The notes beneath the pieces are model-generated. The model had not been told where the DNA came from and did no database searches. It saw only the letters and a program-made list of their open reading frames with translations. DNA of 64,000 bases from Candidatus Melainabacteria bacterium 17Bon1m (GTDB lineage Bacteria > Cyanobacteriota > Vampirovibrionia > Obscuribacterales > Obscuribacteraceae): positions 609,008 to 673,007 of the forward strand of contig JAVLKG010000003.1 of assembly GCA_032128875.1 (NCBI GenBank), written 5' to 3'. The translations under genes were made by a program, and so were the position numbers. This document shows positions 1-64,000 of this stretch, one piece after another. Within the stretch, counting starts at the first letter, position 1, and each line of letters starts with the position of its first letter.

Positions 1-1792
1 GAATTCCTGTCTGGTCGCGCAGGTGAAGAAGCAAGGCTGCTATGGCATTTGGGATTGCCGGACTTGAGCACCTCAAAACTCTCACCCCATCTACCTCTTC
101 GCCGCGGACCACAAGCCGGTCTCCCACGAAATCAGAAGAGTCGCTGAGTTCGACTTCCAAAAAGATGAATTCAGCTTCTTCGAGTGTAAGTTTGTGCACT
201 TTGCGGGTTTCTTCCTCTTTCACGCCGTACCCGAGCCCATTGGGGCGGTGTGCAAGCAAGGTAATGTGCCCGGTGTTTTTCACGGATTCGGCAATGTAGC
301 GCAACGCCGTTGGGTCCAGCGATACTTCGCCTATTCGAAGTTCAACAGAGCGAATAGTCCGGGATATAAATGAAACGATGAGAATTGATCCGATGAAGAA
401 TGATGCGATGTGCAAACCTTCTGGGCGCTCAATCATGTTCATGATTGATGTATAGATGAACACAAGCGTAATTACGAAAAACGCGCGCGCCTGCAATTTG
501 TTCTTGAGTCGAACCGACAACAAAACAGCGAAGGCCGCAGATGTGATGAGCACCAACACGCCCGTAGCGTATGCGCCTGCTTGGGCGTCAACGTCGGCGC
601 GAAAGATGAGGGTTACGGCAAAAGCAACTGCGGTGAAGAAGAGAACCAGCGGTCTGACCGCCTTTGCCCATTCTGGCGCCATGCCGAATCGAGGTAGATA
701 TCGAGGGACTAAATTCAGCAGACCCGCCATTGCTGACGCACCGGCGAACCATAAAATAAGGATCGAGCTGATATCGTACAGCGACCCGAAGCCGTGTCCG
801 AAATAGAGATGCGCGAGGTAAGCGATTGCACGACCGTTTGCTTCGCCGCCATCGAGAAAGGCCTTCTCCGGGATTAGCAGAGTTGTGCAGAGCGAACTGA
901 CAAGAAGGAATCCGCTCATAATCAGCGCTGCTGTGACGAGCAGTTTGCGAGTGTTCTTCACCCTGCTCTCGAGCATGCTGTCAGTATCGCTCGCAGTATT
1001 GTCGCTTTTTACGAGCGGCATCACGGCCACACCAGTTTCGAATCCAGACATTCCCAAAGCTAGTTTTGGAAATAGAATCAGGCTAATTCCTATCATCATC
1101 CATGGTGAGCCATGTTGCACAAATAGCTTGTTTTGCCATTGTGTAATTAGCTGCGGATTCATAAATAAGTGATGCAGGCTTTCACCTAGAACCACAATAT
1201 TGAGCACCAGATATAGTGCTACAACGGCGACAGAAACACCGATCGCCTCACGAAATCCCAGCAAAAATATACCGCCGAGGATGGCAATCAGTAGGGTCGT
1301 AACGCCCACTCTGTCAAGCATCCAGGTAGGGAACATTTTCAAAACCGGATTTTCAACAATGTGCGCAGTGGCGTCAGCCGCCGATAGGGTAATAGTGATA
1401 ATGAAATCTGTAGCTGCAAATCCAAGCAATGTTAGAACAAGCGCTTTACCAAACCACCCTGGCAAGAGTCGCTCAAGCATTGCGATTGAGCCCTGCCCGT
1501 GTGGGCTTGCTTTGGCGACCATTCTATAAATCGGCAACGCGCCCGCCAGGGTCACAACGACGAGTACGAGTGTGGCGATTGGCGACAGCAGACCTGCGGC
1601 AATAAATGCAATGCCCGGCTGGTATCCGAGCGTGGAGAAATAGTCCACGCCGGTGAGGCACATCACCTTCCACCAGCTGGCTTGATGGTGCGCCTCTTGC
1701 TTTTTGTCACTCATTCCTTGAAACAGCCAACGCCGGAACTTGTTGCGAGTGTCAGTGGCGCGGTGTTCTTCAACTATGAATGTTGATGTCAT
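1..1792 (-). CDS. APC-superfamily amino acid/cation transporter (3' end runs off the window)
   Basis: Absent from the ORF track because it runs off the edge. Manual translation from ATG 1792 gives [10 protein letters not shown]...[50 protein letters not shown]..., with many hydrophobic segments. The + strand ORFs here are its antisense shadows. Confidence 0.85.
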
Positions 1793-1854
1793 TTTGGGTT
1801 GCCTTGGACTGCTCTTGCAGGCAGTCGCCTGGGTCTTTATCAAACCGCTCAACC

Positions 1855-1903
1855 CATAAAAAACTCATCAGTGGCTATAAAATGTGCATCAAAATTTCAT
1901 AAA
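1855..1903 (-). promoter_or_regulatory. Five phased TT(T/G)AT(G/A)-type direct repeats, likely OmpR/KdpE-family operator
   Basis: Minus strand TTTATG, TTGATG, TTTATA, CTGATG, TTTATG at 11/11/10/11-bp spacing, ~60-110 bp upstream of the transporter start. Confidence 0.55.
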
Positions 1904-2005
1904 GATTTTTCAGTGGAAGTCTCGAAAAGCCCCGGCTCTGCCTGCTTTCGTTGAAGCCTGATTTGATTTGCGCGTTAATGTGTTCATCAAGATGAAGAAC
2001 CCTGC

Positions 2006-2038
2006 AAAGAAAAAACCAGCGCAAAACGCGCTGGCTTT
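2006..2038 (-). terminator. Intrinsic terminator after the rhodanese/small-protein operon
   Basis: CCAGCGC-N5-GCGCTGG stem followed by TTTTTTCTTT on the minus strand. Confidence 0.75.
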
Positions 2039-2075
2039 CTCAATTATTCAATCCCACGTAGATGGGTTTGTAAGC

Positions 2076-2309
2076 CTACTTTGAGGTCTTTTCTGCTTCA
2101 GCCGGTTTGGAAGCGTCTGCAGCTTTTGCTACTTCAGCTTTATCTTCGCCTTTGGCTTCAGCTTTGGCTTTGTCTTTGCAGCAATCTTCAGTTGCTTCGG
2201 CTTTCTGCTTTTTGGAGCAGCATCCTTCGCCAGCTACTGCCGGAAGAACGGATGTGCCAACAAATGCGACTGCCAAAAGACTCAAAAGGGTTACATTGAC
2301 TTTCTTCAT
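2076..2309 (-). CDS. Small secreted protein with two Cys-Cys pairs
   Basis: Signal peptide (MKKVNVTLLSLLAVAF...AVA), GCCS and DCCK motifs, RBS AGGAG; lies between the rhodanese gene and the terminator. Confidence 0.7.
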   Translation of the reverse strand: MKKVNVTLLSLLAVAFVGTSVLPAVAGEGCCSKKQKAEATEDCCKDKAKAEAKGEDKAEVAKAADASKPAEAEKTSK

Positions 2310-2328
2310 GGACTTCTCCTGTTACCGA

Positions 2329-2742
2329 TTAACCACCGCAGCAAGAGCCCGCTTTGTGGGTTTGGCCTTCGCCTTCGATCTTGAGATCGCGCTCAGCCCA
2401 GCTGTCAAAACCGCCTACGAGCTCTCTGACCTTATAGCCCTTTTTGGCGAGCTCAAGAGCTGCCTGGGCTGAAAGGTGGCAAACGATGTCGTAGCAATAT
2501 ACGACTGTCGTTGTGTCCTTAGACAGTTTATCCAAGTTCTTGTCAAGTTCTTCGAATTTCAGGTTGATTGCGCCTGGAATGTGACCTTTCGCAAAGAGTT
2601 CAGGAGTGCGCAGGTCGACGATGGTCAACTTTTCGCCTCTTTCGATGGCCATTTTCAGACCGATAGGACCATATTCATAAGCCAGTTTTGCTTCGAAATA
2701 TGCTGCTGCGTCAACGATTTTGCTAGGTGCTTCAACGGCCAT
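2329..2742 (-). CDS. Rhodanese-like domain protein
   Basis: IVDLR...F..GHIPGAIN, VVYC, L.GGF..W motifs; RBS AAGGAGG; C-terminal GSCCGG. Confidence 0.9.
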   Translation of the reverse strand: MAVEAPSKIVDAAAYFEAKLAYEYGPIGLKMAIERGEKLTIVDLRTPELFAKGHIPGAINLKFEELDKNLDKLSKDTTTVVYCYDIVCHLSAQAALELAKKGYKVRELVGGFDSWAERDLKIEGEGQTHKAGSCCGG

Positions 2743-2890
2743 AGACCCTCCTTACACGATGGGACACATCGCGGTGGTGAATTAAAACTGCAACTGACCA
2801 CAATGGTAGTTTTTTACAGTGCGTTTTCGCAAGTAGGCACCGGAATGTAGTGTAGTATGCGTTGGGATACCACCCTTGCAGCCCAACTTG

Positions 2891-5830
2891 CTAGTACCAG
2901 CTTTTTCTGCTGAGACTTAGTTCTGGAGCGGCAAGAGGCTTCAATTCCAGCCTTAGATTGCTGACCGATAATGGTACTAGATCGGATGAGATTTTGATCA
3001 TCGCCACCGCAGAATCTCGATCTATAACGTGGGAGCGGGCGATTGCTTCCGTGCGGAACTGTCGCTTGCCCGTCCCTGGGATTCGTGCCGGATGGCAGGC
3101 TAGACTTTCGGCCGCTTGCATCAAACGAAGATCATTGAGGTGCATACTGGCGTCAATGGAGCTCGCGCAATCGACTTCACCGGTAAGTGTGATGCGCACA
3201 AAGCGTTCTTGCAATACTGTTGCCGGCAATTTGGCTACGCCGGTGAAGGTGGTGCTGCTCTCTTCTAGTTTTGCGCCACGTCGAACTTTGGACCGGCGCT
3301 CCGTTGAAGGATTTTGGCTGATGCTTACATATATAGGGTGGTAGTCGGAAGTTGATCCGCTAGCCCGCGCGTTCTCTTTTCCATCCATTGCCTGACCGGC
3401 AAGCAAGAACATATGGTATTGCCCGCTTTGTGTCCCCATCTCCGAGGATAGGTCCTTGTTGACACTGCCGTTGGTTTTTCGCACGGATGTTGCGCGAGCC
3501 ACTGATTGAGGCATTCTTTCTTTCAGCCTGGGCTCCATCGCAAAGGGAGATCTGCAGAGATTTGTCGGCGAGAAGATGTTGACGGATGGTGCCGAAATGA
3601 ATGTCGAATTTGGCTTCTTTGTCTTGTCACCATATGTGGTGCTGCCCGTGAGCCTGGCGGATCCACTCATTCCTTTTTCTGCAAAGAGCGCAATCGTATT
3701 TTGTGCGCCTGGTCTTAACGACCCGGGCTGAATTGCAAATGCCCGCCACTGATCGATTCCATCTGTTTCAGTCCTCAGAATATAACCGAAAGTTCGATAA
3801 TCATTGCTGAGGTCTGGAGAAGAACTCAATTGCAGCAGCGAAAGTGGTGCCGCATCGATTAACTTCTCATTGACTTTGAGCCGCGCGCCTCGCCAATCAC
3901 CCTTCAGGTTTACGAGCACGAACGCCTGTTCTGATGAATCAATAGAATCTGGCAAATCGATTATGCGAACAAACTCTTCTTTGTCACTGAGCCGAGCTTC
4001 CCAGTCCCAGGGACATTCTTTACCCGCCATCCCAGCTGCCAGAGAGAGTGTCAAAAGAAAGTAGGTACAAACGAGAGCCAGAACTTTTGCAGTCGTGTTT
4101 GATTTGCCCGAACCTAGCAGTGTGCGGACAGTAAGAAGGCAACCGATGAATAGAAGCAGCGCACCAAGAGACAGTGTCGATGCAATCATTGCTTCTGTGC
4201 TGGTAGCGAAGAGACCTCGCCAGACATCTTCCTTTAGGGTGAAAGCGATCATGATAAAAACAGCAGCAATGCTTAGCCTGAAAATGGCTAGTTTGCTGAT
4301 TCGCTGTTTTAGCTGACCTGATAAGCACCACAAGGCAAACAAAATTAGAGACGGCAGTGCTGTGAATCCATAACGACTATCAGCTACGAAGGGCAGATAG
4401 GCAGCGTGTCCGCAAATGATCGCAAGTGCTGCTAAACCGACAACAAGCGTAGAGAGCAAACTGGGTGTTGCAGTGGTTAAATCTGTTTTGGCATCCTTTC
4501 CCCTGCCGTTAGTTGCTGGGAGCAGCTCTGGATGCGGTTGTTTTGAGATTTGCGCTTCTGTGTCAGCGCTACTTCCACCGCTAGTTTCACCAATAGCTTT
4601 GTGAGCGTCTGTTTCTAACTGTGCGGCTGATTCAGGAGCAAATGTTTTACTAAGCGGTAGCGATATAAAAGCGAGTAAGCCGAAAAGACCAAAGACCGTG
4701 AGTATTTGGTGGGCAAACACCTGTACGCCGAGCGGGATACCGAGGAAATCGAGGCGGCAGTCATTCCAGGGAAACTGGAACAACCTCAGCGGTTTTCTAG
4801 CCATGCGCCCCCAGAAATCGCCTGGGTTCAAGTTGTAGATTGCGTATGCAACAGCTCCCGTTCCATCACTTTCAGAGAACATCTTCACCAGCGGTGTTTC
4901 AGGCAAAGCGCTCAATCCATCTGTCTCCGGGTTTAGACCGGCAGCTATGTTGTATGTAGGTAGTCGTTTGGCAGTCAGCGCAAACTCGCCGGTCGCCAGT
5001 TTTGTGAATATCAACCATGGAGTGAAGGCAAGGCAAAAGCCGAGGGCTGCTGCAACAAGCGAGGTGACGAATGAGCGTCGATCGACTCGCGATAAAAGGA
5101 TAATAGTAAAAACAGCCAATAGGGCGAGCACCGCTCCTGGTGCCAAGGCTGCTTTTACCAAAGCGAGTAAAGCGACTGAGCTTCCGAAGAAAAATGCAGC
5201 GAGTCCTGAGACTATCAGCTTTCCGTTGATGCGTGCTTTTGGCAGATAGCTGGCGCAAAGCAAGATTACACCAACCAACAGTATGGTAATTGTCTCTGTT
5301 AAAAAACGTCCTGCGCCAATAATCGCCGAGGGCCAAACAGCTAAGACAATTCCCGCGGACAGTCCAATCGCGCGTCTGCCGGTAAATCTCCAGCCGTCGA
5401 GAGCTAACACTGCCGCGCCAATGCCGTGAATGATTGCCTGAAAGACAATGGGAGCGCGTAAATCAATGAGGGAAGGCTCTCTGCCTGTGAGCGCGAAAAA
5501 TGCAGCGCCCAGTCCGGGCAGGATTGGTCCGTTCAGCATAAGTGTTTCACTTATGGATTTGATCGCTGTTTCAAAAGGCATGCCGTTGGCAAAATTGTGG
5601 GCTGCTGTCAGCACGTACTTGCAAGACATAATGTATGCGCCCGAATCGAAAAGCATCGCCACGTCCTGAGCGGGTTTTCGCGTGTTTTGCAAGTATGCGA
5701 GTGTAAAGCCAATGACAAAACAGCCCGCTGCGGCAAGCAAAGCAATTTCTTTTGCACTCAATTTGGCTTGCGGTTCGTCAGTTGTCGCTAACTGAGTCGC
5801 TTCCTCAATACCCGGCAGATTTTCATTCAT
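2891..5830 (-). CDS. Large polytopic membrane protein, GT-C (PMT/ArnT-like) glycosyltransferase-like, with soluble C-terminal region
   Basis: 979 aa, more than 10 hydrophobic segments, 'LTET..ILL' and 'RY..TALP' motifs typical of GT-C-like proteins. Confidence 0.6.
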   Translation of the reverse strand: MNENLPGIEEATQLATTDEPQAKLSAKEIALLAAAGCFVIGFTLAYLQNTRKPAQDVAMLFDSGAYIMSCKYVLTAAHNFANGMPFETAIKSISETLMLNGPILPGLGAAFFALTGREPSLIDLRAPIVFQAIIHGIGAAVLALDGWRFTGRRAIGLSAGIVLAVWPSAIIGAGRFLTETITILLVGVILLCASYLPKARINGKLIVSGLAAFFFGSSVALLALVKAALAPGAVLALLAVFTIILLSRVDRRSFVTSLVAAALGFCLAFTPWLIFTKLATGEFALTAKRLPTYNIAAGLNPETDGLSALPETPLVKMFSESDGTGAVAYAIYNLNPGDFWGRMARKPLRLFQFPWNDCRLDFLGIPLGVQVFAHQILTVFGLFGLLAFISLPLSKTFAPESAAQLETDAHKAIGETSGGSSADTEAQISKQPHPELLPATNGRGKDAKTDLTTATPSLLSTLVVGLAALAIICGHAAYLPFVADSRYGFTALPSLILFALWCLSGQLKQRISKLAIFRLSIAAVFIMIAFTLKEDVWRGLFATSTEAMIASTLSLGALLLFIGCLLTVRTLLGSGKSNTTAKVLALVCTYFLLTLSLAAGMAGKECPWDWEARLSDKEEFVRIIDLPDSIDSSEQAFVLVNLKGDWRGARLKVNEKLIDAAPLSLLQLSSSPDLSNDYRTFGYILRTETDGIDQWRAFAIQPGSLRPGAQNTIALFAEKGMSGSARLTGSTTYGDKTKKPNSTFISAPSVNIFSPTNLCRSPFAMEPRLKERMPQSVARATSVRKTNGSVNKDLSSEMGTQSGQYHMFLLAGQAMDGKENARASGSTSDYHPIYVSISQNPSTERRSKVRRGAKLEESSTTFTGVAKLPATVLQERFVRITLTGEVDCASSIDASMHLNDLRLMQAAESLACHPARIPGTGKRQFRTEAIARSHVIDRDSAVAMIKISSDLVPLSVSNLRLELKPLAAPELSLSRKSWY

Positions 5831-5838
5831 TTTTTCTG

Positions 5839-7029
5839 CTAGTGAGTCGTGGTCAGAGCGCTGCCGACCGAGTGATTGAGCGCTAATTCACTGCTGAGGA
5901 GTCTGAAAAACTCAACGCCCCCTAAGCCATTCAGGTGGACAGTGTCAGCGAAATGTTTTTGCTCGAAAGCATTTGGTTTGTTCAAATCGAGAAAGTCAGC
6001 ATCATTGGCTGCAGCCATCGCGCCAACTTTGTTTTTGAACTCGTTGTAAAAGCCCGGCGGCATCAGCGCCACATTACCTGGCGTAAGCGGCATGTTTACC
6101 ACTACCAGTCGAATCCCGCGCTCTTTTGCGAGTTTCATCAGTTTTTCCAAATAGCCAAGTTGGCTCGTGTAAGTCTTCTGTTTTATGTGCGCATAACGTT
6201 GGCGATATTCCGCAGTGTTATCTCGAAATGGTTCGAATTCAGAGCCGTATGGAGCAATCTTCAATTCATTCGAGCCGCTGTCATCAGGCATTTCGCTATA
6301 GGCTATCTTCCGCAGTTCGAATGGCGTGCACAACTCATTTTTTGTGATTGCATTCTGTCCATAAGGAGCTAGCGTGTATGCGATTTTGTGTTGCCAGGCA
6401 AGTAGATTTGGACGTCGAGACAAGGTGTAAATGACCTTTTCCAAGCCGAATTGGAAGAGTTCGTTGAAGGAGCTTCGCGCGGATACCGCGATATCAGACA
6501 AATCATCAATTCTGCTCAGGTACTTAAAAGTCTCAGTACTGGCTGCGCTTGGAAGGGTGTTGTCCATCAAATCTCGAGGCGCGATGCCATAAATAATGAC
6601 TTTCGGCTGTTTGGGTCCGACTAGAAGCGAACGCGCGATTAGATAAGAATCTGACGCCATCTGTCCGGCGATAGCGAAGCTGAAAGTGGAAGGCTTTTGC
6701 CCGGTCTTCTCGCTAAGAAAGTCTTGGAGACAGGTTGAGTGAAAATGACTGACTTCGCTTTGAACTTTGTTGAGCTTGGTGGCATCGCCTGCGTGGTGAG
6801 CGGTCATCATAAGCGAGGAGCCCAGTAGCGCAATGTCGGGTGCAGTATTTTCATTTGCAAACCCATTTACCGTCCACCAAATCAGGCTTCGATTGGGCGA
6901 ATCCAGTGGATTTGTAATATGAAAAGTCTTGTCCGCAAGTCGAAATCCCAAATCCAAAACAAGCAACATCACCAATCCCAGCAAAACATAACTGGAGAGG
7001 AATGCCTTAGCTCGGAAGTTTTTTACCAT
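5839..7029 (-). CDS. SGNH-like (DUF1574/DltD-like) protein, MBOAT partner
   Basis: N-terminal TM anchor, LLGSS block and C-terminal DTVHLN (DxxH). Confidence 0.7.
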   Translation of the reverse strand: MVKNFRAKAFLSSYVLLGLVMLLVLDLGFRLADKTFHITNPLDSPNRSLIWWTVNGFANENTAPDIALLGSSLMMTAHHAGDATKLNKVQSEVSHFHSTCLQDFLSEKTGQKPSTFSFAIAGQMASDSYLIARSLLVGPKQPKVIIYGIAPRDLMDNTLPSAASTETFKYLSRIDDLSDIAVSARSSFNELFQFGLEKVIYTLSRRPNLLAWQHKIAYTLAPYGQNAITKNELCTPFELRKIAYSEMPDDSGSNELKIAPYGSEFEPFRDNTAEYRQRYAHIKQKTYTSQLGYLEKLMKLAKERGIRLVVVNMPLTPGNVALMPPGFYNEFKNKVGAMAAANDADFLDLNKPNAFEQKHFADTVHLNGLGGVEFFRLLSSELALNHSVGSALTTTH

Positions 7030-7033
7030 TGAT

Positions 7034-8500
7034 TTAGAACTGGAAGTAAATGAATTTTGGAGATTTGTCCGGTGAAAAAACCAGAATCATAAGCATCAAA
7101 GCGCAGCACCATGCCGCTTTGACTAGACGAGGAGAGTTTTCCACCCACTTCGTTTTATCAACATAGCCCATGATGATGTGCGAAAGAGCCAGCACTGGAA
7201 GCAGCAAGAATATTGCAGGGTAGATAAGCGGATAGTTGATTGCCGGAAGTGCCATTGCAAAGGCAGGAGCGTTGCCGGCAATCGAATCGATGAAAAACAG
7301 CTTGCGCAGCATATCTCCAGCAATAGTCAGAGTGTCGGCACGGAAAAGAACCCAGCCGATGCAGACTACATGGAAGGTAAACAACGTCGAAAGTACTGTG
7401 CCGACTTTTGAATCTATTGCTGCGGAAAGCCACCCGTGCCCGCGATCTGCAAGCCAGGTCCTTCCTTCTTTGAACATCTTGTGCAGCCCCAGCATAGCCC
7501 CGTGGAACACTCCCCATATAAGGAAGTGCATGGAAGCTCCGTGCCAAAGTCCGCCCAAGCTCATGGTGATCATGAGGTTGCGATAGACATTCCAGCGAGA
7601 GCCTCGAGAACCGCCCAGCGGAATGAAAAGATAATCGCGCAGCCAGGTCGAGAGGGAAATATGCCAGCGGTGCCAAAACTCTGCGATATTTTTCGCGAGA
7701 TACGGCAAGTTGAAGTTGATCGGTACTTTGTAGCCGAACAACATCGCTGAGCCGCGAGCAATATCCGTATAACCGGAGAAATCGAAGTAGATTTGAAACG
7801 CGAATGCGTATGTGAAAATCCAGAGATCAAGGCTATTGAAGAGTTCTGGGTGTTGAAACCCGCCTTGAACAAAGAACGCCAGATTGTCTGCAAGCAATAC
7901 CTTTTTGAAGAGTCCAAGTAAAATCAATGAAACGCCGGAATCGAGATCCTTTATAGAAAACTTGGCCGGCGAGAGAAATTGCGGGATGAAGTCCTGAAAT
8001 CGCTTAATCGGTCCTGCAATTTGTGTGGGGAAAAAGCTTGCGAATAGTGAGAATGCGAGGAATGACTTAATTGGCTCGCTGCCTCTATAAACGTCGACAA
8101 CGTAGTGGATAAACTCGAAGACGAAGAATGAAATACCCAAGGGCAAGATAATGTCGAATGGCATCGCCGGCGGTGCCATTCCAATCGGCTTCAGTGCAGA
8201 AATCAATACGTCGTTTAGGAAGTATGCGTACTTGAAGAAGCTCAGAGTTAAGAGGTTTGTCGCGACAGCCGCGAAGAGCCAGGGCTTTTTGTTCTTCTCT
8301 GACTTATGGATCCTGAAACCAAAGAAGTAATTTACTGCCGTGAGTCCAATGATAAGCAGGATAAATGCTGGTCTCCAGCTCATGTAGAAGATGTAGCTGG
8401 CAATCAACAAAATCGGCACGCGCAGCTTTATTGGGCTCGCCCAGTAGAGTGCGACAACGATTGGCAAGAAAAGCGCGTAAGTCAGCGAATTGAATAACAT
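7034..8500 (-). CDS. MBOAT O-acyltransferase, AlgI/DltB family
   Basis: MLFNS start (ATG 8500), LPLGISFF, YFDFSGYTD, FWHRWHISLS.WLRDY, GLWHGA, FIYFQF end. Confidence 0.93.
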   Translation of the reverse strand: MLFNSLTYALFLPIVVALYWASPIKLRVPILLIASYIFYMSWRPAFILLIIGLTAVNYFFGFRIHKSEKNKKPWLFAAVATNLLTLSFFKYAYFLNDVLISALKPIGMAPPAMPFDIILPLGISFFVFEFIHYVVDVYRGSEPIKSFLAFSLFASFFPTQIAGPIKRFQDFIPQFLSPAKFSIKDLDSGVSLILLGLFKKVLLADNLAFFVQGGFQHPELFNSLDLWIFTYAFAFQIYFDFSGYTDIARGSAMLFGYKVPINFNLPYLAKNIAEFWHRWHISLSTWLRDYLFIPLGGSRGSRWNVYRNLMITMSLGGLWHGASMHFLIWGVFHGAMLGLHKMFKEGRTWLADRGHGWLSAAIDSKVGTVLSTLFTFHVVCIGWVLFRADTLTIAGDMLRKLFFIDSIAGNAPAFAMALPAINYPLIYPAIFLLLPVLALSHIIMGYVDKTKWVENSPRLVKAAWCCALMLMILVFSPDKSPKFIYFQF

Positions 8501-8582
8501 TTGAATCCTGGAAAAACGTGCATTTGGGATTCCAAAACTTGTCAATAATACTTGGGACAGGCTCTGCGGTCCTTAATCACAG

Positions 8583-8620
8583 CAAAGCAAAAGACCCGGC
8601 GATCCTAAGGGCCGGGTCTT
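8583..8620 (-). terminator. Intrinsic terminator
   Basis: AAGACCCGGC-N10-GCCGGGTCTT perfect 10-bp stem followed by TTGCTTTG. Confidence 0.75.
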
Positions 8621-8745
8621 CAAAATTAGTTTTTAAACGGAAGTTGCGGTGATTTCGCTAAACGGAAAGGGTCTTTAGACCACAGGTACTTGGAATACAG
8701 CTCCTTGTGAATGGAAAGTAGTCGGAGTTGGACCTTACACGCGCT

Positions 8746-9000
8746 TCATAGTGCTAATGGGCACTCTGTCAGTTCTTTCCACTTCCGGCTGAGCAAATCA
8801 GTCAAAGCTTCCAGAGTATTGGTGATTCCGGAATCATGTTCTTCGTTGCCGTTGATGCGGATTCTTGGTGATGACTGGCTGCTGGTTTCGACCAGCTCGA
8901 CGGGAATCGGAAGGCGCTCTTCAGCAATCACCTTCTCCAAAGTATCCCGGACACTGGAATACGAGTTGCAACCGGGTCTGTAAATGAGCTCTACCCGCAT
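8746..9000 (-). CDS. Small thioredoxin-fold-like protein
   Basis: Strong RBS GAGGAGG before ATG 9000; MRVELIYRPGCNSY...SPRIRING resembles small Trx-like proteins. Confidence 0.7.
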   Translation of the reverse strand: MRVELIYRPGCNSYSSVRDTLEKVIAEERLPIPVELVETSSQSSPRIRINGNEEHDSGITNTLEALTDLLSRKWKELTECPLAL

Positions 9001-9479
9001 ATGATGAAACCTCCTCTCTGCAAAATGAGTGAAAAGGGGATTCCGTGGGCTTCCAGAGAAGCTCACCAAAAATAAAGGAAACCTTAACGCCTTACTTGAG
9101 AGAAGTATAAGCGCAAATTATCAGTTGCCAATATTAATATCCGGGCGAAATGGTTAATCTGCTCTAAGAGAGCTGAAAAGCAAAGCAGGAAGCTTTAGAC
9201 AAAGCTTCCCGGGGGAAGAAGGGGCGCAGGATTGTTTTCTCTCTGTGTCTTATATTCCCTGGTCTTGGCAACTCAAACCTACTTGCTCGATAAAATTTGC
9301 AGTCGGCTGCAGAAACCGCGATGCCTGGAAGAAACTTGCTCAGGGTGCAAAGAAAGCAATTCGGCGTTTGGTGCCGGTTGTTGAAGCAAGACGAATCGAG
9401 TTTTGACCATTTGTTTGGGAAAGTTCGATTACTTAACTCGTTCAAAACCGGCACCAGCAGCTTTATGGCATCACCTGTT

Positions 9480-10790
9480 TTAAGGTGTCATTCGGTTGAT
9501 GTCGCGCGGAAAAAGTGCGGCCAATTTTACGGACGGCAAGCCGAGCAATTGTTTTGCAATGCGCTCCAAGCCGATGGCAAAACCACCGTGTGGAGGCATT
9601 CCATATTGGAAGCACTGCAAGTAGTCCTTGAACGCTTCTGGATCCAACCCTCTTGCCTGCATTGCGCAGACCAGCTCTTCATGTCTGTGTATGCGCTGTC
9701 CGCCGGTGGTGATTTCCAACCCGCGGAAGAGCAAGTCGAAGCTGCGGCTAGACATTTCCGTTTCGGTCGGCAATGGCATGGCATAAAATGGCCTCACGCT
9801 GAGCGGATATCCGGTGATGAAGACCAGATCCGAATTTTCCGTTTTGTGGAAGTGTTCGCAAATGATCTTCTCGCCTTCTGGGTCGAGGTCGGTTTTTTCC
9901 TGAGTGCCTTTTTTCTGATAGCTGTTGATGATCTCGACAGCTTCGGCCAGCGTAACACGAGGAATGGTGCCGATTTGCGGTATCTTGGCGCCCCACAATG
10001 CAAGTTCGTCGGCACAAGATTGAGAGACCTTCTCGAACATATGTTTGACCAACTTGTTGAGTAAGTCCATCAGGTCGTGCTCGTTTTCGATGAACCCCAT
10101 CTCGACGTCCATGCTGATATATTCGTTGAGATGACGGGTTGTATCGTGCTCTTCGGCGCGATAGACCGGAGCAATCTCAAAAACTCGCTCCAGTGCGCCG
10201 ACCATAATCTGCTTGTAGAACTGCGGGCTTTGCGCGAGAAAAGCTTCTCTGCCGAAGTAGTTGAGCTTGAAGAGCTGTGCGCCACCTTCGGTTCCAGTTG
10301 CAACAATCTTGGGAGAGTGAATCTCGGTGAATTGCCTGTCGCGCAAAAATTCGCGGAATGCTTCACAGAAAACAGCTTCTATCTTGAAGATTGAGCGTAC
10401 TTTCGGACTGCGCAATGTGAGCGGACGGTAGTCGAGCATGGTCGAAAGCGACAGTCCATCGACTTTGCTTTGTTTTCCGATTTCTACTGGAAGCGATTGT
10501 GCAGGCGTTGAGAGCAGCGTCAATTTCTTCAGTTGAATTTCGAAACCTTGTCCCTGAGGGCGCGCAACGACCACACCCTCTGCGATGACAGGCGTCTCTG
10601 GTGCTGCTTGTCCCACGACAGCAAGCACCTCTTGCTCATCAGCAACCAACTGCACACTGCCGTCCATGTCTCTGATTACGACAAAGGCGAGGTTGCCCAT
10701 GTCTCTCAGAGACTGGATGTGACCGTGTATACGCACGGTGGCTCCCGTGTGTTTCGACAGCTGGCTAGAGCTGATTTCTTCTGTCATCAT
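9480..10790 (-). CDS. aspS: Aspartate--tRNA(Asp/Asn) ligase, archaeal-type, probably non-discriminating
   Basis: 436 aa, too short to carry the bacterial GAD insert; RDMG, TEGGA, LAQSPQFYKQ, YRAEEHDTTRHLNEY, GMPPHGGFAIGLER, FPRD; RBS AAGGAG. Confidence 0.93.
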   Translation of the reverse strand: MMTEEISSSQLSKHTGATVRIHGHIQSLRDMGNLAFVVIRDMDGSVQLVADEQEVLAVVGQAAPETPVIAEGVVVARPQGQGFEIQLKKLTLLSTPAQSLPVEIGKQSKVDGLSLSTMLDYRPLTLRSPKVRSIFKIEAVFCEAFREFLRDRQFTEIHSPKIVATGTEGGAQLFKLNYFGREAFLAQSPQFYKQIMVGALERVFEIAPVYRAEEHDTTRHLNEYISMDVEMGFIENEHDLMDLLNKLVKHMFEKVSQSCADELALWGAKIPQIGTIPRVTLAEAVEIINSYQKKGTQEKTDLDPEGEKIICEHFHKTENSDLVFITGYPLSVRPFYAMPLPTETEMSSRSFDLLFRGLEITTGGQRIHRHEELVCAMQARGLDPEAFKDYLQCFQYGMPPHGGFAIGLERIAKQLLGLPSVKLAALFPRDINRMTP

Positions 10791-10829
10791 GACCTTACTC
10801 CTTGTGGTTTTTGGTTAGGTTTTCGTCGT

Positions 10830-10864
10830 AAAAGAAAAACCGCAAGAACCTTGATTCTTGCGGT
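10830..10864 (-). terminator. Attenuator terminator in the aspS leader
   Basis: ACCGCAAGAA-TCAAGG-TTCTTGCGGT then TTTTCTTTT, ending ~40 nt before the aspS start. Confidence 0.88.
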
Positions 10865-10925
10865 CGTAAAGCTTTTTGGTCGTTGCCTGTTTTTACTAGG
10901 TGTGCCGCCTTACTAACCGCAAGAA
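10855..10925 (-). promoter_or_regulatory. Antiterminator of the aspS attenuator
   Basis: TTCTTGCGGTTAGTAAGGC (10925-10907) pairs with GCTTTACGACCGCAAGAA (10872-10855): 18 bp with two G-U pairs and one bulge, sequestering the terminator 5' arm. Confidence 0.8.
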
Positions 10926-11102
10926 GCGATTATTATCGTTGTCGTTATTATTATTGTTGTCGACAAAGGCGGGCGATGCGGCGCCGACCATACCCTTGAG
11001 AGGCAGGCGGGAAGGCGCTTTTGCGGTGATTGAATGTACCGGCATCTGATTACCTGAATTACTGTTTTGTATCCACATATAGTGGATTGTGAGTGCGCGC
11101 AT
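10896..11102 (-). CDS. Asp/Asn-rich leader peptide of aspS (68 aa)
   Basis: AGAGGG SD ~9 nt before ATG 11102; DNNNNNDNDNN run at 10961-10929; TAG at 10898-10896. Confidence 0.75.
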   Translation of the reverse strand: MRALTIHYMWIQNSNSGNQMPVHSITAKAPSRLPLKGMVGAASPAFVDNNNNNDNDNNRFLRLVRRHT

Positions 11103-11123
11103 TTGCAACGCCCTCTTTGCTGA

Positions 11124-11152
11124 ATGCTACCGCCGCCATTAGCAGGCGTCAA
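11124..11152 (-). promoter_or_regulatory. Sigma70-type promoter of the aspS leader
   Basis: TTGACG-N17-TAGCAT. Confidence 0.7.
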
Positions 11153-11239
11153 TAGTTTGTGAAATCGGAAACCTGAACTGTTATTAGTCTGTACCAGTCA
11201 GCCAGTTTTGATCTGGTCCGGTATGCAGCGCTAAGGTCA

Positions 11240-12655
11240 TTAGTCGGTTTCAGTTTTTGGTGCTGCTGGTTGGGCTTCGCCTTCACGAGCCAGTTTGCTC
11301 TGATCATCAAGCGAACGCTTCAAATCAAGAGAAATCCAGTCGAAGATAGTGCGATTGCCTTCTGTCGGATTCAACTGATCTTTCAGATGTTTTGTGCCGC
11401 GTAGGGGCTTGTAGCCATCTATGAAAGTGAGGTGATCGATGTTGCGGAAGACACGCGCAGTGCGCACATCAGTCAACGATTTGATACTGGCGACGTCCGA
11501 TTCTTTAGCCAGCGGCATCGAACCGATTACCGAGTTCGGCAGGCACAGAGCGCTCTGCAACGGTGTTATGCCGTCGTTGAGACCGTAGACATATTTCGTT
11601 TTCGCCTTTTCTGTAGCAGATGGATTGCAGACAACCGTCGTTATTTCGCGGTTGAGCATTCGCAATACAGGGTGCTCCAAAGCAAAGTGAGAAGGCACTT
11701 TCAGAGTGAAGAAAGTGTACGGAGCCATGACTCCGCGCTCGATAAACCGCTCTGCTTTCGGCATCAAATAAGGGTTGAGCAAGTATCCGCCGTAAGCAAC
11801 AATTTTCTTCTTGTTGATCGGGCGAGCGTTAAGAGCGAGAAGTTCTCTGTTCTCAGCTTCTGCCACTGTCAGCTTGCCGCTTGGTCCGAAGGGCAGTCTG
11901 GACTTGAACATGCCCACTTCCGGAACGCTCGTGTCAGCGTTGTCCCAGCGCAAATCTGTCATTAACACTGAATTGCGCTTGAAGTAAACGCGATAGGCAA
12001 TGCTATGGTCGATGCGAGTCCAAGGGAAGCAGAGGTTTTTGTAGACACCGTACTGCAGCCAGTCTGTCGAAAATAGCGGCGAGCCGTGGAAAGGAACGCC
12101 GAAGGCCATAAAGAGTTTGATCTTGTCTTCAGTGTCCTTATCGGAGAATGCTTCGTAAGCGACATTACCGCCCATGCTTAAAGCCATCATCGTGATGGGG
12201 CGATTGTTTGTCAGTGTATAAAGCTTGGCAATGACGTTGCGCAATTCCGGCACGGTTTTATCCAACTTGTCTGATGTTGAATAGCGGGCCATGTATATTT
12301 TGAATTGCTTGTCGAGCTGCTGGTCTTCCTTTATGTGCTTGATAACTTTAGTCCAGCGGAAATTGCGGTGAGTCTCACCGTGCAAGCCATGAACCATAAG
12401 CAGAGGTTGGCGATCGCCGAGAGGGGAACTATCATATTCGTAGAGAGTCGCCACCTCAGGCTTCACTCGAAGCTGCTTTAATGTAGGCATAGGAGGCAAT
12501 GCTGACTGCACTACCGGTTGAACCGCTTCAAACTTTTCAGCCGAGCTCGTCAACATTTTTTTCGCCGACTCAGCCCCAAATGCAGACGATGAGAACGTCA
12601 CCGCGCATAACATGGTGGATGCCAAGATGGTTTGAAATCTCGCACTTTGGTACAT
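11240..12655 (-). CDS. Secreted alpha/beta hydrolase (lipase/esterase-like)
   Basis: Signal peptide, MVHGLHG, ALSMGG nucleophile elbow, PFHGSP, NDGIT, IDHL. Confidence 0.75.
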   Translation of the reverse strand: MYQSARFQTILASTMLCAVTFSSSAFGAESAKKMLTSSAEKFEAVQPVVQSALPPMPTLKQLRVKPEVATLYEYDSSPLGDRQPLLMVHGLHGETHRNFRWTKVIKHIKEDQQLDKQFKIYMARYSTSDKLDKTVPELRNVIAKLYTLTNNRPITMMALSMGGNVAYEAFSDKDTEDKIKLFMAFGVPFHGSPLFSTDWLQYGVYKNLCFPWTRIDHSIAYRVYFKRNSVLMTDLRWDNADTSVPEVGMFKSRLPFGPSGKLTVAEAENRELLALNARPINKKKIVAYGGYLLNPYLMPKAERFIERGVMAPYTFFTLKVPSHFALEHPVLRMLNREITTVVCNPSATEKAKTKYVYGLNDGITPLQSALCLPNSVIGSMPLAKESDVASIKSLTDVRTARVFRNIDHLTFIDGYKPLRGTKHLKDQLNPTEGNRTIFDWISLDLKRSLDDQSKLAREGEAQPAAPKTETD

Positions 12656-12768
12656 AGCGTAGTTACCGGTTAGTGGAAGCCCCTTACTAATGGCTCAAAA
12701 AGCCATAAATTAGAACCACATTAACAAATTTAAGACAGAAATAGAACCCGTTGGAAAGCGAGATCACT

Positions 12769-14034
12769 ATGGCTAAGTCCAATTTCCGCATTGCCTTCTT
12801 CTACTCCGATACCGGAGGTGGGCACAGGAGTGCGTTCAACGCCATTGAAGCGGCGGTGAAAGAACTGATTGCACGCGATTCCCGCGGATACACATTTGAA
12901 TTGAGTTCCGACACTATTGTTGAAAAGAGCCATCCGATAAACAAAAAGTTTGTCGAACTTTACAACTACCTGCTAGGGCACAAGCAGGAATGGATGAAGT
13001 ACTACTACTGGTTTATCCAGACTTTCAAGCCGAACGATTCAGAACTGGGTTACCTGATTGTAAAACGCTATCTGAGCAAGCTTTTCGCGGAATCAGAGCC
13101 GGACGTGATTGTTTCGGTTCATCCAATGACCAATCAATATGTTGCTCGTGTTCTTAAGGATCTGGGAATGGACGAGCGCGTCAAGCTTTTGACGGTCGTA
13201 ACCGACCCCAACGGCAACTTCTGGCGTGGATGGGCATGCCCGGATTCTGCTTTGACAGTTGTTCCTAACTCTCTGTCCAAACAGCAATTAGTTGAATGGG
13301 GCGTGCCGGCAGAAAAGATTCGGATCGTCGGAATGCCAGTCAATCCGCAATTCTTGAAGCCACCAAAAACCACCCGTAAAGAGTTTATGGAGTCACTCGG
13401 TCTGGATGGCGAAAAGACCACAATTTTCCTTAACGCAGGTTGGGCCGGCGGTGGCAACATGCTGGACATGTATCACCAGTTGAGCAAGACCAAGAAGGAC
13501 ATTCAAATAATCTTTCTGTGCGGGCGCAACGAAGAGCTCTACAACAAGGTTAAGAATGCCGCATCACAGAGTCCTGTACCGACCGCGGTCATGCCTTACT
13601 ACGACAGTTTGGCTGACATCATGTCTCATGTGGATTTGATGGTCACCAAGGCTGGCGGACTTACTACTTTCGAAGCTATTGCTAAGAAATTGCCTCTGGT
13701 TTTTGACACAATCACTGCTCCTATGCCTCAAGAAATGGGTACCGTTCAACTTCTCGTGAAAGAGAATTTGGCATACAAAGTCGAGAAGCCAGAAGATATT
13801 CTTCAAATCGTTGAGAATTTCAAGCCTATTGAAGACAGACAAAATTACAAGCTGCCGACTCGCTACAGCCTCGATCGCACCGAAGCAGTCTACGATATTG
13901 CTAGAATGATCCTTGGTTTCTGTGATCCGAGCTTTTCTCCTGTTTTCGATCCTGCCTCAGGCAGCGTTAGAGAGCCGGTACGTGCCGAATACGGCAAACA
14001 TGCAATGCTCGATATGCAGGGACAGACTACATAG
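12769..14034 (+). CDS. MGDG synthase/UgtP-family diacylglycerol glycosyltransferase (GT28)
   Basis: SDTGGGHRSA, PDVIVSVHP, TVVTD, GMPV.P.F, CGRN, MVTKAGG. Confidence 0.85.
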   Translation: MAKSNFRIAFFYSDTGGGHRSAFNAIEAAVKELIARDSRGYTFELSSDTIVEKSHPINKKFVELYNYLLGHKQEWMKYYYWFIQTFKPNDSELGYLIVKRYLSKLFAESEPDVIVSVHPMTNQYVARVLKDLGMDERVKLLTVVTDPNGNFWRGWACPDSALTVVPNSLSKQQLVEWGVPAEKIRIVGMPVNPQFLKPPKTTRKEFMESLGLDGEKTTIFLNAGWAGGGNMLDMYHQLSKTKKDIQIIFLCGRNEELYNKVKNAASQSPVPTAVMPYYDSLADIMSHVDLMVTKAGGLTTFEAIAKKLPLVFDTITAPMPQEMGTVQLLVKENLAYKVEKPEDILQIVENFKPIEDRQNYKLPTRYSLDRTEAVYDIARMILGFCDPSFSPVFDPASGSVREPVRAEYGKHAMLDMQGQTT

Positions 14035-14076
14035 ATCGCACTGGCGTGCTATCTAATCAGCAAGTGTCCTTTTGAG

Positions 14077-14814
14077 ATGAAACTGCACGTTCGAACATTT
14101 GAGTCCGACTTTAAACAGACAAAGTCGCATCCTGACGTTGTCCTGATCCATGGCACCGGCTCCAGCGGTGAGATGTGGAACAAGCAGCTTGAGTTTCTGC
14201 ACAGGCGCGGTCACAGAGCTTATGCATTCGACTTGCGCGGACATGGCTTAAGTGAAGAGCCTTTCGATATGACCGATCTGGAAGTCCACATTGCAGACGT
14301 CATGGAGACGCTTCAGAGCCTCGACCTCAATTTCCCTATTGTGTTCGTGGGGCACTCACTTGGTTCGATCTTGTCGGTGACCATTGCTGAGCGTCATCCT
14401 GAGATGGTTCAAAGAGTGTTTGCTGCCTCCTTGCCGGGGCGTGTACTGAAACCGATGGAAGTCGCTTTCCGTTGGTTTCTCAAAGGGGCTTTTCCACGAT
14501 TGCAAGCCATGGATTTTGGCGACAAACTTGCCTGGCGCGAGCGGACGTTGTTATCAACGAAAGTGCATACGCTAGAGCAGATCGTCGACAATTTCGGCGG
14601 CGTCAATTTCATCGACCGCAAAATTAACGTCGATTGTCCTGTTCATCTGTCCGTCGGCAGGTTCGATCCGGTAGCTCCATGTGTCTATGTAGAAAACATC
14701 CACAAGGCTTTACCAAAATCGACACTGAAGATTTACGAGTGGAGCGGACACAATTTTATGGATTTACAATTCGAGAGTTTCAACGGGTGGTTGCAACAGC
14801 ACCTCGATGAATAG
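14077..14814 (+). CDS. Alpha/beta fold hydrolase
   Basis: LIHG, FDLRGHG.S, GHSLG, G..D, SGH. Confidence 0.9.
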   Translation: MKLHVRTFESDFKQTKSHPDVVLIHGTGSSGEMWNKQLEFLHRRGHRAYAFDLRGHGLSEEPFDMTDLEVHIADVMETLQSLDLNFPIVFVGHSLGSILSVTIAERHPEMVQRVFAASLPGRVLKPMEVAFRWFLKGAFPRLQAMDFGDKLAWRERTLLSTKVHTLEQIVDNFGGVNFIDRKINVDCPVHLSVGRFDPVAPCVYVENIHKALPKSTLKIYEWSGHNFMDLQFESFNGWLQQHLDE

Positions 14815-14933
14815 AAGACGGAAAACGGCATTCCATCTGTTTGTTTAGAGAAAACTGCGCGCAGTTGGGTTGGTTGCTCTTTCGTTTCACACTTTGTTTA
14901 GTTGTTCTGTCTGATTATGAGTTGTCTGCCTTG

Positions 14934-15224
14934 TTAGGTTTTCTTTCCTTCGAACATCCAAAGATTGCTTGTAGTGCGGTCTTTCGACCGCTTGCTTTTT
15001 GATGTCTTCTTTTTCTTGTGAGCGATGAACTTCTTCTTTGGTTGTTTTTCACTGTAATTGAAACTGGAACCCATCTCACCCATCGAAGCATCGTTCGATT
15101 CTAGTGTTGGTGATGCCTCCGTGCGAACATCATGAACACCGCGAGCATGCACCTCCTGTGCGGCGATCAATAGAATGGACAAAGCGCTTGCGACAACGAG
15201 GAGTTTTTTGTTTGCTTTTTTCAT
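14934..15224 (-). CDS. Small secreted hypothetical protein with Lys-rich tail
   Basis: RBS AAGGAG, signal peptide. Confidence 0.65.
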   Translation of the reverse strand: MKKANKKLLVVASALSILLIAAQEVHARGVHDVRTEASPTLESNDASMGEMGSSFNYSEKQPKKKFIAHKKKKTSKSKRSKDRTTSNLWMFEGKKT

Positions 15225-15362
15225 AGGTCATCTCCTTGTGAAAATTCGTCTACACAGCAAGGCAAATTTGCCTCACAAATGTAGAAACGTAATTTCTGAC
15301 CAAAAAGTTCAAGCGCTTGACATTAAACCTTCAAAGCCTGGCCACTGGCGGGTTTTGCTTGT

Positions 15363-17120
15363 CTATTTTTTCGTCCGGTTCAACAATGCACTGACCAGGT
15401 CATATTCATTGAACGTTTTATTTCCGTGTTCTTTCACCCACAAAATCATCGGGCTGGCTTCTGCACCCTTATTGCTGGCCAGGAGGTCAAAAGCAACATA
15501 AGTCTTTGCTTCAGTCATTTTGTCGTTGTCTGTTGCAAATCGGAAAACCGCATCAGCACCTATCTGCCCCGCCATGTATCTGACGATTGGATACGGCCAT
15601 TTTTGCGGGTCGAGCATTTGAGCAGATTGAGTTACTAATGCAATTCTTTCTGGTTCATGTCCTAATTGTTTTCTGCAAATGGCAGCCATTATCACCGCAT
15701 ATGGTGCACACGGATCTTTCATTCCGACTTTTGCGAGTGTTTCCATGCACTGTTTATCACATTCTATGTAATCTGCTTGCATGAAGTAAGCGTACATTCT
15801 CCCGTTCATGGCTCCGACCAAATTCGGATCGAGCTTGATTGCGGTAGAGAAATCCTTGATTGCATCATCACACAAACCAAGATTCATATAAGAGTAGCCA
15901 CGGTGGCTAAAAGCATTGGCATTATCTGGAGATAGTCGAACAGCTTCAGAACTGTCCTCCAATGACTTCGAGACATCGTCCAGTCGGTCGTAAATTGAAG
16001 AACGCACCATGTATCCCTCACTGTCATTGGGTGCGGCAGCGACAGCCAGGTCGGCATATTTCAAAGCGTCTTGAAAGTGCCCCAGATCGTTCAGGCGCTT
16101 TGTTTTGAACAGAAGATACTTAGCCTCGTTCGGGCGGGTCTTCAGCGCTTCATCAATGTCAGCAAGAGCTTTTTTATCGTCGCGAAGGGCGGCGTATGCG
16201 AATGCGCGCAAATAGTGCGCCCATGGATCATTTGGACTTTTCTGCAAAAGAACATCTAATAATTTGATGGCATCTGTTAGCTTGCCACTTTTCATTAGAG
16301 CTGTCGGTTCTTTGAACTCTGCAGGAGTTAGTGCTACGGATTGTGTTTTAATGAAGCTCTTCGTGTGTTCGTAGCTTAAATAGAAACCTCCGATCACAAG
16401 GGCCACTAACAGAGTAAGTCCTAAAAAATCTTTCTTCTTCCACTTCGGTTCGCCTTCAAAGTTAGGTGTAATCAGCACACTACATAAAAATCCAGCAGCC
16501 AGTCCGCCGAGGTGTGCCGCGTTATCGATGCCATTTTGAGTGAAGCCTTTGTACAAAACGTATGCAAGAAAGACGACCAAACTGGTCATGTGAGACTTTA
16601 GAAAATCTACTCTGTACCTGCTTCTATTTGCAATCAAGAATCCCATCCACAAACCGAGCATTCCAAATACAGCGCCAGAAGCGCCGGCAGATGTCTTCAA
16701 TGGATTTGAATAAATACTTGCAAGCGATGCGATTATTCCCGTGAAAAAGTAGGTGATCGTAAACTTTGGACTGCCGAATTGCCTTTCTACATTTGGACCC
16801 AGCTGACCAAGCACCCACATGTTCATAAAACAGTGAAGCAATCCGATGTGTACAAAAATGTTGGTAAGGATGCGCCAGTATTCTCCATTCATCGCTTTGA
16901 TGCCCTGATCGGCACCGAAGTTCATCAAAACCTGATTGCTGGGACCGAGAAGGGCTTGCGATCCCGTGAAAACAGCCATCACAGCAAACACGATGATGTT
17001 TGCGGCGATAAGCCCACCTGTCGCTGGAGTGATATATCCGGACTTAGACTCTTCTTTGCTGTCGCTTTCCAAAGTCAGTTCCTGGGCTTGAACTAAAGAT
17101 TCAGAACGTCCTTCAGCCAA
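15363..17120 (-). CDS. Rhomboid intramembrane serine protease fused to TPR domain
   Basis: WR, H...HCFMN, GASG catalytic Ser, AHLGG catalytic His, then TPR repeats. Confidence 0.9.
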   Translation of the reverse strand: MAEGRSESLVQAQELTLESDSKEESKSGYITPATGGLIAANIIVFAVMAVFTGSQALLGPSNQVLMNFGADQGIKAMNGEYWRILTNIFVHIGLLHCFMNMWVLGQLGPNVERQFGSPKFTITYFFTGIIASLASIYSNPLKTSAGASGAVFGMLGLWMGFLIANRSRYRVDFLKSHMTSLVVFLAYVLYKGFTQNGIDNAAHLGGLAAGFLCSVLITPNFEGEPKWKKKDFLGLTLLVALVIGGFYLSYEHTKSFIKTQSVALTPAEFKEPTALMKSGKLTDAIKLLDVLLQKSPNDPWAHYLRAFAYAALRDDKKALADIDEALKTRPNEAKYLLFKTKRLNDLGHFQDALKYADLAVAAAPNDSEGYMVRSSIYDRLDDVSKSLEDSSEAVRLSPDNANAFSHRGYSYMNLGLCDDAIKDFSTAIKLDPNLVGAMNGRMYAYFMQADYIECDKQCMETLAKVGMKDPCAPYAVIMAAICRKQLGHEPERIALVTQSAQMLDPQKWPYPIVRYMAGQIGADAVFRFATDNDKMTEAKTYVAFDLLASNKGAEASPMILWVKEHGNKTFNEYDLVSALLNRTKK

Positions 17121-19168
17121 TCAGTGAATGAATGAGGTTTGCCTAGAATTTCAGGTCTCTTCAATGTGGGAGCCGCTTCTTTTGGCTCTGCACTAATTTC
17201 TGATTCTTTCGCTTCGTCCTGCTTCGGCAAAATCTTTGCCATTAAAGCTAGATTGTAGATTAGTTCTTCCGGTATGAGTATGTCTGGACGGCGAAGTTTT
17301 GCCACCTCTTCATGACCGCGCGCGACGGCGATCGTCCTGCGAATAACCTCCCCGTTACCCATGAAGAGCGTCGCCTCGCCACTTTCTTCGGAGAACATGA
17401 AAGCTTCGCCTTCCTTGAGTGAGGACGTACCGTGCTCTGCAAGGTATTTAAGTCTGGCGTCTATCGGGTCAATGGGCTTCTCCGCAGCCTTCTGGGTCGA
17501 TGCCGGTTTTTCCTCGTGGTTGAAAGCTGAAAGAAGGGCCGCGACAAGAGAGATGCGCTTGGTGATTGCCGGAGGCATGGTCAAGCTGAACGAACCAACT
17601 TCTAATGTCTCTTCCTTGTTTGAATTGTCAGAAGTATTGAGCGCTGAGAGGGTTGTTTCATCCGGTGTAAAGCTGATTGAAGCAGTCCGTTTTTGCGATT
17701 CTTGCTGGCTTTCTTGTTGTTCAGTGATCGTTTCTGTTGTTTCAGATGTGTCTTTATTTGCTATCTTGCTCGTCTTCTCTTCAGCTTCTTCGGATGCACT
17801 CGTCTCAGCAGATTTGTCCTTGTCGTCGGTGCTGCGCGCAAGATGTTTTTCAAGCCAACCGCGGCGCTCTTTCTTCTCTTCGACGGTCTTTTCTTCGCCA
17901 ACTTTCGCGGTATCCGCAAAGCGCTTTTCCTGGGAGTGCTGTTTTTCTTCTTTCAGGCGTTTTTCTTCGGCAAGCTTTTGCGCCGCAGCTAATTTCTTTT
18001 CCTCAGCAAGAGCTTTCGCGTCAGCGACTCTCTTCTCTTGAGCGAGTCGCTTCTCTTCTTTGATACGCTGAATTTCGGCGCGCTTCTTTTCGGCGGCAAG
18101 TTTTCTTTCGTGCGCTGCCTTCTCGGCCCTTTCTGCTGCGCGTCGCTTTGCTTCACTCCAGAACGAACGGCGCGGCTGTTTTTCTTTCTGCTTTCCAGAT
18201 TCTGCCTTCTCAGAGTCCATCGATATTCTAGGGAGTCCAAGAATGGAAAGCGGATTGAAAACGTGATCTTTTAATTCAGCAAATCCTTCTTTAATCAAGT
18301 CGGAGACAGTGGCATCCGCCGCACTTTCTTTCTCTGATTCCAGCTTGGCTGCGATTTTCGATTCTTTACTGTCTTTGGGCTCTGACCACAAGTCGTCTTC
18401 GTTGATGTGAGTGGTTTTGACCCGACTAGTTTTCTTTTCTGCAATTTCCTCCACTTTAGGATGCAGTTGCAGGATGGTGGTCGGGGACGCGTCGGTTGAG
18501 GACTTGTCACCGGATTCGGTGTTGGTGCCGGGCGCCGTGAGAGTGATGCCTAAGGAGCGTGAAAGTTCTTCTGCTGCGCTTCCGACATTGCCTTGCTCTA
18601 ATCGCACTGTTGCTAAAAGGAGGCGAATGCGAGTGAGGTCATTTTCGTTGAATTTCTTTGGATGAACTGCCCTTTTCCCAGCAGTCTTCGCAGACGACCG
18701 GGCTATCCGCAAAGCTTGTTCCAGGGATGAATCGGCAAGCTTCAAATAGCCTTGCTGTCTAAAGATCAGCGCCTGCTCATAAAATGCATTGATCTGGCGA
18801 GGATTCTTTTGCGTAGCTTTGAGAAATTCAACTAGGGCTTTATTTGTGTTCCCTTTGGCTTTGAGTGCCAGACCCAACTGGTAATGGTCTGTCGCTATGG
18901 GCTTTTTCCGGCCTCTGAAAGTGTGATTTCTGACAAGCGCTTTACCAGTCTTAGGACTGACAGGCACCATCACGGCGGATTGAACGAGCGGCGAGCCAAG
19001 CGGTTGCAACTGTGAGAGCGTAATTATGGGCTGTACTTTATCGCCCGGACTCACAATTTGCTTTGCCACTGCATGAGGTGCCAGGGCCAAACTTGAGGAG
19101 AGGGAAACAGAAATACAGGCAAAAGAAACACGAGATATACGACTCTTGTATATCTTCTGTATAAACAC
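17093..19168 (-). CDS. TPR-containing exported protein with charged coiled-coil region
   Basis: Signal-like N-terminus, TPR motifs at aa ~95-205, E/K/A-rich repeats. Confidence 0.7.
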   Translation of the reverse strand: MFIQKIYKSRISRVSFACISVSLSSSLALAPHAVAKQIVSPGDKVQPIITLSQLQPLGSPLVQSAVMVPVSPKTGKALVRNHTFRGRKKPIATDHYQLGLALKAKGNTNKALVEFLKATQKNPRQINAFYEQALIFRQQGYLKLADSSLEQALRIARSSAKTAGKRAVHPKKFNENDLTRIRLLLATVRLEQGNVGSAAEELSRSLGITLTAPGTNTESGDKSSTDASPTTILQLHPKVEEIAEKKTSRVKTTHINEDDLWSEPKDSKESKIAAKLESEKESAADATVSDLIKEGFAELKDHVFNPLSILGLPRISMDSEKAESGKQKEKQPRRSFWSEAKRRAAERAEKAAHERKLAAEKKRAEIQRIKEEKRLAQEKRVADAKALAEEKKLAAAQKLAEEKRLKEEKQHSQEKRFADTAKVGEEKTVEEKKERRGWLEKHLARSTDDKDKSAETSASEEAEEKTSKIANKDTSETTETITEQQESQQESQKRTASISFTPDETTLSALNTSDNSNKEETLEVGSFSLTMPPAITKRISLVAALLSAFNHEEKPASTQKAAEKPIDPIDARLKYLAEHGTSSLKEGEAFMFSEESGEATLFMGNGEVIRRTIAVARGHEEVAKLRRPDILIPEELIYNLALMAKILPKQDEAKESEISAEPKEAAPTLKRPEILGKPHSFTDWLKDVLNL

Positions 19169-19286
19169 CTAAAACCCTCACCACGACTTGCTTCAAGCTA
19201 ACCCAATCGGATCAATTTTGCAAGCAGTGAAGGTGTCCATCGAGTGAGGGATAGCAGGCGAACTTACGATTGAAAAAGCAGCGCAG

Positions 19287-19772
19287 TTACCTGCCGATCA
19301 AGCGTCTTTCCAGATTGCGTATGCTGGTCTTCCAGGACGGTTCATTGATTGTGCGCAGAATTTTTACAAGCACCGTTTTCGCACCACTTCTGTGCCCACC
19401 CAAAATATCCGTTAGTGGACGGTCGCCGATCACCGCCACTTCAGTTGGTGTCAAGCCGAGCATTTCTATTGCCTGCCTGAAACCTCTGCGGCTGGGTTTT
19501 TTCGCATATCCGATCACTGGCATATCGAAAAGCGCTTTAACCTTTTCCAGGTAAGCCGTGTTTTTGTTGTTGCTCAGGATTACCATCTTGAAGTGCGGTT
19601 TGGCTTTGATTAACCATGCGTTCACTTCATCTGTCAGTCTTCCTGACTTTGACTCCATGAGCGTGCTATCCAGGTCGAAGATCAGTCCCCTGACGCCATC
19701 GGCAACTAGGGTTTCGATAATGATGTCTGTGACGTCTCCGTCGATGTTGTAGGTTGGCTTGATGAAAGGCAT
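19287..19772 (-). CDS. yqeG: YqeG-family HAD IIIA phosphatase
   Basis: FDLDSTL, LSNN, AKKP, IGDRPLTDILGG. Confidence 0.88.
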   Translation of the reverse strand: MPFIKPTYNIDGDVTDIIIETLVADGVRGLIFDLDSTLMESKSGRLTDEVNAWLIKAKPHFKMVILSNNKNTAYLEKVKALFDMPVIGYAKKPSRRGFRQAIEMLGLTPTEVAVIGDRPLTDILGGHRSGAKTVLVKILRTINEPSWKTSIRNLERRLIGR

Positions 19773-19989
19773 TGGAAAACCATCTGTTTAAAAATGCGCG
19801 TTGTTTCCGGCGAACAAAGCTCCAGGTAAAGCGAAATTACACTGATAAGGAATAAATCGAACGTATCGGCCGCTTCTTTTGGCTTGTAAAATCCCGTGCT
19901 GGCGCAGCTTTAGGAAGATTCTGTGATTATATCTGGTCCCGTGAGGAATTGTTTATGTTTTTTGCTCGAGCCGCTGAGAGCCGGTAAAA

Positions 19990-20811
19990 TTGCCAGTTAG
20001 TGCTCTCGATATGCACGACCGAGCTCTTTCAGTGAGTCAACTGTTGAAAGCGTCAAAAACCCAGCCTGTCAGCTCAAAGGATACCGAGGCGGCGCAGGCG
20101 ACATCAATGTCCACTTTGCCGCTCAGGCACGTAGCCATCATCATGGATGGCAATCGCCGTTGGGCTGATCAGCGCAAGTTGCCGCGCCTTTCAGGTCATA
20201 AAGAGGGTGTTAAATCACTGAAGAGGCTTGTGCAGCACGCTGGAGCCATTGGGCTGGAATATTTGACCGTCTACGCCTTTTCAAGCGAAAACTGGCAGCG
20301 CAGCAAGGAAGAGGTTCGGTATTTGTTCGAACTGTTCAGCAATGTGCTGCGCGATGAGTTTACCGAGCTGGCTGACAATAAAGTCCGCCTCCGCTTTCTC
20401 GGAGACATGTCAACAATCCCCGCTCGCTTGAGGAAATCATTCGAGCGTTCGATGGAAGATTCCAAAAACAATACTGGACTGAATCTCCAGGTCGCTATCA
20501 ACTACGGTTCTCGACTGGAAATTACTCAGGCTGCAAAGCGCCTCGCCATCGATGTGGCTGCAGGAAAGTTGAATGCGAATGAAATTACGGAAGACTTGTT
20601 TGCCAATTACCTTTTTACCGAAGACATTCCGGACCCGGAAATGATGATTAGAACCGGCGGCGAGATGCGCCTCTCTAATTACTTATTATGGCAAGCCGCT
20701 TATTCGGAGCTATATATTACGCCGACTCTCTGGCCAGACTTTTCGCCACAGAACTTTGACGAAGCGCTCGACGAATACGCGCACAGAAATCGCCGGTTTG
20801 GCGCTGACTAA
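19990..20811 (+). CDS. uppS: Isoprenyl transferase (undecaprenyl diphosphate synthase); start uncertain
   Basis: HVAIIMDGNRRWA, YAFSSENW.R, NYGSR, IRTGGEMRLSNYLLWQ, RRFG. Confidence 0.95.
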   Translation: MPVSALDMHDRALSVSQLLKASKTQPVSSKDTEAAQATSMSTLPLRHVAIIMDGNRRWADQRKLPRLSGHKEGVKSLKRLVQHAGAIGLEYLTVYAFSSENWQRSKEEVRYLFELFSNVLRDEFTELADNKVRLRFLGDMSTIPARLRKSFERSMEDSKNNTGLNLQVAINYGSRLEITQAAKRLAIDVAAGKLNANEITEDLFANYLFTEDIPDPEMMIRTGGEMRLSNYLLWQAAYSELYITPTLWPDFSPQNFDEALDEYAHRNRRFGAD

Positions 20812-20865
20812 ACTTTTCGCTTTAAATGCTATTTGTGTTGAAAACGCGTAGTTCCGGCCAGAAGC

Positions 20866-22572
20866 TTATCGCGGATAGTATCCGCCTTGCTGTGGCGGGT
20901 AACCACCTTGTGTTGGCGGCGGGTAACCGCTTTGAGGTGGAGGATAGCCGCCCTGTGGTGGCGGGGCGAAACCACCTTGCGGTTGTGGATAGCCACCATA
21001 TCCGCCACCACCGTAAGGGTAACCATATTGAGGCGGTGGAGGGGCTCCTGCGGCTACCTGCATTGATTCATCCAGCTGTATTGGCAGTTGCGAGCCGGCA
21101 GTTATAGTGACTTCTGACCCTTTTCGAACGACCGCGCCCACAGCGCCAACGCCGCCACCAAGTGCGGTGCCGAATACTGCGCCCATACCCGTGCTGCGCC
21201 CGACTTGTCCTCTTCCTGTTGCGCCTACGATTGCACCGAGTGCTGTGCCGAGAGCGGCACCACCGGCAGCGCCCACGCCTGTCGTGACCATGCCTTTGCC
21301 AACTCTTCCGGCTGTTGTTCCGCCGGTCAACCTTAACTGATTGTCGTCAATTGAAGCGGAAAGAGGAACCCGCCGCCCGTCCGGAGTTTCGATTTGAGTG
21401 AAGCGAATGTCGATTTTTCCATTGGCGCCAAACTTGAAACGCTTCGCTGAAACCACGTTGGTAACTTGTCCTACAAGCTTGCTTCCGGCTGGAACGACAG
21501 GAACACCATCGGAGTAAATCGGTGAGCCTAATGTCGCTTCAACTGATTCTCCCGGTTGTGTGGACCCAGAATCGAGCGTGTTTTTTAGAGTAGCTTGGAG
21601 CTTCGTTCCTGCGGCCACTACTGCAACTCGGCCGGCGAGATATGGCTGAGGTGGAGGATAGGCGCCAGCTTGTGGATACTGTGGCTGCATGGGTTGCATG
21701 GGTGGATAACCTTGTTGTGCTGCACCGGCATAAGGATTTTGCGGTGGCATCTGCCCTTGTTGTGGGTAACCTGGCTGTCCATAGCCCTGTTCGCTGACTC
21801 GTCCCTGAAAAGCTTGAGGTGACACTAATTGTGTCGATGCTGCATTCTGCGCGGGTGCATTTTGTGCCCCTAGATTTTGAGCCGTTCCATTTTGCGCTGT
21901 TGCACTTTGAACGGCTTGCGCTGTCGAATCTGCAATGTCTTTTCTCGCTTGAGTTTGCTGCAGTCGATATAAGAGTGCTGCCGCTGCGGCTCTTGTGGCT
22001 ATCGTCGTAGCGTCCACCAGATTGGGCTTTTCGTCACCGTCTAAAAGTCCGCTCTCTGCTGCCTGTGCAACACCTGTTCGTGCCCATTGTGGAACCTTGC
22101 TGCCGTCTTCGAACCGAGACAGTACGCGTTCTACAGTACCTTCATCGGGCGGTTGAGTTTGCAGCGCGCGCGCCACAATCACAATTACTTCGCCCTGTTG
22201 GATAAATTGATTTGGTCGAAAACCGTCTGCAAATCCTGCTATGAAATTGTTTTGCCGAATAATTTCAACGTATTTGTAATAAGGGTCGCTGACTTTGACG
22301 TCCGGAAAGCTTGGTGTCGTCGACACCGGCTGGTTTTCCAAACCGAGTGCGCGGACCATCCACATCGAAAGTACGGCACGCGTAACTGGCTCGCCTGGCT
22401 TAAACTTGCCGTCCGCCTCGGCTGGAATTACACCTTTGTCGGATAATTCATTGACGTACTTCTCAGCCCAACTGCTGCCCAGGTCGACAAATCTGGCTGC
22501 GTACGCCGGCAGAAGAGTGTTTATGGCGAAGAGCGCTGCCAGCGCAGCCGGCTTCACTTTTGAAAGACGCAT
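20866..22572 (-). CDS. SLH-domain protein with glycine-zipper module and Gly/Tyr/Pro/Gln-rich tail
   Basis: Signal peptide from ATG 22572, three SLH repeats (F.P..P.TRA), GAAGGAALGTALGAIVG zipper, GYPPPQ repeats. Confidence 0.8.
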   Translation of the reverse strand: MRLSKVKPAALAALFAINTLLPAYAARFVDLGSSWAEKYVNELSDKGVIPAEADGKFKPGEPVTRAVLSMWMVRALGLENQPVSTTPSFPDVKVSDPYYKYVEIIRQNNFIAGFADGFRPNQFIQQGEVIVIVARALQTQPPDEGTVERVLSRFEDGSKVPQWARTGVAQAAESGLLDGDEKPNLVDATTIATRAAAAALLYRLQQTQARKDIADSTAQAVQSATAQNGTAQNLGAQNAPAQNAASTQLVSPQAFQGRVSEQGYGQPGYPQQGQMPPQNPYAGAAQQGYPPMQPMQPQYPQAGAYPPPQPYLAGRVAVVAAGTKLQATLKNTLDSGSTQPGESVEATLGSPIYSDGVPVVPAGSKLVGQVTNVVSAKRFKFGANGKIDIRFTQIETPDGRRVPLSASIDDNQLRLTGGTTAGRVGKGMVTTGVGAAGGAALGTALGAIVGATGRGQVGRSTGMGAVFGTALGGGVGAVGAVVRKGSEVTITAGSQLPIQLDESMQVAAGAPPPPQYGYPYGGGGYGGYPQPQGGFAPPPQGGYPPPQSGYPPPTQGGYPPQQGGYYPR

Positions 22573-22783
22573 AGACACTCCTCGATAAAGTACCCAGCAT
22601 CGGAATCCTGTCTCCCTGGCGCAAACCCAAAAGATCCCGCCCATCATCGATACACTCGATAACTACTATAGCCTATATGGTAAATTTCAAGTTTTTCTAA
22701 ACGTGTGAAATCAGGCGCCTACGAGGGTGCCGCGCTTCTAAATCGATTTATCTGGACGCTAGCGACGAGTTTCCTTTTGTCGA

Positions 22784-23152
22784 TTAGCCGATCATCTGCT
22801 GGAGGCTCTTTCCTTGTTCTTCTACCGAGCGGATCAGACCTTCCAGATTGATCTTCTGATTCTTGGCGGTGAGCACTACGAGGAAGTGGTTGGCTACTTC
22901 ATAGAAGTGCAGGATGCCCTGGTCTGTCAGAAGTGTCATCTGCATGAGATTTCCGCGATTCATTCTCTGTATCGAAACATCATTGTTGGAAAACAAAGTT
23001 GCGGACAATGCGCCGATCATCGCCACGTCTACTTCGGGCGGCAGTGATGTAGCTACAACCTGTCCGTCTCGTGAGATGAGCAAACAACCCAAAATACCGT
23101 GCTTCCCATTGAGGGTGTTTAAAAGCGCCATCAGTTGTTGGGTATCGGCCAT
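22784..23152 (-). CDS. Roadblock/LC7 (MglB-like) protein
   Basis: GILGCLLISRDGQVVA..., INLEGL; size typical of the family. Confidence 0.8.
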   Translation of the reverse strand: MADTQQLMALLNTLNGKHGILGCLLISRDGQVVATSLPPEVDVAMIGALSATLFSNNDVSIQRMNRGNLMQMTLLTDQGILHFYEVANHFLVVLTAKNQKINLEGLIRSVEEQGKSLQQMIG

Positions 23153-23220
23153 TTTGTTTCTCCTGAGATGTCGAACTTTCGGCAGTTAGGCGACGCGCGC
23201 ATCACCATCATGGCACAAGA

Positions 23221-23925
23221 TTACTTCGTATCTTCGTGCTTGGCACTATCCTTTTCTTTGTCTTTCTTCGGGTCTGGTGCGCTGGCGATCTTCACAAGCT
23301 GTTTGACGTCAACCCATGGTTCGTCCAGGGCGGTGGCGAACACCGTGCCGGCCACTTCAATCGTGTCGCCGTCTTTGAGGTCTTGCAGCAGTTTGTTTTT
23401 AGGATCTTTGTCCTTCGGAATTGGCATCGCCAATTTGATTTCCGAAAAAGGCACCTTGCTATTTGGTCGTAAAATCAAGAAAGACAGGTAGCTCTTAGAC
23501 GCGCGCATCGCTGGCTTGTAGTCAAGAGCGAGGCTCGAGTATGCGTGAAACGGAGCGGTGAACTTCACGTTTTTGTGCAGGTATTTATTAGGCTCGTCCA
23601 CCAGCTGCTGGGTCGTGACGTTTTGAACATTTTCAAGGGGCGGTTCTGGCACTGGAGCTGCTTCTGCCTTCTCCTTGCCGTCTTTGTCCTTGGCGTCCTT
23701 GTCCTTGCTGTCCTTCTCGGCGCCAGCGGGCTCTTTCTTGTCTTTAGCTGGTTTTGCGCTCGTACCGCTCGCCTTGGGCGCCGCGACGCTTTGCTGTGTG
23801 CTCACAAAACCTACAACCGTCAACGAGAGCGAAGCTGCTACTGCAAAGGCTATAAGTCCGCGCTTCGAATCTTTCAAATTGGTTGAGCTGATTTTTTGAT
23901 GCTTGATTTCTGTCATAACTTTCAC
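23221..23925 (-). CDS. Exported hypothetical protein (possible OB-fold)
   Basis: TM/signal segment, K/D-rich linker, LKDGDTIEVAG. Confidence 0.65.
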   Translation of the reverse strand: MKVMTEIKHQKISSTNLKDSKRGLIAFAVAASLSLTVVGFVSTQQSVAAPKASGTSAKPAKDKKEPAGAEKDSKDKDAKDKDGKEKAEAAPVPEPPLENVQNVTTQQLVDEPNKYLHKNVKFTAPFHAYSSLALDYKPAMRASKSYLSFLILRPNSKVPFSEIKLAMPIPKDKDPKNKLLQDLKDGDTIEVAGTVFATALDEPWVDVKQLVKIASAPDPKKDKEKDSAKHEDTK

Positions 23926-24235
23926 CGGTTACCGCCCTATTTTTGGCTCGGAAATTTGCAGGACCCACCTAACGCCTTCTCAGGCTCCCGCTTAAGAGTC
24001 GTCTAAATTACCAAAGGCTCATCTTACCAGAAGCTTATCCTCTAATGCGAACAGACTCCTGTGTCGAAATGTAAGATTGGTCTGTCTCACAGTCGTTCTG
24101 ATGATTTCCGTATGTGTCGAATTGTTTTGACTACAAAATGAGCACAAAGCAAATCGAAAAGATATGCAGCGGGATCTGCCAAGGTGCGGCGGAGAATTGG
24201 GGAACTAGAAAGCGAACGTAAGGTGTTTTGAAAAC

Positions 24236-26887
24236 GTGAAAAAAGCGAAGAACACGCAAAACGAAGTGGCAGAAAATGCAGAAATCGGCGACACCCCCGT
24301 CGCCGAAGTCGAAAAACCCCGCGAGCTGACGCCTTTAATGCGTCAATACTGGGAGATTAAGTCTCAATATCCGGACTTCCTGGTTTTTTTCAGAGTTGGT
24401 GACTTCTATGAAATGTTCGATAGCGATGCCCAAGTTGCGTCCCGCGAACTCGATATCACACTAACGGGCAGACCAGAGTCTTCATATCCGGGCGGTCGCA
24501 TGCCGATGGCTGGTGTGCCAGTGCGCGCAGTCGATGCTTATCTGGCGAGGTTGATTCAAAAAGGATATTCGGTCGCGATCTGCGAACAGGTCGGCATTGT
24601 CGGCGCAGAGAAAGGACCTGTCGAGCGTCAAGTAACCAGAATTTTGACACCAGGTACGGTGCTCGAATCTCACCTTTTGCCTGTTAGGGAAAACAATTAT
24701 TTGCTGTCTGCTGTGAAAGCGACGGGTGCAAACGACCTGTGGGGGTTGGCTTTTGTTGACGCTTCGTGTGGTGAGTTCTTCGTCACGCAAGTTCCGGAAA
24801 GCACACTCGCAATTGAAATCGGCCGCATTCAACCAAGAGAAATCATTGCTGCTAAGCGGGTCGTTAAACCTCAGGGCGATGATGTTGTAGCTCGTGAAGT
24901 TATTGATTTGCCCCCGGCGATATTGGAGCAATACCATGTAACCGGTCGACCGGCGATGTATTTCCAATTCGAGCCGGCGCAAAGACGTGTTTGCCAATTC
25001 TTTGAAGTTTCCACCCTGGAAGGATTCGGCTGTCACAAAATGCCGCTCGCGACCGCTGCAGCAGGCGCGGCTCTGGAATATCTGGAGAAGACTTGCGGTT
25101 CTCAAATCCCTCGCTTCAACGGTATCTCGACCTATAGCGTCGATGGTCATATGACGATGGATGAAAACACCCGGCGCAATCTTGAGCTGACTGAAACTTC
25201 GCGTGACGGTGTTTTTCAAGGCAGCTTGCTTTGGGTTATTGATCAAACGCAAACCGGCATGGGCAGCCGTATGATGCGCAAATGGTTGATGCGCCCTCTC
25301 TTTGACGTCGCAGCGATTGAACAGCGTCAAAATGCAATTGAAGAATTGATCGGGCAACATCAAGTTCGCGAAACCCTGAAGGATTGCCTCTCTTCCTTGT
25401 CTGATTTGGAACGCCTTTCGGTCAAGCTTTCGTCCGGTACGATCAATCCCAAGGAATTGGCTGCGGTAGAAAATTCTCTCTCTCAATTACCCGCTTTAAA
25501 AAGCGCCGTCAAAGGTCTGAAGAGCGATAGCCTCAGGTGTTTATCTGAGCTTCCATTGAGTTTGGAAACTCTGAAGGAGGAAATCTCTCGTGCGCTTTGT
25601 GCAGATCCTCCCAGAGAATTGACTGAAGGCGGCATCTTCAAGGAAGGATACGACGAAGAACTGGACGAGATTCGTGGTTTGCTTGGTGGTGGAAAACAGT
25701 GGATCGAAGATCTGCAAAAGAAAGAAGCTGATCGCACAGGCATAAAGAGTTTGAAGGTCAACTTCAATCGCAACTTTGGTTATTTCATCGAAGTGACAAA
25801 CTCGCAGAAGGGCTTGGTTCCTGATGATTACATCAGGAAGCAGACTTTGACGAATGCTGAGCGTTTCATTACTCCAGAACTAAAAGAGTATGAAGCGAAA
25901 ATCCTCAATGCTGAAAAAGGTCAGTCCGACGTTGAATATAAGTTGTTTACTCAACTAAGGCAGCGTCTCACATCCGTTGGTGGAGACTTGCTCGCTGTTG
26001 CTAATAACCTGGCGACACTCGACGCTCTTCTTTCGCTCGCTAAAGTCGCGATCGAAGGAAGGTATGTCAAACCGCAAGTTGATAATTCTTTGGAACTGAA
26101 GATCTCCAGGGGCCGACATCCGGTGTTGGAGCGTATCTTACCCAAAGGCAGATATGTCGCCAACGACACTCGTCTTGAAGGCGATAGCGAAGATCACCAA
26201 ATGATCATCCTTACCGGTCCAAACATGGCTGGTAAATCAAGTCTGTTGAAACAGACCGCACACATTGTGATTCTGGCTCAAATGGGCTCTTTCGTTCCTG
26301 CTGATGCAGCTACTGTCGGTATTGTCGATCGGATTTTTACACGCATCGGCGCTGCGGACGATTTGTCTCAAGGGCAGTCTACATTCCTCGTAGAAATGAG
26401 TGAAACGACGCAGTGCTGCTTGTCGGCAACCAGCCGTTCGCTAATTCTCTTAGATGAAGTTGGGCGCGGCACCAGCACCTACGACGGTGTTGCGATTGCC
26501 TGGTCAGTGTCCGAATATCTTGCAAAAGAAGTACGTGCTCGAACGATATTCGCAACTCACTACCATGAGTTGAACGGGCTTGCTAGCTTCTTCCCGCAGA
26601 TATCCAATTATCAGGTTCTCGTCAAAGAAGTCGACGGGCATGTGGAATTCATTCGCTCCATCGCTCCTGGTGGTGCCAGCAGAAGCTTTGGTATTCAGGT
26701 CGCCAAAATGGCCGGTCTGCCTGCTGAAATCATCACCCGTGCGCAACACTTGATGCAGCAAATGGAGCGCCGCAGTGCTGCCAGCAAGATTCTGGACGGA
26801 CCAAAGTTTAGAAGCATTCCGATTGACGAGGTAATGCAATTGTCTCTCTTTGAGGCTGCCACTGCGGGCAGTGTTAGTGAGAGTTAG
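24236..26887 (+). CDS. mutS: DNA mismatch repair protein MutS
   Basis: TPLMRQY, FRVGDFYEMF, TGPNMAGKS, DEVGRGTST, FATHYHEL. Confidence 0.97.
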   Translation: MKKAKNTQNEVAENAEIGDTPVAEVEKPRELTPLMRQYWEIKSQYPDFLVFFRVGDFYEMFDSDAQVASRELDITLTGRPESSYPGGRMPMAGVPVRAVDAYLARLIQKGYSVAICEQVGIVGAEKGPVERQVTRILTPGTVLESHLLPVRENNYLLSAVKATGANDLWGLAFVDASCGEFFVTQVPESTLAIEIGRIQPREIIAAKRVVKPQGDDVVAREVIDLPPAILEQYHVTGRPAMYFQFEPAQRRVCQFFEVSTLEGFGCHKMPLATAAAGAALEYLEKTCGSQIPRFNGISTYSVDGHMTMDENTRRNLELTETSRDGVFQGSLLWVIDQTQTGMGSRMMRKWLMRPLFDVAAIEQRQNAIEELIGQHQVRETLKDCLSSLSDLERLSVKLSSGTINPKELAAVENSLSQLPALKSAVKGLKSDSLRCLSELPLSLETLKEEISRALCADPPRELTEGGIFKEGYDEELDEIRGLLGGGKQWIEDLQKKEADRTGIKSLKVNFNRNFGYFIEVTNSQKGLVPDDYIRKQTLTNAERFITPELKEYEAKILNAEKGQSDVEYKLFTQLRQRLTSVGGDLLAVANNLATLDALLSLAKVAIEGRYVKPQVDNSLELKISRGRHPVLERILPKGRYVANDTRLEGDSEDHQMIILTGPNMAGKSSLLKQTAHIVILAQMGSFVPADAATVGIVDRIFTRIGAADDLSQGQSTFLVEMSETTQCCLSATSRSLILLDEVGRGTSTYDGVAIAWSVSEYLAKEVRARTIFATHYHELNGLASFFPQISNYQVLVKEVDGHVEFIRSIAPGGASRSFGIQVAKMAGLPAEIITRAQHLMQQMERRSAASKILDGPKFRSIPIDEVMQLSLFEAATAGSVSES

Positions 26888-26920
26888 ATTCGAAGAAAGT
26901 GTCGAGGGGTCATTTGGTTA

Positions 26921-29551
26921 ATGACCCTCAAAGAAGCTGAGGAGCTCATGTTTAAAAACTCATCGATTGAAAGTGCAACCATTCAAAAGCGTCGCCATCA
27001 CAGTGCTTTGGCTCTATCGTTGAGTCTGGCACTTCTGGTGCCGACGCTATCTCCTTTGGTGAGTGAAGCGAAGTCCAAGGAAAAGACGGCGTCCCCCGCT
27101 TCAGAGAAAGCTGAATCAAAGTCTGACTCGAAAGTCGAACCAAAAACCGAATCAAAACCAGAGTCTAAAAGCGACTCCAAAACCGACTCCAAAAGCGACT
27201 CCAAAACCGAATCTAAAAAAACATCAGCGAAAGAAGAGAAAACTGCGAAAGTAGAGAAGCCTGTAAAAGCAGAGAAGAAAAGCAACGCCGACAAAGCAGT
27301 GCCTGCCGTTGAGGGAGGGAAAGCCGACCAGCCGCTTGGAGTCATTGGACTGCCCAGCCCCATCGCCAAAATGATCAATCAAGGTCGCTGGCGTGAAGCG
27401 AGCCAATTGCTCGAGGCCAGAACCAAGAAAGAAGCGGACGTGAATCGCGACAATGCTTGGCTGGCATTCGCATACTTGTTTTTGGGCAAGAGCGACGAGC
27501 TGAAAAAGCTTGCCGAGGATTGTGAGAAGCAAGCGCCAAAGAGCCCGTATACGCTTTTGGTTAAAGGCTTCAACCTTACGTTGGACGGCAAATTTGAAGA
27601 AGCTGAAAAGCTGTTTTTGACTTTGCCCAAACAATTTGGTGCAGATCCACTGGCTAACTTTGCACTGGCTCTCGTCACTGCAAAGCAAGGCAAAGCTTCA
27701 GCGGCTGCGCAGTATTGCCAAACGGCAGTCGAGCTTGACCCGCAGTTTGCCTGGGGTTTTCGCACACTGGGTTATCTGCAGCAACGCTGGCTTGAAGATA
27801 TCGGCAAAGCAGAAGAAGCTTACGCCAAGGCGCTTGAAATTGAGCCAGGTATGACTGAAGCTCAAGACGCGTTGGTTGATCTTCGCTTGTCGAAAAATGA
27901 CTTCGATGGTGCAATCGATGTGGCTAAAAGTGCCATCAAAGCCGGACCTAAGGTCGCAACCAATCACTACCGACTTTCGCAAATCTATACTGAGCAATGG
28001 CGCTTGCGCGATGCGCTCGAAATTTTGCAAGACGCAATCGACCTTGATGCTACTAATCCGCGTTTCTTCAGAAGTCGCGCATCCATCAAGAGTTTTCAGG
28101 GCAATTTGAACGGCGCTATCGCCGACCAGCAGAAGGCTGTAGAGCTAAGCAAAGACAAGCCGTTTGAATTGATCGAGCTTTCAAACATGAACGTCCTTGC
28201 CGGCAACAATAATCGCGCGGCGGAGAATTTGGCTGAAGCCATAAAGATTGAGCCGGATAACCAGGCAGCGCACGACAAGTTGTATCGCATTCTTTCTCAG
28301 GAAAAGCGTTTTGACGACATGGTCGCCGAAGGGCGCCGAATGGCTGAGCGAAAGCCGAAAGAAGTTCGCTATCGTATGGAGTACGCCTATGCTTTGGCAC
28401 AAGCGAAGCGACTAGATGAGGCAGTCGAGCAGTATAAAGTGGCTGCAGGGCTGACGAACACTGATCCAGAACCGTGGCGCAGGCTCGGCGCACTCTATAT
28501 AGGTAAGAAGGACTGGTCGTCTGCGCAGCGCGCGTTCACCAATGCGCTCAACATCAATCCAACTTCAGTTGCCGACTTGTCGGCTCTTGGTTTTTGCTAT
28601 GCCGAAGACGATGAGTATATGAAAGCGGAAGCGGCTTTTGTGACCGCTCTTGCCTTGCAGCAACTAACGCCACCCAATCAGCAAACTGGACCAAGCAAGA
28701 TTGATTTGATGCGATCGCTGGCAGGTTTGTTCTTCGCGGAAGGTCGTTTTTCTGATGCCGCGACGCAGTACGAAAACATAGTGATGCTGACGAGAAACAC
28801 TCCGCAGAGTTCATTTGATATGTTTATGCTGCTTAAGGCCAAGGCAATGCGTGATTTGACGAAGCAGTCTGCGCTGCATCTTCAAGAGGCATTTCAAAAA
28901 CTCGACAAAGAGCAAAAAGCACGCGAGACGGTTCCGCTAGCCGACGCCTTGCTGAAATCTGGCGCTATTACTGAAGTTCTTGTTCTTTTGCCTGAAGATC
29001 TTTCGGGCGTTTATCCGAAGCATTTGGCTGATGCGATGCAAACCCGAGCTAAAGCTCTTGCAGTAAAAGGCGAGCTCGACCAAGCGATTGCGGTGGCAAC
29101 AAAAGCGACCGAATTGAAGGATATCGACTATGAGCAAAAGTCTGATGCCTGGTTCGTTTTGTCAGAATTGCAACTGATGAAAAAAGATCTTGCTGGAGCT
29201 GAAGCGTCGGCAAACCGGGCTCTGGAAGCTTATGTGAAATCTCCGGAAGCTTATGCAATGCTCGGCAAAGTTGCGCTTTTGAAAAACGACAGCAAGGCCG
29301 CGATGAGCCATGCAAAACGGGCTCTGGAGCTAAATCCTTATTACGCCGGTGCGTATTTGCTGCGAGGTGATGCACAGATGGCGACGGGTGCTATTAAGGA
29401 AGCGAAGGACAGTTATCGCAAAGCCGTAGAACTTTATCCAGGTTCTCTGGAAGCGCATAAAGCACTGCTGCAGTCGCTGAAGAAGCTCGCCCTGACTGAT
29501 GAAGCGAAGCATGAAGAAGAGCAGATTACTCAGCTTGAGTCATTGCGTTAA
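26921..29551 (+). CDS. Large exported TPR protein
   Basis: Signal/TM segment, low-complexity linker, many TPR repeats. Confidence 0.85.
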   Translation: MTLKEAEELMFKNSSIESATIQKRRHHSALALSLSLALLVPTLSPLVSEAKSKEKTASPASEKAESKSDSKVEPKTESKPESKSDSKTDSKSDSKTESKKTSAKEEKTAKVEKPVKAEKKSNADKAVPAVEGGKADQPLGVIGLPSPIAKMINQGRWREASQLLEARTKKEADVNRDNAWLAFAYLFLGKSDELKKLAEDCEKQAPKSPYTLLVKGFNLTLDGKFEEAEKLFLTLPKQFGADPLANFALALVTAKQGKASAAAQYCQTAVELDPQFAWGFRTLGYLQQRWLEDIGKAEEAYAKALEIEPGMTEAQDALVDLRLSKNDFDGAIDVAKSAIKAGPKVATNHYRLSQIYTEQWRLRDALEILQDAIDLDATNPRFFRSRASIKSFQGNLNGAIADQQKAVELSKDKPFELIELSNMNVLAGNNNRAAENLAEAIKIEPDNQAAHDKLYRILSQEKRFDDMVAEGRRMAERKPKEVRYRMEYAYALAQAKRLDEAVEQYKVAAGLTNTDPEPWRRLGALYIGKKDWSSAQRAFTNALNINPTSVADLSALGFCYAEDDEYMKAEAAFVTALALQQLTPPNQQTGPSKIDLMRSLAGLFFAEGRFSDAATQYENIVMLTRNTPQSSFDMFMLLKAKAMRDLTKQSALHLQEAFQKLDKEQKARETVPLADALLKSGAITEVLVLLPEDLSGVYPKHLADAMQTRAKALAVKGELDQAIAVATKATELKDIDYEQKSDAWFVLSELQLMKKDLAGAEASANRALEAYVKSPEAYAMLGKVALLKNDSKAAMSHAKRALELNPYYAGAYLLRGDAQMATGAIKEAKDSYRKAVELYPGSLEAHKALLQSLKKLALTDEAKHEEEQITQLESLR
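27113..27216 (+). repeat. 12-bp degenerate tandem repeat encoding (D/E)SK(S/T/P) units
   Basis: CAAAACCGACTC/CAAAAGCGACTC-type units inside the TPR gene. Confidence 0.7.
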
Positions 29552-29629
29552 GTCACAGTAAAACATCAAGTCACGCGTTAGAAAGCCGGGATGCGCAAGC
29601 GGCGTCTGGGCAATATCAACTTGTAGTAC

Positions 29630-29656
29630 GGAACATAACAAACGCGAAGGCGTCTA
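29630..29656 (+). promoter_or_regulatory. ECF sigma-type promoter upstream of tspO
   Basis: GGAAC-N17-GTCTA. Confidence 0.5.
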
Positions 29657-29765
29657 CCTAGGGAGTTGAATCCACTAGGAATTGCCGTTGAATCGGCTTT
29701 CGAATTCGCTGATAGAGTCTGCATCCAGACTCAGCTTTTAGCTCAATTTTATAAGGAATTGCGTC

Positions 29766-30305
29766 ATGAATCTGCTCGAGCCATTTGTATTTTTTGCATC
29801 TGTGGTCTTGTGCTTCATTGCCGCGGCTATAGGTAGTCACTACACTGAAAAGTCGGTCGACTCCTGGTATCCATCGCTCAATAAGCCTGCCTTCACGCCA
29901 CCGGACTGGGTATTTCCAGTTGTCTGGTCGGTTTTGTATTTCCTGATGGGCATCTCGCTTGCAACTGTTCTAACCACAGGGACACACGAGCAGATCGGGC
30001 TGCCAGTAAGCCTCTTTGCCCTTCAACTTCTGTTGAATATGGCTTGGTCTTACATATTTTTCGGACAGAAAAATCCGATCGGCGGTTTTGTCACCGTGGC
30101 ACTTCTCTGGTTTACCGTTGCATTTACGACTTTGTCGTTTGCCAGCGTAGCCTTCGAAGCAGGATTAATGCTTGTACCTTACTTGCTCTGGGTTTCGTTT
30201 GCGTTGGTATTAAACTGGGGCATCGTGAGAGCCAATCATCGCATTAAGCCAGTTAGTCAATATCCGGCTTTTCCGCGCCATAACTCAACACCATTGCCAC
30301 ACTAA
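29766..30305 (+). CDS. tspO: TspO/MBR tryptophan-rich sensory protein
   Basis: WY..LNKP.FTPP.WVF..VW, LN.AWS.IFF, VPYLLWVSFA..LN. Confidence 0.95.
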   Translation: MNLLEPFVFFASVVLCFIAAAIGSHYTEKSVDSWYPSLNKPAFTPPDWVFPVVWSVLYFLMGISLATVLTTGTHEQIGLPVSLFALQLLLNMAWSYIFFGQKNPIGGFVTVALLWFTVAFTTLSFASVAFEAGLMLVPYLLWVSFALVLNWGIVRANHRIKPVSQYPAFPRHNSTPLPH

Positions 30306-30382
30306 GTTGGCAAGCATAGAGGAGCTCTACAGGCACTATATGAGGGACGCGAAAGCGTCCCTTTTGCTTGCGGACAGTTAAA

Positions 30383-31852
30383 TCACTTCGCAGAAGCAGG
30401 AACGGCTTTCAGTTGCTTGAATGCTTCGAGTGCTCGTTCGCGTGCAAATGAATGATCAACGACCGGCTTAGGATAGTTTTTCCCAAGCTCTACTCCGTGT
30501 GCTTTGAGAACCTCGGCCGGAGCGTCCCAAGGCTTATGTATCCATTGTTTTGGAAGCTGTGCCAATTCAGGCACCCACTTACGAATGTACTTTCCGTCCG
30601 GGTCGAATTTCTCGCTTTGCAAAACAGGATTGAAGATTCGAAAGTAGGGCGCAGCGTCAGCCCCACATCCAGCCGACCATTGCCAGCCGAGTGTGTTATT
30701 TGCCAGGTCCGCGTCCACCAGCGTGTCCCAGAACCACTCGGCGCCATCCTGCCAGGATAGTAGCAAGTGCTTCACAAGAAACGACGCCACAACCATACGC
30801 ACGCGATTGTGCATCCAGCCTGTGTGCCAGAGTTCCCTCATGCCGGCATCAACGAGCGGATAGCCGGTTTGTCCTTTTTGCCAGGCCTTCAAAAGCTTCT
30901 TATCGTCGCGCCAGGGGAAACGTTCGAATTCCGGACGCAGCGGCGCTTTTGCCGTGAGTGGGAAATGATAGAGAAGGTGATGGGCAAACTCTCGCCAAAC
31001 TATCTCCTTCAAATAGGTAGATTTTCCTTCTCGACCTATTGCAGATTTGTCGATTTCTTTGACAGCGTGCCAGATGGTGCGTGGACTGATTTCGCCAAAA
31101 TGCAGATGCGGCGAAAGACGCGAAGTGCCAACCACGGCGGGACGATCCCGGTCGGTCGTGTAGTCGTCGATGATACCTTCCAGAAAGGTCTTCAGGTTTT
31201 CTTTCGCCCCCTTTTCACCGGGCGTCCAGGCTTCTTCCATTCCATCCGTCCAATTGATCTGAGGTAAAAGCCTCAAATCTGCGATTGAAACTGTTTGGAT
31301 TTTCTTTGTCGGCGCAATCAGCTTTTGGGGCTTTCCAATTGGCGCCGGCGGTGTGACTAGAGCAGTCGCGGTTTTGTAATATGCGGTGAAAACTTTGTAG
31401 GGCTCATTCTTTCCATTCAATACTTGCCATGGTTCGAACAGAAGATTGCCGTTAAAACTGCGTGCATCGATGCCATCTTTTACGAGCGCGCCTTTCATGT
31501 TTTTGTCGCGAATGATTGTAGAAGGCTCATAGCGACGGTTCCAGAAAACCGCATGGGCTCCCATTTCTTTCGCGAAATCTCTCAAGACGGTAAGGCTATA
31601 TCCGCGTTTTACAATCAGTGGCGAACCCAATTTTGCCAGCGATTCTGCTAACTCGGTTAGTGAGTGATGCAACCACCAGCGTGTAGCACCGCCGGGCTCC
31701 CAATCCCCTTCTTCTTCAGGCGACCAAATAAATAGTGGTATCACAGGAGCACCACTATCCGCCGCCGCCGATAGAGCAGGGTTATCGTCGATTCTCAAGT
31801 CTTGTCGAAACCAGACTATTACAGGTGCTTTGCTGGGAGCCGTAGCTTCCAT
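30383..31852 (-). CDS. phrB: Deoxyribodipyrimidine photolyase
   Basis: WFRQDLR..DNPAL, TSRLSPHLHFGEIS, GQTGYPLVDAGMR, WMHNRVRM, DAAPYFRIFNP. Confidence 0.95.
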   Translation of the reverse strand: MEATAPSKAPVIVWFRQDLRIDDNPALSAAADSGAPVIPLFIWSPEEEGDWEPGGATRWWLHHSLTELAESLAKLGSPLIVKRGYSLTVLRDFAKEMGAHAVFWNRRYEPSTIIRDKNMKGALVKDGIDARSFNGNLLFEPWQVLNGKNEPYKVFTAYYKTATALVTPPAPIGKPQKLIAPTKKIQTVSIADLRLLPQINWTDGMEEAWTPGEKGAKENLKTFLEGIIDDYTTDRDRPAVVGTSRLSPHLHFGEISPRTIWHAVKEIDKSAIGREGKSTYLKEIVWREFAHHLLYHFPLTAKAPLRPEFERFPWRDDKKLLKAWQKGQTGYPLVDAGMRELWHTGWMHNRVRMVVASFLVKHLLLSWQDGAEWFWDTLVDADLANNTLGWQWSAGCGADAAPYFRIFNPVLQSEKFDPDGKYIRKWVPELAQLPKQWIHKPWDAPAEVLKAHGVELGKNYPKPVVDHSFARERALEAFKQLKAVPASAK

Positions 31853-33355
31853 TTATTTCCTCTGCGAGGCGTTGATGCCTCTTGCGCAGTTCTTCATGTG
31901 TTCTGCTTCCGCTTCTCGGAATGTTTTCGCAAGAAGGTCGGCATAACTTTCAAGCACGATGGCAACTTCTGGGTGTTGCGGTCCGAGCTTCTTCATGCGA
32001 ATGTCCATGGCGCGCTGATAGAGCGGTTCAGCATCTTCGTACAGTTGCTGACGTTTTAAAATATCTGCGAGTGGATAGAGGCACGAAGCGACATGAGGAT
32101 CGTCTGCACCATAACTGCGCTCGCGCAGTTCGACGAGCTTTCTGAAGAGCGGCTCGGCGTCTTTGAGTTTGTTTTGTTGGTAATAGCATGTGGCAAGACT
32201 GTACATCGCCGGGTCTATACCGCTGTCGAATTCGCCCAGTAAGCGGCGTTTCATTTCCAGCAAACGTTTAGCATGCTGCTCTGCTACTGCAAAACGCGAG
32301 AAGCTTATATAGAAGTTGACCAGATCGCTGAGGTGATTCGCCATTTCGAAGTGATCGTTGCCGAACACTTTTTCCGCGATGGCTAGCGAATCTTTGTAAT
32401 GTTGTTCGGCTTGTGCGAATTTGCCGTCTGCTTGATAGACCTTCGCCAGGTCGGTCAAACTGGAGGCAACGTCAGGATGTTGTTTGCCGAGTGCGCGCTC
32501 TTTCATCGAAAGAATTCGCTTGTACAACTTTTCCGCCTCGCCTGTCTTGCGCTCTTGCAAGTACATGTCGCCGAGGTGCTTCATGAGCGCCACGACTTCT
32601 GGGTGAGTCGGACCGAGGGTAATTTGTTTGCTGGCGAGCTTTCGCTCCAAATATGGCGCCGATTCCTGCGTGCGCCCCTGCAAAGTAAGAATGTCGAGCA
32701 GGTAATTGGTTATCGACTCGACTTCGTTGGATTCTTGACCGAGGGCGTTCTCAATCACCGGTAAAGCTCTTTCAAGGCACTGGCGCGCTTGTTCGAGCTT
32801 GTTTAATTCCTTGAGGGCAAATCCAAGCTGGTGAAGTGACGAGGCCGTCTCGGGATCATCAAGCCCAAGCGCGCGCTCTCTGATGCGGAAGGCTTTGGTG
32901 AAAATCGATTCGGCATCGGTGAATTTCTTCTGGGCCATGTAAAGCAGGCCAAGGTTGTTCAAGCTGGTCGCCACTTCCGGGTGGTCGGGTCCGAGCGCCT
33001 TGGCGTACATTGCGGTGACTTTCCTGCAAATGGGCTCGGCTTTGCCATGTTCGCCCATGAAAAAATAAAGGGCGGAGAGGTTATTCAGGCTGGAGACGAT
33101 GTCCTCGTGACCAGGAATCAGATTGTCTTCGCGCAACTTCAGGGCACGGACGTACAGGGGCTCGGCGTCGGCGAACCTGGACTGCTCGAAGTAAACTTCC
33201 GCAAGGTTGTCGAGCAGAATCGCCAAAGTAAGAGGATCTGACGCAGACTCCGCCTCTAAAAGGGCGGCCCGCATCATCTTCTCAGCCTCTGGAAAGTCGC
33301 CGGCTTGGAAAGCAGCAGCTCCTCTTTCAGCGTATTTCGTCCAGCTCTCACTCAT
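31853..33355 (-). CDS. TPR protein with kinesin-light-chain-type 42-aa repeats
   Basis: LGPDHPEVATSLNNL repeats; ATG 33355 preferred; TAA abuts the photolyase ATG. Confidence 0.88.
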   Translation of the reverse strand: MSESWTKYAERGAAAFQAGDFPEAEKMMRAALLEAESASDPLTLAILLDNLAEVYFEQSRFADAEPLYVRALKLREDNLIPGHEDIVSSLNNLSALYFFMGEHGKAEPICRKVTAMYAKALGPDHPEVATSLNNLGLLYMAQKKFTDAESIFTKAFRIRERALGLDDPETASSLHQLGFALKELNKLEQARQCLERALPVIENALGQESNEVESITNYLLDILTLQGRTQESAPYLERKLASKQITLGPTHPEVVALMKHLGDMYLQERKTGEAEKLYKRILSMKERALGKQHPDVASSLTDLAKVYQADGKFAQAEQHYKDSLAIAEKVFGNDHFEMANHLSDLVNFYISFSRFAVAEQHAKRLLEMKRRLLGEFDSGIDPAMYSLATCYYQQNKLKDAEPLFRKLVELRERSYGADDPHVASCLYPLADILKRQQLYEDAEPLYQRAMDIRMKKLGPQHPEVAIVLESYADLLAKTFREAEAEHMKNCARGINASQRK

Positions 33356-33508
33356 GCCGCAGTGCCAATAGTCCCCGATGTCAGCAGATGGGAGCCGCTG
33401 ACTTACTATCAATTATGCACCGTCGCCAACGTTCTCATTCTCCATTTGAGGAAATTGCGTAATCAAATCTCGACAGCGGTAAACTAAATTGTCAGAAGGA
33501 AGTGAACT

Positions 33509-34588
33509 CTGCGCGATTTTGTCTACAAATCGGAAATTGAATGTCCCGCTCAAACCCTCTATGCGTGGCATCTTCGCCCTTTGGCTTTCGAGCGGCTGAC
33601 ACCGGCCTGGGCCGATGTGCAGGTCAAGGGAGCCCCAAAGAAGCTTGAAAAAGGGCTCAAAATTGATTTAACGGTCCGCAAATTCGGCATCCCTGTCGAA
33701 TGTCAGTTCGTCGTGACCGATCTAGAGACCGATAAGTTTTTCGCCGACCAGCAATTGAAAGGTCCTTTCGCCTTTTGGCGACACGAACATAAATTTGTTG
33801 GGATTTCGGACAGTCGTTCTTTGATGAATGACTCTGTTCAATATTCTTTGCCGCTAGGCTTCCTTTCGGAGGGATTTGCCGGTCCACTAATGGACAAGGA
33901 CCTCGAGAGATTGTTTCGTTATCGCCATGAAATTCTGAAAAATGACCTCTCGGCGTATATGAGAAATCAACATCAACCGCGGATGCATGTACTAGTTTGC
34001 TGCACTCCTGACGCTCTGCGGACACCTCTTGCATCGTATCTTTCGACTCAAGGTCATTCCGTTCTAACTGCCAGTTTTAATGAGAATGCAAATGTGGAGG
34101 ACTATTCTGAAATCTTGAGCCGGCCGATTGAGACTTATATCCATGTAGATGACCTTGGATCTTCGTGTCGCTCGGCAAATCTAGGCATCCTTAATCGCCT
34201 TGTGGAATCTAAACATCTGAAGACATACATTGAGGTTCACGACACACACGATAACTCCAACGAAAATTTCGAGCAGCGTTGTGCACCACTGCGAGCGGCT
34301 TCAGTTAGATGTGCTTACGTTCGCACTGGGGCGATTCTTTCGGCGGCTTTTGGCGTCTTAAAAAACAATGCCAATTGGAAAAGTGAGACACAGCCTTGGG
34401 TTGCCGTTGATGACGTTGCTTCTGCCATTGAATATTGCATGCTCAACGAATCTATTGATGGGCAGATTCATATTTCCGCAAATCAAAAGAAACCGCCAAC
34501 CAAAGAGTTTAGAACCATGCTGGAATGCGGGTATCCATTTAGATACCAATCTTTAACCGCCGCGCGTAAACACGTTCTTGGTCTTTAG
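33509..34588 (+). CDS. SRPBCC domain fused to a degenerate TIGR01777-like epimerase domain; probable CTG start
   Basis: WH.RP.AFERLTP.W and QLKGPFAFWRHEH motifs; C-terminal RTG.IL, PWV.VDD, GYPFRY. Confidence 0.75.
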   Translation: MRDFVYKSEIECPAQTLYAWHLRPLAFERLTPAWADVQVKGAPKKLEKGLKIDLTVRKFGIPVECQFVVTDLETDKFFADQQLKGPFAFWRHEHKFVGISDSRSLMNDSVQYSLPLGFLSEGFAGPLMDKDLERLFRYRHEILKNDLSAYMRNQHQPRMHVLVCCTPDALRTPLASYLSTQGHSVLTASFNENANVEDYSEILSRPIETYIHVDDLGSSCRSANLGILNRLVESKHLKTYIEVHDTHDNSNENFEQRCAPLRAASVRCAYVRTGAILSAAFGVLKNNANWKSETQPWVAVDDVASAIEYCMLNESIDGQIHISANQKKPPTKEFRTMLECGYPFRYQSLTAARKHVLGL

Positions 34589-35169
34589 TGCTTTGCGTAA
34601 AAGAGAACGGCAAGTCCCGAGGAAATTACAAGAAAAATTCCCCAGAAAATCAAAGCGCGCAGGTTCATCGTCTTTTCGTCAATTGAGCGCAACTGTTCTG
34701 CTACAGCCTGATCGACTTTGTAGTCTTCTTCCTTCTCACCAGGCGTAGCGTCCATTGCACGAATACGATTGAGGGTGTTTTTGCCCATCGCCGCTTCCAG
34801 GCTCACAGGCAAATTCGGCATCAAGTTGATTATCTGAGTGATGCGTAATTTCAGGCTCTGATCGAGATCTGCAAGACCATGCTCGGTGTAGTCGTAGTAG
34901 TTGAAGTTGCCTTCTTCTACTTCCAGCAAGCGTTTTATCGCAGGATATCCTGTTTCGTTAGAGCCGTTGATTTTTCCGCCGGTCAAAAAGATGCCGTGAA
35001 AGACGCCAATCTCACCTTCGATTTTTGGCTTCGTTCCGGATATGACCAGAATGCCGCTCTCCACTTTTTGCAATTTCAGAAGAGTCCAAAGGACTTCGCG
35101 TGTTCTTCTGTTCTGCCAGATTTTGCCCGACTGGACGGACCGTGCCTTCGCCATTGTTACCTGACTCAA
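34585..35169 (-). CDS. Hypothetical membrane-anchored protein (DUF4388/PATAN-like)
   Basis: SGILVI...G.I, A...LL.VEEG.F pattern; C-terminal TM. Confidence 0.55.
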   Translation of the reverse strand: MSQVTMAKARSVQSGKIWQNRRTREVLWTLLKLQKVESGILVISGTKPKIEGEIGVFHGIFLTGGKINGSNETGYPAIKRLLEVEEGNFNYYDYTEHGLADLDQSLKLRITQIINLMPNLPVSLEAAMGKNTLNRIRAMDATPGEKEEDYKVDQAVAEQLRSIDEKTMNLRALIFWGIFLVISSGLAVLFYAKH

Positions 35170-35250
35170 TTCGTATTACCTGTTTTGCCCAAACTAAGGA
35201 ACAGTAATGAGATCTTAGCGTAGTCCCAATACTGTGGGCTTTATTTCCTC

Positions 35251-36021
35251 TCAAACTTTCAGTGTCAAAGTTACGGGGCAATGGTCCGAACCAAGCACCG
35301 CTGCTTCGATTGTGGCGTGCTCTGCCATCTTTTCCAGCGCTTTGTGGATGAAGAAATAATCGATGCGCCATCCAACATTGCGCGCTCTTGCGTTTGTCAT
35401 CATATGCCACCAAGTGTAATGGTTTGCATCTTTGTTGTATATGCGAAACGTATCGAGGTGTCCGGCCTTTTCGAAGCGGTCCATCCAATCACGTTCTTCA
35501 GGCAGGAAGCCGGATATGCGGTGATTGTCTTTCGGGTGTGCAAGATCGATTTCTTTGTGCGCGGTGTTGAAGTCGCCGCAGACGACCAGCCGTTTTCCTT
35601 CTTTCTGCAACTTCTTCGAGTATTGGAGGAAAGCTTCGTAAAATTCCATCTTGTACTTAAGCCGCTCAGGGCTTGCTTTCCCGTTGGGGAAGTAAATATT
35701 TGCCAGCAAGAAATCGCCGTAGTCTGCAATGACAGTGCGCCCTTCGTTGTCGAACTTTGCGATTCCAAAGCCGTTTAGAACTTCCTTTGGTTTCTCGCGA
35801 GTGTAAATTGCGACTCCGCTGTACCCTTTCTTCTCCGCGTGGCTGAAGTAGGCTGTGTAGCCTTTGCGCTCCATCAATTCTTTAGTCAATTGGTCGGCGC
35901 CGATTTTGGTTTCTTGCAAGCAAACCACGTCATATTTCTCTTTTTCTTTCCACTCGAAAAAGCCTTTTTTGGCGATTGCTCGCAAGCCGTTGACGTTCCA
36001 GGATGCAATTCTGAATTTCAC
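35251..36021 (-). CDS. xth: Exodeoxyribonuclease III
   Basis: SWNVNGLRA, CLQETK, GYSGVA, GDFNTAH, GWRIDYF, SDHCP. Confidence 0.97.
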   Translation of the reverse strand: MKFRIASWNVNGLRAIAKKGFFEWKEKEKYDVVCLQETKIGADQLTKELMERKGYTAYFSHAEKKGYSGVAIYTREKPKEVLNGFGIAKFDNEGRTVIADYGDFLLANIYFPNGKASPERLKYKMEFYEAFLQYSKKLQKEGKRLVVCGDFNTAHKEIDLAHPKDNHRISGFLPEERDWMDRFEKAGHLDTFRIYNKDANHYTWWHMMTNARARNVGWRIDYFFIHKALEKMAEHATIEAAVLGSDHCPVTLTLKV

Positions 36022-36140
36022 TGTCGATACCGATTTTGCATGTATACAGAGTCGTAGTTATGAGCCACAACTCTGTATTAAAACGTGCCCAAAGCCCTGA
36101 TGGGGACTTCTTTGCAAATTGTTCTTCATTTGGCGGATAA

Positions 36141-36174
36141 GAAAAAGCGTCACACTTCACGCGTGACGCTTTTC
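36141..36174 (-). terminator. Intrinsic terminator after ald
   Basis: AAAAGCGTCAC...GTGACGCTTTT inverted repeat with T-tracts. Confidence 0.75.
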
Positions 36175-36201
36175 GATATTTCTATGGCGATTAAACCGTG
36201 A

Positions 36202-37302
36202 TTACTTGGCGGTTGCCAATGAATCGCAAGCTTCTTTGACGCCCGGATGGACGATTTCGCCTTCGTGGATGTTGACGCCGAGAGCCAGTGCCGGATCGTC
36301 GAGGCAGGCTTTGTAGCCCAGCTTGGCGAGCTTCAATGCGTAAGGCATTGTGGCGTTGGTGAGGGCTCTGGTCGAGGTCCACGGTACTGCGCCAGGGATG
36401 TTGGCGACGCCGTAGTGCACAACTCCGTCCACAACGTAGATGGGGTCTGAGTGCGTTGTTGCGTGGATGGTCTCGATGCAACCGCCCTGGTCGACTGCGA
36501 CGTCGACGATGACGGAACCTTCTTTCATCTTCTTGATCATGTCTTTGGTGATGACGCGCGGAGCGGCTTTACCAGGGAGCAATACTGCGCCGATGACGAG
36601 ATCTGCACTCGGAAGTGCTTCTTCGAGGTAGTGTCCGACCGAGAATACGGTGCGCACTTGACCGTTGAAGATATCGTCGAGGTAGCGCAAGCGCTCAAGG
36701 TTGACGTCGAACAAGGTAACGCGAGCGCCGAGACCGAGAGCGATCTTCGCTGCGTTTGTTCCTACGACGCCACCGCCGATGATGATGACGCGACCCGGCT
36801 CAACACCAGGAACGCCACCCAGGAGAATACCGCGGCCGCCCATTGGACGCTCGAGGTAGTTGGCACCGATTTGTGCGGACAAACGTCCAGCGATTTCACT
36901 CATTGGTGTGAGCAAAGGCAGTGAGCCGTTTGCCAATTGAACTGTTTCGTAAGCAACACAGGTAGCGCCTGTCTTTGCCAGGTCGTGAGCCAGTTTTGGC
37001 TCAGCTGCCAGGTGCAAGTAGGTGAAAAGCAATTGGCCTTTCTTCAGCATTGCCACTTCGCTTGCTTGCGGCTCTTTTACCTTCATGATCATGTCCGATT
37101 CGCCGAAAACGCTCTTCGCATCAGGCAAAATCTTTGCGCCTACTTTTTCGTAGTCTTTGTCACTGATACCACTGCCGACACCAGCATTCTTCTCAACATA
37201 CACGGTATGTCCGGCTGCAACCATGGCGGCGGCTCCTGCCACAGTCAGGGCAACGCGATATTCGTTGTTCTTGATCTCTTTCGGTACACCAACCTTGGAC
37301 AA
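36202..37302 (-). CDS. ald: Alanine dehydrogenase
   Basis: [46 protein letters not shown] start with GGAGG. Confidence 0.97.
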
Positions 37303-37498
37303 GGTTCAGCCCTCCATATGTGTTGTAAGAATGCGACTTCCTAAAAAAATGCGTAAAGTCGCTAAAGCCCGTAAATTCTAGCCTGACAATATGACTATTG
37401 GATATTGTCTTGATACTTGTTTTAGTTTTTGCGAGTATTTCGGACTTATGGTCAGGTTTTGCGGGTTTGGCAACCCGGTTTATAAGGCGGCGTGAGAA

Positions 37499-38692
37499 AT
37501 GGCAGAGAAGAACGGTAAGGGCGCACTCGTAGTAGTGTCGGGTGCTAGAACGGCTTTTGGTTCGTATGGTGGAGGGTTGGCGTCTCAAACGGCTACCGAC
37601 CTGGCTGTTGCGGCTTCCAAAGGAGCTATCGAAAGGGCCAAAATCGACCCGGCGAAGGTTGATGAGGTTGTTATGGGCAACGTGCTGCAAACGAGCAAGG
37701 ATGCCATTTATCTAGCCAGGCACGTCGGCTTGCGCTCCGGCATGAAGCAAGAAAGCCCGGGGCTTATTCTCAACCTGCTTTGCGGCTCAGGTGTGAAGGC
37801 CGTAGCTACTGCAGAAATGCTTATCGATGCGGATCAAGCACAGATTGTTCTGGCTGGCGGAACCGATTCGCTTTCCATGACCCCTTACATGAGCTGGGCG
37901 ATGCGTTGGGGCGGTCGTATGGGCGCCACCGAGATGTTCGACGGGCTTGACATTCGCGACACTCTGCCGAATGCCTCTATGGGCGAAACAGCGGAGAACC
38001 TGGTCGAGAAGCACAAAATCACAAGAGAAGAGCAAGACGCTTTTGCCGTTGAATCTCAGCAGCGCGCCAAGAAGGCTCAAGATGCCGGCGTTTTCGCTGA
38101 CGAGATCGTCGCGATGGAAGTGGCAGCCGGCAAAGGAAAAACCAAAGTCATCGACAAAGACGAGCACATGCGCCCCGAGACCACAGTTGAAGGTCTGGCG
38201 AAGCTCAAGCCGGCATTTAGAAAAGGTGGTTCCGTAACTGCCGGAAACGCTTGTGGCATCGTAGATGGTGCCGCTGCTCTGATTGTCACCCGCGAGAAGA
38301 TCGCCGAGAAGCAAGGACTGGAGCCGATGGTGAAGGTACTTTCCTGGGCTGTCGTGGGCGTGCCTCCGGAGATCATGGGCATTGGTCCGGTTCCTGCCAT
38401 TCCTAAGGCTCTGGAAAAAGCCGGTCTCAAAATGGAAGATATCGATCTTTTCGAAATCAATGAGGCTTTCGCTGGACAGTATCTTGCTTGCGAGAAAGAA
38501 CTAAAACTCGATCGCAGCCGTGTGAACGTGAATGGTGGAGCGATTGCACTTGGACACCCGTTCGGCGCAACCGGCGCGCGTTTGATTCTAAGCATGGCAC
38601 TCGAATTGAAACGCAGAAAAGCAAAATATGGAGTCGTCAGCCTCTGCATCGGCGGCGGCATGGGCATCGCCATGGTGCTCGAACGCGTTTAG
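37499..38692 (+). CDS. Acetyl-CoA C-acyltransferase (thiolase)
   Basis: CGSG, NEAFA, GGAIALGHPFGATG, CIGGGMG. Confidence 0.95.
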   Translation: MAEKNGKGALVVVSGARTAFGSYGGGLASQTATDLAVAASKGAIERAKIDPAKVDEVVMGNVLQTSKDAIYLARHVGLRSGMKQESPGLILNLLCGSGVKAVATAEMLIDADQAQIVLAGGTDSLSMTPYMSWAMRWGGRMGATEMFDGLDIRDTLPNASMGETAENLVEKHKITREEQDAFAVESQQRAKKAQDAGVFADEIVAMEVAAGKGKTKVIDKDEHMRPETTVEGLAKLKPAFRKGGSVTAGNACGIVDGAAALIVTREKIAEKQGLEPMVKVLSWAVVGVPPEIMGIGPVPAIPKALEKAGLKMEDIDLFEINEAFAGQYLACEKELKLDRSRVNVNGGAIALGHPFGATGARLILSMALELKRRKAKYGVVSLCIGGGMGIAMVLERV

Positions 38693-38704
38693 AAGGCAAC
38701 TGCC

Positions 38705-38763
38705 GGAGCGCCTGCTTCTAGCCGGCTTTTGAAGCAAAATGCCGCCAGGATGGCGGCGCTCCC
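38705..38763. repeat. Inverted pair of REP-like palindromes (GGAGCGCC-type)
   Basis: GGAGCGCCTGCTTCTAGCCGGC facing GCCGCCAGGATGGCGGCGCTCCC just after the thiolase stop. Confidence 0.55.
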
Positions 38764-38795
38764 TAGGGCTCAGCCAGTGAGGATTTCTGAACAAC

Positions 38796-38822
38796 AAAAA
38801 AGCCGCCAAAGTGACGGCTTTC
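38796..38822 (-). terminator. Intrinsic terminator
   Basis: AAGCCGTCA-CTT-TGGCGGCTTTTTT on the minus strand. Confidence 0.65.
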
Positions 38823-38864
38823 AATCAATTTGCTAGAAGTCAGAAATCGGAATTCTACAATTCG

Positions 38865-39185
38865 CTAGCTTCCCCAGTAGGTTACGTAGGGATTGGGCTT
38901 AGTCGCTTTCGGCTGTTCATAGCCCTCGCGAGTGTAGACATACTTCTTCTCTTCGACTTCTTTCTTTTTCTTCTTTGACTTTGCTTCAGCTATTTGGGGC
39001 TGACCATTCACGTAAACAGCCGGAGTGAGCGAAGGAGTGTAAGCGGGCGGCGGCGGAACGAAGTAGCTTCTAGAGCCGCTTCTCTTTTTGCCTTTCGCTT
39101 CAACATCTTGAGCGCACACGAGATTAACCGACGTTGCCACCAGAGCTAGCATAGCGACGTACAAGGAAGGATTCCTAAAGACCAT
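38865..39185 (-). CDS. Small exported hypothetical protein
   Basis: Signal peptide, VPPPPAY motif, followed by a terminator. Confidence 0.65.
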   Translation of the reverse strand: MVFRNPSLYVAMLALVATSVNLVCAQDVEAKGKKRSGSRSYFVPPPPAYTPSLTPAVYVNGQPQIAEAKSKKKKKEVEEKKYVYTREGYEQPKATKPNPYVTYWGS

Positions 39186-39384
39186 AAAAGACCCCCGTAC
39201 CCGGAGTTCTGATAACTCCGGTCATCAAGAGCAGACCATAAGTAATCTTACCATCTAGGTAACGCATATAGGGTGAGATATAGTTACCGCGTGATGAACA
39301 CAACGCACAGCCCTGCTGAGTTTCAGCAGATTGAAACAAATCTCACAGCCGCTTTACATCGGCGATCGATTGTCTGATATTGAA

Positions 39385-39792
39385 CTATCTGGAAGTCGTA
39401 TCTTTCGTCCAGCGAGTAGCACGGCGGATTTTGCTTTGCTGGTCACTGCTATCCACGTTGTGAGCATTCACTGATGGATCCCAGGTGGCTACGGACTCAC
39501 CGAACCACACCTGCAAATCATTGCAAGTTTTGGAAGCCGGCAATTTGTGAGTAGGGGTGGGCGCAGGCATTTCGCCTGTCATCTTGCTGCGAGCTTCCTC
39601 AGCGATTTGAATCACTTGAGGTTGATGCTCGTGCAAAGGCTCGGCCGGTTGGTAAGCCTCTAGACGGTTAAAAGTATCCTTCCAGATTGTTTTAAGTTGC
39701 TCAGGCTTTTCAGCTTTCTCACTTTGCTGGGAGTTCGTTTTCAGCCATTTAAAAGTGAAAAAGTCGATTAGAGCTTGACGCCAAGTACACAT
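39385..39792 (-). CDS. Hypothetical protein
   Basis: RBS GAGGAG, 135-aa ORF filling the gap. Confidence 0.6.
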   Translation of the reverse strand: MCTWRQALIDFFTFKWLKTNSQQSEKAEKPEQLKTIWKDTFNRLEAYQPAEPLHEHQPQVIQIAEEARSKMTGEMPAPTPTHKLPASKTCNDLQVWFGESVATWDPSVNAHNVDSSDQQSKIRRATRWTKDTTSR

Positions 39793-39878
39793 AAAAAGCT
39801 CCTCTCAGTACATAAGGCTGCCTGAGATATGCCCATGACATACGGGCGGTAACTTTTTGGTCTTGGAAATTAAAAAGA

Positions 39879-40559
39879 TTAAAGACTGTTTATATTCAGT
39901 AACGGCAAAACTTCGCCGAATGCACCTTCATTTTCCGGATCGCAATCGATCAGCGATGCCAGAGGCGGCATTTCGGAATGAATTTCGTTAGCCAGCTCCA
40001 GCTTGAGCTGATACTCACTGGGTGGCTCGAAACATGAAAGGCAGCGGGCTTCGTACTGGGCGTCGCCGACCAAAATCTGCTCGTTGGAATTGACCATACG
40101 CTGGGTGCGGCAGGCGAAATCGGAGCCACATTTGCGACAGACAGCCAAAAGCTTGTCTACGCGGTCTGCAATCGCCAGTAGTTCAGGGATTGGACCGAAA
40201 GGTTTGCCTCTGTAGTCCAGGTCCAAGCCTGAGGCAATAATCTTCTTTTTCTGGCGTAGGAGCGCCAAAACAACTTCAGGCACATCTTCGGAAAAGAATT
40301 GGCACTCGTCCATGCCGATCACGACTGCATGAGACGAATACTTCAAAATGTCCTTGGCTGTCTCTACAACAATAGCTTTGGAAGCGAGACCATTTCGCGA
40401 CTCTATTTGATTAGGCTTCGAACGCGTATCGGTAGCTGGGCGCACAATAATAGTCGGAAGATACGCCAGGCGGGCGCGTTCTATTCTGCGAATGAGTTCG
40501 CTGGATTTCCCAGACCTCATGCAGCCGACGATCATCTCGAATCGATATCCAGTCAGCAT
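39879..40559 (-). CDS. tdk: Thymidine kinase
   Basis: GCMRSGKS, DECQFF, SGLDLDYRGKPF, Zn motifs CRKC and CLSC; ATG 40559. Confidence 0.93.
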   Translation of the reverse strand: MLTGYRFEMIVGCMRSGKSSELIRRIERARLAYLPTIIVRPATDTRSKPNQIESRNGLASKAIVVETAKDILKYSSHAVVIGMDECQFFSEDVPEVVLALLRQKKKIIASGLDLDYRGKPFGPIPELLAIADRVDKLLAVCRKCGSDFACRTQRMVNSNEQILVGDAQYEARCLSCFEPPSEYQLKLELANEIHSEMPPLASLIDCDPENEGAFGEVLPLLNINSL

Positions 40560-40774
40560 AAACTCGGATCTACCTCGAAAGTGTTTCCTAAAGGGTGCGC
40601 GAAGATTCAAATATTACCGAAAAACCGGCTGACAATACCTGAAGAAAACGCCCTCCTCAGTTTCATATTTCTTCATATGAAGTAAACGTCAGTGCAGCTT
40701 TGTAAGGCAGACAACACGAAAAAGTCGTGCAATAATGCGCCCCGCGATCGTTTAGATATGCGATCTGTACAGCC

Positions 40775-42238
40775 TCAGCTTGCACCGCCGGTGGTGTCAG
40801 GCTCTTCTGCAGAAGAAAACGCGGCATTCATCCCGGTCAATTCTTTATATGAAAGCATGCGGTCCAATTCCTCTTTAGGAATGAGGCCGCGCTGAGTTAC
40901 GAGTTCTTTCAAAGTCAGATCGGCTTGTTCCGCCTCGCGGGCCAACTCTTGGGCAGGCTTATCGCCCAGGCGTTTGCTGACGACGGCGAGCACAACTCCT
41001 GCTTCTTCCATCTGCAAATTGCATGCGGAATGATTGGCTGTAATCGCGCGCAAATACTTACTGTTGAACGGTTCAATAGTGCTGCGCAGCAAATCTACCG
41101 ATTGAAGAATGTTGTGAATGATGAGCGGTGTCATCACATTTGATTCGAATTGTCCTGACTGGGCGGCCAGTCCGACTACTATGTCATTGCCGAAAACCTG
41201 ACTGGACGCCATGTTGATGCATTCGACCAAAGTTGGAATGCGGCGATTAGGAAGTGTGTTCGGGCGAATGAGAGAACGTTCGACAATCAATTCCGGCGCA
41301 GTGATTTCGCTCAGGCCTGTGCGCGGACCTGAGGAAAGCAGGCGCAAGTCGTTGCCAATCTTCGTGAGTTCAATTGCGAGTTCTTTCAATGCTGAGGAAA
41401 ACTCGACAAAATCGGACATTGACTGAGAAATGCGGAAGAAGTCATCCGATTGGCGCAAGCGTATTCCTGTGTATTGCGAAAGCCGCTCCACTGCTGCATG
41501 TATGTATTGGCTGTCGGCCCCGAGTCCAGTGCCCACATGAGTGGCGCCGATGTTCAACTCTGTAAGACTGACGCTCGCTTCTTTCAAGCGCTTCAAGCAG
41601 CGCTCAATGGATGAACCGAACGCGTTGAATTCCTGACCCAGCGTGATCGGCAGTGCATCTTGCAAATGCGAGCGTCCCATTTTGATGACGCGTTCAAACT
41701 CTAGCGATTTGCGCCTGAGCAGGCGTTCTAAATCTAGAAGGACGGGTTCGAATTCCTTTGTGGCAAGCAACACTGCGATGCGCATAGCGGTTGGAAAAAC
41801 ATCGTTTGGCGATTGTGCCATGTCGACGTGTTTGACCGGATGTATCGTATCGTAGCTGCCCAGCGCGCCACCGAGGATTTCCTGTCCACGATTGGCAAGC
41901 ACTTCGTTGACATTGATATTAAGGGCGGTGCCTGCACCAGAAGAAAGGATTTCCAGGACGAATTGATCGCGCCATTGTCCGCCGCACGCTTCATCTGCCG
42001 CCTGCATGATGGCGCGTGCGACTGAAGCATCCAGCCGCTTGCAGTCGAGATTTGCCTGAGCGCAGGCTTTCTTCACCAAGAGTAAGGCATCGATCAGCCT
42101 TGGATGGACTTTCAGTCCGCTTGTCGGCAGTATTTCTTTGAGCCTGAATGTGTTGGCGCCATAGTAAGCCTTCGCGGGCAGGAAAACTTCTCCCAGCTCG
42201 TCTTTCTCAACTCTGACGTCAGCTCTTTTAGTTACCAT
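40775..42238 (-). CDS. Aspartate ammonia-lyase/class II fumarase family protein with degenerate active site
   Basis: EKDELG, YYG, NEVLAN, GRSHLQDA.P.TLGQEF, NDLRLLSSGPRTGL.EI; the GSSIMPGKVNP signature is absent. Confidence 0.85.
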   Translation of the reverse strand: MVTKRADVRVEKDELGEVFLPAKAYYGANTFRLKEILPTSGLKVHPRLIDALLLVKKACAQANLDCKRLDASVARAIMQAADEACGGQWRDQFVLEILSSGAGTALNINVNEVLANRGQEILGGALGSYDTIHPVKHVDMAQSPNDVFPTAMRIAVLLATKEFEPVLLDLERLLRRKSLEFERVIKMGRSHLQDALPITLGQEFNAFGSSIERCLKRLKEASVSLTELNIGATHVGTGLGADSQYIHAAVERLSQYTGIRLRQSDDFFRISQSMSDFVEFSSALKELAIELTKIGNDLRLLSSGPRTGLSEITAPELIVERSLIRPNTLPNRRIPTLVECINMASSQVFGNDIVVGLAAQSGQFESNVMTPLIIHNILQSVDLLRSTIEPFNSKYLRAITANHSACNLQMEEAGVVLAVVSKRLGDKPAQELAREAEQADLTLKELVTQRGLIPKEELDRMLSYKELTGMNAAFSSAEEPDTTGGAS

Positions 42239-42389
42239 CGAACAATTGGAAAACCGTATAAGTCGAAGGGCCGCCACGGAAAATGTCCGTCAAGAATAAC
42301 TAAATAGAAATAGTCATAGATCCAGTATTGAGTAAAACAAATCTCAAAGAGCCCGAATCATAGTATTCCTGCGGCTCATGAAAGAGGTG

Positions 42390-43337
42390 TTACTTCATGC
42401 CCGCTAATAGATTCTCGGCCATGTTGATAACTTGGGGATCCGAATTGATTCCTTTTGCGCGGTCTAGAAATACCTGCAGTTGCTGGCGTGACTCAGCGAT
42501 ATTGCCCATTCCTTTTAGCGCCAGAGCCTCATATAAAGGCAAATTCGGGTCTGTCGCCATCAATTCGTGTGCTCTCTGGAGCTCTCTGAAGGAGCCGGAA
42601 TAGTCGCCCTTGAAAAGAAGCAGTCGCCCGTAATTGAGATGTGCAATCTCGTTTTTGTCGTCGATTTCGATGGCGCGCTTGTAGTCGAATTCAGCTTCCT
42701 TTAGGAAATTGAGCTTCACCAGCGTATTTCCGAGGTTAATGCGCAGTTGAGATGAGTCCATTCCCAGAGCGGTCGCTTTCTTCACCGAGGCGCTATAGTT
42801 GGTCAAAGCCAACTGTGGATTGCCTTTCTGGTCATAAATCAAGCCAAGCAGGAATTGTGGAGTGGGATCCACTCTGCGGTACTCCATCGATTTTTGCAAA
42901 AGCCCAATCGCGGGATCCATCTGCCCGCTTGAAATTAAGTCCGTTGCTTGCCGAATGAGCATCTTGCCGCGAATGAATGGATCTTGTTCGTTCGGCGGCG
43001 CATTTTGGAAGGGCTGGAACACAGGCATTTGTGGTTGCTGTGGAGGCGGCGCTTGCATATTTTGTTGCAGGTTGTTGAACTGCTGAAAATTGAATGGCAA
43101 GGCTGGTGATGAAGATCGCCCTGGCAGGGTCTGCGGTAAAACCTGAGTTTGCGCATAAACCGGGGGCTGCGGAGAAATTGGAGGCTGCGGTGAAAGAGGC
43201 GGGAACGCGCTATTGTCCTGCGCAAGAGTTGGCAGGGCAAGCAGAATTTGCGCCGCAGCCACGCAGCCAATTTTTCCAAAAATAGAATTGGATTTCAGTT
43301 GAATCAAAAACCGTTCGCTCAGTCCAGTGCCTCGCAT
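42390..43337 (-). CDS. Exported TPR protein
   Basis: Signal peptide, P/Q-rich linker, TPR repeats. Confidence 0.8.
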   Translation of the reverse strand: MRGTGLSERFLIQLKSNSIFGKIGCVAAAQILLALPTLAQDNSAFPPLSPQPPISPQPPVYAQTQVLPQTLPGRSSSPALPFNFQQFNNLQQNMQAPPPQQPQMPVFQPFQNAPPNEQDPFIRGKMLIRQATDLISSGQMDPAIGLLQKSMEYRRVDPTPQFLLGLIYDQKGNPQLALTNYSASVKKATALGMDSSQLRINLGNTLVKLNFLKEAEFDYKRAIEIDDKNEIAHLNYGRLLLFKGDYSGSFRELQRAHELMATDPNLPLYEALALKGMGNIAESRQQLQVFLDRAKGINSDPQVINMAENLLAGMK

Positions 43338-43381
43338 TTTAACTGATAGCGATGTGAAAAACGCGCCGAACTCTACTTTCT

Positions 43382-46003
43382 CTATCTTCTATCTAAATTG
43401 TCTTCGACCGCCCTGGCTGCTGGTTGAGCGACTACCGATACGCCTACTTTGATAGGAAGTTTGCGAACTGTTTGAGTATTGTTGGTGATTCTGCCTTCCA
43501 CTGCAGAGAATGATTTCGGATCAATCTGCTTGCCGGCGATATGCTGGGCGATGAGATCGACTTGCGAGACAGGAACAGGCTTCATAGCTATTTCTTGGGC
43601 CACATCTTCCAGGGTGCGCTCCGGTCCGAAGAGTCCGGCTTTTGTCCATTTATGCACAGGGTGCTGGCGAGTGACGACGTTGTAAGTTTTATCGAGCTGA
43701 AGAGGTCCAAACGAACCATCAGCAGCTTGAATTTTTATATTGTTGATTCTGCCGCCCAGTGTGCCTGCTCGCCAGGGCTCTCCAGCCAGGTCTATTGCAT
43801 ATTTCAATCCGCTCACCTGTACAAAATTGCCGGAGAGATCTTGCGGCGCGTCGTCAACTTTAGGGAAGAACAACTGTCCGACACGCTGAGCAACAGAGGG
43901 TTTTTCTGGTGTGTTCAGATCGCGAACACCATATTCCAACCCTTGTTTTATTTGCGCTCCTGTGAGGCGAACATTGACCAGTTCTTTGATTTCGCCTTCT
44001 CTTTTGCCTGCGTTCATAACCAAATTGGCTATGTCGAGTCGAGTCAACGGTTTGCCTGCGACGATTTGATCGCGGATTCCGCCGGAGTGTGTCATGACGA
44101 CGAGATCATCTCCGAGCTGCGGTTTGAGCCCGCTGCGAATTGCATCAGAGACAAGATTCCCGAGCGCTGTTTCTTTGGCTCGCAATCCACGTGCGCTGTA
44201 ATTACCGACCGCCATCGCACCATAGGTTTCCTGTGTAAGAGCGTTGCGCTCCGGCAGAGCATTCTTGATGGCCTGCTCGATAGCTTCATCTGCTCCAAGC
44301 TCGGCGGTGATAGGGACGAGATTGCCGCGGGTGAAATAGCGGTTGGCCGTGCCATCTATATTGACCGCCGATTGGAAATTGCCGAGCCATCTACCGCCCG
44401 AGCCTGCGTGCATAATTGGAATTTCGAAATTGCCACCAACCGGTCTGCCTGCCAGGCGATCTATTGTTCTTCCAATAATTCCTTTTTCCGGGCCGACCCA
44501 AATTGGAGTTGGTGTGATGCTGTGACTGTGTCCGCCCTGAATGCGGGTGACTGGGAGATTCTCGCGGATCAATGCTTTGGCGAGTTTTAAATCTTCGCCA
44601 AGACCGATGTGCGTATCAAGAACGATGTGCTTGATGCCCTGGCTGTTCAAATCTTTGATGGCTGCGATCGCCGTTTGTTCTGCATCGTGATACTTAATTG
44701 CACCGACGGCGCCCTCGTCTGTCGTCAAGCCGATTGTTGCGACTTTTGTTTTGCCCCACGGTGCCATAATTTCTTCAATTACATAAGGTTTTGTCAGCCC
44801 GTTGTATTCCGGATACGCGCTCACATCTAAATTCGAATTGATGACTGAGACGTTTGGATTTTTCTCCAGGATGGGGCGCATGACTTTGCCCCAGCGCGGA
44901 ACATCGAAAAGCCCTCCGGCAGCGTCGTGTTCGTGGTTGCCTAAAATAATCTTGCGCGCTTGCATATCGATGAGCGTTTCATATTCTACTTGTCCGCCCT
45001 TCGTAAATGCAAAGTTGACGTGCCCGGAAAGGGCATCGCCGGTGATATCAAAGCTGGTCGGTCTTCCTTTTGCATAGGACTGAGCATTAAGGTCATCCAG
45101 AGCTGATTTCATGTATGGCAGCTGGTCAAGGTTGCTGTGGAAGTCGCCCATAAATCTGCCATCTATGCGCATGACATTAGCGTCGCTTCGCACTTTGGCA
45201 CCAAGCTCGCCGACAATTTGTCTGCCTCTGAAAAGTGCAGTGCCAGTGCCTGTTAACGCTCCGCCGAAGAGCGAGCCGAATGCTACGTCCTGTCCTATTT
45301 GCGATGCGGTGGTGGTTAGTGCGTCACCAGTATTGGTGGCAAACTGATCTTTGTTTTCCCAGGCGCGTCTGGGCGTGCTCCAAACAAAAGTTCCTGCAGC
45401 ACCGCCCGCCATGCCGCGTACGACGTTATGTTTGATTGCTTCAATGCCTGAATTTTTGACAATTACTTTGGCGCCTTCCATTGCTGTTTCAGTGGAAATG
45501 TTTTCGCCCAGTGCTCGACGTCCGAGTGCCGACAGGTAGCGTTTTGACACTTGCTGGTCTACTGCACTACCGACTACGCCGGCAAGCCCGTCCACAGCAC
45601 CCCATGCCAGGTCAGAGGCTTTGGCTGTTCTGTTTTTTTCATCGAGAATTGCATGCTCGACGCCTGTTTTCACTGTGTATTTTGTGGCACCACCAGCCAG
45701 CATTGCCAGCGGAATGGACATCGCTTTTGCTGCGCCATGAGTGGTTGCATTCAGAAGGCTGTAAGCAACAACGCCGGACACGCCTGCTGTGAGGCTTCCG
45801 GCGAAGTCCGCAGCGGTTTGTTTGGCAGTTACTCCAGAACTCTTTTCTTCTGGGTTGGTCTGCGCGACTGCCTGCGGTTTAAAGCTGTAGGCACCTGCAG
45901 ATTCGAGCAGCATTTTGCTGACCGCAGTACCTTTGGACAGCTGCGACTCTGGGGGTGTTTCTTGCAGCTGTGCAGGGTTTTCTTGTTGCTCGAATGGAGG
46001 CAT
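43382..46003 (-). CDS. Metallophosphoesterase/5'-nucleotidase with glycine-rich hydrophobic N-terminal extension
   Basis: GDFH, GD, GNHE, TH.G, GGHSH, E..LGNLV.D, GGIR, QVSGL. Confidence 0.85.
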   Translation of the reverse strand: MPPFEQQENPAQLQETPPESQLSKGTAVSKMLLESAGAYSFKPQAVAQTNPEEKSSGVTAKQTAADFAGSLTAGVSGVVAYSLLNATTHGAAKAMSIPLAMLAGGATKYTVKTGVEHAILDEKNRTAKASDLAWGAVDGLAGVVGSAVDQQVSKRYLSALGRRALGENISTETAMEGAKVIVKNSGIEAIKHNVVRGMAGGAAGTFVWSTPRRAWENKDQFATNTGDALTTTASQIGQDVAFGSLFGGALTGTGTALFRGRQIVGELGAKVRSDANVMRIDGRFMGDFHSNLDQLPYMKSALDDLNAQSYAKGRPTSFDITGDALSGHVNFAFTKGGQVEYETLIDMQARKIILGNHEHDAAGGLFDVPRWGKVMRPILEKNPNVSVINSNLDVSAYPEYNGLTKPYVIEEIMAPWGKTKVATIGLTTDEGAVGAIKYHDAEQTAIAAIKDLNSQGIKHIVLDTHIGLGEDLKLAKALIRENLPVTRIQGGHSHSITPTPIWVGPEKGIIGRTIDRLAGRPVGGNFEIPIMHAGSGGRWLGNFQSAVNIDGTANRYFTRGNLVPITAELGADEAIEQAIKNALPERNALTQETYGAMAVGNYSARGLRAKETALGNLVSDAIRSGLKPQLGDDLVVMTHSGGIRDQIVAGKPLTRLDIANLVMNAGKREGEIKELVNVRLTGAQIKQGLEYGVRDLNTPEKPSVAQRVGQLFFPKVDDAPQDLSGNFVQVSGLKYAIDLAGEPWRAGTLGGRINNIKIQAADGSFGPLQLDKTYNVVTRQHPVHKWTKAGLFGPERTLEDVAQEIAMKPVPVSQVDLIAQHIAGKQIDPKSFSAVEGRITNNTQTVRKLPIKVGVSVVAQPAARAVEDNLDRR

Positions 46004-46179
46004 GAGCCCGCAGAATCCTTTGAAGAGGACTTCTACAGTAGATTAGTAATTAAGCTTCAGTAATGAGGAGATTACGCAAACCCTTGCGTAAGACTCCCCC
46101 GGGGCTGCCCACTGCCAGTCCGGTGGTATATCTTTGAAACGTGCTACAGTACCTGCTCTCGGTGATTATTAATCAATAA

Positions 46180-46485
46180 ATGGACGGCGACCACAAAACC
46201 GATACGGCTATGGACCAGTTGCCGGCCGACTGCTCAAAGTGCAAGCGGCCGTTATGTTTGCGCCAAAAAGTTATGAATTTGACAGTCGGGAATGTCGACG
46301 AGCTTTACTGTCTTGAATGCCTGGGTCTGGAAAGTGACCGGAGAGCAGTTGAAGTTCTTCTTACACTTAAAGGTTATGCGCTCGCCAGGGAGTGTTTTTC
46401 CAAAGAATGGCGCCGCTACACCACAGTCGACGATTGCCCTGACAGGCTGGGCTGCTGCCCGGAGCAATGTTTTTCGCAGCCTTAG
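46180..46485 (+). CDS. Cys-rich hypothetical protein
   Basis: CSKC, CLEC, CPDRLGCCPEQC. Confidence 0.6.
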   Translation: MDGDHKTDTAMDQLPADCSKCKRPLCLRQKVMNLTVGNVDELYCLECLGLESDRRAVEVLLTLKGYALARECFSKEWRRYTTVDDCPDRLGCCPEQCFSQP

Positions 46486-46578
46486 TGCTTTAGACTTTTG
46501 TTAGGACACGTGCTGCTCAGATTAGGATGTAAGGTTCCATTTGGCAGCGCTGGCGAGGTTTTAGGGGGTTCTCTACTG

Positions 46579-46812
46579 GTGGCTGATTTTGAACTGGATT
46601 TGCGAGGCGTCGCTTGTCCCATGAATTTTGTCAAAACAAGGCTGTTTCTTGACAAGATTCAAGAAGGTGACCTGGTGACGGTTTTGCTCGATGGGGGTGA
46701 ACCTGTCGAAAGTGTTTCAGAGAGTGTTGTGCAAGACGGGCACACGCTGGAAGGCAAATCTGAGGCGGCAGAAGGGCACTTTAAGCTGGTCATTCGCAAA
46801 GGTAGATTCTAG
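46579..46812 (+). CDS. tusA: TusA/SirA-family sulfurtransferase
   Basis: LDLRGVACPMNFVK...LVIRK; GTG 46579 preferred start. Confidence 0.88.
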   Translation: MADFELDLRGVACPMNFVKTRLFLDKIQEGDLVTVLLDGGEPVESVSESVVQDGHTLEGKSEAAEGHFKLVIRKGRF

Positions 46813-46911
46813 ATATTAGTAATAACTGTTGACAAACTAGCCTGGTGCAGGCGACTATAACCCGACTGGGCGTAGCCCCTCTCGGGCAAAAGCCCGAATA
46901 ACGGAATCCGG

Positions 46912-47640
46912 TTGGCATTGCGCATGTTTAAACACGAAAGCAACGCTTGCAAGAGCAAAGCTAAAACAGCCCTAGGCGGAAGCGCTCTGGCTGCGCTTTT
47001 GCTTTTCGCCGGCAGCTTGTCCGTAGTGCCTTCGATTGCGGCTGATATAAGCAAAGCGCCGCCCTCAGAGGCCGAGTTCAAAGTCGCCAAGGACAATCTG
47101 GCTGCGGCTCCCAAGGATTTTAAAACTCACCTTGCTCTGGCTGAGCTGTACAAGCGTGCCGGTTCGAACAAGGAAGCAGTCAAAGAGTATGCACAGACCA
47201 CTGAGCTCAACCCTGCCTGCTATGTCGCCTATCACCAGATGGCTTATTCCAATCCGGATTCAGCGACTGTCGAAGCCGCAATTGAGCGCCTGAATAAATT
47301 GAAAGAAGAGAAGCCTCGCGACTTGCTTTTGCGTGTGGCACTTTCTGAGCTTCTGGAGCAGCGCAAAGAGTATTATCATGCCGCCCGCACACTGGTGGAC
47401 CTGCTTTATCAAAATGCAGTGCCTGATCAGCACATCGCCAAGGTGAATTCGCGAATTCGCTTGTTGCTCGGCAAAGCAAAAGACATGCAAACACTTGAGA
47501 AAGCAAAAGGTTTGGAAGACGAAATGGAAGTCGTTCCGCCACCATTGCCTGAGGCAAGCTTGAGACGCAACCTCCATGCCTCTAAAATAAAGGAGCCAAA
47601 GGTAATGCCCGGCGTCGGGCACGCGCCATTGCTTCCCTAG
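46912..47640 (+). CDS. Exported TPR-like protein
   Basis: Signal peptide, helical repeats. Confidence 0.7.
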   Translation: MALRMFKHESNACKSKAKTALGGSALAALLLFAGSLSVVPSIAADISKAPPSEAEFKVAKDNLAAAPKDFKTHLALAELYKRAGSNKEAVKEYAQTTELNPACYVAYHQMAYSNPDSATVEAAIERLNKLKEEKPRDLLLRVALSELLEQRKEYYHAARTLVDLLYQNAVPDQHIAKVNSRIRLLLGKAKDMQTLEKAKGLEDEMEVVPPPLPEASLRRNLHASKIKEPKVMPGVGHAPLLP

Positions 47641-47649
47641 GCTTTTTCT

Positions 47650-48432
47650 ATGAAATCTTCAATGACATATTTGGTGGTAGCTCAAACCGCTCTACTGCTT
47701 TGTAGCTGCACGTCAAGCGTAAAGACAGATCCCAGCAAATTGGCGCAGGTGTCGATCAAGACGTCTGACGGCTCCCCGACTCAGGGCAAGGTATCCGATT
47801 CTTCTTCGACATCGGTGAAGAAGGTCAATGGTGAGTATTCGCCTGAGGCTGTCACGTCTGAAGCAAGCGCTGCCAACGTCAAAATCGAAGTCGATATGGC
47901 GGCGGAAACGATAATATCCAAAGAGTGTTTGGAAGCCTGGCGAAAAGCATTGAAGGGCGACGAAAAGGGCGCCATGTCTCAGCTTGAAGATTTGGAAAAA
48001 CGATATCCAAAGGTTTCCACAATCAAGTTTATGAAAGGCCAAGTGCTAGAACACCTCGGCAAGGGCGAAGAGGCAGTCAAGTTTTACCGCGAGTCACTCG
48101 ACAACTCGGAGTACAGTTCTATCCGCCAATTCAAGCTGGCTCAGGCTTACGTCAAACTCAAAAAGTTCAAAGAAGCCGAATTGATATATCGGAAACTTTT
48201 AAAGACCTTCACCGATTTTCCGGATGCAAAGCTAGGGCTGGCTCGCTGTCTAATTGCACAGGACACTCATACTAAAGAAGGACACCAACTTTTGGCAGAA
48301 ACGGTTATATTGTGTGAGGCGCTTGTGAAAACCGGTGAACCCCAGAAAGTAGCTGAGGGTCGGCGGGTAATCAAAGAAGTCCTCGAACTCGACCCGGCAA
48401 CACCGGGGGCGAAGGAGCTTTTGGGCAAATAA
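47650..48432 (+). CDS. TPR protein, probable lipoprotein
   Basis: LLLCSC lipobox-like motif, TPR repeats. Confidence 0.75.
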   Translation: MKSSMTYLVVAQTALLLCSCTSSVKTDPSKLAQVSIKTSDGSPTQGKVSDSSSTSVKKVNGEYSPEAVTSEASAANVKIEVDMAAETIISKECLEAWRKALKGDEKGAMSQLEDLEKRYPKVSTIKFMKGQVLEHLGKGEEAVKFYRESLDNSEYSSIRQFKLAQAYVKLKKFKEAELIYRKLLKTFTDFPDAKLGLARCLIAQDTHTKEGHQLLAETVILCEALVKTGEPQKVAEGRRVIKEVLELDPATPGAKELLGK

Positions 48433-48488
48433 GCGCCTTGGTATCCACAGTGCCACAGTGGGTGGCAATCTGCTTTGAGGTGTTGGTA

Positions 48489-49622
48489 ATGCTTAAAGAA
48501 AAGGATTTGTTGGAATCGCCGTCCGTGGAAGAAATCGCTATCGACGGGTTTGATTTCATCGAGTTTTACGTAGGCAACGCGCTGCAAGCGGCTTACTACT
48601 ACGAACGTGGGTTTGGTTTCGATCTGGTCGGTTATAGCGGATTAGAAACAGGCAGGCGCGATCAAGTTTCTTATGCCTTGAAGCAAGACCATGTTTATTT
48701 GGTATTAACCGGCTCTCTGAACAAAGACCACGAAGTCGCAGAACACGTCCATGTTCATGGAGATGGCGTCAAAACCATCGGTCTAAGAGTTCGTGACTGC
48801 CAGAAGGCTTATGAGATTGCCATCGCCCGCGGTGCCAAGAGCGTAAAGGCTCCTGAAGTTGTTGAAGATGAAAACGGTAGGTACGTATCTGCATCTGTGT
48901 ACACCTATGGAGAAACTCTCCACACCTTCGTCGAACGCAAAGACTACAAAGGTTTTGCACCCGGATTTAAGACCGTCGACAGAAAGTATATTGATAATCA
49001 AAACGATAACAAAGTCGGACTGGCTGCCGTCGATCACGTTGTCGGCAACGTAGAAGTCGGTCGCATGGAGCATTGGGTCGATTTCTACAAAAAGGTTTTC
49101 GGCTTCTATGTCTATCAGTATTTTGATAAGGGTGATATCAGCACTCAGTATTCCGCGCTCGTCTCCAAAGTGATGGCTAACAAATCCGGCTCGGTCAAGA
49201 TGCCGATCAACGAGCCATCGGAAGGTGTCAGACGCTCACAAATTCAAGAGTATTTGGACTATTACACGGCACCGGGCGTGCAGCATATTGCGATTGTCAC
49301 TCGCGACATCATCAAGACGGTTGCGGAGTTACAGAAGCGCGGCATCGAGTTTTTAAAGGTTCCACGCACCTACTACGATGCACTGCCTGAGCGCGTCGGA
49401 CAAATTGACGAAGACATTGAGGAATTGGCCAAGCTGCACATTCTGGTGGATAGAGAATCAGAAGGTTATCTCTTGCAGATATTCACTAAACCTGTGCAAG
49501 ACAGACCGACACTGTTCTTTGAGGTAATTCAAAGAAAGGGTGCAAAAGGTTTTGGCAAGGGCAACTTCAAAGCGCTATTCGAATCTATCGAACGCGACCA
49601 GGCCGAAAGAGGAAATCTCTAA
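48489..49622 (+). CDS. hppD: 4-hydroxyphenylpyruvate dioxygenase
   Basis: EFYVGNA, HGDGVK, DHVVGN, GVQHIA, FFEVIQRKG..GFG.GNFKALFESIE. Confidence 0.96.
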   Translation: MLKEKDLLESPSVEEIAIDGFDFIEFYVGNALQAAYYYERGFGFDLVGYSGLETGRRDQVSYALKQDHVYLVLTGSLNKDHEVAEHVHVHGDGVKTIGLRVRDCQKAYEIAIARGAKSVKAPEVVEDENGRYVSASVYTYGETLHTFVERKDYKGFAPGFKTVDRKYIDNQNDNKVGLAAVDHVVGNVEVGRMEHWVDFYKKVFGFYVYQYFDKGDISTQYSALVSKVMANKSGSVKMPINEPSEGVRRSQIQEYLDYYTAPGVQHIAIVTRDIIKTVAELQKRGIEFLKVPRTYYDALPERVGQIDEDIEELAKLHILVDRESEGYLLQIFTKPVQDRPTLFFEVIQRKGAKGFGKGNFKALFESIERDQAERGNL

Positions 49623-49628
49623 CGCAAA

Positions 49629-49682
49629 GTACGGGAGCCGCATGCGGCTTCCTGGCAAGGACGGCGCATGCGCCGACCCTAC
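49629..49682. repeat. Inverted pair of REP-like palindromes
   Basis: GTACGGGAGCCGCATGCGGCTTCC on + and GTAGGGTCGGCGCATGCGCCGTCC on -. Confidence 0.55.
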
Positions 49683-49697
49683 GAAGTGTGACGGCTT

Positions 49698-51878
49698 CTA
49701 AGAGGTTCGGTGACGGCGGGACTGCAGCTCTTTCACGCGCAAATCGGTGAGCACTGATTTGACATAATTCCCCTTCTTCCACATCAGTTGGGAGTACTCG
49801 CGCAAGGCTGCGATCACGTCAGGATCGGACTCTCCCAATTCCGATTCCATTTTTGGCAATGCTGATTCGTAGAGATAGCGAGCCCGCTTGTAATGCCCTT
49901 CTTGAAAGTGCACAAAGGCAAGCAGTCGTGTCGTAGCAATTAGCTGCGAAGTATCTTTGTTGTCTTTGCTCCAAATTTTGAGGGCGCTTTCATACGCTTT
50001 CTCTGCATTGGCAAACTGGCTGCTCATGCGATAGCAGTCGCCAAGCCTGCACAAAATTCGCGCTCGCCGCTTTTCTTTTGGATTGCTAGTTTCACTATAT
50101 TTCTTGAACTCGGAAAGTAAAATCTCGTACTTGATTGCCGCTTCACCATAACGACCACTGGCATAAAGAGCATTTGCTAAGTCTTCACCAACGTCATTGA
50201 ACATTGAATGACGGTTACCCTCGGACTTGTGCATTTTGTTGGGATCTTTTACGTCCGGGTCCGATTCTAGTTTGTGATAAAGGTCACTATACACTGCGAT
50301 GGAATCCGCCCAGTTGCCGGTTTTGCCGAGAGTTTTAGCAAAATTCCATTGAGCTTCGAGCGTATCGTCGGTTGCCTCACCGTCAAACTCTTTCAAAGAA
50401 AAGTACGCCTTCTTTCGATAGTCGAGAGCTTCTCGATAGTGACCGTTTTCTTCGTAGAACTGGGCAAGCATCTGTTGCCCGTTTATATAGTGTGGAGATG
50501 TGACACCTTCGGGGCGGTACTTCTTCAAGGCAACTTGAAGAAGTCCTAAGTTCGAAGCGAAATTTGACTTTTCTTCCGGTGGCTTTTTAATGACAGACCA
50601 AGCCGACGCCGCTCCCGGTGGGGGTTCGCTGACGTCTTTGAAATAGATACTTAAATACTGCACGGCGACGACTGCACAAACAACCACCGCTGCCAGTGCC
50701 ACCAATAACAGTTTTTTCTCACGACCGACGAATGGCGCAACTTTCAATCTCAGCAATTCGAGTTTCAACTTTGCATTCGTGATCCAGCCGGCATCCATTT
50801 GATCGAGAAACTCGTGTAGATCTTTGGCTAACTCTTCCATGCTTTGGTGGCGCATGGCAGGGTCTTTTGCGAATGCTTTGAAGACGATTGCTTCCAGTCT
50901 TTCCGGTACCTTAGACTCAGGGCAAGAAACCGAAAATGAAGCAGGAACCTCGCTCAACTGTCTGTACAAAGTCTCCATTAAGTTTGCGCCGACGATAGGA
51001 GGCTTGCCGGCAATAACTTCGTACATCAAACATCCCATCGAATACACATCCGAGCGTGCATCGACTTTTTCGCCGCGACACTGCTCAGGACTCATGTAGA
51101 ACGGACTGCCGAAAACCTCTCCTGTCTTAGTTAAATGTAGCGATTCGCCGCCGTCCTGTGGTATCAACTTTGCAATGCCGAAGTCCACAAGTTTTACTAT
51201 ATCCAGCGCCGGATCCTGGTGAATAAGCAGCACATTGCTGGGTTTTAGATCCCTGTGCAAAACATTATTCGAGTGTGCGCACTGTAGTGCATCTGCAATC
51301 TGCACGAAAATCGCCACTGAACGTTCAAGTGCCAAGCCGCGCAGCATCTTGATTGCTTCGTTTAGCGGAGTACCGTCTAAGTAGTCCATCACGATGAAGG
51401 GCTCGTTATTGTCGCCGGCGCCGAAATCGTAAATCGAAACAATGTTTGTGTGCGAGAGGCTGCTGGCGGCTCGAGCTTCTTGCTGGAAGCGTGCGTAAGT
51501 GACTGGGTCATTCACCAAATGCGGTAGCAAAAGTTTGACAGCAACTATCTTGCCAAGCTGCTTGTCCACGCCTTTGTAGACGACACTCATACCGCCTTGT
51601 CCAATGTAGGATTTCAGTTCGTAGCGGTTAGCCAGCACCGTGCCTACGAGTGCGTCCATTCTATGTCTGACGAGAGTTTCTTCGCCGTCGTTATCGGCGT
51701 TGGCAGCGCCATCTGAGTCGCAAGCGCTGCTCTCCTTTTTATCAGTCGAACCAAGCGCGACCTTTTCTTTGATTTCTGGGGTGGCCGACAGAAAGGCTGA
51801 TTCAGCTCCGGGAGGAATCTGGTCGGCCTTCAGTTTCGCGGGTTCTTTCTTTGCTTTTTTGTCTGATTTTTCGGACAT
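49698..51878 (-). CDS. Membrane Ser/Thr protein kinase with C-terminal TPRs
   Basis: GQGGMSVV, VAVK, HRDLKPSN, DFG, GSPFYMSPE, TM segment, TPRs. Confidence 0.93.
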   Translation of the reverse strand: MSEKSDKKAKKEPAKLKADQIPPGAESAFLSATPEIKEKVALGSTDKKESSACDSDGAANADNDGEETLVRHRMDALVGTVLANRYELKSYIGQGGMSVVYKGVDKQLGKIVAVKLLLPHLVNDPVTYARFQQEARAASSLSHTNIVSIYDFGAGDNNEPFIVMDYLDGTPLNEAIKMLRGLALERSVAIFVQIADALQCAHSNNVLHRDLKPSNVLLIHQDPALDIVKLVDFGIAKLIPQDGGESLHLTKTGEVFGSPFYMSPEQCRGEKVDARSDVYSMGCLMYEVIAGKPPIVGANLMETLYRQLSEVPASFSVSCPESKVPERLEAIVFKAFAKDPAMRHQSMEELAKDLHEFLDQMDAGWITNAKLKLELLRLKVAPFVGREKKLLLVALAAVVVCAVVAVQYLSIYFKDVSEPPPGAASAWSVIKKPPEEKSNFASNLGLLQVALKKYRPEGVTSPHYINGQQMLAQFYEENGHYREALDYRKKAYFSLKEFDGEATDDTLEAQWNFAKTLGKTGNWADSIAVYSDLYHKLESDPDVKDPNKMHKSEGNRHSMFNDVGEDLANALYASGRYGEAAIKYEILLSEFKKYSETSNPKEKRRARILCRLGDCYRMSSQFANAEKAYESALKIWSKDNKDTSQLIATTRLLAFVHFQEGHYKRARYLYESALPKMESELGESDPDVIAALREYSQLMWKKGNYVKSVLTDLRVKELQSRRHRTS

Positions 51879-52028
51879 TGTTGCAGAGCTAAGCTGAAGC
51901 TTGGCAGCTCCCCCCAGTCAAGACATACCTCACTAAAGGGGTATCCAAACCGCACGGTCTGTTTTGTGCGATGATACAACCGTAATCGTTGCTTACCAAC
52001 CATTTTTTGACCGGCGAAAGTTTCTCAA

Positions 52029-52727
52029 ATGACTGCAAAAGATGTTGTACCAAGTTCACAACGACGCGTGATTTCGGCACAAAATTGCGTGCCTGCTTTA
52101 CTGGGAATTCTCATCTCCCTGGCTGTGCAATCCGCTTCGGCTGCGCCTTCTGATACCGGTTGGATAATCGAACAGAAGAGTGAAGAGCGCGGGCGGACGG
52201 TCATTCGCATGACTGAAAACAGCATGGTTCTTACCAGCAAGTTGATGTCGGCGATTCTGACGGCGCCGAAGTTCGACGCTTGTTTTTTCAATGAAAGCAC
52301 TCGCAAGTATGTGCTCATGCCGCATAACGACTGGATGAAGCGTTATGCGCCCGGTAAGAAAGAAATGAAGGGACCGTTTGCGGGCGAGAAAATTGCCGGC
52401 TACTCTACGAAGAAGTACACGTGGCAAACCAAAAATCGACACAAAATAATGGAATTGTGGGTTACGAAAGAGCTGCCTCTAAGTGCGCCCCTGCAAGAGT
52501 TTGTCTCAAGTACCATTGGCATCCCGCAGAGCATTGGTATGCCGTTGCGTATGGTTTCTAAATTCGATGACCGTGAGCCTCGAATCGACATGGATACGAA
52601 GTCGATCAAAAAGACCAAAATCCCGAAAAGCGCCTTCGAGCTGCCCAAGGGATTCAAAAAGTGCAAAAGCGAGATGGAGTTGTTGTTGGGCGACGACGAG
52701 AGCGGCATTGACGCGTTTATCAAGTAG
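52029..52727 (+). CDS. Exported DUF4412-like protein
   Basis: Signal peptide, E.IAGY.T.KY, ELWVT, GMPLR, FELPKGF. Confidence 0.6.
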   Translation: MTAKDVVPSSQRRVISAQNCVPALLGILISLAVQSASAAPSDTGWIIEQKSEERGRTVIRMTENSMVLTSKLMSAILTAPKFDACFFNESTRKYVLMPHNDWMKRYAPGKKEMKGPFAGEKIAGYSTKKYTWQTKNRHKIMELWVTKELPLSAPLQEFVSSTIGIPQSIGMPLRMVSKFDDREPRIDMDTKSIKKTKIPKSAFELPKGFKKCKSEMELLLGDDESGIDAFIK

Positions 52728-52827
52728 TTGAGTCATTAAGGACCTTCAGTTGCCATATATGGTTTGCTTTGTATTTGGCGTGGTATTGAATGTTCACCCC
52801 CCTTGCAGCATTTGAGGTGCCCCTTCT

Positions 52828-53199
52828 GTGGCTTCCATTTTGGTAGTCGAAGACGACGAAGACCTTTCCTCGACCATGGTCGAATGGCTGGTTTTCAATT
52901 CGCATGACGCAGAGGCCGCACTGACCGGCGAAGATGGTCTGGCACGCATGTGCGAGAAGTCGTTCGATGTCATCATTCTCGACTGGCAGCTGCCGGGAAT
53001 GGCCGGTATCGAAGTTTGCCGAGCCTACAGAGAGCAAGGAGGCAAAACACCGGTTCTAATGTTGACCGGCAGGCGCGATCCCACCGAGAAGGAAGCCTGT
53101 ATGAAAGCGGGCGCTACTGAGTTTCTTCCCAAGCCTTTCCGGCTAGAGCAATTGAGCAATCAAATCCAAAAAGTGCTGGAATTGGCTGGCACAAAGTAA
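52828..53199 (+). CDS. Single-domain response regulator
   Basis: ILVVEDD, LDWQLPG..G, MLT, KPF. Confidence 0.92.
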   Translation: MASILVVEDDEDLSSTMVEWLVFNSHDAEAALTGEDGLARMCEKSFDVIILDWQLPGMAGIEVCRAYREQGGKTPVLMLTGRRDPTEKEACMKAGATEFLPKPFRLEQLSNQIQKVLELAGTK

Positions 53200-53229
53200 T
53201 CCGGTCCTCACACCCCTCTCGAGAGTTTT

Positions 53230-54906
53230 TTGATGGAAAGCTGGCTTCCCAGGATGACCCAAAAGAAAGCGGAATTCATCGCGAAAACTCGCGACCGCTT
53301 GACCGAGATGGAAGGTCTGCTCGCTACTCTGACTTACCGTCCTGCGGACGCTGGCATCATCAAGCAATTGGCTGGTCACTTCCACCAATTGGCTGGTGGC
53401 GGTGGCATCTACGAACTCGATGACTTGTGCATGTACGCGCAATTCGGCGAGACCATTGTTTTTGCCCTTGTAAGACAGGGAGGATCGGCATCACCTGATT
53501 CGATCGACAAGCTCAAAGAAGCCGTCGAAAGTATGCGAGGCGCGATTGAAGTCGGGCGTCCTGACGCAAGACCGCAAGACGATACGGGTCCTTTGCCCGC
53601 AGTTGCACCGCAGATTACTGTGACTTCCCCTGCCAAAGACGCTGGTCGTCTGCGCATCTTTGTGGTCTCTTCCGATCCTGAGCACACTGACGCGTTAGAG
53701 CCGCTGCTTGCCGGTAATGATTTCGAATTCCGTGTCTTTACCACTTCGGCAGAAGCGCTTGATGCCCTCAAAATGACTTTCCCAGACGGAATGATTGTCG
53801 ACATTCCCTTGTCCGACGGCAACGGTTATGAGTTGGTTGCTAATTTGCGAAATCTACCCGGTGGCAATAAGCCGCCTGTGGTCATGCTTTCGCGCGAGCA
53901 GGGCTTTCTCGACAAAGTCGGCGCTATCAGAGCCGGCGTGGATGCCTTCTTCGAGCACCCATTGGACTTTCAATCAATCGTAGACAAGCTGCGCTATTTG
54001 CTCGACAGAGACAAGCCCGAGCGCTTCCGAATTCTTTCCGTTGAGGACGATCCGGATCAAGCCGAATTCATTCGAGCTACGCTAGAGTTTGCCGGATATA
54101 ACGTTCTTACTTTGAACGATCCCAAAGCGTTTGAAGAAGCGCTTCTCGCCTTTTGCCCAGATTTGCTGCTGCTGGACGTAATGATGGGAGACATGACTGG
54201 CTTCGAAATTGCGAAGTACGTCCGGCAAATGGAGCGCTTCGTGGCGCTGCCAATTTTATTTTTAACAACGCAAAACCAGCTCGAGGCACATATTGAGAGC
54301 GCGCGGTCCGGTGGCGATGATCACTTGATCAAACCGATAGCACCGCCGCTTTTGGTTGCAACCGTTGCCGGCAGATTGGAGCGTTATCGCGTCTTCCAGA
54401 AGATGTTAAAACGCGAAGGTCTCACCCAATGCTTGACGCACAGTGCTTTCATTGAACGCGCCGGCGCGCTTGTAGAGCCGTTTCAGCGCCGTTTTTCGTT
54501 GGTGTTGATGTTGATTGATATTGACGGATTGCGTTATGTCAATGAGCGGTATGGATTCCCTGCGGGTGACAAGGTCATTCTCACTGTTTCCAATCTTTTG
54601 AAGAAAACTTTCCGGCACTCGGAATTGATCGGGCGCATTGGTGGTGACTCTTTTGGTGTGATGGTGGAAAACCTTTCAGTGCCGGAAGTTGCAGAGCTTG
54701 GTCAAACATTCTTGCGGGAACTCGCGGCCGTCGAACACGTCGGTGGTGGAGAACCATTTTTCGTAACAGCGTCAAGTGGTGTGGCGTCGCTCGGAGACGG
54801 AATGGATTTGAAAGTGCTGATTTCAGACGCGGAACAAGCCTTGCAAAGCGCGAAAGCGCAAGGGCGTAACCGCCTCGTAAGGGCCGCAGGTAAAGCGTTG
54901 CGTTAA
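53230..54906 (+). CDS. Hpt-REC-REC-GGDEF signalling protein (GGDSF variant)
   Basis: FHQLAGGGG Hpt motif, two receiver domains, IDID...VNERYG..AGD, RIGGDSF. Confidence 0.85.
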   Translation: MMESWLPRMTQKKAEFIAKTRDRLTEMEGLLATLTYRPADAGIIKQLAGHFHQLAGGGGIYELDDLCMYAQFGETIVFALVRQGGSASPDSIDKLKEAVESMRGAIEVGRPDARPQDDTGPLPAVAPQITVTSPAKDAGRLRIFVVSSDPEHTDALEPLLAGNDFEFRVFTTSAEALDALKMTFPDGMIVDIPLSDGNGYELVANLRNLPGGNKPPVVMLSREQGFLDKVGAIRAGVDAFFEHPLDFQSIVDKLRYLLDRDKPERFRILSVEDDPDQAEFIRATLEFAGYNVLTLNDPKAFEEALLAFCPDLLLLDVMMGDMTGFEIAKYVRQMERFVALPILFLTTQNQLEAHIESARSGGDDHLIKPIAPPLLVATVAGRLERYRVFQKMLKREGLTQCLTHSAFIERAGALVEPFQRRFSLVLMLIDIDGLRYVNERYGFPAGDKVILTVSNLLKKTFRHSELIGRIGGDSFGVMVENLSVPEVAELGQTFLRELAAVEHVGGGEPFFVTASSGVASLGDGMDLKVLISDAEQALQSAKAQGRNRLVRAAGKALR

Positions 54907-54983
54907 TATTTTTTCTGCTTGGCACTATATGTGGTGCTGCGTTGATTGTTGTTCTTATTGTTTGACTTGAAGGAGAAAGTTCT

Positions 54984-55613
54984 GTGACTGAACAAACATT
55001 GATGGAAAATCTCAAATCGACGACTCGTGCAGATCACGATTCCGCCGAAGGTCATGATTTCCAGCGATTGCTTTTCTCCGGTCAATTGCCGTACGAGACC
55101 TTCTGTGATTATGTAGGTCAGCTTTTCGTTCTGCATAAAGCGCTTGAGGATGAGCTAAAACTTGCTGCCTCTGACGAACGTGTGAAGAAAGTTCTCGGTG
55201 ACTGGCAGTTTCAAGAAGGGTTTCTCGACAAAGATCTCACTGCCCTTGGTCGTAAAAGCGCTGATTGCAAGCCGCTTCCAGCTACTGCCAAGATAATTGA
55301 GTCCATTAAAGAAACAAGCAAGAAGCACCCGATTGCATTGTTGGGCTATCACTATGTCTTGCTGGGCAGCAAACACGGAGCGCGCATGATTTGCCCCAAC
55401 CTAAAGAAGTCTTACAACCTCGAGGGGCATGACGGCACTCTTTACTTCGACCCTTACGAAGGTAAGTTCATGCAGCTCTGGGGCGAGTTCAAAGACTCTA
55501 TGAACGCCAATCATTTAAATGAATCAGAGACTGCCGAGATTTTGGATGCAGCCAAGAAGATGTTCCGTTCGATGGGCGAGATTGGCGAAGGGCTTCATGC
55601 CAACGCTGCTTGA
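54984..55613 (+). CDS. Heme oxygenase (biliverdin-producing family)
   Basis: LK..TR..H..AE, DL..L, HYV.LGS..G; RBS GAAGGAG. Confidence 0.82.
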   Translation: MTEQTLMENLKSTTRADHDSAEGHDFQRLLFSGQLPYETFCDYVGQLFVLHKALEDELKLAASDERVKKVLGDWQFQEGFLDKDLTALGRKSADCKPLPATAKIIESIKETSKKHPIALLGYHYVLLGSKHGARMICPNLKKSYNLEGHDGTLYFDPYEGKFMQLWGEFKDSMNANHLNESETAEILDAAKKMFRSMGEIGEGLHANAA

Positions 55614-55812
55614 TTGCCTGGGCGCCTTAACCGCCGCCCGCCATTCGTTGTGCACGCGCCGGTATACCGAACCAAGTTGTCATCGATTCGGTTTTGTGGT
55701 GCTAGAGACGTCCCTGTCCTGAATTGCACTTTTAATTGTTTTCGCGCGGACAATCCGTTGACTTTCCCGCGGTACATCTTTTAAACTAAGTCGAAGATTA
55801 GACTCGTTCTAA

Positions 55813-58194
<2,382 letters not shown>

Positions 58195-58197
58195 CTT

Positions 58198-58255
58198 GTA
58201 GGGGCGATGCCATGCATCGCCCTCTTTTTATCGTGGGGGCGCATTGCATGCGCCC
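58198..58255 (+). repeat. Two tandem GTAG/GTGG-type REP palindromes
   Basis: GTAGGGGCGATGCCATGCATCGCCC and GTGGGGGCGCATTGCATGCGCCC, each followed by TCTTTTT. Confidence 0.7.
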
Positions 58256-58321
58256 TCTTTTTTCCTTTAGTCGTATTTTGAAACGTCAAACACTGCAGGA
58301 TTTCAAATTAGCTAAAAAGCC

Positions 58322-58349
58322 AAAAACCCCGGGCGAACCCGGGGTTTTT
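58322..58349. terminator. Bidirectional intrinsic terminator
   Basis: AAAAACCCCGGG-CGAA-CCCGGGGTTTTT between convergent genes. Confidence 0.85.
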
Positions 58350-58390
58350 GTTCTTCCAAATACTTTGAATACTTTGAAGAAGTGCTGCGA

Positions 58391-58882
58391 TTACTCTTTG
58401 ATGAAGGTCAAGGTTACGCAGTTTTCGCCTTCGAATTTGGTTTCGCCCTTGAAGCCGAATTCTTTTGCGAACATCGATGTGCAGTTCTCAAATTGAGCGC
58501 CCATCTTTTCTTCTTGTTCTTTGCTCATGTGGCCGTACTTCTTGAGTGCTTCCCACATTCCGCAGGTCTTGTAGCTGAGGTGAGCTTGTTTGTCATCGCC
58601 CCAGATTTCGATCTTGCTGCCGAAAACATTGGCTTCGAATTCAGCCATTGCTTTGACGAGTTCCATCGGGGTGGTTACTTTGAGAGCCTTGAAGTAGGCT
58701 ACTTTTTCTTGACGCTTGACGTTTTCAAACTTTTTGATTGCTTCTTCGCCGTGCTCGCAGATGACGCCATATGCGGCCATCCATTGCGATGCCAGAAGAC
58801 GAGCGGTTTCTTCTTGAATCTTTTGTGTGTTCCACTTGGATTCGATAAGTTGTTTTGTTGCTGTTGTCATTTCGATGTACAA
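58391..58882 (-). CDS. Hypothetical protein (possible V4R/ATC-hydrolase-like fold)
   Basis: 163-aa ORF with spaced Cys (TCG, NC, NC). Confidence 0.65.
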   Translation of the reverse strand: MYIEMTTATKQLIESKWNTQKIQEETARLLASQWMAAYGVICEHGEEAIKKFENVKRQEKVAYFKALKVTTPMELVKAMAEFEANVFGSKIEIWGDDKQAHLSYKTCGMWEALKKYGHMSKEQEEKMGAQFENCTSMFAKEFGFKGETKFEGENCVTLTFIKE

Positions 58883-59130
58883 AGCTCCGTGTGTGATTTG
58901 ATGCGCTCAGTATAGGCGTGTATTCGATAAAATTAGCCACCTTTAAGAGAGCCTTTCGTATTCTTCTTGACATAGTGAGTCTCGTTTAATGTTCTCTGAG
59001 CCGGGCTTACTATCAGGGTTTTACCGCGTGACGATAGAAGTATAAATTTGGCACAGACTTCTACAATGATGGAACAAAAGCGGAGTTTTCCACTCCTCCC
59101 TCAGGTAGGTTTGAGTAACAGGAGTGAAGC

Positions 59131-59685
59131 ATGAACGTCAAAAAGCTGGTTGCCCTTGGTGGTTGTGCAGTGCTCGGTGCATTGTCCGTGTGCGCTGCTT
59201 ATTCGAAGGATTTGACGACATCAGGACCGATGTCTACCGCGGCAAAGCAAGACATCATCAATACTTTGCGCAGCAAGGGTTCTTTCCACAAAATGCTCCA
59301 GGGTCTTGAACAGACATACGAATTGGACAACGAATTGAAAGGCAAAGGACCTTACACGGTGTTTGCTGCAGATGATAAAGCCTGGAAGAAAATCAATCAG
59401 GCTGACCAGGATACGCTTTTCGGAAATAAGAAGAAACTCGACGAAGTGATGAGGTACGGCGTCATTAAAGGACAAGCCTTGGATACCGATCATTTGTATA
59501 AGATGCAAGGACAACAAGTGCAATCGCTCGAAGGTCGTCTTATCAACGTTCGCATGACTGCGGGTGAGAAGGAGCAAGCGTTTCTCTTTTTGAACGATTC
59601 AAAAGTGAAAGACGCAGACATCAAATGCAGCAATGGGATTATCCATATAGTTGATGCACCGCTGATGCCACCACTGAAAAAGTAG
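59131..59685 (+). CDS. Fasciclin (FAS1) domain protein
   Basis: GPYTVFA..D.A, DI.CSNGIIHIVD. Confidence 0.9.
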   Translation: MNVKKLVALGGCAVLGALSVCAAYSKDLTTSGPMSTAAKQDIINTLRSKGSFHKMLQGLEQTYELDNELKGKGPYTVFAADDKAWKKINQADQDTLFGNKKKLDEVMRYGVIKGQALDTDHLYKMQGQQVQSLEGRLINVRMTAGEKEQAFLFLNDSKVKDADIKCSNGIIHIVDAPLMPPLKK

Positions 59686-59687
59686 GT

Positions 59688-60653
59688 TTATTGCACAACT
59701 GGGATGACTTCAGCTGAGTTTTCTCGCTCTGCGAGCAAGCTCAAGAGGTTCTTTTCAATGGTCATAGATATCTCGTCCAACGGCAGATGGCTGAGATTGT
59801 GGACGTTGAACGGGTTCTGCAGTTCTACCCCGAGTTGATCAAGTGAGAAAAGAGGGTAGGCGACGAGCATCGTCACTAAAGGGACGAGAAAAAAATTGTC
59901 CAGAGAGTGCAGAAGCGCGAATGGCAAGGTAAGTACAAACAATGCAATAAATCTGCGAATCTTTATGGAGTACGCCTGAGCTAATGGCGTCTTCAATATT
60001 CGCTCGCAGGCGCCGATATGATCTATCAGCTGCGCACGTTCTCGATCGACTTGCATGTAGGCGAAGCTGTCAATGTCTCCTTTTTCTAGCGCTTCTTTCA
60101 GAAGCAATCCTAGATTCAAGGAGATTGTGCTCGGCGGATGGCGCGTATCCAAAATTTGTGAAGCCGTCTGCGGACCTAGAAGCGCATTTAACTCTTTGGA
60201 AGAATTTTGTCCCCGCAAGACTAGTCTCGCCGAATGCGGAAACGAAGCGGCTAAGCGCACAAATTTCTCGCGCCACGTTTGGTCTTGTGGTCCGTAAGCT
60301 AGCGCAGAAATCGTGATGTTGCGAGACTGGTTGACTATGCCGCCCCAAAGCTTTCTTGCTTCCCACCAGCGGTCATATCCAGCATTTGTTCTTAATACCA
60401 ACAGCAATCCCAGTGCGGTTCCAATGAACTCGTAAGGAGTCAATTCAAGTGAAAGTCGGACGCCTAGGTATTTTTGCGTCAGTGCCGCTACCGCACAGAT
60501 GAGCGAAGCCACCACTCCGACAGTGAGCACGTTCGGCAACACGTGCGGAGTAATTGATCCTTGTATGGCAAAGGCATCAAACCAAAATGATTCCCACTTG
60601 CTGCTAGATGACGCTGTTGAGGGAAAGTCTTGGTTTTGAGATTGCTGTGACAT
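59688..60653 (-). CDS. Bestrophin-family (YneE-like) channel
   Basis: LLLVLRTNAGYDRWWEARKLWG, CERILKTP, ELQNPF. Confidence 0.9.
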   Translation of the reverse strand: MSQQSQNQDFPSTASSSSKWESFWFDAFAIQGSITPHVLPNVLTVGVVASLICAVAALTQKYLGVRLSLELTPYEFIGTALGLLLVLRTNAGYDRWWEARKLWGGIVNQSRNITISALAYGPQDQTWREKFVRLAASFPHSARLVLRGQNSSKELNALLGPQTASQILDTRHPPSTISLNLGLLLKEALEKGDIDSFAYMQVDRERAQLIDHIGACERILKTPLAQAYSIKIRRFIALFVLTLPFALLHSLDNFFLVPLVTMLVAYPLFSLDQLGVELQNPFNVHNLSHLPLDEISMTIEKNLLSLLAERENSAEVIPVVQ

Positions 60654-61281
60654 CAGAAGCCTCCAATATTTCAGCAAACTGACCAGATTTGCTGTCATAA
60701 CTAAAAACTTGTCCTGTCTCGATTTTGTATGTCCATCCGTGCAGGTTGATCTCGCCTCGAGACAATTTCACAGCCACTGCTGGGTGCGTTTTCAAATTCT
60801 CTAATTGAACCAGAACGTTTTCCTGAATGGCGACATTGAGAAGCTCTTCAGCGTTCAAACCGGCGTCAATGTAATTTTCTTCGACAATGCGTCGAGTGGC
60901 TTCTGCGTGCGACAACCACGAAACTACACTCGGAAGTTTTTTGATTGATTCAAGATTGAGTAGCCCTTTTACCGCTCCGCACAGCGAATGTCCGCATACG
61001 ATAATGTCCTTGACGCCCAGACCCGCAATAGCGAATTCAATAGTAGCGCCTTCCCCACCGTTTGCTGCACCAAAAGGCGGAATTATATTGCCGGCATTTC
61101 TGAGAATAAAAAGGTCACCAGGCTGTGTCTGAGTGATGAGATTGGGATTTATCCTTGAATCGGAACACGTAATGAATAGAGCGTCCGGACTCTGTCCTTG
61201 CGCCAATCTTTCGAAGAGCTCCTGATGACTCTCAAAAACTCTAGATTGAAAGTGATGCAGACCCGTGATGAGTTTTTGCAT
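60604..61281 (-). CDS. Beta-class carbonic anhydrase
   Basis: GQSP, ITCSDSR, RNAGN, CGHSLCGA. Confidence 0.95.
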   Translation of the reverse strand: MQKLITGLHHFQSRVFESHQELFERLAQGQSPDALFITCSDSRINPNLITQTQPGDLFILRNAGNIIPPFGAANGGEGATIEFAIAGLGVKDIIVCGHSLCGAVKGLLNLESIKKLPSVVSWLSHAEATRRIVEENYIDAGLNAEELLNVAIQENVLVQLENLKTHPAVAVKLSRGEINLHGWTYKIETGQVFSYDSKSGQFAEILEASDVTAISKPRLSLNSVI

Positions 61282-61528
61282 GTAAAGCTCCTTTACTACC
61301 TCTAAACGCCTACCCTTTTAGGAAGCCAAATATTGCGAACCCTTTTTACCGCTGACTCAAACTCGTGAGGCTCTGCCTGAAACGGTCCTGCAAATTGAAG
61401 TCCGCCGAGAATCCAAACAACCCGAGATTTCGAAAACGCATTGTTGCGAAGCTCAAATATGCAAAAGTTTGCATGTTTGAATATAACATCTTTGCTGGCT
61501 GTTGCGCAAGTCTCCCCGCCCTGTAAGC

Positions 61529-63592
61529 TCAGTTAACTGATTTGTCCTTAAGGATGTACACTCCGCCTTCTTCAGCGGCAATGTATATGATTCCGTTTTT
61601 CGCCTCGATATCGGAAGCGGAAAGTGGTATCGCGCTGAGATCAACGGTGCCTACTAGTTTTGGATTTTTCGGGTTGCTGATGTCGACTGAGTTGACCTGC
61701 ATAAATCCTTGAACGTAGGCTCGGTTGCCTTCTATTTTCAATCTATCGGCCTGTTTGATTTTGATCGAGCTTACACGCTTCAATCTACCTGATGTGGTTC
61801 TGTCAAGGATGCTAAGTTCTCTGTCGCCCCAGATGCTGCCTTCCAGAACATACAGGTGTCGTGTATCAGTGTCGAGCGCAAATGCTTTTTGATCAATTTC
61901 TGTCTGTGCAATTTTTTTGAGGTGTTGGGGATCTTTGGTGTCGAAGACAAGGAGCAGCGTCTCTTTCGGTCCTGTATCCGTCACAACGTAGAGGAAGTCG
62001 TCATGAGCACTCAGAATATCCGCGCCTGTCTTGATCGGATGGAAGAAGCGCTGCGCGCCGGATTTTTTGAAGATATGTACACCGTCTTCTGCAGCAGTGA
62101 AAACATAGTTTTTATTGCAAGCTAATTCACGATTTGACTTATCTACCTTTTGCGACCATTTCTCTTTGAAGGTGCCATCTGGCTGCTTCTCCAGGAGGGT
62201 AGTCACTGTAATGCGTGAGCCTTTGGAAGGAAACCGCTCATCAGCAACGACAATGTCGGAGTCAGATTGGCACATTGCGCGCACCCCTTTGAAGTTCAAC
62301 GTTTGAACAGCGGGTGACGTCTTATCTTCTGGTTTTGAATGGAAAGACTGAACTTCAGATGGATTGGATGTCGCATATAGTGTTTCGTCCATAAGCGCCA
62401 GCATTTGCGCATCGCCGCCAAGATGGTGGCGTGACACCAAAAGTGGTGTAAATGGATCGCTTATGTCTACGATTGCGAGGTCACCGGCATTCGTCGTTGC
62501 ATACAGCTTTGTGCCTTCTACATCAAGGTCCACAATGCCCGTAATAACTGTGCTTGTGGATAATGTCTTTGGTTTTTTTCTATCGTGAATGTCAATAATC
62601 ATCAAACCTGAAGACGTGCCGATGAATGCAAATCCATTGCGAATCGTGGCGCCTGTCCCATACCAATATGCTGGAACATCAAGGCTTGATGCCAGTTGCG
62701 GCTTTTTTCCCTCGATACTAAGAATTGAAATTCCAGCATCCGGTGAATCTCCAGCTATTACGATCGTATTGCCTTCAACAGCGGCGGCTCCACGTCTAAG
62801 CCCACGTCCACCGGCTTTCCATTCGCCAAGTTTTACTGGGCTGCGTGGGTTTTTGATATCAAACAATCGCAATCCTTGATCTTCATCGATCACGCACAAG
62901 CGGTTAGCATCGATGCAAACATTCAATGCATCCAGGGTTTCCGAACTCTTTTCAGGCGTGTCCTTGAAACTAACAGTCGATGGAGAGGTCGGGTTCTTCA
63001 CATCAATGATTTCCAGCCCGTTCATTCCAGAGGCGATGTATGCGCACTCTGCACCGATAGCGACATTCTTTGGCGCAGCCATGTGTCCGTAGGCGGCAAC
63101 TTCGCGCGGTGAGTCCGGCTTGCTTACGTCGATTATTCGCAATCCGCCCCGCCCATTGCAGACGTATGCGAAATTGCGTTCTACTTTGATATTGCTGATT
63201 TGACCTAAGAGAAGGAGTGAGCCCACAGTTTCCACATGCTGCGGGTCTTGGATGTTTACTACCAGCATTGTTTCACCGGCGCCAATGTACGCGTATTTGC
63301 CTTCAACCGCGATTGCCGACAGTTTTCCGCCTTTCTGGGCGACCACGTCGATGTTCTTACTGGGCGGCAGGCGAGGGATGTCGAAGCGCTTCTGGCTAAA
63401 AATGTCGTAGCCGGTTATTAATTGTGTAAATGCAGCAAGGCGCCACAAACCGGCACTCTGCACGTATGCAGCGACCACGATGAACGCTGAAGCTGTCACC
63501 CACATCAATAGAAGGGGCGATATCCTTACGCGTCTTCCAGGCACCTTGGGCGCCGGTTGTGATACTTGCTCTTCCACAGAAGTGTCCTGCAA
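61529..63592 (-). CDS. LVIVD-repeat beta-propeller protein
   Basis: Repeated YAY.A....GL.IIDVS.P..P units, N-terminal TM. Confidence 0.85.
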   Translation of the reverse strand: MQDTSVEEQVSQPAPKVPGRRVRISPLLLMWVTASAFIVVAAYVQSAGLWRLAAFTQLITGYDIFSQKRFDIPRLPPSKNIDVVAQKGGKLSAIAVEGKYAYIGAGETMLVVNIQDPQHVETVGSLLLLGQISNIKVERNFAYVCNGRGGLRIIDVSKPDSPREVAAYGHMAAPKNVAIGAECAYIASGMNGLEIIDVKNPTSPSTVSFKDTPEKSSETLDALNVCIDANRLCVIDEDQGLRLFDIKNPRSPVKLGEWKAGGRGLRRGAAAVEGNTIVIAGDSPDAGISILSIEGKKPQLASSLDVPAYWYGTGATIRNGFAFIGTSSGLMIIDIHDRKKPKTLSTSTVITGIVDLDVEGTKLYATTNAGDLAIVDISDPFTPLLVSRHHLGGDAQMLALMDETLYATSNPSEVQSFHSKPEDKTSPAVQTLNFKGVRAMCQSDSDIVVADERFPSKGSRITVTTLLEKQPDGTFKEKWSQKVDKSNRELACNKNYVFTAAEDGVHIFKKSGAQRFFHPIKTGADILSAHDDFLYVVTDTGPKETLLLVFDTKDPQHLKKIAQTEIDQKAFALDTDTRHLYVLEGSIWGDRELSILDRTTSGRLKRVSSIKIKQADRLKIEGNRAYVQGFMQVNSVDISNPKNPKLVGTVDLSAIPLSASDIEAKNGIIYIAAEEGGVYILKDKSVN

Positions 63593-63670
63593 TACATCAC
63601 CGATTCAGCAGTAAGTTCTACTGAATAGATGTGATTTTTAGGCCACAGTTCCGTTTATCCGTTTATCGGG

Positions 63671-64000
63671 TTAAAGGATTGTTTTTAAATGCTTGACCAG
63701 CAAATGGTTCTCGGCTGGGCGGCCGGTTGTTACACGGAAGCAAGTCGGCAGTCCGAAAGCAGCCAGCGGGCGGATTGCGATGCCGCGCTTCAGCAGTTCT
63801 TCGTGAATGCGATTGACCTTTTCCTGGCAATTCATCTCAACGAGGATGAAATTGCCATGCGAGGGCACCCGCTGCAGTCCAAGCTTGTCAAAAGCATCTT
63901 GCAAGAAAGCCATCGCATGACGATTGTTTGCGAGTGTTTCTTCCAGGAAGTCTTCATCTTGTAGAGCTGCCAAACCAGCGGCTTGTGCCAGTGAATTGGG
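63671..64000 (-). CDS. hisC: Histidinol-phosphate aminotransferase, 3' part (5' end off the window)
   Basis: NSLAQAAGLAALQD, PSHGNFILV, GIAIR, RVTTG...EN. Confidence 0.8.
   Translation of the reverse strand, partial: PNSLAQAAGLAALQDEDFLEETLANNRHAMAFLQDAFDKLGLQRVPSHGNFILVEMNCQEKVNRIHEELLKRGIAIRPLAAFGLPTCFRVTTGRPAENHLLVKHLKTIL

Follow-up and report, generated by a model that had tools for sequence, protein, structure and literature searches.

In ribosome-mediated attenuators such as trpL, hisL, thrL and ilv, the stalling of a ribosome on a leader peptide selects one of two mutually exclusive helices, and in the thr (Thr/Ile) and ilv leaders more than one amino acid is read by a single leader. 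A 1:2 protector, or pause, hairpin is a feature of the trp-type system and not of every attenuator. To our knowledge, aminoacyl-tRNA synthetase genes are rare targets of leader-peptide attenuation, the one case known to us being the Escherichia coli pheST attenuator, which relies on the pheM leader peptide (Rfam Phe_leader). Control of tRNA-dependent amidation by a T-box has reportedly been described in C. acetobutylicum by Saad et al. (2012 JBC; 2013 PNAS), judging from the titles of these works.

The region preceding the second, archaeal-type aspartyl-tRNA synthetase gene (aspS2, encoding AspRS2) in the window, the entire 64,000-nucleotide stretch of DNA analyzed here, can be set beside these systems. 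We regard it as highly probable that this region acts as a ribosome-mediated leader-peptide transcription attenuator of aspS2 in the Obscuribacteraceae. As in pheST, the gene that follows a leader peptide rich in cognate codons, an antiterminator and a terminator encodes a tRNA synthetase and is not part of a biosynthetic operon, but the aspS2 leader uses Asn and Asp codons, hence two amino acids at once, where pheST uses Phe; it presents no protector hairpin that we could find and no Rfam match, and it originates in the Obscuribacteraceae (Cyanobacteriota). With trpL, hisL, thrL and ilv it would share the choice between two exclusive helices by ribosome stalling, differing from them in its target, a tRNA synthetase feeding tRNA-dependent Asn synthesis, in its long leader with the antiterminator 5' arm inside the open reading frame and upstream of the stop codon, and in its untranslated default state, which is predicted to be read-through. 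Leader-peptide attenuation is textbook knowledge, but a search restricted to open-access papers and bioRxiv, supplements excluded, returned no description of an attenuator with Asn/Asp specificity. Among published systems, the nearest is T-box control acting on this gene family; judging from PMC5622331, it addresses the same problem by tying expression of an extra AspRS to tRNA charging; the sensor there is a direct RNA-tRNA contact, and in the aspS2 leader it would be the translating ribosome.

All the elements of the leader that a preliminary description had listed, from promoter to synthetase start, are present on the minus strand. A promoter-like site, TTGACG-N17-TAGCAT (11152-11124), matches 9 of 12 consensus positions and comprises a -35-like hexamer, TTGACG (11147-11152), and a -10-like hexamer, TAGCAT (11124-11129). 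By eye, the same -35 hexamer and 17-nt spacer recur in 12 same-genus loci, and both hexamers are kept together in the upstream regions of relatives; the site is not significant by itself, with six such sites in 4 kb against 3.7 ± 2.1 in shuffled sequences. A Shine-Dalgarno-like AGGTA (11051-11055), its counterpart in same-genus loci being AGGTAA, AGGAAA or AGGTG, lies 5 nt ahead of the conserved leader start, ATG 11045, which opens a frame of 49 codons plus TAG (10896-11045). The control codons, eight for Asn and three for Asp in an unbroken series of 11 (GAC AAC AAT AAT AAT AAC GAC AAC GAT AAT AAT), occupy 10929-10961, and the stop codon (TAG, 10898-10896) follows 30 nt beyond this D/N run. 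The 5' arm of the antiterminator (10907-10925) begins inside the leader frame, 3 nt past the last Asn codon, and forms 18 pairs with one bulged A with the 3' arm (10855-10872), which in turn overlaps the 5' arm of the terminator. The intrinsic terminator hairpin (10838-10865; 12 pairs, loop of 4, -16.5 kcal/mol) is followed by TTTCTTTTAC, so that hairpin and T tract (10828-10837) together span 10865-10828. Downstream lie the aspS2 ribosome-binding site, AAGGAG (10798-10803), and the coding sequence for the 436-residue AspRS2 (9480-10790), starting at ATG 10790. The 311-nt leader as a whole folds at -88.5 kcal/mol, compared to -72.0 ± 5.1 kcal/mol for shuffled sequences (z -3.24; 0 of 100 shuffles as stable), and its minimum free energy (MFE) structure includes the antiterminator.

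The start of the leader peptide requires revision. It had been placed at ATG 11102, giving 68 codons; that in-frame ATG and its frame, ending at the same TAG, do exist (the list of open reading frames reports 10896-11108, from a TTG start), but the extension is possible in this window alone, and in the closest relative (L017) the equivalent position carries no start codon. Conversely, ATG 11045 and its Shine-Dalgarno sequence are common to 12 of the 13 same-genus loci, the exception being L028. A stop codon immediately precedes the leader ATG in L021, L024, L026 and L027, and stands one codon before it in L025. A start codon is found upstream of the D/N run in all 21 family loci, and leaders range from 21 to about 50 codons in relatives.

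Among 24 other genomes of the GTDB family Obscuribacteraceae, 21 carry aspS2, as against none of the 16 genomes searched from seven other families of the class. Upstream DNA was available for 21 family loci (this window and 20 relatives, with AspRS identities of 54-99%), and all 21 present the whole layout of D/N frame, terminator and antiterminator. In these loci, 6 to 10 of 10 residues in the D/N-rich frame are Asn or Asp, the leader stop codon falls 24-36 nt downstream of the run, the terminator (-11.4 to -23.8 kcal/mol) falls 21-31 nt downstream of the stop, and the antiterminator invariably pairs with 6-11 nt of the terminator 5' arm. The same layout is found in five further Obscuribacterales-like records.

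Aligning the aspS upstream regions of relatives, as the preliminary description had proposed, reveals a conserved D/N run and covariation in both helices. The alignment of 26 leaders was made with MAFFT without fitting to any structure. Within it, 77.6% of the antiterminator cells are paired, against 33-44% in slid controls; 12 of its 18 pairs change on both sides, a number reached in only 6 of 500 shuffles, and its covariation score of 0.211 (vs. 0.123) is attained in none of 500. The terminator, with 92.4% of cells paired and 5 of 12 pairs changing on both sides, scores 0.264 (vs. 0.116; 0 of 500 shuffles). An invariant core, GCGG / ACCGC / GCGG, runs through the antiterminator arm, the terminator 5' arm and the terminator 3' arm. 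The interpretation of this region as an Asp/Asn leader attenuator, advanced in that description, is hence supported by all 21 family loci and by the covariation of both helices. These same observations bear on another explanation, namely that the hairpin merely terminates an upstream gene and that the open reading frame is accidental. A 471-aa gene does lie upstream on the same strand (11240-12655) and needs a terminator, and the promoter-like site carries little weight alone; yet the hairpin sits 375 nt beyond the stop codon of that gene and downstream of a promoter that is itself conserved, and ordinary punctuation would not account for the conservation and covariation, throughout the family, of a D/N run, a stop position and an antiterminator, or for a D/N frame with no counterpart at the other short-frame-plus-terminator sites listed for the genome (31 of 88 raw matches). 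We find it hardly conceivable, with the comparative evidence already standing against it, that chance or ordinary punctuation explains this arrangement.

The D/N run behaves as a series of codons, since four AAY/GAY codons dominate it, both synonyms occur for each amino acid and the frame persists from start to stop. In all 26 aligned leaders there is a D/N-dominated stretch of 6-11 codons, in which AAT, AAC, GAT and GAC account for 233 of the 242 codons, and the reading frame is intact from a start preceded by a Shine-Dalgarno sequence through to the stop, even as the peptide lacks conservation in its N-terminal part. We scanned all six frames of the 7.55-Mb genome for at least seven consecutive D/N residues and obtained 12 matches. 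Two of them, both N13, were rejected because they read (CAA)n poly-Gln tracts within genes out of frame; nine others comprise eight runs within open frames of 173 to 1087 codons and one run, seven residues long, in a frame of 94 codons. The aspS2 leader is the sole D/N match among the 31 short-frame-plus-terminator sites listed, out of 88 raw matches, and no D/N leader was found ahead of aspS1, asnS, either asnB-like gene or gatB in this genome. The same genome also carries a classical His leader before hisG, with 25 codons of which seven are consecutive His codons, followed by a terminator, which indicates that this lineage uses leader-peptide attenuation.

The composition of the run raises the question of which amino acid is sensed. 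Every one of the 26 leaders contains both Asn codons (3-9 per run) and Asp codons (2-5 per run), Asn codons outnumbering Asp codons in 24 leaders and by 172 to 61 overall. This imbalance could mean that what the leader senses is Asn-tRNA(Asn) alone, in which the AspRS2-GatCAB route ends, with the two or three Asp codons merely tolerated or retained on other grounds, for instance to interrupt a slippery AAT/AAC repeat. The availability of a separate bacterial-type AspRS for tRNA-Asp points the same way, as does the published C. acetobutylicum T-box of tRNA-dependent amidation, which, to the extent that its title discloses, concerns asparagine. Such a sensor would not, however, be expected to retain at least two Asp codons within the run in 26 of 26 leaders, even across genera whose AspRS proteins are only 54-61% identical; in L028 Asp codons outnumber Asn codons, five to four, and in other phyla Asp makes up most of the D-rich upstream open reading frames (uORFs) found ahead of this gene family. 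An exclusive response to Asn is thus possible but, in our judgment, unlikely, and we favor a leader that responds to both amino acids.

Comparison with known regulatory RNAs did not identify an established family. At E-values up to 10, neither the T-box model (RF00230) nor curated Rfam leader families, including the Trp, His, Thr, Leu and Phe leaders, match positions 10500-11500. The same T-box model served as its own positive control, detecting T-boxes before homologous archaeal-type aspS genes in 24 of 80 loci, mostly in Clostridia and Paenibacillus. That the same gene is under T-box control in other phyla gives some substance to the idea of an untranslated RNA switch, in which a protein, a metabolite or, in T-box fashion, a tRNA would be recognized directly by the hairpins together with the A-rich AAY/GAY run, without any ribosome. 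Against it, no Rfam family matches the 1-kb region and no T-box was detected in seven Obscuribacterales-like records (L038-L044), and a switch of this kind offers no reason for strict triplet periodicity, synonymous codons, an in-frame start preceded by a Shine-Dalgarno sequence and a conserved stop position. We consider it very improbable.

For the leader-peptide attenuator, the position of the antiterminator relative to the codons provides a further line of evidence. We folded each RNA as it would be present just before the terminator 3' arm emerges, masking a ribosome footprint of assumed size. In all 26 leaders, an A site on early D/N codons leaves the terminator 5' arm sequestered, and the arm is freed when the ribosome occupies the last one to three D/N codons or any of the eight or so codons that follow. 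In this window, 10-11 of the 12 nt of the terminator 5' arm are paired upon early stalling, compared to 0-5 at later positions. The claim that an early stall liberates the antiterminator is consistent with these masks in 26 of 26 cases, but its complement, that a ribosome reaching the stop codon disrupts the helix, is borne out only in part. In this simple mask model the footprint of a ribosome parked on the stop codon reaches just the inner seven antiterminator pairs, and the outer 11 are able to re-form behind it, so that termination would depend on timing or sterics and not on direct masking.

The mask model also predicts that the antiterminator forms in the absence of any ribosome. No 1:2 protector hairpin was found, such a structure being absent from the MFE of the whole leader, and a ACCGCAAAAG string considered as an upstream complement of the antiterminator arm was discarded as not conserved among relatives (by eye). 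The likeness to trp, his and pheST previously drawn for this locus is consequently borne out by the D/N frame, the terminator and the exclusive antiterminator, but not by a trp-like protector, and for want of the latter, read-through is the expected fate of an untranslated leader. If the leader reads through without a ribosome, any early slowing of the ribosome would induce the gene, and the leader might then sense general translation capacity, or the D/N peptide might be an arrest sequence whatever the state of tRNA charging. The only conserved coding feature, however, is a run of precisely the two amino acids that a non-discriminating AspRS would charge, placed before that very gene in 26 of 26 loci, and no other D/N frame appeared among the short-frame-plus-terminator sites listed (31 of 88 raw matches). 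A response lacking amino acid specificity therefore seems to us quite improbable.

Folding of the two conformers, also suggested beforehand, predicts both exclusive helices, but equilibrium favors the terminator. For this window, the MFE structure of the full RNA corresponds to the terminator conformer at 21 of 22 masked ribosome positions and also without a ribosome. The terminator conformer is computed at -29.2 kcal/mol versus -26.4 kcal/mol for the antiterminator conformer. The expected order, antiterminator and then terminator, is obtained by equilibrium mask folding in L031, L033, L039 and L040. Thermodynamics alone was rejected as an explanation of the switch, the terminator conformer winning almost throughout in this window and in most other leaders. 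Given that equilibrium favors the terminator by a gap of only 2.8 kcal/mol, the choice between helices must be kinetic, an inference from models of folding and not from direct observation.

Taken together, these data suggest the following sequence of events for the attenuator. Transcription would initiate at the conserved promoter, and a ribosome, as inferred from the intact frame, would translate the 49-codon leader. A shortage of Asn-tRNA(Asn) or, secondarily, of Asp-tRNA(Asp) would stall the ribosome within approximately the first nine of the 11 D/N codons, leaving 10925-10907 free to pair with 10872-10855; with the terminator 5' arm sequestered in this manner, RNA polymerase would continue into aspS2. 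When both charged tRNAs are plentiful, the ribosome would advance over the antiterminator 5' arm towards the stop codon, the terminator 5' arm would become free, the 10865-10838 hairpin would form and transcription would end at the T tract. Leaders that are not translated at all would read through. The most likely outcome, for which no expression data exist, is that the leader raises AspRS2 levels upon shortage of charged tRNA-Asn or tRNA-Asp, and the additional AspRS2 would supply more Asp-tRNA(Asn) to GatCAB and possibly Asp-tRNA(Asp) as well.

Public data labeled as RNA were also considered. Four libraries labeled RNA-Seq, all from one sample, contain 94% of the sampled words of the stretch. 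Over 9000-13000 these runs yield contigs of 14-27 kb, and the longest record in a run reaches 181 kb; with contigs of 14-27 kb, the runs look like DNA and cannot show 3' ends. Contigs in all four runs end at 10845-10857, inside the hairpin, which we attribute to the assembly breaking at an inverted repeat rather than to a transcript end, and hence regard as evidence neither way.

The identification of the regulated gene as an archaeal-type aspS holds: AspRS2 matches NF003483 (aspartate--tRNA(Asn) ligase) with 552.8 bits for a cut-off of 353, and TIGR00458 with 420 bits for a cut-off of 368.4. Its best solved relative is the T. thermophilus non-discriminating AspRS2 (1n9w/3kfu; E 2e-119). Non-discriminating activity is inferred only from these sequence relationships, and charging of tRNA-Asn with Asp has not been shown. 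At the anticodon-loop positions that we take to govern acceptance of tRNA-Asn, presumably W26 and K85 in the discriminating T. kodakarensis AspRS and His and Pro in the non-discriminating T. thermophilus enzyme, AspRS2 carries Gln and Gln, which is neither of these patterns. Both genes whose presence in the genome had been left to verify, asnS and gatCAB, are represented, by an AsnRS (624 bits) and by GatB; the genome further encodes a bacterial-type AspRS, two AsnB-family genes and a single tRNA-Asn(GTT), with U1-A72. GatB and a U1-A72 tRNA-Asn are compatible with Asp charging of tRNA-Asn without being diagnostic of it. Given the AsnRS, the second AspRS and the AsnB-family genes, AspRS2 is not obviously the sole route to Asn-tRNA, nor is it obvious why an Asn-regulated AspRS2 would be needed alongside them.

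The leader itself offers a testable statement, at the level of sequence, on why bacteria retain a second, archaeal-type AspRS: the enzyme is apparently switched on when Asn-tRNA (and Asp-tRNA) runs short, which is indirect evidence that it serves tRNA-Asn. Comparative sequence evidence also places ribosome-mediated attenuation at work in Melainabacteria-type Cyanobacteriota, the non-photosynthetic relatives of cyanobacteria, and the D/N leader constitutes a compact regulon marker for metagenome-assembled genomes. We are evenly divided as to whether Asn/Asp leader peptides represent a widespread, unpublished attenuator class for the tRNA-dependent Asn pathway, a ribosome counterpart of the clostridial Asn T-box in which the fixed mix of Asn and Asp codons would let one leader sense two inputs, namely the two products that a non-discriminating AspRS yields. 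The Obscuribacteraceae leader, with its GCGG / ACCGC / GCGG core, may be one family-wide instance of such a class.

Beyond the Obscuribacteraceae, D/N-rich uORFs also precede archaeal-type aspS genes in Paenibacillus and other Bacillota, where they lie downstream of a T-box, and in records from the Chloroflexota, Deinococcaceae and Bradymonadaceae. Their occurrence in several phyla suggests either repeated invention or ancient inheritance, and the sensor that answers this one control problem seems to differ between phyla, being a T-box or a leader peptide, sometimes in tandem. In one Deinococcaceae record (L085), the gene is preceded by a 14-codon N/D leader and then a terminator.

The leader preceding aspS, the archaeal-type aspartyl-tRNA synthetase gene encoding AspRS2, comprises on the minus strand a promoter-like site (TTGACG-N17-TAGCAT, 11152-11124) and an open frame ending in a TAG stop codon (10898-10896), within which lies a run of 11 consecutive Asp/Asn codons (GAC AAC AAT AAT AAT AAC GAC AAC GAT AAT AAT, 10961-10929), hereafter the D/N run. 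Three bases past this run begins a segment (10925-10907) predicted by folding to pair with 10872-10855, yielding an antiterminator of 18 pairs with one bulged A. That partner segment is also the 5' arm of a predicted terminator hairpin (12 pairs) with a T tract (10865-10828), beyond which lie an AAGGAG motif (10803-10798) and the ATG of the 436-aa aspS gene (10790). The preliminary description had inferred an Asp/Asn leader-peptide attenuator from these elements, and its coordinates were correct throughout, each element being found where it had been placed.

Of 24 other genomes in this GTDB family, 21 have the archaeal-type aspS gene; none of the 16 genomes representing the seven further families searched within the class has it. 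We gathered 22 loci, 21 of which were usable (AspRS identity 54-99%), the remaining one (L037) beginning inside the gene and lacking upstream DNA. All 21 carry a D/N-rich frame, a leader stop 24-36 nt past the D/N run, a terminator 21-31 nt beyond that stop, and a segment after the run whose pairing takes up 6-11 nt of the terminator 5' arm. The same layout is present in five further Obscuribacterales-like records (L039-L042 and L044); L038, which is the same contig as L024, was omitted, and L043 lacks upstream DNA.

The alignment of relatives' aspS upstream regions that the preliminary description had suggested thus reveals a conserved D/N run, and it also shows covariation in both stems. In a MAFFT alignment of 26 leaders that was not fitted to any structure, 77.6% of antiterminator cells are paired, compared to 33-44% in slid controls, and 12 of its 18 pairs change on both sides, a value reached in 6 of 500 shuffles; its covariation score (0.211 vs 0.123) was reached in 0 of 500. 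The terminator has 92.4% of its cells paired and two-sided changes in 5 of 12 pairs, with a covariation score of 0.264 vs 0.116 (0/500 shuffles). The core (GCGG / ACCGC / GCGG) is invariant and the flanks covary, as in GTAAGG with CTTTAC in the window vs ATAAGG with CTTTAT in locus L028; in locus L031, the inner helix is wholly different. Furthermore, the 311-nt leader, whose minimum free energy structure includes the antiterminator, folds at -88.5 kcal/mol compared to -72.0 +/- 5.1 for shuffled sequences (z -3.24; better than 100/100 shuffles).

Translation of the leader is inferred from sequence features: triplet periodicity is kept in the D/N run, an in-frame start lies upstream of the run in 21/21 family loci, and the N-terminal part of the peptide is free to vary, both in length and in sequence, unlike the codon run and the RNA arms. 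The start had been assigned to ATG 11102, a placement that the comparison of loci does not support, as no start codon occupies this position even in a 99%-identical relative (L017). The conserved start is instead ATG 11045, in the same reading frame and with AGGTA at 11055-11051, which is common to 12 of 13 same-genus loci and is directly preceded by a stop in four of them, with a stop one codon before it in L025.

The codons AAT, AAC, GAT and GAC account for 233 of the 242 codons of the run, and each amino acid uses both synonyms. The proposal that the mixed codons report on both charged tRNAs is consistent with the presence of Asn codons (3-9) and Asp codons (2-5) in all 26 leaders; Asn codons outnumber Asp codons in 24 of these, and a sensor of Asn alone is not excluded and remains a live alternative. 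Our reading is that the leader senses mainly Asn-tRNA(Asn), with Asp-tRNA(Asp) as a second signal.

To model switching, the ribosome was treated as a block reaching 15 nt upstream and 12 nt downstream of the first A-site base (an assumed footprint size), and the RNA was folded at the stage just before the terminator 3' arm emerges. With the A site on D/N codons 1-9, 10-11 of the 12 nt of the terminator 5' arm are sequestered; once the A site has reached the last D/N codon, and over the eight codons that follow, the arm is free, with only 0-5 nt paired. This pattern is reproduced in 26/26 leaders. This fits the logic originally proposed, in which stalling on the D/N codons would lead to read-through and unhindered translation to termination. 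Equilibrium folding of the window leader, however, favors the terminator conformer at 21 of 22 ribosome positions, with the two conformers differing by only 2.8 kcal/mol, indicating that the choice must be kinetic. In the model, the outer 11 pairs of the antiterminator could also re-form behind a ribosome at the stop codon. The trp-like layout was upheld only in part: no protector hairpin was found in the leader folding, so that an untranslated leader should read through, in contrast with the trp attenuator. The closest mechanisms are those of the pheST (pheM) attenuator and, among multivalent leaders, of thr and ilv.

Taken together, these data show a real and conserved attenuator that is very probably functional, although expression evidence is lacking. 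The kind of attenuator is itself known; what is new is its Asn/Asp specificity, AspRS2 as its target and the absence of a protector hairpin. We found no paper on an Asn/Asp leader attenuator in the literature searched (open-access papers and bioRxiv, without supplements). In four public runs labeled RNA-Seq (one sample), all contigs break at 10845-10857, inside the terminator hairpin. These libraries seem to contain DNA, as the contigs are 14-27 kb long, and the inverted repeat probably made the assembler break there.

All six frames of the 7.55-Mb genome were scanned for at least 7 consecutive D/N residues, which gave 12 matches. Besides the aspS leader, these include two N13 matches arising from out-of-frame reading of (CAA)n poly-Gln tracts; of the other 9, eight fall in open frames 173 to 1087 codons long and the last has 7 residues within a frame of 94 codons. 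The (CAA)13 tracts (G000:C6:372442-372480 and G000:C20:30836-30874, on two contigs of this genome) encode poly-Gln within two predicted proteins. A screen for short residue-enriched frames with a downstream terminator produced 88 raw matches, listed as 31 sites, among which the aspS leader is the only D/N site. As an internal control, the same genome harbors a 25-codon His leader (G000:C12:178588-178750) with seven consecutive His (peptide end, H G H H H H H H H S) and, immediately upstream of hisG (TIGR00070, 150.6 bits), a terminator; hisG is followed by a hisC-like gene, and within this locus (L118), the frame spans 89-166 and the terminator lies near 215-250. Rfam yields only sub-threshold matches at this classical leader (Trp_leader at 23 bits), and the absence of any Rfam match at the aspS leader is hence unsurprising.

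The aspS product matches the NCBIfam model for aspartate--tRNA(Asn) ligase (NF003483) with 552.8 bits, above the cut-off of 353. Among proteins of known structure, its best match is AspRS2 from Thermus thermophilus, a non-discriminating enzyme of the archaeal type (1n9w/3kfu, E 2e-119). In addition, the genome, which is 93% complete, carries genes for a bacterial-type AspRS, LysRS and two AsnB-family proteins, the gene for one of which abuts the preceding open frame with no intergenic gap, as well as one tRNA-Asn(GTT) with U1-A72 and three tRNA-Asp; no AsnA was found. Of asnS and gatCAB, which the preliminary description had singled out for checking, AsnRS (624 bits) and GatB are encoded. A same-family genome (G016, 96% complete) and the small-genome families of the class possess neither archaeal-type aspS nor AsnRS above cut-off, and presumably rely on bacterial-type AspRS and GatCAB; given these absences, AsnRS and AspRS2 in the genus of the window look like later additions. 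Between gatB and its preceding gene (G000:C7:57560-57690) lie three copies of a ~25-nt palindromic REP-like repeat, and a similar element occurs upstream of the leader promoter in locus L022. Downstream of aspS, beyond a terminator-like site (9211-9186), a 107-aa ORF (8746-9069, minus strand) has a weak DF family (seleno)protein domain match (23.6 bits, under the cut-off of 70).

A T-box precedes homologous aspS genes in 24 of 80 loci, and in none of seven Obscuribacterales-like records. The closest regulatory analogue is the T-box of C. acetobutylicum, which reportedly controls tRNA-dependent amidation. Outside the Obscuribacterales, 5 of 72 loci present at least 6 D/N in an 8-residue window upstream of aspS (controls: antisense strand, 0/72; downstream, 0/68), and in three Bacillota loci a D/N uORF follows the T-box and extends as far as the aspS start. 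These loci (L046, L049 and L055; Paenibacillus and Bacillota records) show a full T-box and terminator and then, about 100-115 nt upstream of the aspS match, a strongly D/N-rich uORF that has a good SD, its stop overlapping the aspS ATG in L049 and the uORF overlapping the aspS start in a different frame in L046 and L055; this looks like tandem T-box and uORF control. Short Asp-rich uORFs (~15-19 codons) also precede archaeal-type aspS in L065 and L103 (both Chloroflexota), in L115, and in L063 (Bradymonadaceae), following in L065, L103 and L115 an apparent T-box 3' end and terminator uncalled by Rfam at gathering score. In L085 (Deinococcaceae), a 14-codon leader containing N N S D N D lies 167 nt before aspS and is followed by a GC-rich hairpin and a T tract.
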